From: Podarcis gaigeae
Lineage: Eukaryota
DNA: 64,000 bases
Strand: one strand, 5' to 3'
Assembly (NCBI GenBank): GCA_964106915.2
Contig: OZ066915.1
Positions 1 to 64,000 of the stretch are shown piece after piece. A model generated the notes under the pieces. It was given only the letters and a program-made list of their open reading frames with translations, had not been told where the DNA came from and did no database searches. How positions within the stretch are numbered: position 1 is the first letter of the stretch; each line of letters starts with the position of its first letter. The position numbers and the translations under genes were made by a program.

Positions 1-1236
1 CAGGCTGTTCTCATGGCAGTGATCAAGGCCAAGTTTAGCCATGTGAGAGAATGGGATCATCATTTCCACTTCACTCTTTCAGAGTCTTGAGAGATGTGCC
101 ACCTCAGCATTTTAACCTACTATTTAGGCAGGGCTAGAGACCTTTATAAGTCAAGCTGTTGCTTAATATTTCCATTAAACTGAAATTCCATGCATATCAA
201 CTGATGGTGGTAAAAGGCATTTTGAGCCATTTGGGTGTCCATGGGTAAAGCTGGATCTAAAAGCACCCATAAACTGCAAAGTTAATTCTTCAGGGGGAAT
301 TTCAGCCCCATCCCAGAGAAAATGAAGACCATCTCCATGAGCTAGCATATCCTCTGCTAACAGCAGTTCGGTTTTGTTGGATTTAACTTCAGTTTGTTGG
401 CCCTCAGTGGACTCCTTACTAACTCCAGAAACCTGTTCTGGATATCCAGTGCATCTGGATTAGATGAAAAACAGAAGGAGAGCTGAAGTCACCTCACTCC
501 AAGCTACCCTTGTGGTTTAACACATGTGGGACAAGTTCCCTGCAGCACCCCAGAGTACAAGTGTCATGTAGCAGCACCTTCAAGACCACCTTCTGTCAGA
601 GAGAGCCATCAAAGCATGATAGTCCAGGAAAATCTGAAGATGTGGTTCTGCCTGCCAGGTCAAGCCCAGAAGGAGGAGGTTGAAAACTGGCTGCTGCCTG
701 GGAAAGGCATCTTAGGTCCAGAGAGGATTTCTTCAGGAGTGGTCTCCCATTTCCTTTCTTCAAAGAGACCAGAGTCACATCTTCTCTGAGCTTCCTGTAT
801 CAAGTTGTTCATTCCTCTTTGGCTAAAAGGAATCACCAAATTCACCCATACCCTTTTTGATGAGCTACCTGCCCTATAGTCCCTAAAAATCTTGGCTTCT
901 GTGCTGCAAACAGCACACACTTTGTATCTTCTTCCTCAGCTTTGTCCAGCATCCCTGCCTATGTTGCCTATCTCTGCCAGTAGGACCTAGCCCATCTTTG
1001 TGTTGTCCTGCAACATATTTTCCAAAGTATTTTCATCACAGAAGTGGTGCCGCCTGGTGCCATTGTGCTGTTAACCCTTTGCCCCTTAAAATCATTAGGA
1101 TGTTTGTGGACATTCCTTGTTGAAAAATCTGAGCAACTCCATGAGGGAGTAAGGGGAAGTTCACAGGAGACAGGCAGCTATATTATATGTGTGAATAAAA
1201 CAAGGGTCCCGCAGCCCCGTCATTTCCTCTCACTAG

Positions 1237-1356
<120 letters not shown>

Positions 1357-1637
1357 GGTGTGCGGTGCACCCCTGGTATATGTGCAGGGCCCCACACCTC
1401 GCCTTCCCTCCCCCAAACCCATAGACAGACACTTGGCCTCACCAACCCTTGCTCTTCCCCCCTCTCCCCTCCCCCTGGGGCTCCTATTCCTAGCCTATAG
1501 GCAAGGCCTGGACAGCCCTTGCGTCCCTCACCTCATAAGTGTTCGACGTTCGGGGAGATGCTGACTGAGCCGCCCCAAGCCCAGGGGCAGTCTTGATCGG
1601 CCAAGGCCCAGCGTGGCACAGGGACCAGGCTGCACCC

Positions 1638-1643
1638 AATAAA
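1638..1643 (+). terminator. Probable FAM193B polyadenylation signal
   Basis: First AATAAA after the stop codon, followed by T-rich and GT-rich sequence (1648-1710). Confidence 0.65.
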
Positions 1644-4369
1644 GGACTTTTTAATTTTTTATTTTATTTAAAAAACCCAACTTTTCTGTTGTTTGTTCTG
1701 GCTTTTCTGGTCCCTAGGGGTGGTGGGCAGGGCTCCCTTGGTGGTGGTGGGCGACCGCAGCAACCCAGCTACACTCGGCATAGAACCTCTTCCCTCGAGC
1801 ACTCAAATTGCACTCACGGCTGATTCGCATCAGGGCACCCGGCGCACATTGTGTTCTCCAGTCTGAGAACCCTGCCATCTCCTTGCACAGTGTACAGTGG
1901 CAGAGCTTATTGGTGGAAGATGCAGCTCTCTTCAGTCTCCTGGAAACTGCACGGGTCATTCAATCCTTGGCTGCGCTACCCCACTTCTCAGGGAATGTTC
2001 TCTTGACCGAAATGCCATCCTGCAGCAACATTGTCTTAAGGAGCCTGCTGTCAGCGGAAACGCCGCCATGCCTTCTCAAGCAGGCAGCCTCTGTCACAGG
2101 GACAGCCAGCGTTTTCCTTTGCTTTCATAACAGTTGAGTTCAAGTCCAAGAATGGTAGATGTGCTCTGTGGGAGCCTATGGCCCTTCAGCTTTCCTGTGC
2201 AGATATCACTTCCATGTAGGTGGCTCCATCAACACCGACCATGTATGACGAGCGCACTCCTGTCTGTTTCACCATGATTGCTCCCAGCAGGACACCCCCA
2301 GTTTGGCTGCAGGCTCCTGCAACAAAATAAACATGTTTGTGCTCCTCACACATGGCCACGGATGTGTTATTTCCTACAGGGAAGTGATATCCACATGGGA
2401 AAGTCCTCTTGTGCAAAACAGCCGTTGTTGCAAATAACGCTCCACGTTGGCTCTTGCATCAGGTGGGGAGCATGACTCCATTCCTCCTCCACCACCAAAA
2501 GCCTACTACTTTGGACTGCTCCCGTTTCTGATTACCTCTCAGCAGACTTAAGCCCTGCCCATAAGGCCCTGTTTATTTCCCCCACTAGAGTTCTGCGCCC
2601 CATCAGCCCTGATGATGGTGGGGAGTGACAGCCCCGTCATTTCTAAATATCTGTGACTTCATAGCAAGTTGGTTGTGCTAGTAGAGGTGTACTCTTATGA
2701 TCCCACAGTTGCTCAACAAAGCCCTAGGATTGTTCTGGTGCTGGTGCAAGGACCGTAATAATCACAACCCATCTGAAGAAATTGTCTGTGGAAAACCATC
2801 ATTCCATTTCAGGATGAGCAGAGCTATGGCCCTAATCAGTGGCTGGCTGTCCTCGCTAAAGGAGAAACTGCCCCATTGCCATTGAGCCCGTTGAGTCTGA
2901 CTTGCACCTTTCCCCTGACAACAAAGGCAAACATCAGAATGCTGCTTGAACTCTACTGGCCTTAGCTGTGCCCTTGAATTTTACTCTGTCAGCCATTGAT
3001 TCTGATCTCCCCAGTAGCCCAGATGGGATGATTATCTTCCCTCAAGTGATACTGACCATCCTGCCAGGCCAGCCAGTGTTTGCACTTTGCTTCATGTTGC
3101 CTCAGCTAAATCTTGTCTGCACACATCCTTGTTCATTTGTCACATGCACAACAAACCTAACTGCAGCAGCGACTGAGCCCTGGTGGGTCTCTGACCCCAA
3201 TTTCTGGGGTTACCCAGGCTCTCCCTACTTTTGAGGGTAGTGCCCAACCGACATCGCAGAGGGATTGGGCCATACCATGCCGCAGACCACAGGCAGATCA
3301 ACTTTTTTGGGGTTTTATTAAATTATTTACTTTTTGATACTGTGAAATCTTTCGTGCTGAAAGATAAACTGACATTTGGACACAGAGTGGCTATGTCTGC
3401 TGTGTAATTGCTGCCTATGGCTAGCACTGGGGTCTCACCTCTGGCTTGAAACTTATTTGAATCCAGAGTAGCTGCTGGTACCAAAAGTCAACATGGGCCA
3501 CAACCCTTGCAATCCCCCTGGGTACTTGATCCAAATTGCCCACCTCCATAAATTTCCACCCCGTCTTCGTTTTGTCAGGAACATGTATCTGCGCTGCTGA
3601 AACATGGTGGGCACCTTACAGCCTGTACTCCAACCCTAAATGCACATCAGGATTAAATCCTGTTGGTTTCTAGGCATGGCATAGAGGGGCCTCTTTCATC
3701 TGTGATTCTTGTTTACTTCAGCCAGCTGTATAACAGGAATTTATTTGTAGCATTTTTCAGGAAGGCAGGCTTAATGCATTCATCCTTACGATGCCTGGTA
3801 AAGCAAGTCATTCTGCCCATCAGTCCTACTAAAGAACTGAACAAACTGATTTAACTTGTCTAAGGCCACCTACTAGGTACATTGCTAGCTTGAGCTGGAG
3901 GGCAGGTCTCCCAGTACAATGTTACTAAGACTGTGTTAACACTGTTGAGTGGGGAGTGATGGGTGGAAAGAAATAGGCACATTCCTCAGCACACTGACTG
4001 CCTTAAACCATGCAGGATGACAACAGAAGCCAGAATCCCCTTGGATTACCTTCTCTACCCATATGGAAGATATCAGTGATTGGGAGACACTGGCCCTGCA
4101 GATAGTGTTGCTTTCAACTCCCATCATCCCTGATTACTGACCATGTTGACTAGGGCTGATGGGAGTTGAGGCCCAACATAATTTGGAGGGCTACTGGTTT
4201 CCAAGCCGTAAATTATCACTACTAGCTCCTTCCCTGTTATAAGATCTGGTAGCTGCTAGCAGTGGTATTGGTAGTTAAGCAAACTGATATTTAGGTACCT
4301 CAGGTTGCCTAGGCTTGAGTGATAGTAGTTCACCATGCCATAGCGTTGAACAGGGGAAATTATCAGTAA

Positions 4370-4575
4370 CTAATGGCTACTAGCCATGGTGACTATGCTC
4401 TGCCTCTATGGATGGAGGCAAGAATGCTTCTGAATACCAGTTGTGAGAAACCACAAGGGAGAAGAGTGCTGTTGTGCTTGGGTCCACCTGGGAGTTTCTC
4501 ACGGGTATCTGGTTGGCCACTGTGAGAACAGGATGCTAATGGGCCATTCGCCTGATTCAGCTGGCTCTTCTTTAC
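4370..4575 (+). mobile_element. Degraded CR1-type LINE 3' UTR fragment
   Basis: aatggctactagccatg...ttggccactgtgagaacaggatgct...ctggctcttct resembles squamate CR1 3' ends. Confidence 0.5.
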
Positions 4576-4769
4576 TCTGAGGAAAGTATGTACTGATATA
4601 TTTTGCATTCTTTTAGTCTAACCTTTTTATCTAAATGCTTATCGTGCTTGGATCCCCCCCCCCCCACACCAGTGATGTGAGGACTGGAGGAAAAAAGTGA
4701 GTTAAGGAAACACAGCTGGAGCAATGAGAGATAAATTGGCAGAATTAACTTGCTAGTTTAAGCCAAACA

Positions 4770-5450
4770 TGCATCAGTTCAACAGCATTATTTGTCCAAC
4801 AGCAGCCAGTCAGATGCCTCTGGGAAGCAACAAGTGGGGCATGAAAACAACAGCTGCACATCGTTTGTCTTCTGAAAGTTTATTGCCCCTGAAGATCAGT
4901 AGTCTATTCTCTCTTAATTTGTCTAATCTTTTTTTAGGCTATCTAAACCAAGGTGAAGAGAATCCTATATTAATTCTACATGATGTGAAACTTCCTTTCA
5001 TATTTCCTGAATGGTCAGTTTCACTGTGTGACCTCTGCAACTAGTTTTGTAGGAGAAGGTAGAGAATTATCGCTACTCTTTCAGTGCCACCCACAGTCTT
5101 CTAAGCTTCTATTGTCACACCCCAGTTCTTTTTTCTGAACTAAAAAAAATCCAGTCACCTTGCCTTACCACATTGTTAAGGTGCTCCAACACTTTTGTAT
5201 CAGTTGTACAAGGAGCTATATTCAACTAGTGCTAGCAGGAGCCAGTGCAATAGGGCTTTCCTACTTTGGCCCACAAATCGGCTCTGGGGGATCAGGAGAA
5301 TCCCCAAAACAAGGGAAGGAGAGAGTGTTCCATCTTGCAAGCGGAAATGCTTGAGCTGACAGAAGAACCATGTTAGCATGACATTGAATTCCACCCATCA
5401 AGTGTCACCTGCCATTTTGTTGTCTATTCAGCGAGTTTGGTGAGCTAGTC
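4770..5450 (-). mobile_element. Highly degraded CR1-type LINE remnant
   Basis: Antisense CR1-like motifs (cagatgcctctgggaagc, gtctaatct, tgccattttgttg). No ORF remains. Confidence 0.35.
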
Positions 5451-7284
5451 ACAGTCTCCGAGGGAGTATACCACTCTGAATAACTTACAGTGCAGTCCTA
5501 TGCACATTTACTAATAGGTTCTCTTGTACCAAGTGGGGCTCACTCACTAGCAAGTCTGTTTAGAATGGCACCTGCAAATCCTAGATCAAGGTCTCCAAAA
5601 CTTCCTTGCTGGTCACAGGCATATTTCTGGACTTGATGGCACAAGCCTGAAACAGGATGGTACAGAAGGAGTTAATATATACCAGGTCAGGCTATCTGTG
5701 CTTCTAGTTCAGTATTGTATTTGGAATGGCAGTGGCTCCTCAGTATCTCAGGCAGAAGTGCTTCATATTACCTGCTACCTCATAACTGTAGGTGCCAGAA
5801 TTTAAACACAGGACCTTCTGTGTGCAAACGATGTTTTCTACTGCTAAGTTGTGGTTCTCCCCACACCCCAAACAACCATCTGCTGTGTATTTTTTTTAAA
5901 AGGCACAATGCCAGAATGAGTTAAATAATGGAACTGAGCTGCATTCCCAATCTTTTACATTACTGGCTAATGTAATTTACCATGTGTCATCCACAATTAT
6001 TTCCCCTCAAAGTACCGTAATTCAGAAAACCCATGCCAATTTTGCACGCCTTTGATTTTTGCTGATACATGCACCTACTTGAATCTATTTTTGTCTCTAG
6101 TCAATCTATGTAAGATGCAACATTGCTGAATAAGGTATTTCATGTACAAATACAGACTGATAAAATCAACCTGAGATTCAGGAGTCACAAGAAAGACAAA
6201 TCAATATTTTTTTATTTGTATGCTAACATATCATACAAGCACTTGTTTCAATCTCATAAAATAAGGTGTTGAACACCAGAGAGATGGGAAACTGATCTAT
6301 TTGCTGCCCTGTTTAAATCTACAGCGATAATTTATTCTGTCCTCAGTTACACAGAATTGGACCATTTCTTTATTTTACTTCTTATCCTTTTGAACATATT
6401 TTCTGATATTTTAATGTTGTAGATTAGAAACTCCATTCCATTTTGCACTGTTACTGCACTACTAATGGTTCCATCTGGCTTGAAAAAATCACCATCAGGA
6501 GATATGATACCGGCACTGGAATGCCATTTTTTAAAAAATTAAAGCATTTTTATGCTACTGTTAAGCTTAAAGGGACACCAGAGAAGCTTACAAAAAACAA
6601 TGGTAAAAATATGTGACATAAACACCACGGAGATAAGGAAGTGGTACTAAGTCAGCGGCGAAAACACCTTCACAGTAACAGCGATAAATACGATGGTACA
6701 TACTCAATGGAAAGAGAAGGCACTCTGCACACGCTTAAGAGCAAATGACATTTACAGGAAAGACGCGTTGCCCGATCCAGCGTCAGCTCTCTAAGGCAAT
6801 ACCAGCACCTGAAAACGGGCAGCTGCGTCTCAAAAACTACAATCTAGTAATCCCCAACAACGGCTCCCCTAAAACGCTGTCGCGGTCTTGGTGTACTAAC
6901 AGCACGGCGAACCTGTGGGATAGTGTAAAAGTCCAAGTCCTTTTAGCAGGAATTTCACCGATAATCACCCAGAATAATCCATTTATTTGAGGGGCGATTG
7001 TATGGGGGGGGGGGGCGGAGGGAGATCCCAGTAACCCGAAATGAATGCGATGAGAATTAAACGATCTCGTAAGGCGACTCCCACCCAAGTCTAGAGCGCT
7101 TTCCCCTGCCTAGTTTGTCCCTCGGCGCCTCCCGTCTTGCGCATGTCCTTTCCAAGGCCGTGCGGGGGCACGGTTGCTTAGCGACGCAGGCCTTTGCGCG
7201 CACGTGTCCCTAGCGCCGGTTCCCATTGGCTCTGCGCGTGTTGTCGTGCGGGAAGAGTCGGCGAGAGGGGACTGCGCTGAGAAC

Positions 7285-17916
<10,632 letters not shown>

Positions 17917-18597
17917 AGATGCTGCCATTGGGACCAGCAAAGAAATGGACTTTGCTGCTTTGGAAGGGCAGCTCTGCTCAAATCCCGCTCTAGCATACTG
18001 TTGCCAGCTGGAGTGGGAAAAAGACATCACAGTGGACTTTGTGCATTTGGGAAGCCTAGTGCTTCTTTGTCACTGTGGCAGTTGCTGATCCTGCCGTGGG
18101 ATGGAATGGGAGATGCATATAACAGGATGACTCGTGCTTGTTTGGTGCAGGAGTTTGGTTTGGGCACTGCAGGATGGGAATAGATAGGAGGCGTGTCCTC
18201 TCTGTTTTAAGCAGGCTCGACACTTTTTTGCTTGAAAGCAGCAGGGCAGTGATGCAATAGGCCATTGCGTCAGTAACTACGGTTAGGCTGTGTTGGGCAA
18301 GCGCTGTTGTGCTTGGCAAGTCCTGTGCTGCTCCATTCCCCAGCTCCGGTAGTGGTTTCCGAGACATTCTGCGCCCCCTCTCAGAGAGGGACGTTCAGCC
18401 TTCTCTGTGTGACCCCACCTGTCTGTCCCCAGCCCCATCATGTGCCTCTGGCTGGCCCACTCTGCAGTTGCCCTGCAGCTGCCGGAAGAGAAAGCTGTTA
18501 ACCCACCAACGCTCATCAAGGCAGAAGTCCCCTGGGAGAGCCTGTGTCTCCTGGGACGGCTCTGCCTGTTGCAGCTCCCTATGTGCATGTAGGCCCC

Positions 18598-18653
18598 AAA
18601 GAGGAAGTTAGCAGGCAGAGGAAGTTGCCAGCGCTATCGTACATACTGACTCA
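18598..18653 (+). promoter_or_regulatory. Candidate DOK3 promoter: two PU.1/ETS sites plus AP-1
   Basis: AAAGAGGAAGTT at 18598-18609, CAGAGGAAGTT at 18616-18626 and TGACTCA at 18647-18653, 80-135 nt upstream of the DOK3 ATG. DOK3 is a B-cell/myeloid gene. Confidence 0.6.
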
Positions 18654-18733
18654 TCCCTGTGGCAGCCACAACGGCTTGTGGAGCCTGCAGACTGCCTCGC
18701 TCCTCACTGGGCTGCCCCTTCGGAGCCTGCCCC

Positions 18734-18790
18734 ATGGAGTGTCCCGTGAAAGATGGGATCCTATATATCCAGCACCCCAAATTTGGGAAG
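18734..18790 (+). CDS. DOK3: DOK3 coding exon 1
   Basis: MECPVKDGILYIQHPKFGK with donor AAG|GTAAAT. Matches the DOK3 N-terminus (human, from memory, TPIKDGILYQQHVKFGK) and joins in frame to 22155. Confidence 0.92.
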
Positions 18791-19402
18791 GTAAATGCGT
18801 GTGTGTGTCTGATTTGGTGGGTGGAGTGTCTGGCCCCAGAGAGCCTTTGCTGTATGGGTGGGTAGGTTCAGTGGGAATTTTGGGTCTCGTCAAATGCAGG
18901 GGAGCATTTTTCCTAGCTTTTCCTTCTTTAGGGCCTGAGATTACACCCTCTAGTGCAAGAGCGTGCCTGCAGGAGCTGTCATTGCTTGGCGTCTTTCCCA
19001 CCTTCTGCTTTCTCATGTTACTGTATTGTGAATTTACAGCCAAACTGAATGTAAATAAACTCAATAACAAATTAAAATGCTATATGAAATAAGGGGTGTA
19101 CCTGAAGCAAGGTGTGTGGGAGAGAGAGGCAGGGAGAGACACACAGAGAGAGCACATAAAATAAGTAGAATTGGCCTGAAACCGCCACTGAGCGTGAGTG
19201 TGCAGGGGTGGTCCTATGGGGTTCTGCCTTTTAAAAGTGGGGCCCCCAGTGCCTGGTTTTTCTCTTGCTGCAGGAGGTTTCTAGAGAACTGGGCGCTTGT
19301 ACTTTGGCCCATTTATAGTTTGTTGTCAAGGGACTTGCTTGACCAAGGCAGCCATGTTACTGTGTCCTATCTCTTGGGGTTGGGGATTGACCTGGATCTA
19401 TT

Positions 19403-19461
<59 letters not shown>

Positions 19462-22400
19462 GATCAAGTATCATGTTGCAGGTGTTAGTGAACTCAGCTG
19501 AAGCCTCAAGCTCCCCTATGGTGGAATTGGCTGTGGTGCCAGAGCCCCCTCGGTGCCTGCCCATGTGCAGCGGATATGGCAAGGTGGCTGAAAAGAAATG
19601 GCTCAGTGGTTCTCTCATTTTCGGTCACCTGCCTTTTTAACGTCCAGGGCTAGCAAATGACACCACCCACACCGAAAGGCAGTCACAATTAGATATTTTT
19701 GCATTCCTTGGAGGTGTTCAAAAAGTATTTCTTAACATTTCCTCTGTAAGTAGGTCAATATTCTCCCCACACTCCCCCCCCCCCCAATAACTCCTGAGGC
19801 CACACAACAAGCTAAGGTTTGAAATGAGGCCTTTTTGACTCTCGGCTTATGCTCTTAATCACTCTTCTACATCCATCGCACATTGTTAGGAAACCTGGAT
19901 CGCAAAAGTGGCTATATTGTTTTGTGACAAATGGCTACTAGCAAAGCGAGACTGAAAATGTCTGCAGCTGATATATGCTAAGGTCTAAAGGGTTCAGGCA
20001 GTATTGCTGACCTGCTATCTTGTTCTTATTACTCAGCAAACTTGACTTTACGGAAGTAGCCATAGTTACTCCCCATGGGCACTGGGAAGGTATCCTCTTC
20101 CCCCTGTCTAAAATGAACACTGTAGGGTAGAGGGAAGAGAGAATCAGCCCTGTGGGTGTCTTCCATATTTGGTGCTGACATCCTTCTTAGTCCTCCTTGT
20201 CACAAGAGTAGATTGTGAGATAGAGCTTCGCCCGCTGATAATACCAGGCCTGCCTTGTATTCTTCTGGCAAGTAAGACTCTGTACTAACCAACCACTTTA
20301 AATAACAAACAAACCCAACCTACCACCATCCAAAGCCTGCAATGTCATCACCAGAGGCACATAAACTCTGGCTGAGCTTGGGAGCCGAGCCAACCATTGT
20401 TTCTAGCCACTGCTAGATTGACTTTCTTACTACTTGCTCCAAAGAGACAAAGTGTACCTGCCACCCAGTAAGGGGGGTTAACAGAGGAGTGCTGTGCATG
20501 TGTGCATCCATGCTTGGCTGCTTGCAATAACACCTCCAATCGGGTGCTAGGACGCACATCTTTTAAAAAAAGATGTTTTGGCACATCTCCACTGCTTAGA
20601 TTTATTTATTTCTTGTTAGATAAATAAGTGGAGTTTTTTTTCTCATGGGCCAGCCAGGTTGACATATCTGTTCTCCAGCAGCAACTTGGTGGCTACATAG
20701 GTAGACCTCAAGCTGGCATGCCATTTGTGCACTGGGAAGATTTGTGCTTCCACTTGTCCTGCTGTAGAATCCCAATCGTGAAAGAAATTGGACTGTTTTG
20801 AAAAGGAAGAGAAAGGGGTGTGGGGAAGGCGGAGTCTGGCGTTAGGTGAGCTGGAAGAGAAAAGGGCCACTATACCAACTGTGACTGATTCGACAGCTAC
20901 GGCTGTTCCTGGACTGGGAATGCCTTGCCACAGTGGTTCATGCGCTAGTTACTTCTAGACTGGATTCTGCTCTGTGTGGGGCTTCCCTCGCGTTTGATCC
21001 AGAAGCTGCAGCACCATATAACACCTGTGCTCAGAGATCTGCTGTGGTTGCCGATTTGATGCTGGGCCAGGTTCAAAGTGTTACTGTTTACCTACAAGGT
21101 CACCTTACCCCACACGTGCCCACGTGACCGCTTTAAATGGCAGAATTGGCAGGTGCCACATAATGCCTGTTCCACATTTGTAAGAATTTGATCATTTCAG
21201 GTGGGAGCGCCTACACTTTAGATCGCCCTGCCGCCTTCACTGCCCTTTTCAGTATCTGTTAAAAACATTGATTAGACAAGCCTGCCCAGATGCTTAGAAA
21301 GTGGACATCAATTGTTTTAACATTTTCACTTCTTTATGTTTTAAAGTAGGATTGTGAATTTTCCCGATTTTACTCTTTTATCTTTTGTAAACTCCTTTGA
21401 GGGTGTTGTTGTTTTTACAATCAAAGCAGTGTATACATTTTAGGAAATAATATAAAATTAAATATTATAGACCACAGCCCTGAAACCACTACTGGCTGTC
21501 AGCTTTACACATGTCTTTTGGGCTTCTGAGGCTTCCGCCAGACACTTCACACACATTTCCAGGCTTTCTTTTATTTCCATGAGGTTTAGAAACTTGCTTT
21601 TTTTTTAAAAAAAAAGTATGATTTCAGCAGCTGGCTGCAGGAGGAGGAGATGCTAAATTCCTGCACAGTAAGCCCACAACCTACACACATTTAACTTGTA
21701 TGCGTTCAGCTTTACGCACTTGGCAAAAATAAATAAAAATGGTTGGGGCACCCAGGGAAAAATGACTTTGGCAGTCTCACCTCCCATTGTACCAATGTGT
21801 TTTGACTATACACAACTTTGGCTTTCGGCACAATCCCCTGTGTAAATTGAGGGCTTACGGTATTTACACAGCAATCCCACTAATGCTTGCAGTGCATGCA
21901 GATTTGTGGCTCTATGCATTCAATTGCCTAAGAGAGGTAATCGCCAAAGAATTCTTCGTAACCTCTGATTCCGTATACTGTACTTCCACCTGCTCTTGGC
22001 AAGGACTCTACAGGGCAATAAATCCCCAAAGAGGATCACATTTCTGCTTGGGTAACGCGCTTGTTAAAGAGGCCTTTTCCTCTTCGTGTGGATTTCCTAG
22101 TGCAGACTGATTGTCCCTGATTGTGTGCTGTCACCCCTTGCCCCCTGCTCACAGAAGGTCTGGCGGAAAGTGTGGGCCCAGCTCTTTGCCGACAGCCCTT
22201 CTGGCATCGCACGGCTCGAGTACTTCGAAGGGCGTGAAGGGGCCGCTGCAGAGAAGGCCACCCTGAGGAAGGGCGAGCGGAAGGTCATCCGCCTCTCAGA
22301 CTGCGTCTCGGTGGAGCGGGCAGGCGAGCACAGCTCTCCCAAGGACACCACAGCCTTCTTCCTGAGCATGATGGAGCGCAACTGCTTGCTGGCAGCGGAT

Positions 22401-25400
22401 CAAGCAGATGAGTGGATCGAATGTATCTGCCAGCTGGCTTTTCAGGTATTGACCTCTTCATATCTACAATGGGAAGGCCCTGTGTCTCGCTGAACCACGG
22501 GGAGATTCCTCCTGGCCACAAGTCAGATGAGTGGAATCTGCTTCCTCTAGAGGTGGCTTGCAGTTGCAAGTTTCTGGCCCTCAGTGAGGGTTGGACTTTA
22601 TGACCTCCCAAGTCCTTTTTGACCTGCATTCCATTGACTGAAGAGGTCCTAAATTTGACTGCTATGGTGGCCGATGTTCCCTGCCCAGTTGCTTTAATGA
22701 TAAGTGCTTTTAATTGTGTATTTTTTTTTTGGTTAGGTTCTGAATACAAGGGTTTATATATTCTTGCAAAAAAAAAATCTTTAGGTTTATTCTGGGAATG
22801 TAGATGGGGATGAAGCTCTGGAAATTCTGGGCATGGTCTCTGGGTCTGAAATCTCCCTTGACGTGATGTATTGCAGCCTATTCTCAACCCATGTTATTCA
22901 GAACATTGTCTCGGTGATTTTAATGGGGCATACATTCAAGAAAGAATGCATAAGAATTTAACCTTCTAGGACACTCCTATCTATATTTACTTGAATATAC
23001 AGTGTTCAGTGAGGCTCACTCCCACATAGGTATACACAGAATTGCTGCCTTAATGTGCAAATAATTTGCGCAATCTCTGTTTTTCAATAAATTCTTGGTC
23101 ATTCCTGTTTGTTGCCACTTTAAAAGAAGAAAATAGCAGCCTAGTTTTCAAGGATGTTAGATGAGGAAGATAATAATTTGTGATGTTCTTTATGCAGGCA
23201 GAATGCTCTGTTAATGACGGTGGGGCTTTAGTAATGGTGAAACTGAGACTGAAGGAGAAAAAGAATGGCTCATGGGGAAATAGTATTTATGCAGAGCTGG
23301 CAACTAAGCTCTTTGCAAAGTGAACAGATCCTTGGTGAGACACAAGGAGAAGAAAAAGGGAAAGTATTAGAGTTGAATGGGAGGATCCATGTTTTTAGTT
23401 GCTCATAAGAACAGTAAGGTGTGGAACAGCTAAAGGGATGTTTCTGGCCCGTAAGAATGGACCAAGGGTTGATGGGCACATGGTTGAAATTGTCTTTGTG
23501 TTCAGGTTGAGGTTCAAAGGGAATAATCCAAATGTTGGAACAAGTCACCCTGCCTTTCTCTGTTTCTGTGAGGGTTTTCATCTGAGAAATGCTCTCCTTG
23601 CTTCATTTCCCCTTTGCTGTGCTGCACACAGAGGATGCCTGCCCCCTCGTCCGGCTCAGTTGGAAACACACCCAGCCCACAGCCCCTCATGGAGGAGAAC
23701 ACCATCTACTCATCCTGGCAAGAAAGTATGTGCCTAAGGGGCAGGGTGGGGGGTGAAGGACCTGGAACAAAACACCAGTTTCTTGTACTACCAAGTGGCA
23801 GCTGATGGAAGGAGAGGCCTTCTGGGGAATTCAGGCTTGTAAGGAGCTTTGGTGCAGCTGCAGGTGCTATAAGGTGGTGGCAGTGGGGAACATGCAACCC
23901 TCTTCTTGCTCCCAACTCCCATCAACCCCATTCAGCATGGAGGACCACAGATTTCCCATCTCTGCTGCACAGGCCCCAGTCCTCTGCTCAAAGTTGACCT
24001 ACAGCCTTTCTCAAACCTGGGTTCCTGATGACTCCCATCATCCCTAGCTACCAGGAAAAGTGGTCAGGGGTGATGGGAGTTGTAGTCCAACAACATCCGG
24101 GAACCCAAGTTTGAGAAAGGCTAGGACATTTGTGAAAACCCAAACAGCCAACCCCCATGCTGGCAAAAATGGGATAAGGTAAATTGGAGGTGAGGAACCT
24201 ATTTCAGCCTGAAGGCCAGATTTGAACTTAATCAACTATCCGGAGGCCGTATTCCAATGGTGGGTGGGGGCAAAAGTGGATGGAGCAAAACAACACAAGA
24301 AAAATTCCTCTGTTAGCACCTCCCCCTGCCCACCTCCACCTTGTCACCTGACATGCAGGCAAACAGCACCCACACATGCATGCATGCATGCGGTCACATA
24401 TACATGCACTTTCACACATCAGACATACTGGCACACAGGCATGTGTTTACATGCACACACACAGTGCTCTCTACCTCAGCACTAGGGTGGCTGGAAAGAT
24501 CCATCTGCCTGCTCTTTAGATAGGATCTCTCAATCTTGACCTTAGCTCCTTAGCGCTAGGATGGGAGAATGAGAGTATAAGGCTGCATTTCTTCCCACCC
24601 ACCCCCTCCAGCACGGCAGGTGGAAACGCTGCCTTTTGCTCTTATCTCTCATCTAAGTGCAGTGGTGTTCAGCACTAACACTGGAGATAAAGAGATCCCT
24701 CTGCCTGCTCTTCAAGCGCTTGTCACCAATCTATTCAGTTCATCTATTTTATTTAACAAACTCTATATACCCCTAAGTGACTTACAAAACAAAATGATTA
24801 GATTCTGATCCTTAGAACGCGATAGATGTGCTGATTGAGCCAGTAGTCACGCTAAACTGACTAATAGTAAAAGCCATAAAATGATGAAACAAGCCATAAA
24901 ATGACGTGAGATGAACGGGAAATGAGAAGGGCTTGTTGGGACAGGCCTGGTGGGGCAGAATAGACCCACAAGCTGAAGGTTCTCCACTATAGAGCTGAAT
25001 CATTGAAAACGTGCCTCCCTTTACTGGTAACCCCCCCCCACAAAAAAAATCTGCAGTCTGAGGTACAGCTGCCAAACCCCACCCGGAAAGTGAATCCATA
25101 GCTGAACTGAAAAGATTTGAAACCAGGGATCTAAAGTTCAACACTCTAATTACGAGTCTCCCAGCTCTTTTGAGCTGACAGCTTTACCCCACTGTTCTTC
25201 AANNNNNNNNNNNNNNNNNNNNNNNNNNNNNNNNNNNNNNNNNNNNNNNNNNNNNNNNNNNNNNNNNNNNNNNNNNNNNNNNNNNNNNNNNNNNNNNNNN
25301 NNNNNNNNNNNNNNNNNNNNNNNNNNNNNNNNNNNNNNNNNNNNNNNNNNNNNNNNNNNNNNNNNNNNNNATGATTTTGGCATTAGAAACAAAGGACCCT

Positions 25401-28400
25401 CTAAAACAGGGACAATTAGAGGCAAAGTGTTATTGAGAAGAAGAGTAAAACAAACAGCTTTGTGTGCTCCTATTATTAGATAGAAGTTTCTCCTTAGCTG
25501 TTCCCACACTGTTCTGTGCCCCAGTGACTCTATATTTACTGAGGCAGATGGGCAAGCTAAAAAAGGAGTCTCATTTTGGAAGGATGTAAATTCACAAGCA
25601 CTAGTGGAAATTCTGATGGAATGGGGGAATAAAGTACATGCTCCAACCATTGTATACTCCACAAGGCAGTTAGGATAGCATGGGAGGAGGAAGGGAAGGG
25701 AAGCAGTCCCAAAAATGTCTTCAACCATAAAAAAATATATATGAGTCAGGACTCTTTAGATAGAAGCACAACAAAAACATGGGTTCCTCTTCAGATTTCT
25801 GAATCCCTTTCCCACCAGAGTTACACTTGCTCCTCCCCTATCAGTTTGCTCCTCCCCCTTGAGCAGAATACAGTTTTCAAAATAAGCTAACACATGTGCC
25901 CAGCTACTTTATCTTATTTTTGCAACCTCCACTCATTTTGTGCAGTTTTGGTTGCAGTCATACCTTGGTGGTTGAACGGAATCCATTCCGGAAGTCCATT
26001 CAACTTCCAAAATGTTCGGGAATGAAGCCATGGCTTTCGATTGGCTGCAGGAAGCTCCTGCAGCCAATCAGAAGCCGTGGAACCCGTTGGACATTTGGGT
26101 TCCAAAAAACATTTGCAAACATGAACACTCACTTCCGGGTTTGCGGCGTTCGGGAGCCAAAACGTTCGACTCGCAAGGGGGTTCAACTTCCAAGGTATGA
26201 ATGTACTTTGGTGGTGTGCAGTTTTGATAAGTTTTTGTTTGCTTATTTTTTTAAAAAGTGCGCTCACAGAGTGTAGTCAGAGCCATGGCGGGGTTGGGAG
26301 GAATTAAAACTAAGAACGCGCATGGCTTTTGAGGGATTTGTTGACTTTTTGCAATGCCTTCTCAACAGCCTGCGAGTTCCCCGTGTCAGTTTTCCCGACA
26401 GAGGCATCTGCAAGATGTCACTTGAAAGGGAACTACCTGATGACGACTTTACCTGAGCACCTGGTGCTGAAGGACATGCACTCCGGGCAAGCCCTCTATA
26501 CCTGGCCTTATGCCTTCCTCCGAAGATTTGGCCAGGAAAAGGTATGTTGTGTCTGTTTCCTCCTCCAGTGGCCCAGAAAACACCCGTCCTCTACTGACTA
26601 CCCTTAGGAATAGCATCAAAGGCAGGGAACATCCTGTCTTGTCCTGCAGCTTGAGGACAGGGAGTACCCTCATTCCCAGTGGGCTGTGTTAGCAGGCCCT
26701 GGTCACACCTTCAGCCCACAGGATGATTTCAAAATAAGCGGACCTGGGAAGCGGGTGGTGCTGTGGGTTAAACCACAGAGCCTAGGACTTGCCAATCAGA
26801 AGTTCGGCGGTTCAAATCCCCGAGACGGGGTGAGCTCCCATTGCTTGGTCCCTGCTCCTGCCAACCTAGCAGTTCGAAAGCACGTCAAAGTGCAAGTAGA
26901 TAAATAGGTACCGCTCTGGCGGGAAGGTGAGCGGCGTTTCCGTGCGCTGCTCTGCTTCGCCAGAAGCGGCTTAGTCCTGCTGGCCACATGACCCAGAAGC
27001 TGTACGCCGGCTCTCTCGGCCAATAAAGCGAGATGAACACCACAATCCCAGAGTCGGTCACAACTGGACCTAATGGTCAGGGGTCCCTTTACCTTTACAG
27101 GGATAGCAGATAAGTCTACCTCACACTTCAGGTGATGCTTCTTGTAGTGTGTTGCTGCTGTTCTGGGAATAGTAGTATCTTTAGTAAATTCACACCCACC
27201 CCTTTCTGCCTTGGTGCATTGGGCTAGGAGTTGAAATACTCCCCTCCCATTATTTCACCATTCACTTGAACACGTAAAAAAATTGTCCACCCACTCTTCT
27301 GATATGATAATCCTGGAGGCTGGTATATTTCCTCCTGCTGCCCCACCCACCTTCTTAGTTTGCTGCCTGCTCCTGGGACTTTTTAAACCCATCCAGATTA
27401 GACTCAGTTAGAGCTATTTCATATGCAGGGACCATAGATCAGCTGCTGAAAGCGTGCTGCGCATCCCTTGCATGCCGAAGTCACCAGATTCTATCCCTGG
27501 CATCTCCAGTTAAAAGAAATAGGTAGAAGATGATGGGGAAGAGTCTCTGCCTGAGAGCTGTGGCAAGCTAAACTGGGCAATCCTGGGCTAGATGGAGGAA
27601 ATATAGTCCAAACAGATGGACCTCTTGCTGCTGGATGCCAAAGACAAGATGACAGCCTTTGATTCCATGCACAGAAGCTACCTGGCCTGACAGCCGAGTC
27701 TTAGCATTGGCAATGGCACAGCACCCTCTACCACTCCTGGGGGCAGCAGGCTATCCTGGCAGGAGGGAGTGCAGCGCAGCCTAGCTTAAGGGACTTGGAA
27801 GAATGATGGTGGACTGCTGCCCTGCCCCCAGTGGTGAATGGTGCCCCTTTGTGACTGGTCAGGAGGAAGGCAGAGAGACCAACAGCAGGTGGCGCCGGAG
27901 CCATGACAGGCAGAGCCACCTGTGACAAGTTGTAAGTAAGGAGACAGTTTGGGGTTGGCTGAGGGCAGGCTGAGTTTGGTGGGACAGGGCTCCCTTTGCC
28001 CTGAATGGACCAGCCTGGGTTGCCTGCCCTAATGGTAGGGCTGCCCTTGAGTCTGGCCCAATATAAGGCCTCTTCCAGGTAAATCTCTGCAATGTCCAGC
28101 TAAAAGGATTTTGGGTGGCATAGCAAGAGGAAATGTCTGGCTGAGATGCTGAAGAGCCACTGCCCATCATAATCCTGGGCTAAAAGGTCCCATTGACTTA
28201 AATCAGCAACATCTATCGAGTCTGTTTTTCCTGGATCTGTCTCCATTGAGGTTCAGCATCAGCAGACAACTATGGGCTGATCCACATCATACATGAAAAG
28301 CGCATCCAGTGTGTGTTCAAAGCGCATGGCTTTCCCCAAAAAGGAACCCTGGGAAACGGTAGTTGGTTGAGGCTGCTGGGCACTGTAGAACTACAGTTCC

Positions 28401-29387
28401 CAGGGTTCTTTGGAGTTCCTTAAATGTTTGTTGGGTGTGCTTTAAATGTTTGGTGCTGCTTTGCCTTAGATGCTGCAGGGGAAACTTGAGCAGAGATATC
28501 AATGATGGCCAAGTATGAGAATCACCTTAAGAAAGCACCTTTGTGTTCCCCCACTCTCTCCCCAGACGGTGTTCTCCTTTGAGGCCGGGCGCCGCTGTGA
28601 CTCCGGAGAGGGCCTCTTTATCTTTAACACCACACGGGCTGTGGAGATCTGCCGAGCTGTCTCGGCCTCCATAGACCGCCAGAAAGCCACTCTTCTGGAG
28701 AGAGACAAGAAAGCCGGCATCTCCCCACCCCAGGACTGTGTGCAGAAAGCAGGGGGCTGGTCCTGGCCCACCAGCCCGGAGAGCCCGGAGGGAGTGCAGC
28801 CGCTGTACGAAAGAACGCCAAAGGGAAGTGTGGACATGGGGTACTCGGCAGCGCCTCCTGGCGGCAGCCGCTCCATCTCCCCAGAGTTCAAGGCTTCCGA
28901 CTCGCCCATCATCTACGCTTCCATTGGCAAGAGCTTCCCTCTCCCGTTCCAGCCCTCGGGCAAGGCAGAGGCAGAACCCAAAGCGGGAAGTGAGCAGGGC
29001 TCGGACCACCTCTATGAGAATCTGCGCAGTCTGGAGCAGCAGGCCCTCTGCGCGGAGCCTCTGAGCCTCGGCTACAGAGACTCCCCTGAGGGCAGCGGCA
29101 GCAACGGGGGGTCGCCCATCTATGACAACAGCCCTGTCGTGGCAAGGCGCTCCAACAGTAACCCTGGCTTCAATCCCAGTGCTGTGGGGGCTGACCCTGC
29201 CCCAGACAGCCAGTGTCCCCCTCCCTTGCTGGATTGCCAGGGGCCTGAAAGCGGAGGTGAGGGCCGGGCCAGGGCCAAGGCCAGAGGGGCTGGGGCCTTC
29301 AAGCACAAGCTGGTCACTATGTTGAGCCGGGATGGAGGAGCCAGCAAAGCAGCCGGCAAGAACGCAGGCTCAATGGACAAAGCATGA
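18734..29387 (+). CDS. DOK3: Docking protein 3 (PH-PTB adaptor), 5 coding exons, 478 aa
   Basis: join(18734..18790,22155..22445,23632..23725,26369..26541,28566..29387) = 1437 nt, intron phases 0,0,1,0 consistent. PH domain (KDGILYIQHPKFGK/KVWRKVWAQL...EWIECICQLAF), MEENTIYSSW linker, PTB domain (WPYAFLRRFG, FSFEAGRRCDSGEGLF), tail tyrosine motifs IYASI, HLYENL and PIYDN, and FKHKLVTMLSR. Confidence 0.95.
19054..19076 (+). terminator. Predicted DDX41 poly(A) signals, lying within DOK3 intron 1
   Basis: AATAAA at 19054-19059 and ATTAAA at 19071-19076, with upstream TGTA elements. These are the first canonical signals after the DDX41 stop. Confidence 0.7.
19401..19460. repeat. (TTTC)15 microsatellite
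   Basis: Read directly from the sequence. Confidence 0.95.
20910..21460 (+). mobile_element. Degraded L2-type LINE 3' fragment
   Basis: Encodes VVHALVTSRLD, typical of the L2 ORF2 C-terminus, then decays into an AT-rich tail. Confidence 0.65.
22155..22445 (+). CDS. DOK3: DOK3 coding exon 2 (PH domain)
   Basis: KVWRKVWAQLFADSPSGIARLE...ICQLAFQ, 291 nt. Confidence 0.95.
23632..23725 (+). CDS. DOK3: DOK3 coding exon 3
   Basis: RMPAPSSG...MEENTIYSSWQE, 94 nt, donor A|GTATGT. Confidence 0.9.
25203..25370. other. Assembly gap
   Basis: Run of N. Confidence 0.99.
25955..26203. mobile_element. Tc1/mariner-pogo type MITE
   Basis: TIRs cagtcataccttgg...ccaaggtatgaatg, TA on the right flank. Confidence 0.7.
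26369..26541 (+). CDS. DOK3: DOK3 coding exon 4 (PTB domain)
   Basis: CEFPVSVFPTEASARCHL...WPYAFLRRFGQEK, 173 nt. Confidence 0.95.
26746..27098 (+). mobile_element. Sauria SINE, full length
   Basis: tRNA-derived head with B box ggttcaaatccc, body gcagttcgaaagcacgtcaaagtgcaagtagataaatagg, and (ACCTTT) tail. Three more copies occur in the window. Confidence 0.9.
28566..29387 (+). CDS. DOK3: DOK3 last coding exon
   Basis: TVFSFEAGRRCDSGEG...GSMDKA*, 822 nt. Confidence 0.95.
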   Translation, partial: TVFSFEAGRRCDSGEGLFIFNTTRAVEICRAVSASIDRQKATLLERDKKAGISPPQDCVQKAGGWSWPTSPESPEGVQPLYERTPKGSVDMGYSAAPPGGSRSISPEFKASDSPIIYASIGKSFPLPFQPSGKAEAEPKAGSEQGSDHLYENLRSLEQQALCAEPLSLGYRDSPEGSGSNGGSPIYDNSPVVARRSNSNPGFNPSAVGADPAPDSQCPPPLLDCQGPESGGEGRARAKARGAGAFKHKLVTMLSRDGGASKAAGKNAGSMDKA

Positions 29388-29684
29388 TGGATCCCTCCAG
29401 CTGCCTGGGGTTTGGGGAGCCCCTTCCGCCAATTTAATCTCCTATTCCTCCTCTGCCTCCTCCTTATCAAGACTTTGGCAGGCGGGATCTATGTGACCTC
29501 AAGACGCAGCTTCTCAAATCGTTAGATAGTGACACGGTGGAGGCAAGGCTGGTTAGATGCCCTCAGCTCCATTGTGTCAGCCTTGGTTCCTCAGGTGAAG
29601 CATGTCAAGCTTGGGAACAAGGGGATCTGAGGGACCAGGTGGGTGAGGTGTACATTTTGGGTTTTCTTTTTTCCTTTGTGTCTC

Positions 29685-29698
29685 AATAAATAAATAAA
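29685..29698 (+). terminator. DOK3 poly(A) signal
   Basis: Three overlapping AATAAA about 300 nt after the stop codon. Confidence 0.8.
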
Positions 29699-32279
29699 AC
29701 AACGTTTCTTGGGTTATCAAGTCCCTCTGTTGATGCGGATTCTGCTTGTCTCTTTGTCTCTTTGCTCTTTTGCTTTTGAGACCACCTGTCACTGCTGCAC
29801 TTCCCAGGGAGGGATCTTCTCGTGGAAACCCCCTGGGAACTTGTTGATGTTATGAGGGCCAGCCTCACTCGGTGGTGAAGGGCATTCTTGCTTGGCAAGT
29901 GCTAAATCCCTGGGATCTCTGGATGCAGGGCTGGGAAAAGCATCCATGTGACATCTTGGAGAACCCATGCCAGTCAGCACAGTATCACATAGCCCTCAAC
30001 TGTCCTGGAAAACCTGGGACATCCCACCACCTAGGAGCATGGCAGCCATTTTGGGCGTCACAATCTCACCCTGAAAAAAGTGCTTTTTGGGGGCCGTGAT
30101 CTTGCACGAGTCACATGACTCATGCAGTAGTGCAGCCCCGGAAGATGGTGTCCTAGATTTTCGTCATGACGCGTTGGAGGGTATGGTATCAGACTCCCTA
30201 GGTAGCCCATGGCCTGACCTAAGGCACCTTCCTCTGTTCTTATCCATTTAGTATCCTAGCACCGTCCTTTTATTGAAGTGATGGGGAATCTTTAGCCCTC
30301 TTGGACTCCATCAGTCCCACCAAGCATAGCCAATGACAAGTTGTTGTAGTCCAACAACATAACAAAGGCCATAGGTTCCTCTTTTTGCCTTTTTTTTTTT
30401 TTTTTTTGCATGCTATAGTATGATGAGCTTCAAGTAATTGCTCTATTCTTGCACTAGAGGGCAATATGCCCTTTGCATGTAACTGAGCTCCAGCTTGCTC
30501 CATGTCAGCCCCATGGAGACAAAGGTGGACCCTGCGTGGCTTTCATGTTCTGCTGACCAGTCAGTTGTGAATGGAACGTGTGCTATTGTGAGGAGAGTTT
30601 TCTTTTAAATTATGTCTTGGAGTGGCCATTTCCTATTGTAAAGAGTAAATTCCTGAGTTGGAATAATGGGGTGACCCTCAACAGACCTCTAGATTCCAAC
30701 CTCCCTTTTCCTTTTAATCTCTTCTTCATTTATTTCTCTGGTGTTTCTGGGCATTAAGTTGCCTGGAGTATGAATTCAGCAGTACTTAAGAGTACCAAGA
30801 GATTTTGCTGTCTGGAACAAGAACCCCCCCCCACACACACACCCTGGCCCACCAGTTCAAATTGCATGTAACAGTACAGAAGACAACTGTTCTGGAATTT
30901 TCTTTCACTATGTATATGCCACACATGTAAAGCACATTGCCTCATCCCACCCTAAAAAGAATCCTGGGTATTGTAGTTTGTTAAAGGTGCTGGAAATTGC
31001 AGCTCTACGAGGAGTAAACTTCAGGTCCCAGGATTCTCTTGTGTGTGTGAGTGCTTTAAATGGTGTGTATGCAGCCAGCTACACACCAGAGGGCAGCAGG
31101 TGAGCTTAGAGGCTGTGGTGCAGATCAGATGGTGGCACATGCGGGCCCTCAGCACCTGCCGCCTGAGGCAGCTGTCTCACTCTACCTAATGGTAGAGCCA
31201 GCCCTGAGAAGAGCAACAGTTGTCATCAGTGGGCTCCAAAAGTCACGACCCGGAAAGGGTAGCATTAGGTCTGTCACCACATTCTGTGTGGAGTGCAGCC
31301 CCAAATACATATGAAGAGGAGCTGGTACAGCACCGTGCTTGTGAGTAATATCTGAAGGAAAGTTCATGTAAAAGAAGAGAGGGGACTGTGGCATTCTGAA
31401 ACATGGGCCAAATCTTAAAATGCAAGCCATGGCAGAGCAGCTTTCCAATAAGGAGATGAGGGAAGTGTGTGTGTCTCTTTCGCAGTGAGGCAGCTCTGTT
31501 GTTAAGAGGCTGTGTTGCACACGCAGAGAGTGGAAGAGGGATTTCCCTTTGGCGCCATCTGAGGATAATAACGGAGCCACTTCCTGCTCTGCTTTGCTAA
31601 GCAAATCCAGATGTGGGCCTTCTGAATAGAAGCAGCAGGCAGCTTGCTGTAAACAGCTCCAGGCCTCAGTCAAAAGGATGGCGGCAGCCGCTGCTCTGCC
31701 AACGCAGTAGCCTAACCCTGTGGTTCAAGAGGAAGCTCTGCCTGAAGAACCCACCACAAGACAGATCAGACAATGCCAAGCTCCTTATGAATGCATTTGT
31801 GTGAGGTAGGAGGGTGAGGGTCACAAATATCTATTACTTTGGTGTGATTTTGGGGCAGGTAGCAATGGATCCCAGTTGCTTTAGGCTCTCTGAACTCAGA
31901 TCCAGCAGTTCAATCCAAGACTGGCGGTGCGAGGAGGGAGGGCGGGGAGAGAGAAAGTTTTATTAGCAGGATGGTTTTCATTTGGGTAGCTCTGAAGCGT
32001 AAAATGAAGGCAGGGCCATATGGCTGTTGCAGTGCCAGTTTATGTCCAGCAGAGGGAGTCAGATTATCAGATTCCTCTGCTGCTACTTAATTGGACTTTA
32101 AGCAGAAGGAAAGTAGGCGGCATCCATTAACTGCTTGCATTTTGGGGTAGCATTTTTCAAGGATGTAAATAAATCCAGGTTTCTTTTTAAAAAATGGGTT
32201 TGCTGACCAGCACCTAAGTGGGTGCTGTAGAGGGCAGAAAGAGGGTTTCTTTTGCTCTGTGTTTAGGTCACTTTCTCGT

Positions 32280-32916
32280 AATCATAGAATCATAGAAATA
32301 AAGTATGGAAATAAAGGTCTAGGGTGGTTTCATTAATCAAAGCAACTGCTCCTGACTTGGACATATGAGCAGAGGCCAGGTGAGCTGCCTTGATCAGGTA
32401 ATGCATGGTGTTCTGGGGAAACATGTCATCGTCGTCTTTGGCAATCGCTTGTAGAAGAGTAAGATTGTCTTCCGTGAACACGGTCTTAACAGTGAGTCCA
32501 TAAGTGTCTGTGGAGGCCAATTCTAGATCCACACGTCCTTCCACAGCGGGGACATAGGTTTCCAGGGAGGAGTTGATCATGGTGAGGGTTTGCCAAACGT
32601 CCCTTTCTCTTAGCACGTTTCTCCCTTTTGTCCTGAGTTCGAGTGTCTTCAAAGTCCACAACACCTTTGGTAAAGGCTGTTCTCCAATTAGAGCACCATC
32701 AACGGTGTCTCTGAAAACTTTTACATATCACTTGGGGGGACATGTGTGGTTATCATGACCAGGACTGCAATTGTAGGGGTATCTGTAGGAACTGTACTCG
32801 GTACAGTTGTCAGCTGACCATTGGCCCAGTTTTCCTGCTACTGCAAAACCAATAACTTCTTGACAAATCCTCCATGTACATAATTGCCAGCAATTGAAAC
32901 TTGAAAAGAGGGAGCT
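32280..32916 (-). pseudogene. Intronless glycoprotein-like reading frame with CR1-type tail; candidate endogenous viral element
   Basis: Frame 32916->32290 has 209 codons with one internal TGA (32730-32728), 6 Cys and 6 N-X-S/T sequons. It terminates in ttctatgattctatgatt (32297-32280). Identity unconfirmed. Confidence 0.5.
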
Positions 32917-34901
32917 CTAAATTCCACTCCTACCTGAAAAAGCCCATACACGCTCTGCCCCTGCTGGCTGACCCCCGACCTATGTTGAAAGAAAAGCAAA
33001 TAAATCTAGGTACTGAACTATTTGCATTCATTTCAGATTACATCCCTAAATCTTTGTTCTTTAAAGGAAAAAGACCAAGACCAGGTTAAAAATGAACACA
33101 GCTTCACCCTTCCTGTTTTGTTTTGCTCTGCCCTCATCCACCAGTTTGTTCCTCCTCCACTCCCACCATGTTTCTGCTTTTGATGGCACAATAACTTAAC
33201 AGTATGTGAGATTAAAGTGGCTTAAAGGAAACTACTAGGTGTTTTATTGAAAGAGCACTGTGGTCAGTGGTCAGAGCAGTAGATTAAGAGCAAGGAGACG
33301 TGGGATCAAATCCCCAGCTGGCTATTATTCTCACTGGTTAACCTTGATCCGCTCTCTCCGCCCTGTCCTACCCCCACAGAGCCGTTGCGATGACAAACAG
33401 GGAACGAAGAACCACTGAGATCCTTGGAAGAGGAGTGGGATAAAAATGAAATAAATCTATTTGTTTACCTCCCGCAGAGAGAAACTTGGCAGCCTCCTCT
33501 GGCTGAAGCAGCAAAGCTAAACATTGCTTTCAACCTCCTCCGCCTTGATCCTTTATCCTGTGTGTAGAAATCATAGCTGATGCATAAAGACCAGGGAGCC
33601 CTTCTGATCCCAGCACCTTTTAACAGTGACAGTGCTAAGTAATGAGTACTTCGGAGACCTCACTGGGAAAGAACTGGCTTCTTTCCAGGTTAAAACATTA
33701 AGTTTCATGACTTACAGAATCTGCCGTTTTGAGATTTGTCAGCCCGCTTCTAACATGCGCTGAGTATGAATCACTGAATTCTGCCTTAAATAGAAGAGAA
33801 AGTGACTGGAGATTTCCAGAGAGGGAGAGGGGGGCTGAGAAGTTGCCTTATTCAGCTGCTATTTTGCTTTGGTTCAGCTCTGTGCTGGGTTTTAATAGGC
33901 ATCCTAGAGAGGCAAGTCACACAACGCTTGTGAGATGTCCTCTGAGAGATTTCAGATGCTATGAGCTTGCGTACTCGTTCTCCACACAGAATTGTGGCTC
34001 CCTGCATTCTGTATAGTGATGTTTTATTTACAGCCTTGTGTGCCAACAAACAACAATATTCAAAACATGTGGCAGCAATTTTGCATGATCAGAATGCTTC
34101 CCCCCCATCTCCATCTTTAGTTTTGTTTTTTCCAAATAGGCTACATGGCCTTATGCCAAGCACTTTTTATCCCATACTTTCCTGCCACTTTCCTTAGCTC
34201 CAATATCTGACTTTTTTTGTCTTCTTGTTGCCCATTCTGGATGCCACTGCCTATACATACATAGCATGATGTCAGTTCTGTTGCCTGTGCACATTCTGGA
34301 ACAGGAACTTCCTGTGCTCCTGGTCCTTTGTTTTTACAGAGTGCTTTCAGGGGCTGGCTTCACCTGGGGAAAGCTCTGCAAATTTGAAAGTAAAACGAAA
34401 GGACTTGCTGTCATCAGAGCTATTGACTGTGGATTTATACTCCAATAGACTTTGGACTAGCTGTGGTCAAGTGTGACATCCGGCTTGTGGGTGTCCTACA
34501 TTTTGGCATAGGAACACAGTGGTCACCCATGAAGAACTACGGTCACTGAAGAAAGCTGAGCTCCAGAGAGGGGCCATAACTCAATGGCACTCTGTATGTA
34601 CTGCATTTGCATGCAGGTTCAAATGTGAGATCTCTCTACGTTAAAAGGGCCTTGGGTAGCAGAAATGGGAAAGGCTCCCCACGAGAGTCACATCTTGGAG
34701 AGTCACATGTGGACTGAGCCCACTGACCTTTCTAGCTCAGTAAAAGGAGCTTCATGTCTGCTTGACGGCTAGAAGCCTTATTTTCAGTGGGGAGAGGATT
34801 GCTCTTCTCCCCCATGGTACCAATGTTAACAGGGGAATTTAGGCATCCTTTGCAGGCTCTGTTGTTCATCCTACCTCCATAGTTGTGCTTATATTGAACT
34901 A

Positions 34902-35156
34902 CAGTGGTACCTCTGGTTGCGAATGGGATCTGTTCTGGAGGCCCATTCGCAACCTGAAAAGAATGCAACCTGTGTCTGCGCACGCGCTGGTCGCGATTTG
35001 CCGCTTCTGAGCATGCGTGTGACATCATTTTGCGTGTCTGCACATGCACAAGCGGCAAAACCCAGAAGTAACCCTTTCTGGTACTTTCGGGTTGCCATGG
35101 GATGCAACCTGAAAATGTGCAACAATGTGAAGCAAACGTAAAATGAGGTATGACTG
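34902..35156. mobile_element. Tc1/mariner-pogo type MITE
   Basis: TA|cagtggtacctc...gaggtatgactg|TA. Confidence 0.8.
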
Positions 35157-35318
35157 TAGTGAGACATTGGCAGTGTCTGTTAATACCTGTGTTGTGTTGC
35201 AGTTGCACAAAACACATTCCTGCATACTGTACCATGGAAAAGTTTGGGCACCCTGCAAAAAAGCATTTCAGATTCCTTCGCCATGTTTTGGACAGGAGCT
35301 TTTCTCTGTTCTTCCCCT

Positions 35319-35526
35319 AAAAGTAAAGGTAAAGGGACACCTGACCATTAGGTCCAGTCGTGACCGACTCTGGGATTGTGGCGCTCATCTCACTTTATTG
35401 GCCGAGGGAGCCGGCGTACTGCTTCCGGGTCGTGTGGCCAGCAAGACTAAGCTGCTTCTGGTGAACCAGAGCAGCGTACGGAAACGCCGTTTACCTTCTC
35501 TCTGGAGGTATTTATCCACTTGCACT
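35319..35526 (-). mobile_element. Sauria SINE, 5' truncated
   Basis: Reverse complement of the 3' part of the copy at 26746-27098. Confidence 0.88.
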
Positions 35527-35576
35527 AGGTACAAAAACTCATTTCTATTTTTTCCAAAGAGAAATTGTGTGTACAC

Positions 35577-35713
35577 CAGGCATAGGCAAACTCGACCCTC
35601 CATATGTTTTGGGACTACAATTCCCATCATCCCTGACCACTGGTCCTGTTAGCTAGGGATGATGGGAGTTGTACTCCCAAAACATATGGAGGGCCGAGTT
35701 CACCTATGCCTCG
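35577..35713. mobile_element. Palindromic hAT-type MITE
   Basis: caggcataggcaaactcg...cgagttcacctatgcct arms around the actacaattcccatcatccct/agggatgatgggagttgta core. Confidence 0.8.
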
Positions 35714-35979
35714 TGCTGGCCCTGCCACTAGCTTTCAAGCAGCTGTGTGAAGCAGCTGCAGTAAAAATAATAACCATGACGATGGTGAAGGTGGGGGCTA
35801 GGAATTCCACAGCATAGGGGCTGCCGCAGGGAATGCCCTCACCCGATTAATAAAGCGCCTCTTCAGTTCCTGAGCATGTGCAGAATGCTGCGAGTGACCC
35901 ACAAGCACCTCCCACCTCACAAGCAACAGCGAGGAGATCTTTCAGAGGCGAAACTAGGATTTCCAGAAGGAAGGACGGG

Positions 35980-37070
35980 GCTGTACCAATCCTATTTGGC
36001 GGGGCTTGGGCGGCAGCTGCGCAAGGAGACGCCGCCCTCCTGGGCGCAACATCCGCGGAGGGCGCGGCGATTTCGGCGCCGCGCTCCGCCCTTTCTCCTC
36101 CAGCCAGGGGACGCGGGCGCCGCACACCTCCAATAGGGGGCGCTCTTAAGCCGAGCAAGCGCCCCCGACGGCGCGCATGCGCTTCTACCTAGCAGGCGGC
36201 GCGCTTGTTGAATGGTGAGGCGGGGGGGACAGCAGTGGGCGGGGCTTGCGCTTGAACTGCTGAGCAGGCGAAGCCCCGCCGGAGAGAGATATATAAGGGC
36301 TCCGTGGGTGCCGGCGGCGCTGCGGCTGAGACGGGGCGGCGGAGGCTGCTCAGTAGCTCCGCCCTTCTCTGAGGAGGTCGCGCGCGGGGAGCTTGCAGGT
36401 ATTGCATCCCGGCCCTTGGTTGGAGTTGGCGGTGGGTGAGGAAAGGGAAAGTGATGTGGCTTTTCTGGGGACTCGTGTGGGCAGAGAAGGGCGTCGGGGT
36501 GACATGAGTGCCTCTTTCCCCACATATCCCCACCCCCTTCTCCATCCCAGTCATGCTTTAGGTCAGATGTGAACGAGAGTTTGTGCCTCTCTTCACTCGC
36601 CCCCCCCCCCTTCGTACTTTCCCTTTCTGTGTTTTCCCACGCGCTTCTCTCTCTCTCCCCGGCTCCCCGTGGCGCAGGAGTGTGTACTTTAGGAAGTCTC
36701 CTGGGTGCCCCCCCCCTGTTCTTTTTTCCATAGGGACGTCCTCTTGCCGTGGGGCTGGGGCGTGCCCCCTAGCCGTGCGTTAGCGGTGTCTCAGCGAGAC
36801 TAGCGTGTTGCTCATGGCACCAGGATGTAACCGTCACCCTCGGTTTCCTGCGGCGGCTCGGAGCAGGGACGTCCCGTTTCGTGGGTGTGATGGCTGGTAG
36901 GGATCCCCTCTTGAGCCGAGGGAAGGGGCTGGTGCTGGAGGCTCCCGTCGCAGGAGTGAGTCTCTCCCGGGGCTCCTCGCCGTCAAGGGTCTGAACCTGG
37001 GCATGCATGCGCCGGCACACGTCCCTCCTGGCTCCCCGCTCTTCTTCTGGACGTCTATTCTCGTCGTTCA
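35980..37070 (+). promoter_or_regulatory. PDLIM7: PDLIM7 CpG-island promoter and non-coding first exon
   Basis: CpG island with CCAAT at 35986 and 36130, GC boxes, NRF1 site CGCGCATGCGC at 36172 and TATATAAG at 36290-36297. Candidate exon-1 donors are CAG|GTATTG (36398) and TGG|GTGAGG (36435). The first coding exon at 41165 has a splice acceptor, so an upstream exon is required. Confidence 0.75.
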
Positions 37071-38834
37071 TCTAAAAGTGTCTCTGAGCTGTAACTTAAT
37101 ATTGCAGCATCTCCAGGAGGTCTGAATTCCAGAAGGGCTGTGAACAAGCATTGCGCCTGCGGCGGTCAGTGTTGAGATGGCACAAGTATGGCTGTTTCTT
37201 CAGTGACTTTCATAGGCTTTCTTAAAATTATGGGTCGTGTTCCTGATAAACTTTTTTCCCTGTGTTATCAAGCCTAACTTCAAAAAACCCACATGAGGTG
37301 CAGTTGGCCCTTGAGCTTGGTGGCCTTGTTTGTGAAGATTTGTGGAAAGCATTCCACAATAGAAATGTTCACTGGGAGGGGCAGATTTTTCATGCTTTTG
37401 GGGCTTCCAAGTATATTTGGCTGGCTGCTGTTAGAAAGAGGATGCTGGCCTTGGTCTGATCCTGCAGGGCTGCTATCAGGACCACCTAGAAATTCTGTGA
37501 GAGTTTGCTATTAACCTCCTAACTTCTTCTGTGCATATATATTGAGCAAATGTGTTGAATAATGAAGGGGGCAGACATAACCTGTCATGTTTATCACAAA
37601 TCCTTGCCTGCTTTGGGTCATGGAGTAAAGACCCAGCAGCACCCGTTACTGAGGTGAAGGGATGCTTCACACAATCAAAGGAGGCAGGCACCTGACTTTA
37701 TTTCACTCAAGGCTTTTATTTGATGACCCTCTTCATTGTGTGAAAGAAAAAAGTGGTGGCAGGAGGGATGGGGGGGGGAGCAGGAGGACTGAGGGAAAAG
37801 AACTTTTCCAGGAGTTGGGGAGAGAGAGTGAGTGCAGCATTTTCCTGCTGGTCTATTTATTGCTCATCCAGCTCTTTCCTTCCTTGAGGGCTGCCAGCTG
37901 AATCCACAAAAACAAAAAATAAACTTGGTCATCATCTGGAGATATGCGCACAAGGGGCAAAAGGGGAGAAACGGAGCCTGGTGCATCCTCCATTCCCATG
38001 TGACGTTATCCAGAGAGGGTGAGGACACATATCATGAGGTTTGCCAGGTGCTGGAGGTTTTAATATGGCAGCCTCCTAGGGTGGAATTTGCTTTCCCAAA
38101 GTCCAGGAAGAGCTGTTGTGCAAAGTGAAAAAAGTTTCCGCTCAGTGTTTCTCAGCAGTGTGATGAAGTGTACTTCTGATTCCTTTTGTGCCTGGGACCA
38201 GTATTTTTCTTTTAAAACTTGCTTCCTTGTGGATAAGCGTTCTTTTAGTATTTTAATTCTGCAAGAGAATTGGCAGCTGCTTGTTAAAAATGAGAATTTG
38301 GCAAACTTTAATTTAGTGCTGGCAAATGTGTAGAAATGTATCCGGATTTAAAACGACAACAACCGCAGCAGATATTATTGCTGTGCTGTTTTATTTTGCA
38401 GGGTAGTCTTCGTTTCAAGAATGCATTTATTTATTCTTGCCGCCCTGGCTGTTCAGTTGTCTTGTAATGGGCTATCTCCTTTTCTTGGCTCTTCAACTTA
38501 ATGCACCTCAGCCCTGCCCTTCCCCTGTTATTCTTGCCTTCTGTCAGGCACTTCCAGGAAGTGCTTTATCAGTGCATATAGACTTCTTATCCTGCCAGAC
38601 GGGCTCCTTGCAGGCTAGTCTGGTCCCTTAGACCTGAGCTGGGTAGGGGGCATTAACTAGGCAGCAGCGTGGCACACAAGCTGATTCTGCTCACTAGTGA
38701 TCTTCTGAATTCAGCTTGATTTCTGTTTCTTTTTCACCATGCCTTGGCTTTTTCCAAACTTCATTTACTTATCCTGAGAGCAGCTAGCTCCAGTGGCGTA
38801 GCGTGGGTTGTCAGCACCCGGGGCAAGGCAAGTA

Positions 38835-38909
38835 ATTTGTGCCCCCTAACCCGTGGATTTGTGCCCCCTAACCCGTGGATTTGCGCCTCCTAACCCGTGG
38901 ATTTGCGCC
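38835..38909. repeat. 22-bp tandem repeat (about 3.4 copies) in a DNA-transposon-like end
   Basis: Unit atttgtgccccctaacccgtgg, preceded by a cagtggcgtagcg terminus at 38791. Confidence 0.85.
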
Positions 38910-41166
38910 AAGAGGCGTTGCAGCTCAAGGAGGGCGTGGAGCAGGACCAATGGGGTGTGTGGTTTCAATGGGGGGAGGCATGGCATGGAGAAAGTCCCAA
39001 GGGCTGGATAGAGAGCCATGCAGGATTGCATTGGGACCCTGGGACTCAGGCTAATAGGCCACACAGCATGTCGTCTAAGCCTTGTTTGCTGTGTCCTCCC
39101 TGGAACTGCTTGGCTGAGGTTGCCACGGGTTTATAGATGCTGTGTGGAAACTTCAAAGCAGGCAGAGCAACTCCTGAGCGAGCGCTCACTGTGAGAGCAG
39201 AGGCCCGAGGGGCTGTTCCTGCAGCCCTGTGGCACAAGGCTCCGTCCAGGCATGTTTTGCCGACTCAGCCTTGGGAGGAGGAGGAGGGAGAAATCAACGC
39301 TCCCTGCCTCTTCCTAGCCGAGTGCATTCCTTTGCCATTCCCATGGAGAAGAAGGTATTAAGCTGCTGCTGAAATCCCTCCAAGCTGAAGTGTCCCAGCC
39401 TGGCAGGGAGGGATGGTACAAGCTGGTACTCTGCCTGTGAGGGGCTCCACCTTTGTCTGTCTGGCAGAGGGAGCTCTCTGAGAAGGCCCTGCTGCAGCTC
39501 TTTCCTCTGTACTGGATGGGAAGGGGTGCCCTAGATCCCAGCCCCAAATAACACTGTCTTCCTGGGTTGTGTTTCTGTTTTTCTCTCTCCCTTCCCTTTC
39601 TCCTTTCCCCTCCTGGATTGTCCTGATTTCCTCTGTTTAGACCCAGCCAGGAAGTTATGTTTTCAGCACTCATTTGCATCTCTCCCAGTCCTGATGAGCA
39701 ACCACTGGAATATGGCAGTGCTGTCTTGCATGCCTTATATAGACAACAAACTGCCTGGGGAGAATGGGAGGGGAGGGTGAAGGGAGTATTTTGTGTCCAG
39801 AAGGCAATTTTTGATTGCTATTGCTATATAGTAGGGGTGCGTTGACTGGGAAACGCCAAAAGCAGTGAAGTGCCATAGCTGCACCTAACAAAAGCCATCT
39901 CTTAAGTAATTGGGAACAAATTGAAGGCTTTTCTTTTGGTGCCTTGATCAGCCAGCAGCTGCCTAAAACACAAGGCATAGGAACAGAGCAATTATTCTGT
40001 CTTTCCATCCTAATCCCTGGATCTCCCCCCCCCCCCCAATTCTTGAATGTTCATATTATCAAGTTGGAATCTCCTATGTCAGCTATAGGGGATGCATTTA
40101 TTTTAAAAAATGGCACTTGCAGACCCTACGAGCACTTCATGAGTTGTTACTGATTGATATGAGCGGGGTCAGACTCTGTCTTGTCCAGATTAAAATAGTG
40201 CTAATAATTCCCCCTGTTTGAGGATGGGGGGATGATAACTAATTCATATCTGTTTTTTGAGTGAGGGCTTAAATTGGGTTGGCCTGTGGGGAAGCCATTT
40301 AGACTCTGGTTGTGTGAATAGGTTTCACATGGCCATTCTAGTGGCTGGACGTGGCAAGTCCATTTACACAACTACTTTGAATGCTTATATTGATTCGAGC
40401 TAACCAAGCTCAAAATGAGCCCGCCCAAAGACGAGGTGGGATTTGCCCGGAATATGCATTTCATATGTGATTCCTGCATACAGAGGTTCTCGGTTTCACA
40501 TATATTGTCAAAACGAGGAAAACAAACTTTTCTGTGGTATTGGTAGGCCGAGTCCTTGGCAAGGAAATGCTTCCTCAGTATCTTTGTGTGCTGCTTCTAC
40601 CTCTGCCATTTATTGCCTGATGCACTAGAATAGCCTTTGGGAGTTTAGACTAAAGACAGTGAAACGTCTTCTCTGACATCTCTAGATAGGTCTGGGAATC
40701 TGAAACCCAATGGAGACCTGATTCCAGTCAGTGTAGACTAGATGTGGCCCTCTGGATGTTGCTGAACTACAACTCCCATCATCCCTTGCTGGGGCTGAGA
40801 GGAGTTGCTATTCAGCAATGTGTGGAAGGCCAAAGGTTCCCCACACCTGGTGTAAACAATACTGAGCTAGATGGACCCAATAGTCTAATTTGGTATAAGG
40901 CTGCTTCCTTTGTCCCTAAAGGAAAAGCTGAAGAGCATTGCTGTGGGGAGGAGACAGGGATGGGCTGGGGTAGGATGAAGGGCAGTGCTTAGGCCTTGGT
41001 GCCAAGTTCCAGGGAAGGAGCACGCACTTCCCTTTGCCCTCACTTGGGGCAGCCAAGGCTCTACTGTGTGAGGCGGATGTTTCCTGTTCTTCAGTTGTCC
41101 TCTCCCAGCTCTCCTGTCCCTTGCTGCATCACTTTTAAAGCTAATAATCTCTTCTCCTCCCCAGAA

Positions 41167-41271
41167 ATGAGTGACATGGACTCATACAAGGTGCTGCTGG
41201 ATGGGCCGGCGCCATGGGGCTTCAGGCTGCAGGGTGGCAAGGACTTCAACATGCCACTCTCCATCTCCAGG
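41167..41271 (+). CDS. PDLIM7: PDLIM7 first coding exon
   Basis: Acceptor CAG ends at 41164, ATGs at 41167 and 41176, donor AGG|GTAAGT. Confidence 0.95.
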
Positions 41272-44200
41272 GTAAGTCGTGAAGAAGCTCTTTCTCAGGG
41301 AACTATGCTAGTCCTTGCTGGTCAGCCATGGTTGTTTTCTTCCGTTGCTTCCATTCATTTCCTAGGCTCAAGCACTCTCACATCTCTGTTGTGTGCTGGT
41401 CTCTTTATCACAAAGGAAAGGAAAGGCAAAAGGTCTCCTCACACCCACCCCGCCCAGAGCTGCCAGCCTTCTTTGCACTCATGATGTAATGAGAAGGTCC
41501 TCAGCATTCAGCCTGTTACTTGATCTTGGGCTCCTTGGGGCTCCTGCGCTCTATTTTTGGATCTGTGGCAATGGCTCTTGCCTGTGGCTGGGTGGAGCTA
41601 ACTTGGGGTTTGTGGTAATGTGAATATGATATTCCGGCTGTTCCAAGAGTGATGCCAAGGCGTGTAACTTAGTCAATCTTAATGCCAGCTTTTAGGGGGT
41701 AGCAATCTGGCTTTGACTTGTAGTTGGCAGCTGATTCTGTTGGTACCTAATCAATCAAACCTCTCTGTCCAGATGATGCATTCTTTAGGCTCCCCCTTCT
41801 TCTTTTTTGCATATTCATGAATCTCCTGTTTGGGTGAAGTGGGGCTGACTTCTTTAGGATGAGAAATAAGGCACACAGTCTCTCCCCTCTGGGTGGCTTC
41901 TTGGGATCTCCACCCACTCTGTGCTGGAGCAGAAATGAAATTCAACCCCACACTCCTAGCCCAGGCACCAGGGGATGCCTGCAGTGTTTGTTTCATCTTC
42001 TAAATGCCTTCTGCCAGAACGTCCAGAGCTGACCTTTAGCCCTGGATAGTGGAGGGCAGAGGACGGCCAAGCAGGCCCTACTTTTTCCTGTGCTGTCAAT
42101 GAGGCTCAAGGTCATGCTGGACCACTTTCTGGTTGACACTGGTTCGAATCTCGTCACATCCATAAACACACAGAACAGTTTTAAGGCTTGCGGCTGGATG
42201 AGAGCCTTGGCTTCCCACCTGCAATATAGGGGCCTACCTCACAGGGTCGCACTGAGGATGTGTGTGGAGTGCTTCTGGCACTTGAGCACCTCGTAGGCAA
42301 GCACTAAGTATTCTACTTCTGTTGTTTGAAATTGGCAACACCCTGTCGCTTAGTAGTAATAATAAGGACTCTCTTGATGCTCCCCATTCTCCTTGGAACT
42401 GGAATACCCCAAGGCTTTCCTTCTGGGCTTGAAGGAGCCCCTGCTCATCCTGGACTGCCAGCCCACGAGAGCCACTCCTGACCTGAAAGTTCCCCTCTGG
42501 ACTGGCTTGGGTGCTCACACGCTGGACGGCTTGCAGGCAACTCCTGCTCCGCTTGCCTTTTGCCTTATAAGCCTTGGAATGCTGAGTGCAGCCGCTGCTG
42601 CTGTTGCTGACGCTTGCAGCCGCTTGGCAAAGCGGAATGTTTCTCTATAAGCCAGAAGCCCCGAGGGCTGGAGAAAGGCACCAGAAAGCCCCCTCTCCAT
42701 TGCTCCACAGCCAGGCACTTTCCCCACGCACATGCAATTATAGTCGTCCACATCTTTTGCAGCACCATCTCTTCCCCGCCCCCCCCCCCCACTTATTGGT
42801 TTCCCCATCAGTTGTGTGCTGGAGGTTTTGTTTGTACTTTCTCTGCTGCTCTGTTCCTAGCTATTCTTCCCAGCCCATCTCTGGGGACGCTCTGCTTTCC
42901 TGCTTGGAGGGCTTTGTGCTGAGGCAGCCTCCGCTGTTTTTGTTCCCTCACTCTCTCCCTTTTTTTGAAAAAAAGAGTTTCTCCTGGCTCGTGGCCAAAC
43001 CTTAGCAAAGCCCCTGCCTAGACAGGGGAGAGCCTCTTTGCAGAGAGACCCCAGCTAGCGCCTCCCGCAAACATACCAGAGGCTAGAGCAGCAGCAGCAG
43101 CAGCAGCAGCAGCACCCTTCCCCTCCTTTCCCCTGTGCTAGCATGCCACAGCCCATCCCTCTTGCAAGAAGTATGAGAGCTCCTTTGTGGCCAGGCCTTG
43201 AGAAAGACTTTCCTTCCTGTGCTCTTTGGGGAGGGTGGCTTGCTGCGTTTGGCTGTGGCTATCACAGCCAAGGATGGCCAGGGTCTCATTTGTTAGGCCA
43301 TTGTGCTTCTGCTCAGGCAGCTACAGGTGGCTACAGTCAGCCGGTACTCCTGTGGTTTGGCTGTAGGCCCTCCCTTGGCAAGGCTCCTGGCATCTGTAGC
43401 AGCTTCAGAGGGATTGTTGTGCAATGTTCCCTGTCCCACTAAGTGAACTTGGAGCTTAGCTATTCTGGGCTGTTGTGATGGCATTTTAGGTTCCAGCCAC
43501 CACTGGCTGTCATATTTAACATCATTTCTCTTTTGCCCAGGTGCCAAATGGCTTCTTAAACCAAGGTTGCAGTCGCTAAAATGGAATGTCTTCTTGCCAT
43601 TTTGGGGGCAAGGTGGCTAAAGTCTTATTTTCTCAGTTAAACGTCTTTGCTAGATCAGATGACAACCTTCAGCTAGGTTAAGAACTTTAAGAACTTAAGG
43701 AAGAAAAGTCCCTTTATCCAGGGACAGTCCACATATATACTGGCCTAATCCCACCTTTTTTTCTTAATGGGGACACAGACCATTCATAACGTAAGAATAT
43801 TCTTCACAACTGTGAGCAGGGTAAGTGAAGATAAGCTACAACAATTAGCTATAACATTAGTCAATGCTCCTGCTCAGGTGGCACAGAAAAAGCATTTTGA
43901 TTCGTGCAATTCATTCTGATTGTACAAATAAAATATAACTGATAGAATTCTACAGGATGTGGTATTAGCGTGTGAAAACAGTACAGATCCAGTGATCTCC
44001 AGGTATGCACCTCCAGGTGGTGGAGATGTCAGGCATCATCCTGGCACCCAGGCATCTTCACTTGGTTGCAAGTCGCTAATAGCCAGGTGCCAAATGCACC
44101 TGATAACCTGGCTAATTTCAAACACTGCTTTTGTCCTCCATTGTCCCAGACCTTGGGGGGAGCGGCGGTATTTTTTTACTGTGCAATGCACTTTTCTCTT

Positions 44201-47200
44201 CTTGGTTGAGAGATGTGGGATTTAGCATTCCCATTAATAAGAAATGCTAAACTTTTGCAAAAGTGCTTCCTGATTTGATGCTGCATGCCAGATGTCAGCA
44301 GACAGGTGTGAGAGAAGAAGGCAGGGGCTTGTAAAAGTAGTGAGAATTGGGTAGAAAGGTTTCTCTTCTGCTAAAATAATTTGCTATACCAAAAAGCATA
44401 TGGTTGCAATCTATATGAGATATATAAGGGGGGAGGGGGAGGTAAGGAGAAAAGCTCTGGTGGTGGAGGGGGGGCTGTTGAGTAATAGGTAGGAAGCACA
44501 GCAGTGTGAAATGTCTGTCTGGGTGTCTGATACAAATGCTTCTCTCTCATGAGATGAAAGGTCTTCCATGGAAAATAAACAGGAAGTAGGGCAAAAACAG
44601 ATCCTGCATTTATTGGGACTGAGCCTCCCCCAGGGCAAATATTAGTGACAGACCTTGTAGAGCTGAATACACCTTGAAACTGACTGCCATCTTCAAAACT
44701 GCCAGCAGGGTTGACTCTTAGAAGGACCTAAATAAAATAAAAGGTAGTACCTAAATAAGCGTTTTGGAAACACTTAATACAATCTAGACGCAGTGTTTCC
44801 CAACCTTTTTTGGGCAAAGGCACACTTGTTTCATGAAAAAAATCTCGAGGCACACCACCATTAGAAAATGTTTAAAAAATTAACTCTGTGCCTATATTGA
44901 CTATATATAAAGTAACTCTCGTTAATAGGCATCAAATAAACACAAAGAAAGTATTTTATAATTACTTTATTATGAAATAGTAAGTACCGTATTTTTCCTT
45001 TATTTCCCCCCCCAAAAAACCAGGTTGGGGAACAGTGGGATGGCGGTGCTGCGCCTCCCCGCTGTCCCCCGAGCTTGTGGGGCTGGCCCATGTCTGCCTG
45101 GCGCGAGGGGCGCTCTGCTTCAGGGCGCCCCGCGCGTCGGGCGGCAGGCTACAGTCCGCAGCATGGGGAACCCTCTGTTTCAGGGCGCCCCACGCGCCCC
45201 CCAGGTGCGCAAGGCTGGCCAACACCAGCGCGGAGCACGGGGTGTCCTCCGAAGGGCGCCCCGTGCTCTGCGCTGCCGCCTGCAAGCCTTGCGCTCCCGG
45301 GGGGGGGGAAGAGATCCCCCGGTGCGCAAGACTTGCCAACACCAGCACGGAGCACGGAATGGCCTCCGAAGGGCGCCCCGTGCTCCGTGCTGCCAGCTGC
45401 CGCCCGCAAGCCTTGCGCTCCTGGGGGGAGATCCCCTGGGTGCGCAAGGCTGGCCGACACCAGCGCGGAACACGGGGCGTCCTCCGAAGGGCGCCCCGTG
45501 CTCCGCGCTGCCAGCTGCCGCCCCCAAGCCTTGCGCTCTCGGGGGGAGGTCCCCCGGGTGCGCAAGGCTTGCTGACACAAGCGCGGAGCACGGGGCAGCC
45601 GGCCGAAGCGAGCGGCGATGGGATGTGGGAGGGAGGGAGCTCGCCGCCCCGCGTGTGCTCGCCGCCGCCGCCCAGCCTCTCGCCCCGACTCGCCCGCCTC
45701 CCTCCCACGGCACACCAGGCAGCGTCTCGCGGCACACTAGTGTGCCGCGGAACACCGGTTGGGAAACACTGATCTAGAGAATAGTTGATTTCATCTCCTA
45801 AAAATGGAAGATCAAATGTTTACAGCAGAATACCTAGAAGAATGTGAGCTTATGTGAGCTCATAGCTCCTTTATGCTCGTTCCTGTTAAAACATTAGATT
45901 CCTTGCAGTTTGGTAATCTCAGAAGGTGCAGGGGATAAAATGGCTTCACTGTTCCTCCAGAGTTGTCTGAAGACTGCCTGGGCTGTGTGACGAGGATTGT
46001 CAACACTTGGCTTCTGTGCCAAATCTGTTCCCGTGAGGGACGATACAGTGGTGCCTCGCAAGATGAAAAGAATCTGTTCCGCGATTCTCTTCGTCTAGCA
46101 GTTTTTTTCGTCTTGCGAAGCAAGCCCATTGACAGCTTAGCGGATTAGCGCTATTAGCGGTCTAGCGGCTTTTAGCGATCAGCTGTTAAGCGGCTTATCA
46201 GCGGATCAGCTGTTAAGCGGCTTAGCGGCTTAGGAAGAGGGGGGGAAAGCGAAAAAAACCCGCGGGGACTCGCAAGATTTTTTCGTCTTGCGAAGCAACC
46301 CCATAGGGAAATTCGTTTTGCGAAGCGCCTCCAAAACGGAAAACCCTTTCGTCTAGCGGGTTTTCCGTCTTGCGAGGCGTTCGTCTTGCGGGGCACCACT
46401 GTACTTGGCTCCCGCAGTTGTGAACCCAGAAGCAAAGGAGGGATGTAGAAGAGGAGGCACAACTGCAGCAGTGAGACTTGCCAGAAAGCCACTGTAGGGA
46501 GGTTGGGCTGGGCATTTGACCCACTGCACCCCTTGCTCAATGCAGGCCTCTGGCAAAACTAGTTGCTGTCCAGGGTTCTATGTTAAACGAATTGGTGGCA
46601 TAATCTGCAGGAGTGGCTTCCCCATACCATACAGTGCACCTCTTAATAAACAGGATGTGGAACATATTTGCATGGATGGGTCACCCAGAGTTGGGGTGGG
46701 GTAACTGTGCCCCTCCAGAAGTTGCTGGACCACAGCTCCCATCATTCCTGACTTGGCCTTGCTGTCTGGGGCTGATGGGAGCTGTGGTCTAATAATCAGG
46801 AAGGCTGGTCTGGAACATCCCCCTTGGATCGAAGCAATGGAGGAAGCTGTGGAACAGGAATAGAGAGCTTAACACTTGTCCAGCTTTAGCGCCTCAGGGT
46901 GGGTATTAAATAAACGTTGGCTAGTTGCGTTAGGAAGGAAGCTACTAGCTCATTAGCTCAATGCCTCCGAATTAACGGTTCATGGGCTGTGTGACCGCTC
47001 TGTGCTGCCAGGCTTCCTTGAGCTCATTGTGAACTTGTGACTTCTGCACACAAGAAAGATGTTCTGTGAGTCACACACTGGCAAGTAGGTGAAATATCTG
47101 GGGTGGTGATGCAATTGGGAAACCGATGTGTCAGAGTGGTCTTCCAGCTCATGTACAGCCTTAGGAACCCACATTATTTTGGTTTTATTCCTGCATATTT

Positions 47201-49680
47201 GGGACAGGACAAGCTGTCAGGCCTAGAGCAGTGTGGGGTGGCTGAGGACTGATGGGGAGAATGACAGTCCTTTGCTCAGGTTCCTAGCTGTGTCCATTAC
47301 AGCCAGAAATGACCTGCTCCTTCTGTACCGACCGCCTGTGTCTTTAACTTTTGGAAGATCCTTTGAAGAGCCACCTAGAGAGGAGTGACAGGGAGGAGGG
47401 TATTGCAGTGGGCACACATTTCAGGTGCCTGCCGTGGTGGAAGGATGAGGCCATGATGGGTGATAGAAAAGAGCAGGTGCAGTGATTGATGCCTGGCTGG
47501 TTCAGCTGTCCCAAGGCTGAGTTCTGAAAACCAAGCAGAGCTGCTGAGGTCAGATGGAGAACAGGATAAAAATACACTCCTTGCTGTTAAAAGAGGGATG
47601 GAGCAAGGTGAGCATTGTCCAAGGAAGCCCATTGGCTGGGCCCAGAGGGGTGTCTTCCCCGTGTACTGCAGCTTGGCTGTACCTTCAGAGGCACATGTGC
47701 TAACTTGCCTGGGAACTGAGTACAAGCCTGTAATTTCCTTGGGATTTTGACGTTTTCCCAAAGGCCCCAGTTTGCTAGGATAGATTCTGAACACTCGCAT
47801 TTCATTTCAGTACAGCTGTATGAAGAAGAAGAAAATGCAGGTTTCCATAATAGCTGCTGCAAAGCAGGGCTGTGTGTATTCTGTACTCAAACAGAGCAAC
47901 ATCCTTCACTTAAAAAGCAGAATTCTAACTTGGTGATGGTGAGACTCTAGCTGCCCAGATGTTGTTGGTCTACAGCTCCCATCATCCCTGACCATTGGCC
48001 ATGTTGGCTGCGGCTGATGGGAGTTTGGAAGGCCACAAGTCTAAAATCATGCAAATCGTGCAATATTGCATTATCTTTGCTGCTTTGGTTAGTCATGATG
48101 GGGGATGAAGAAGTCCTTCCTGACCACTCTGCAGCTCCATGGTAGAGCTCCTCCTTTGCATTCAGAAGGTTGGAGGACCAGGTTCAGTCCCCAGCACCTC
48201 CAGTTTGGGTTTGGAAAGACTCCTGCCTGGCTTGGAACCCTTGAAAGCTGCTGCCAGTCAGTGTAGACAATACTGAGCCAGATGGACCAATGGCCTGACT
48301 CGGAATAAGGCAGCTTGCAATGTTGACTCCTGGAGTACTGTGTCCAGTTCTGGGCACCACAGTTCAAGAAGGACACTGACAAACTGGAACGTGTCCAGAG
48401 GAGGGCAACCAAAATGGTCAAAGGCCTGGAAACTATGCCTTATGAGGAACGGCTAAGGGAGCTGGGCATGTTTAGCCTGGAGAAGAGGAGGTTAAGGGGT
48501 GATATGATAGCCATGTTCAAATATATAAAAGGATGTCACATAGAGGAGGGAGAAAGGTTGTTTTCTGCTGCTCCAGAGAAGCGGACACGGAGCAATGGAT
48601 CCAAACTACAAGAAAGAAGATTCCACCTAAACATTAGGAAGAACTTCCTGACAGTAAGAGCTGTTTGACAGTGGAATTTGCTGCCAAGGTGTGTGGTGGA
48701 GTCTCCTTCTTTGGAGGTCTTTAAGCAGAGGCTTGACAACCATATGTCAGGAGTGCTCTGATGGTGTTTCCTGCTTGGCAGGGGGTTGGACTCGATGGCC
48801 CTTGTGGTCTCTTCCAACTCTATGATTCTATGATTCTACTTTAAAGCAATGAAACTGTTTTGCAAAAGTAAGTTGTCAGCTCTCTGTGCTTGAGAGCTGG
48901 TGGCTCTGTGATTGCTGAGCGGGGGAGTCTGTGGCTTCTTGTTCCCAGCAACAGAGCTGGTTATGTTTGCTGGGAGTGAGTTGGCTCAGGTTTCTAAAAC
49001 TGAGCAGCAGTAAGCAGGTGTGGGCCGCCCCAATGTGAAGGTCATTGAAATCAAGGGAAGAGGAAAGCCAGAGGGGTGGAGATTGAAGGAAGGAAACTGC
49101 TTCCCCCCTGTGGTGAAAACCAGACCCTTTTTGATGCAAGTTGGCTCCAGGATTGAAACCCCGCCACAGGCAGGAAGTGGGGAAGACATGCCTGTTCCCA
49201 CAGTGACCAGCCACCCTCATTTTTTTCTGTACTGGTGGGGTGGGCAATGGGGGTGGAGGAGGCCAGCTAAGCTTGCTGGCTGGGAATAGACTGGCTGTCC
49301 TCTGGGGCCAGGGAACTGCAGAGCCCCGAACTTCCTGCCCAGCCTGGATAAATGCACACACAGCGCCAAAGGGGTGGTCGTTTTTAGACTTGCTCATGTG
49401 TAATAAGGCAGGAAGGAAGGAGGGAGTGGATTTGACTGTGCCAGAAGATGGAAATCTAGAGCATTTCTGGATTAGCTGTACTGCCCAGCCTGACGTGTTG
49501 TGTTCTCTCCTTCTGACCATATAACTGCTGTGGAATGACCTCTGTCTTTTTAATCCCCTGCGATTTCAGATTTTGGGATTGTGGGGTTGTTGAAACTTGT
49601 CCTAATCTCTGGATGTGCTCTTTGTGTCATGACACTACCATGTTAAAAAGCAAATTAAAGATGCAGGATTTTGCAAAGGA

Positions 49681-49732
<52 letters not shown>

Positions 49733-52700
49733 AAAGGAATGAAGTGTTACATTGGTGAACCAGATTTAAAACAATAATAGTTTCGGTGTACGTGTGGAAA
49801 CGAGGAAATCCTCCTTCTATTTGAATAAAGCAGTTTGCCTTTCCCTGGCCTTGCATTGTTCAACCTTCTCCAACCTGGTGCCCCTGGATGTTGTTGGACT
49901 ACAACTCCTATCAGTCACAATCTGGGGATGATGGGAGCTGTAGTCCAAAATGTCCAGAGGGCCGCAGGTTGGGGACTGGGCTTCTCATCCTCCTTAGGGG
50001 GAGCCATTTGCATGCCGGGCCAGACACCGCCTTCACCCTGAACAGTGAAATGGCCTGATTTCTAGACTTCCCACTACCTTATGCCTGGGAAGCATTTTCC
50101 TCAGACTCCCAGGGAAAAGGATACATTGGCACCATATATAAAGCTGGTGGCATTGTGCCCGCTGGGCAAGGCCTGTCAGAATTGCCTGGTGGGGTGAACT
50201 GAACAGGTTGGGAGAAGGTATATATTGGTGCACATCGACTCCAGCTGTCATTTCCCCCCATTTGAAAGATCAGACAAATTTATGATCTGCCTGCTCCATC
50301 CCTCGGGGGACTTGTGCATTCCACCTAAAGTTGCACACATTCCTGCGCTTCTCCCCCTGTGTATGGCTCTGTCCCTGGGATTCTTTCCATATAAAAATGA
50401 AAACACGGGAGCTGCCTGGAGCAATAGCACCATAAGCCTCTGGCCACAGCAAGTTCCTACATAAATGTACCATATAACATGGGAGCCATATATAGCAGCA
50501 TGTGGTTTTGTTAGTAATTTATCTTTTGTTGCCGACAGCGAATTTGTACTGCTAGGGGCATACGATTCGCTCTATTCCTGCTTCACCAGGGGTAACACTT
50601 TGGCAGAGCTCCTTTCAAGTTCCACCCATTTAGGGTGCTGCTTTTCCAGCTCTCCTAGAGCATTATGTCCTCAGTATTTCACACAGGTCTCTTGCGATGG
50701 GCTGTCATGGTGTTGGTACAAAGCCCGGATTTTTCATCCGGAGCCCTGTGTCAAGGAAGCGAGAAGTTGCTGCTGGGCTTTGCAGGAGGGTTTGCCAGCC
50801 CTCTGAGCAGCCTGGAGGTCTAGCAGCAGACACAGATTCTCCTTTTATGTTCATGTTGAGCTGGACTTGGAAGAATACTTGGGCTTCCTCCAAGTGCCAG
50901 CAGATCTTCATTCCAAGTGAGCAGGGTTGGTTGAAAGCTCTATCACCCCTGGATGCTCTTAACCCCGGATGTAGGAGTTTTCTGCCCTTTCATACAACTA
51001 AGAGGATGTATTAGCTGAGTTGGCAAGAAGAGGGAGAGGTTGGCTGGAGTGATACTTGAGACATTTTAGTGATGTGCCCTAAGTGGCTGGTCCTTATGGT
51101 GCAGCGATTTAACCTAAACCTGTTTATTTGCCACCATCCTCAAGTCAGGAGGCAGATGGTTCGGGGGGGGGGGGGGAATAGCTAGAGGATGTTGCCCGGA
51201 GAAATGGTTGCACTGTCCTCAGGAGTAACTGGTCCTGCCCCTGAGAAAGCTGGTAAAAAGGTAAAGGACCCCTGACAGTTAAGTCCAGTCGTGAATGACT
51301 CTGGGGTTGTGGTGCTCATCTTGCTTTACTGGCTGAGGGAGCCGGCATTTGTCCTCAGACAGCTTCCGGGTCATGTGGCCAGCATGACTAAGCCGCTTCT
51401 GGCAAAACCAGAGCAGCGCACGGAAACGCCGTTTACCTTCCCGCCAGAGCGGTACCTATTTATCTACTTGCACTTTGACGTGCTTTCAAACTGCTAGGTT
51501 GGCAGGAGCAGGAACTGAGCAACAGGAGCTCACCCCGTCGCAGGGATTCGAACTGCCGACCTTTCGATCGGCAAGCCCTAGGCTCAGTGGTTTAGACCAC
51601 AGCGCCACCCATGTCCCTGAGAAAGTTGGTATTAAACCAATAAATCAGAAGTGGGAGCACATAGTGCTTCTATTCCAAGCGGCTTCTTTTTGGTTCTGGA
51701 CAAAGTCAATTTTAGCCTTTAGGGGGTTAGGCAGGCAGGCAGGCAGGAAAACCCTTAGTGTAGCTTCTCCCTACACATTTGGTCATGGTGTTCAATTGTC
51801 CAATGATTGTTTTAAAACATTGTTTATTCATTTGTCATTTGCTCCAAAAATGTATCTCGAAGAGGCTTACAATTTTTTTAAAAAAGCTTAGAATACCAAA
51901 TTAAAAATAAAAGATAAAATACCAAATTAAAAAATGATTTGTTTTAAAAATTATCCACTAAAAGTGCTCATCTTACAGCAAAACTAAAAGGACACATCCT
52001 GCTCCACTCAACTAAAAGATGACCATCAGTTCAGCACAAAATTATTGGGTGAACAAGAATATCTTCACCTCGCGCCTAAAGGCTGATGGTGATGGCACCA
52101 GACACATCTCTCTGGAGAGAGCATTGCACAGTCAGGGAGCCACCACAGTCATCCAGACCATCCCTGAGGCCAGGCACTGGTCTAGTGCATCCACTAGAGC
52201 AGTGTTTCCCAACCTTGTGCCTCCAGATGTTTTTGGCCTACAACTCCCATCATCCCTGACCACTGGTCTTGCTAGCTAGGGATGATGGGAGTTGTAGGCC
52301 AAAAACATCTGGAGGCACAAGGTTGGGAAACACTGCACTAGAGTACCACCCACTCCCAGCTTAGGACAGCCACTCTAGAAGAGAGCCAGATGGTATCAAG
52401 AGCTGCTAGATCAAAGGGACTCAAGAGGGTTGCACTTCCCCTGTCTCTCTCTCTCTGTTGACCAAAGGTTATCATACTGGACAGCCAAGGCAGTTTCCAG
52501 CTCCCAAAGCACTGTAAGAAGAGGGTCCCTACCCTTAGACGTACAATTTAAAAGAGAGTGGAATGGGAAGGAAGGGTTACTGTGTGGGGAGCAAGCTCCA
52601 GAACCAGTTCTCATACAGTTATTGCTCTTATAATGACCAGCTGAGATGGAAGCTGTCAAGGTCACCTGATGGAAGGGTTGCCATTAGGTAGTAGCTGAGG

Positions 52701-55700
52701 GAGGGCTAGAGGCTCCTGGTTTCTTAGCAGAGGCAATGGAAGAGTGTTGGGGGGGAAGCCCTTTCCTTTCTCACCAGCTGCATGCTGGCCCCTGACCCAC
52801 CAACCACCGTCCCATGCATTCCTTGGGGCAGAAAGGCTGGCTTCCCCTGCTTGAGCTTGTCCAGCAGTGACCATCTTTGGGGTGAGAAGATGATGATGGT
52901 GGGGCTGAATGGGTCATGTGAGCCACGCTCTGCTTCCTCTGGAGGCCCCCTTCCCACTCAAGAATTGCCCTGAGGGGTCCTGCAAATTACATACTTAATT
53001 TGTTCTGGAGGTCCATTCTTAACCTGAAACTGTTCTTAACCTGAAGCACCACTTTAGCTAATGGGGCCGCCACGCTGCCAGAGCACGATTTCTGTTCTCA
53101 TCCTGAAGCAAAGTTCTTAACCTGAGGTACTATTTCTGGGTTAGCGGAGTCTAACCTGAAGTGTATGTAACCTGAGGTACCACTGTACCTGGGACAGTCT
53201 TCCATTTCCCAGTGGGGAGGGCCTCCCACAGCAGCAGAGGAGGAAAGAGCACCACTGCCTTTTGCATGCTAGCCAAGGCTTATCCTTGGCCCCTCTGGTG
53301 GTTTCCCCTCGGCCGATCCATGGGCTTCAGCATGCACCTGATGGCGCTGACACCAGGCCCATGGGCGTAGCCAAGGCAGAGTGGGGAGGGGCAGCTGCCC
53401 CCCATCAAGTAAACAATAGAAATGCTTAACCAACTGACCAATCACGTTGGTTCTGGCCCCTCCTAACAAAAGTCCTCCCCCTCCCCACAAAAACCCTGGC
53501 TACGCCCGTGATCCAGGCCTGGTCTGGAAAATTAGTTGAATTCTCCGTGCTCTCAACAGGCTCAAGTGCTTTTTCTGTTTTAAAAATCAACCCTGCCCTA
53601 AGGAAGCCACATGGTAGCCTTCCAGTTGCCAGCATGGATTGCTGTAGCCAAAACTTCTAGCGTAGCCTTCTGCTGACCCCTCCCTCAGAAAGCCATGATT
53701 GCGGCTTGAGTTTCTTGGACACAGCTAGCTCCCTTTTGGCCAAACGGTGCAATCATCATGCTCCCCGTTCCCCCTCTGCTTCTTTCTGCTTGGGACTTGT
53801 GGAACAGGAAGACTCTGGGTTAATTAATGCCTCACTGCCCCCAGGGTGGGTATTGCGTTGCTGCTGATGAGCTAATGTCTCTGTCTGCTGACAGAGGGAG
53901 ATGAATGAGATGGCTGGGAGAGGTGATCCTGCCGAGAGAGGTGGGCTGCTTGCCTGCCCCCATCTACTCTCTAAGCAGACATACAGGCTTGAGGAATTTC
54001 TGTGGCTTTGTAGCTCCGACGGGGCCGTGAGTGTGACACATGGATTGCGTTATGGGAAAGGCATTGATTCACTCCAGGCTCCCTCCTTCAGAGCCCTGCT
54101 CTCTAGTAAAGTCTGGAGAAACCCTTGGGGATGCTAGAGCCAGTCACCTCCTCCCTCCTTCCCTCCCTCGTCCCCCCAGTCCAGAGATGGGCTTGGGATG
54201 AGCGGTGGAGAAAAGAGCACAGGCTCCTTGGGTTCCTCAAAACCTGCCTGTTTTTCTCCAGCAAAGCTCAACACCAGGTCCTTTCACCAGAAGCGGGACA
54301 GGTTTCTCTTGCCTTTGGGGGCTCTGCATGCAGTTGGTGCCCAGTGCAGGGATGATAGGCACATGGTGGCTCTTCCCCTCTTTGCTGAGTGTCTCAGTTG
54401 GCTTACGAATAGAGAAAAGGAATGGGAGGCTGAACGGTGCTTTTGTAACGCTGGGAACAGGCTGGCCCTGTGCCATGGGGCTTTTGCAGAAGCACAACAG
54501 GATGACTGGATGGTGGGTGTGTATGGGTAGTTATTCCACAGTTAGCTCCAGCGCAAACTTGTTAAAATGGGGATCGGATGATCCAGCACGTGCAGGAGAC
54601 TCATGTCGTGAAAGTTGCATGCGCATAGATGTGTGGAGATGTTCAGCTGTATGAGGAGAGGAAAAGCTTTGGTAGCGTGGATCCTCCTTTGGTTGTTTGA
54701 CCCGGAAAATGCCTTTTTGAATCGTGCTGAGTTGAGAAAGAGCCTGGGAAATCAAAGTTATTTGTGGGGGACATTGTCTCCGTCAGTGGTAGGCAGGAAA
54801 GCAACATGCTTTGCATCTGGTGGACATATCCAGAGGATCAGGGAGTGCATGCAGCAACTCACAAGTAGCCATCCAGCGTGATCACAAAATATCCAGGCCA
54901 CTGATAAGGGAACTTATATGGAGGGTGGCGATACTGCTGTTTGTTTCTTTGGGGTGAGGGAATTGATAAAGTAAAGGGACCCCTGACCATTAGGTCCAGT
55001 CGTGGCCAACTCGGGGGTTGCGGCGCTCATCTCGCTTTACTGGCCGAGGGAGCCGGCGTACAGCTTCCGGGTCATGTAGCCAGCATGACTAAGCCGTTTC
55101 TGGCGAACCAGAACAGCGCACGGAAACGCCGTTTACCTTCCCGCCGGAGCGGTACCTATTTATCTACTTGCACTTTGACGTGCTTTCAAACTGCTAGGTT
55201 GGCAGGAGAGGGAATAGATAGGTGTACGTTTTTTTTAAAAAAAAGATGTAGCTGCATGCTGCACATTGAGTGTAACATGTAGTTTGGTTCTCAGCCGTAA
55301 CTGAGTGGCAGAAACAAAACCTACAAGCCGCAAGACCTTTGTGCATTGTGTCAGAAGATGAATCTGCAGAAAATCCCCTAAAACTGTGTTCAGTTGCAGA
55401 CCAGAATTGTGCCCCTTGGGCTGAACTATGGAAATCTCAGCGTAATGAACGATTTTGCTCATAGTGGTCTGATGATAAGTTTATGAATAACTGGATTTCC
55501 CTACACAGTCTCGCACTCTTCTGTACTGTGTAAAGCAGGCTAGAAAGACTTCTGTGTTATCTACAGACTCCTTTGTGTTTAAACTTGTAAATATTTGACC
55601 ATCCAATACATACCTCTTCCCTCCTCCCCCCCCCCCCCCGGTTCCTGAATGTACCAGCTCTTGGGTTGATTATCCAAACAACATTTGCATTAATGCAGTG

Positions 55701-57013
55701 TGGAGGTTACTCAGATAAGGGTTGGCTGGGTCTTAGCTGCTTTCATCATAGGTAGTTTCATATTTGTCATTTCCTCTCCCCAACCCCATTCTCCTTTCTT
55801 TCCAAGTAAAGAATAGTGCTATTTTCTATTAAGTTTCACAGGCTGTTTCATTAAGATGACAAATTGCCCTGTGGCATCTAAAATGCTATCTAATAGCAGA
55901 ATGATTATTAGTAAGTTGGAGCTTGCATCATCACCTTCGCAAAACATGTGGCTCAGTGCAGACTTGCTGTTGCACAGGGCTAAGGGGTCAAGGGCCAAGC
56001 TGCAGGATCATGTCTGCCTTCTCCATGCACTTCCCACGGTGTGGATTGTTATACCTGCCTATTCCTACCTCTGTTTAAAAGCCACCTGGCTGATCCTAAA
56101 AGCTCATTCCCACAACAGCCTTGATCGCATGGCCCTCTTCTAGCCCATTGCATATCAGGATCAATCCCTGGTTTCTTCAGGGCTGGGAGAGACCCCTGCC
56201 TGACACCCTGGAGAGCCACTGCCAGTCAGCCTAAGCCGGGCGTAGCCAATATGATGCTATCTGGATCTTGCTGGACTGTAACTCCTATCACCCCTGACCA
56301 TTGCAGATGCTGGTGGGGGCTGATGGGAGTTGGAGTCCCAACAGTGTCTGCAAGGCACTACATTGGCTACCCTTGGGGGAGGTAATACTGAGGTAGGTGG
56401 ACCATGGTCTGTATAAGGCAGCCTCCTATGGTCCTACCCCTTTTTAACATTTGCGTCTACACTGAGGCTATGTATATTGGGTGCCCTTTATCAGTGATTG
56501 AGGTAAGGGGAGGAGAGGCGTGCCATTTCCAAGTGGGATTGCTCATTGCATATGGACTATACCAGTGTTTCTAAAACTTGGATCTCCAGCTGTTTTTGGA
56601 CTGCAGTTCCCATCATCCCTGACCCACTGGTCCTGCTAGCTAGGGGTGATGGGAGACCCAAGTTTGGGAAACACTGGACTATAACATGGGTGTGAGAGTG
56701 GGTGGTTTCAGTAAGATTGCCTTCTTGGCTGCTGCAGACTTCTAGAAGTTCACATNNNNNNNNNNNNNNNNNNNNNNNNNNNNNNNNNNNNNNNNNNNNN
56801 NNNNNNNNNNNNNNNNNNNNNNNNNNNNNNNNNNNNNNNNNNNNNNNNNNNNNNNNNNNNNNNNNNNNNNNNNNNNNNNNNNNNNNNTAGCAGCACAACA
56901 AAAAGGAACTCTGCAGATGAACTTCTGCCTGTTGCAGAACCCAGCCTGTTGCTGGGTTTCTGCTGGGTTTGCCTGGCAGTTGTTTAAAGGGACAGTCCAA
57001 CGGGTGGAGGGGG

Positions 57014-57054
<41 letters not shown>

Positions 57055-57798
57055 ACCCGTTGGTAACACTCTACTTCTGAACGAATAAATGTGGCCCTCT
57101 CCCGTACTTCCAGTTTTTCATAGAGGCTTCTCAACCCTGGGGAAAGGGAGCGCCTTTCTTCCTCTCTGTCAAGTTTTCAGCGCCTATGACTGCCTGCCGT
57201 TGCTGCAAGCAACATCGTTCTTCAAAGCATCGTTCATAACTTTCCCTTTTTCTGAGATGCTCCCAAATAGTTTTGAAGTGGTGTGGCTTTGTGGGTGTGT
57301 GTGCTGTTCGCTTTGTGGAAGATTATGACTGTCCGGCAGTCCTGAGCGTTTCTGAGAAGATTCCAACCAGTACTAAACATATCCAAATAGGGCAGAGACC
57401 GAAGTGGGTTTGTGTGCAACAGAGAAGCCATTCCCTGCAGGTGGTCAGGGTGGTGGGTGTTTGCTCAAAGCCCGTTAGCGCCTGGGCATCTGTAGACAGC
57501 ATGTGGCATTAAGCAGCCGCTCATGCCTGCTTCTGAAGCTTCTTCCCTGCAGATAACCACACCAACCTGGGATGGGGTGGGTGAGGGCGACCAGCACGCG
57601 CATGCCGGGGGCAGGACCCAAAGCATGGCCTCAGTCCCCTCAGCAATGCCTGAGAGGGAACTAATATGCCAGGAGTCTGCCCAGCAATAATTGCATGGGC
57701 AATGTGTGAAAGGAGTTCTAGGAGCACACTGTCCCAGATTCCCCCTCTTCACTCTCAACCTTGTGGAGGTTGAGCTTAGCGGTGGTAGTAGTAGTAGT

Positions 57799-57845
<47 letters not shown>

Positions 57846-60800
57846 CTTATTTATACCCCCCCATCTGGCTGGGTTTCCCCAGCCACTCTGGGCGGCTTCC
57901 AACAGAACACTAAAATACAATAACCTATTAAACATTAAAAGCTTCCCTAAACATGGCTGCCTTCAGATGTCTGCTAAAAGTCTGGTAGTTGTCTGGTAGG
58001 GTGCATGCTGTCCTAGGTTTAATCCTCAGCATCTCTAAGTAGGGCTGGGCATTGCCCCCTCTCTGAACCTCTGGTGAACTGCTACCAGTCAGTGACTGAG
58101 CCAGACAGACCAGTTAAGTCTGAGGCAGTGCAAGCATGGCAACTTCCTCGGTTCCTAACTACCACTCAGCCTCCCCTTCCTTTCTTGTTCCACATATTAG
58201 TGCAAAGCAGCCCTGGGAAACTGCTGAAGGGCGTGGTATAATTCAAATAAATAAAAACGGGCTCCTTGTACTGCAATGCTCTTCTCCCAAGGCTCAGGAG
58301 GCAAGATGGTGCAATCAGTTGCAATGCTGTGCCTCTCTCTTACTTCATTTAGCCTTGACTAAGGTTCTTTCTTTTCTTTTTCCTTTTGCCTGATTATCAG
58401 GAGTGAATTTCAACACCCCCACCCACTCATTTGGGGATCCCTGAACCCCCCTCATCCTGTGTTGTGTGTGTACTGTATATTACAGGTATCGCAAGAAGAC
58501 AACAGTCCGGTTAAGACTGACAGTTTGGTGCCCTTTTGTAGAAGTTAATTCACCACCATAATCTAATGGTGAGAACCTGGGCGCAGAGTTCATTCAATCA
58601 GACTTCTAATCTTGCCTGCCCAGGGAGCACTGTGCGCTTCTGTGTCCACAAACGCAGCAAACATGAGAGGAACGCCAATACAAGCAGTAGGAGGGAAGTA
58701 CAAAGCCAAAACACTGGAGGGTGGAGGGGATGGTGGAGAGAATGTGTGTTGCTAGACAGGGCTTTTCACCACCTGCTTCTAAAAGCTGAACGACAAGAGT
58801 ATCGGCAGGTGCAGCTTCACTGGCTGCTACAGCATCGTGGTGGGAATTGCCATATTCCAACTCAAAGGGCCAGGGAGTGCACTTTGGGTCAGCAGCCAGG
58901 CAACTGCAAAGTTATGTTTGGGCTGTTCTGTCTGGTCTGCTGCATTCATCAGCAAGTCTAAACTCTCCCGTAGGCCCTGGGCTCTTCCAGATAATTTGTT
59001 TTTATTTCACAATAAATGTGCAGTCGTTGCTCAACTTTTCTGCAGTGGATCCAAATGCGGTGACCGGACGCAAAGCGGGACAGGGCTCCTCTATCGCCAA
59101 GCCAGGAGGGAAGGAATTTCTGCAAGATGCAGCTTGCCATGCATGGGTGAGAAAAGCTGCACCTCCCTGAAATTCCCACTTCTCTACAAGTCTTAAAGCT
59201 ACAGGAGCCTGGTCATTCTGTGCTTTTTCTTCCCCTCACCCACGTGGCACATAAAATTCATTCTTAACCCCTTACTGAATTAGTTTTATGCTGTTTAGGA
59301 GCTAGCTTTTGTATTGCAGGTATCAATTTCCCCCCATAATGTATTTGTAAAGCTAACCTGGCAGTTGCTTTTTTCTTTTTCTGGAAGCACATATTATTCC
59401 TCCAGCTTTGTTTCCTTTTGCCCACAGGTGTGGGCTCATCTACATGGGAGTTCAGTGTGGTTTTGCAACTTCTTGTGCCTCAAATTTTTTTGGTATTGCC
59501 CACATAATGGCCTCCTCACTCAAGTGACAAGCCAGATGGGCAGGGTACAAATAATAAAACTACTGCTGTTACTATTATTATGCTCCTTCCACCATAAAAT
59601 TATTATATATCTCCAGCCTTGGGGATAATCTGATAATGAAAGTATATCCAATATGAAATTACATCTGGATATACTGTAGTGCATTGTGTGGGGGCGTATT
59701 TTTACATGTGTCATTACATCTCACTCATTGCTGTCTGTCACCACACCCTCTACTCCCATTTTACTTCTGTCAGCTCAAATGAAGGGGCATTAAATAATAA
59801 TAATAATAAAACTGCTAAAAAAAATTACAGAACAGCTATATCAAATGTAAAAATGAAATTTGCTTTGTGCCCATTGGTGGTGGGCGATGAGCCATCTTCC
59901 TGGCAATGATTATGCAGGTTGCAGAGATGTGACCAATTTCCAATTACTTGATTGGTGAGAGTGGCTGGGGAAACCCAGCCAGATGGGCACAGGAATGAAT
60001 AATAAAATTGTTATCTAAAGATGAAGCAGGGCCCCTGCTTTCTTTGCAAACACGCACACTTTCTCAATGGAAACAGATTGGAGGTTCCTGTACACCTACC
60101 TGCCAGGCCGTTCTTTATCCTTGTACGGTGCTCTTCAGTGACCTACTGGTGGTTCTGGCCATGACATATCATTTAATAAAAAAAATTTTCGCTTGCTATT
60201 TGTGCAAATCTGGCAGATCTCTCCTCCTATAAAGCATGCTTGAAGCATTGGCTTTGGCAGAAGTTTCTTGTAACACCATTCCACAGATAATTAATTTTTC
60301 TTTTCCTTTTTAAAAGGTGCCCGTTTGCCATTCCATGCATGCCCAGAATGGATGCCAGACCTCACAGAGGGTTGGGGGATTATTATTTATATTTATGTCT
60401 CTGAATTGCTTTGCTCCCGACAATGACTCAGGGTTACTGACAGACACAGGTAGGGGGGAGGGAACAACAGTACACAGCAGAAATAGATCCCATCAGGCAC
60501 CTCCCACTTGTGCGGGTAGGAAACATCAGCATCGGTTTGGGAGACATAACATTGAAAGCACTTGGATGTGAGCAGACAGACACACGCCTGGCACCATTCA
60601 TCCACAAACCATCCATCCATGCCCCAATGTGTGGACATAACCAATGCAAAACATGGGATGTGATCAATGTACCACTGGAGCTCAGTGAGTGATGGCAGTA
60701 ATGCAGCACTAAGACTAAGAACTGGGGTTTGGAAAGGTTTTGGGTGTGTCATGATGCTCGGCAAATTTAAGCTAATCCAGCTTTCTTAAGGATGGCTGCA

Positions 60801-63378
60801 GGGCCTACGACAGGAATTTTATCAGCGATCAAGCTTCCTCCACTCCAGCGCCCTGGATGGCTGTGTTTGCTTGTGGGGTTGTTTTTTTGGGGGGCGGGGG
60901 TGTTGAATGCTATGGGACAGTGTGAATCCAAACCGATCATGCATACGATTGTTGGCAATTTAAATGTGCAACTATATGGTTTTGTGGAGAGCAGCCAAGG
61001 CATGTTTCAGAGGCCTCTTTATATTACCAGAAAATGATATGCTGATCAGTGTTCGAAATTCTCCAGGCCACTTGCGACCAAGCAAACATGATGTCTCCAC
61101 CATCTGGAGATGCATGCCTGGGGATCCTTGGATCTTGACTGCTTTCACACACTAACAACACATCCTGTAGAATTGTATCCGTGATATTTTATTTTTGCAA
61201 TTAGAATGAATTTCAGGAACCAAAAGGTTGTATTGAAAAATACGACTTTCGAGCCGTCTGGCCGCTACATGGCAACTAGACATTTCGTTTTGACAACTGT
61301 AACTCTGGTTTAAAGAGCAATTTGGCACCTAGCTTATATATCTAACACTGATCATTGCTGATCAAAGCCAAAGACCATGAGTTAGGCAAGAGGAGCCTCT
61401 TTGGAGGCCAGCATGTGTGGTGTTGGTGCAAGTCAGGATCTCCTTTTAATGGCGGGAGGAGAGATGGGACAGCAAAGTCTTATGCAGTGAAATATGTCTC
61501 ATTCATAAATTTGTACCTGTCTCTTCCTCTATGCGTTTTGCATCATCCCTGGGAGGCAGGTTAGACTGGAAGATAGCTGGGTGGCCCTGTAGTTGCCCTA
61601 CCTGCTGGGTTTGAATCTTGGTTTCCAACTTTCAGGCCCATCGGTAAATCAGTTCCAGCCACTTTGAGCATTGTTCTCTACAGTGCTATCACCTTTGGAG
61701 CATGCAACATTTACACACTTTATTTAGCGGAAACTATGGGGGAAACAGAGGAAGACAGGATTGGATCTGATTCCACTACTCCAGATCTTGCTCCGCTAGA
61801 CATGGTGTAATGCTGAGAACCACATTGCTTGCTTCCTGCCTTTGTCTCTTCATGTGGGTAACTATTCTGTGTCACCAAGTCCTCTTCTTCCTCTCCTTGC
61901 AGCTCACCCCCGGGGGCAAGGCAGCCCAAGCAGGTGTGGGAGTAGGTGACTGGGTGCTAAGCATTGATGGAGAGAACACGAGCACCTTGACCCACATTGA
62001 AGCACAGAACAAGATCCGTGCATGCGGGGACAAGCTCTCGCTCAGCTTGAGCAGGTAAGAGGCTCTTGGTGTGAATTAAGATACCAGGAGCATGGCATAC
62101 ATTATAGGATCGAGAAGTGGTTACAGCTGACATACTCCTTGCACTCAAGCCCAGTCCTCAAAATAATAACTCACTGGTTCTCAAACTTTTTTCTCTGGGT
62201 CACACTTCCAGAATAAAAACTTGCTCACGCCACACCATTTTTTTTATTGATAAGAAATACATTGGAAAGCAAAAAGAGAACCAACTAGCAGTGCTTGATC
62301 CAGAAAGTATAGAACAATGCAGCTACATAATAACATGTATCATTCCCAAAATATAATGATCAACGAGCCTCTTACGTATGTACTTTAAGCATGTATACAA
62401 ACTGAATGAGAGGTGTGAGCTTGCTTTTGCTGGTAGCTTCATTTATATTAGGTCTAACTTGAGTCAGAAACTCTCATCAACACAAAGAAGCCTTTCTCTT
62501 TTCTGATCTTTTGCATTTGTCAGAGTTGAATATCCCTATTCACTACAATGTGTCGTGGGACTGCAGAATAGCCAATGCTGCTCTCCAGCACACGTTTCAA
62601 ATGGCAATCCTGCATCACAACTTGATGCTCAATATCACTTAATGCTCTTGCTCTTTTTGAAAATATACCTATCCATATTTTGCAGTATAGATAGATACTA
62701 CACTACACTGAAATATTTAAAAGTTTCTTTCTCCTTGAATCTTCGTGCCACACTTTCCATCCTCTCCTGCCGCACCAATGTGGCGTCCCACACCCTTTGA
62801 GAAGCACTGTCTTAACTCATAAACATAGCAGTAGGCTAACTAGCTTTTCACTTTGGTGAACTGCCACCGCTTCATAGCATATTTATACCCACAGTGATCT
62901 TGGCTGCATCTGAATCACTGGAGAGTGGAAGAAAGCCTCTCTAACTCTCCAGGGGTCCTTATTCAGCCAGCCAGAGTGATGCTTAAGTGAGTGTGTGAAT
63001 GAGTGGATATTAACCCTGAGAGAGGCCAAGGGTGTGCTCTTAGGACAGAGGGCTTTTAGCCATGCCCCAGAAGAGTTTTCTCCCAGGCAACCTAGGCAGG
63101 ACCATCCAGTCACTGGATCTTCCATGGCTGTCACCACTATCTTCCCTCATGGTGTGAAAGGGAGCAGGCTGCTTTCCTCATGTTGCTGTGGCCCTGCTCT
63201 CTGAGCATATTCTCTGCTGGGAAGTGCAGCTCTGTTGCTGCAAGTCAAAAGCACCTGCTGCCACCCTCTTGCCTGTTATTGCTGCCCCAGGAGAGCCCCT
63301 GCCCGGCAGTGCCTTTCTTCTCGTTAACGGCAGCTTTTCTCTTGCAGAGTCCAGAATCTCCTCGGCAAGCCTCAGAAG
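41167..63378 (+). CDS. PDLIM7: PDZ and LIM domain protein 7 (Enigma), 5' part; continues beyond the window
   Basis: join(41167..41271,61903..62054,63348..63378): (MSD)[57 protein letters not shown]...[34 protein letters not shown] domain with PDLIM7-type residues, and syntenic after DOK3. Confidence 0.95.
43087..43114. repeat. (AGC)9 microsatellite
   Basis: Read directly; intronic. Confidence 0.9.
44791..45771. mobile_element. Non-autonomous hAT (Charlie-like) DNA transposon with an internal 118-bp GC-rich tandem array
   Basis: TIRs cagtgtttcccaacc...ggttgggaaacactg, flanks atctagac(g)/atctagag. Repeat units start at 45204, 45321, 45439 and 45557. Confidence 0.85.
46046..46401. mobile_element. 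Tc1/mariner-pogo type MITE
   Basis: TA|cagtggtgcctcgcaaga...tcttgcggggcaccactg|TA, with internal gcttagcgg repeats and CpGs retained. Confidence 0.85.
48132..48325 (+). mobile_element. tRNA-derived squamate SINE (Squam3-like)
   Basis: cagctccatggtagagc...ggttcagtccccagcacctcc...gccagtcagtgtagacaatactgagc...taaggcagc. Related copies near 27430, 34570, 40700, 56130 and 58000. Confidence 0.65.
48329..48838 (+). mobile_element. CR1 LINE 3' end, 5' truncated
   Basis: Encodes [60 protein letters not shown] (CR1 ORF2 C-terminus) and ends in (ATTCTATG) repeats. Confidence 0.93.
49679..49734. repeat. (GAAA)14 microsatellite
   Basis: Read directly from the sequence. Confidence 0.95.
51256..51617 (-). 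mobile_element. Sauria SINE, full length, with target-site duplication
   Basis: TSD tgagaaag(c/t)tggta at 51242-51255 and 51618-51631. Confidence 0.92.
52200..52335. mobile_element. Palindromic hAT MITE with perfect 8-bp TSD
   Basis: cactagag|cagtgtttcccaacc...ggttgggaaacactg|cactagag, with perfectly complementary arms. Confidence 0.92.
52985..53185. mobile_element. Partial Tc1/mariner-pogo type MITE
   Basis: Repeated ttcttaacctga and right TIR gaggtaccactg|TA. Confidence 0.7.
53360..53510. mobile_element. Small TIR element
   Basis: catgggcgtagcca...tggctacgcccgtg inverted termini. Confidence 0.65.
54969..55207 (-). mobile_element. Sauria SINE, 5' truncated, with TSD
   Basis: TSD gagggaat(t/a)gata at 54956-54968 and 55208-55220. 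Confidence 0.9.
56756..56887. other. Assembly gap
   Basis: Run of N. Confidence 0.99.
57016..57053. repeat. (AC)n microsatellite
   Basis: Read directly from the sequence. Confidence 0.95.
57799..57980 (-). mobile_element. L2-type LINE 3' end with (AAC)16 tail
   Basis: (AAC)16 at 57799-57846, then ttatttataccccccatctggctgggtttccccagccactctgggcggc. The opposite-strand version appears near 59960. Confidence 0.65.
61903..62054 (+). CDS. PDLIM7: PDLIM7 second coding exon
   Basis: 152 nt encoding the rest of the PDZ domain, AG/GTAAGA bounded. Confidence 0.96.
62172..62809. mobile_element. Older non-autonomous hAT element
   Basis: cactggttctcaaa...tttgagaagcactg TIRs, with 8-bp flanks taataact/tcttaact. 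Confidence 0.65.
63348..63378 (+). CDS. PDLIM7: PDLIM7 31-nt exon
   Basis: cttttctcttgcag|A GTC CAG...CAG AAG|gtacgt. Phase fits the previous exon, and it ends KPQK like the human exon. Confidence 0.85.
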
Positions 63379-63981
63379 GTACGTCTTCCTCTGCTTCCTC
63401 CGTGGTGGGTCTGCTCTCTCACAGACCTCGCTGGGCACCAGTTCTGCCGCTGGTCTAGGGGAGCTGTGGGATAGTTGAGGAAACACAAGTGCCTTCGCTT
63501 GTTTGACACTTCTTGAGTTAGGTGCTCGATGTAAAAGCCAAAATAAATAAATGAGACTGTAGTGGGGTGTGAAGAATCCATTCTGAAACTCAGGATAATA
63601 ACAAATACCAGTGTGTTTTAAGCTGCACAGCCCTTCTCCAGGGGGCTGTTTGAGCTACACCGATTGTGCTATATCTGTGGGCCAAACTCTGTGGCTATGT
63701 CTGCCATATGCTTATAAGGCTTTTCTAAGTCAGACATTCCTACTGCATTCACCATGCCCTCAAATAAGTGATGTGCAGCTTGCAACTCCTTGGCATTTTG
63801 ATTATTTGAAGTTTCCAAGCAAGAGTGTTTTGTATGTATCTATTGCTATCGTCTTCCTTTTTACACCTGGTTTTGGTGGAATCTTCCCCCCTTGGTAGCT
63901 CACTTTTGGAGCTATCCAGGCACCGTAGCCTGAACCTTGGTGTGCTGGCACTAAAGGAGCTCACTGCTGCCTTTTCCCCAG

Positions 63982-64000
63982 CCCTCCAAATCTATAGCAG
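63982..64000 (+). CDS. PDLIM7: Possible start of the next PDLIM7 exon
   Basis: ccttttccccag acceptor, phase-0 reading PSKSIA, truncated by the window edge. Confidence 0.4.

Follow-up and report, generated by a model that had tools for sequence, protein, structure and literature searches.

Partial parallel overlaps account for 33 of 749 human pairs, with 5 kept in mouse, in the consulted part of Solda et al. (2008; PMC2330155), which also describes same-strand overlaps as selected against. In the accessible portion of Chen et al. (2019; PMC6746723), 578 of 19,220 human genes were placed in tandem overlapping pairs, and in the available text of the FlyBase 'Rule-Benders' paper (PMC4528330), a 3′ UTR lying over the 5′ UTR of the next gene was treated as too ordinary to flag. 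Further, an inner promoter can shift the polyadenylation of its host gene, as described for Mcts2 within H13 in the part of PMC13309782 consulted here, and U1 protection reaches over about 1 kb according to the excerpt used of PMC3826338.

A literature search, with subscription papers and bioRxiv supplements outside its range, returned no description of an overlap between DDX41 and DOK3, and none is discussed in the accessible parts of 10.64898/2026.04.30.721836, PMC4586440, PMC6327229 and PMC2446394. The pair was also sought, by presumed accession numbers, in six supplementary files of PMC2330155, a search that had no positive control, and in one short supplementary file of PMC6746723; neither gave a match, a result that carries no information on a mammalian overlap.

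In the 64-kb lizard window, that is, the whole stretch of DNA analysed, DDX41 and DOK3 were found to be two distinct protein-coding genes arranged in tandem on the same (+) strand, head to tail, with 817 nt from the DDX41 stop to the DOK3 ATG. Their parts are as follows.

7447 to 17282, + strand: DDX41 coding exons before the last, 15 matched segments (tblastn with the rodent DDX41 model).
17780 to 17916, + strand: coding part of the last DDX41 exon, with TAG at its end (acceptor and translation; completes the 622-aa length).
18734 to 18790, + strand: DOK3 first coding exon, 19 codons MECPVKDGILYIQHPKFGK, phase 0 (protein matches).
22155 to 22445, + strand: DOK3 exon 2, PH domain (Pfam PH, E 1.8e-4, under the gathering cut-off; acceptor at 22155).
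23632 to 29387, + strand: DOK3 exons 3–5 (23632–23725, 26369–26541 and 28566–29387), PTB domain and tail (domain search, tblastn).
29685 to 29698, + strand: predicted poly(A) signal of DOK3 itself, three overlapping AATAAA (motif scan).

The rodent DDX41 model mapped in 16 segments from 7447 on. Two upstream exons matched residues 435–466 and 542–577 of the 622 residues of human DDX41, and since this match extends up to residue 577, the 45 remaining codons correspond to the last DDX41 exon. DOK3 exon 2 was 100% identical to Podarcis lilfordi DOK3, and the five DOK3 exons together gave 478 aa, the same length as the P. lilfordi protein, which identifies the window as DNA of a Podarcis-type lizard. 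The 57-nt exon 1 was matched by 126 of the 138 DOK3 proteins compared, from squamates to mammals, the other 12 being squamate models or fragments that start in intron 1 or later. Because of these 126 matches and the sum of 478 aa, the exon at 18734 is, judged from the protein comparison, the true DOK3 coding start. The uneven absence of exon 1 among entries (12/43 squamate vs. 0/95 other) was discarded as evidence, as for distant taxa the search lists complete models at the top. Gene order, exon, donor, hexamers and the conserved block upstream of the exon are shown by the analysis, and the DDX41 stop (17916), DOK3 ATG (18734), donor (18791) and acceptor (22155) lay exactly where the initial annotation had placed them.

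Several DOK3 isoform models of snake and gecko (P0033, P0039 and P0041) begin within the last part of intron 1 and read into exon 2 without a change of frame, and the two snake N-termini among them are near-identical; the lizard sequence at 22101–22154 holds a stop and no ATG in that frame. Intron 1 also carries a TTTC microsatellite of about 15 units (~19405–19462). Two stretches of related sequence, at ~26740–27100 and ~35200–35500, resemble what we take to be lizard Sauria-type SINEs, and a GC-rich island (0.65) at ~35800–37000, about 6 kb past DOK3, is likely the promoter of the next gene.

The DDX41 3′ end was then considered from the signals downstream of its stop codon.

17917 to 19090, + strand: predicted DDX41 3′ UTR of about 1.17 kb, its 3′ end estimated from the first canonical hexamers (single copy in the genome).
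17940 to 17945, + strand: variant hexamer AAGAAA in poor context (UGUA absent upstream, little U/GU downstream).
18179 to 18184, + strand: variant hexamer AATAGA, the strongest option should DDX41 end further upstream (downstream T fraction 0.33, UGUA absent upstream).
19022 to 19119, + strand: poly(A) signal cluster, with TGTA at 19022 and 19050, AATAAA at 19054, ATTAAA at 19071, AATAAG at 19088 and a GU-rich stretch at 19094–19119 (motif scan).

The scan bore out the earlier observation that the first AATAAA and ATTAAA on the + strand past the DDX41 stop are those at 19054 and 19071, and added the two variant hexamers at 17940 and 18179, which had not been listed. As to the 1137 nt free of canonical hexamers, 887 of 1000 dinucleotide shuffles also lacked AATAAA and ATTAAA, and so did 479 of 1258 equal-sized windows. 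The gap is not above chance and is useful only as a constraint on the position of the DDX41 end.

The + strand of the window carries 70 canonical hexamers; six of them had at least two UGUA in the 100 nt upstream, three had at least 12 GT/TG downstream, and one, that at 19054, had both, with the qualification that these thresholds were chosen on the 19054 site itself and the ranking flatters it. The second canonical hexamer (19071) follows 17 nt after the first, making this one of seven canonical hexamer pairs spaced 6–25 nt. The parts of a poly(A) site named in the accessible text of PMC11870849, which include upstream UGUA and a downstream GU-rich element, are all present at the 19054 cluster. 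On these features, 19050–19093 looks like a genuine 3′ end. Separately, the cluster folds within a stem (18980–19140) formed by upstream UC-rich and downstream GA-rich tracts; its z score was −2.29 and 1 of 200 shuffles was as stable, a weak value for a region picked by eye.

Upstream of DOK3 exon 1, two elements were located.

18600 to 18625, + strand: pair of AGAGGAAGT motifs (starts 18600 and 18617), predicted DOK3 promoter (motif scan and extension comparison).
18647 to 18653, + strand: TGACTCA within the conserved block (motif scan; weak alone, as the window has seven TGA[CG]TCA on its + strand).

The pair at 18600 and 18617, which we take to be ETS/PU.1-type, comprises the sole two [AG]GAGGAAGT matches on the + strand of the 64-kb window, and the TGACTCA at 18647 is presumably an AP-1-type motif. 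The translated non-coding block of the lizard shared 22 of 25 residues with the N-terminal extension of a gecko DOK3 model, in a frame offset by one base from that of the lizard DOK3 ATG, and the extension of a second gecko DOK3 matched the block piecewise. RRGGAAGT sites were further sought in back-translations of 15 amniote DOK3 models with extensions of at least 25 residues, each with 300 shuffles. A compatible pair with 15–21 nt spacing was found in 9 of the 15 (two geckos, one turtle, two birds and four mammals) vs. 0–4% of shuffles, and a close pair was absent from the other six, the measure being compatibility with the peptide sequence of gene models rather than aligned DNA. At least one compatible site 70–144 nt before the conserved proline was present in all 15 models, single sites being common in shuffles as well (10–48%). 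In the gecko Euleptes, the two compatible sites lie 141 and 124 nt before the PVKDG proline, vs. 142 and 125 nt in the lizard.

These comparisons indicate that an amniote-wide promoter element likely lies directly 5′ of DOK3 exon 1, within the predicted DDX41 UTR. This predicted DOK3 promoter is the firmest addition of the analysis and its main new result. The candidate region is CpG-poor (observed/expected 0.29–0.34). A DOK3 start near 18650, as first annotated, agrees with the ETS-type pair at 18600/18617 and is itself a predicted position. Models of gecko, turtle and bird whose start lies 5′ of the pair were not counted, as they fit ab initio extension in addition to overlapping RNA. A CAG resembling an acceptor of moderate strength has its last base at 18574 (region 18560–18592); the frame after it reads LQLP, resembling the LQLP/LQLS of some mammalian DOK3 extensions, and reaches a TAG before the DOK3 ATG. 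This CAG is possibly the homologue of an upstream-exon acceptor.

Since 19050–19093 resembles a 3′ end and the conserved candidate DOK3 promoter lies upstream of it, we favour the reading in which the DDX41 mRNA would run over the DOK3 start. The initial annotation had proposed this overlap; it stands as the likeliest reading, drawn from signals in the DNA. We put its probability at roughly 0.7, a judgement and not a computed value, the context of the 19054 site having been weighed against the variant hexamers, a short fish UTR and the selection against parallel overlaps.

These same points support the alternative that DDX41 ends early, at AATAGA (18179), AAGAAA (17940) or a site with no hexamer, so that the two genes would be close-packed without overlap and 19054/19071 would be a cryptic intronic signal. 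The four DOK3 introns hold ten canonical hexamers, six of them in intron 1, AATAGA is followed by U-rich sequence, and in human, as we presume, a few hundred bases separate the end of DDX41 from DOK3; all three were counted for an early end. In the sources as far as available, the DDX41 3′ UTR of mandarin fish is 272 bp long (PMC9862065), parallel overlaps are under-represented (PMC2330155), and variant hexamers are used by about 40% of genes (PMC11870849). Against it, neither variant hexamer has a UGUA within 100 nt upstream, and the 19054 cluster ranks first in context among the 70 canonical sites, albeit by a post-hoc score. An early end was considered unlikely.

Data from 24 sequencing runs of four related organisms were also consulted; 18 were guessed to be RNA, none being recorded as such, and 4 of the 18 were examined over 17920–19390. 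Three of the four had no contig on this interval and one (X5) had two low-depth contigs, 19093–19253 and 19280–19390; contigs can be missing from such a view and cannot mark RNA ends, and those carrying the DDX41 coding end were outside view. Word shares of 0.26–0.32 were obtained in 16 guessed-RNA runs, which may contain DNA and were not counted as evidence. If the divergence seen in X5 (7/272) is assumed, these shares are above the 0.20 ceiling for an AAGAAA end and fit either the 19090 end (0.17–0.67) or the top of the AATAGA range (0.08–0.29).

No DDX41 retrocopy that could mark the poly(A) site was found in the lizard's own genome, where each query gave one match, and Rfam gave no match over 17920–22200. 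A search of metagenome contigs for vertebrate comparison DNA with the exon-1 pattern gave 0 matches; seven distant DOK-like loci (39–54%) were present in such contigs, with DDX41 beside none of the seven.

Within the overlap reading, how the shared segment would be handled depends on the first DOK3 donor.

18788 to 18798, + strand: DOK3 first donor AAG/GTAAATGC, A at +5 (7 of 11 matches to the sequence that we take to be the U1 target).

The distance from this donor to the poly(A) signal, earlier given as about 260 nt, is exactly 263 nt (18791 to 19054), so that the signal has a 5′ splice site upstream of it inside the reach of about 1 kb given for U1. The initial annotation had DOK3 pre-mRNA passing the signal under U1 protection. 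This is plausible at such a distance, and it is also routine, because the DOK3 introns hold ten canonical hexamers in all. The further suggestion, that splicing and cleavage compete on the DDX41 RNA, is disfavoured, the donor having A and not G at +5. In reporters, nearly every non-GU mismatch at positions 3–8 of the 10-nt target abolished the inhibition of polyadenylation by U1 (PMC2367729, section 15, as far as accessible). Uninterrupted pairing across positions 3–8 was not found at the DOK3 donor, whose A at +5 is position 8, and since this A mismatches U1, the donor is unlikely by itself to block the 3′-end formation of DDX41.

The mechanism that we propose, and regard as reasonably probable, is that two independent promoters share about 0.4–0.5 kb, with DDX41 ending at 19054–19071 and the donor being read differently in each RNA; the DDX41 3′ end, the DOK3 start and the behaviour of U1 are what we infer here. 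The DDX41 mRNA would end at the 19054–19071 cluster, its 3′ UTR containing the candidate promoter and the first coding exon of DOK3. In PU.1-expressing immune cells, the DOK3 RNA would start near the ETS-type pair, so that only about 150 nt would separate cap and donor and U1 binding there would be aided by the cap-binding complex; exon 1 would then be joined to the acceptor at 22155, with the downstream poly(A) signal masked. In the DDX41 RNA, 1011 nt lie between the last acceptor and the same donor, which is remote from the cap, has a weak +5 position and would be ignored, with cleavage near 19070–19105. A length of 1011 nt is too long for ordinary exon definition. The transcription start site would thereby decide whether donor or poly(A) signal wins. 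Binding of U1 at the first 5′ splice site is indeed raised by the cap-binding complex, according to the available part of PMC2367729.

It is improbable, in our view, that the overlap also couples the two genes, either with the DOK3 promoter, when it fires in myeloid or B cells, hindering DDX41 elongation, which would shift DDX41 to the AATAGA site or lower its output, or with U1 diverting DDX41 RNA into an NMD-bound read-through. The geometry does offer a weak upstream site and a candidate intragenic promoter, and Mcts2 acting on H13 is a precedent (PMC13309782, consulted part); however, the DOK3 donor mismatches U1 at +5, and in the one cancer data set covered by the accessible text of PMC11870849, just 6% of cases showed a change of downstream expression on read-in. 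We hold it quite improbable that the overlap is old and common to reptiles and birds, with a PU.1-fired DOK3 promoter in myeloid and B cells pushing DDX41, a DNA sensor and splicing helicase, to a weak short-UTR signal upstream and so setting the DDX41 output of immune cells.

Read-through from 18790 to 22155 would retain the DDX41 stop and have four junctions downstream of it, and 11 ATGs would precede that of DOK3. A stop codon upstream of splice junctions marks an RNA for NMD, and DDX41 RNA leaking into this splice would likely be an NMD target and not a fusion. Such a read-through would yield no fusion protein, because the DDX41 stop is kept. No in-frame splice joining both ORFs was found, the stop preceding the DOK3 exon, and skipping of the last DDX41 exon joins the penultimate donor, phase 1, to DOK3 exon 2, phase 0, out of frame. 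A functional DDX41–DOK3 fusion protein is thus scarcely credible: besides this frame mismatch, the one fused model of 981 aa in its favour, from the rodent Scotinomys teguina (P0139), came up once among the 7988 long candidates that were scored and is a single 'hypothetical protein' without the DOK3 PH region, and a DEAD domain occurred in 0 of the 23 matches (171–2000 aa) of the protein search that gave P. lilfordi DOK3. P0139 was most likely a merge by a gene finder, confirming only that DDX41 and DOK3 are adjacent.

If confirmed, the overlap would offer a compact natural test, in two immune genes, of how a single splice donor and a single poly(A) signal can be read in opposite ways according to transcription start, and RNA-seq counts and gene models at the reptile DOK3 exon 1 would mix two genes. 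The conserved ETS-type pair provides a usable prediction of the DOK3 promoter across amniotes, whatever the outcome for the overlap.

Compared with the described systems, the DDX41–DOK3 arrangement would resemble the partial parallel overlaps, as the 3′ end of the upstream gene would fall within its same-strand downstream neighbour; it differs in that the DDX41 UTR would hold a coding exon and its donor, and in that the reptile case is predicted from signals. The Drosophila 3′ UTR/5′ UTR overlaps share its orientation and logic, whereas here the overlap would lie in a 1.5-Gb vertebrate genome and extend past a coding exon as far as the intron that follows. Similar to H13/Mcts2, a second promoter would lie inside the first unit with poly(A) candidates on either side, but Mcts2 is nested, imprinted, intronic and driven from a CpG island, while the candidate DOK3 promoter is CpG-poor and would lie in a terminal exon. 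Likewise, in U1 telescripting and composite terminal exons, as exemplified by the IgM heavy chain and the HIV-1 5′ LTR in the accessible part of PMC3826338, a 5′ splice site lies within about 1 kb of a signal that is used by one RNA and ignored by another. There, the choice is made within one gene, and in HIV-1 the donor is downstream of the signal; at DDX41–DOK3, the donor is upstream of the signal and two promoters would decide. The class of overlap is thus a known, uncommon one, and DDX41–DOK3 is likely a new case of it and not a new principle.
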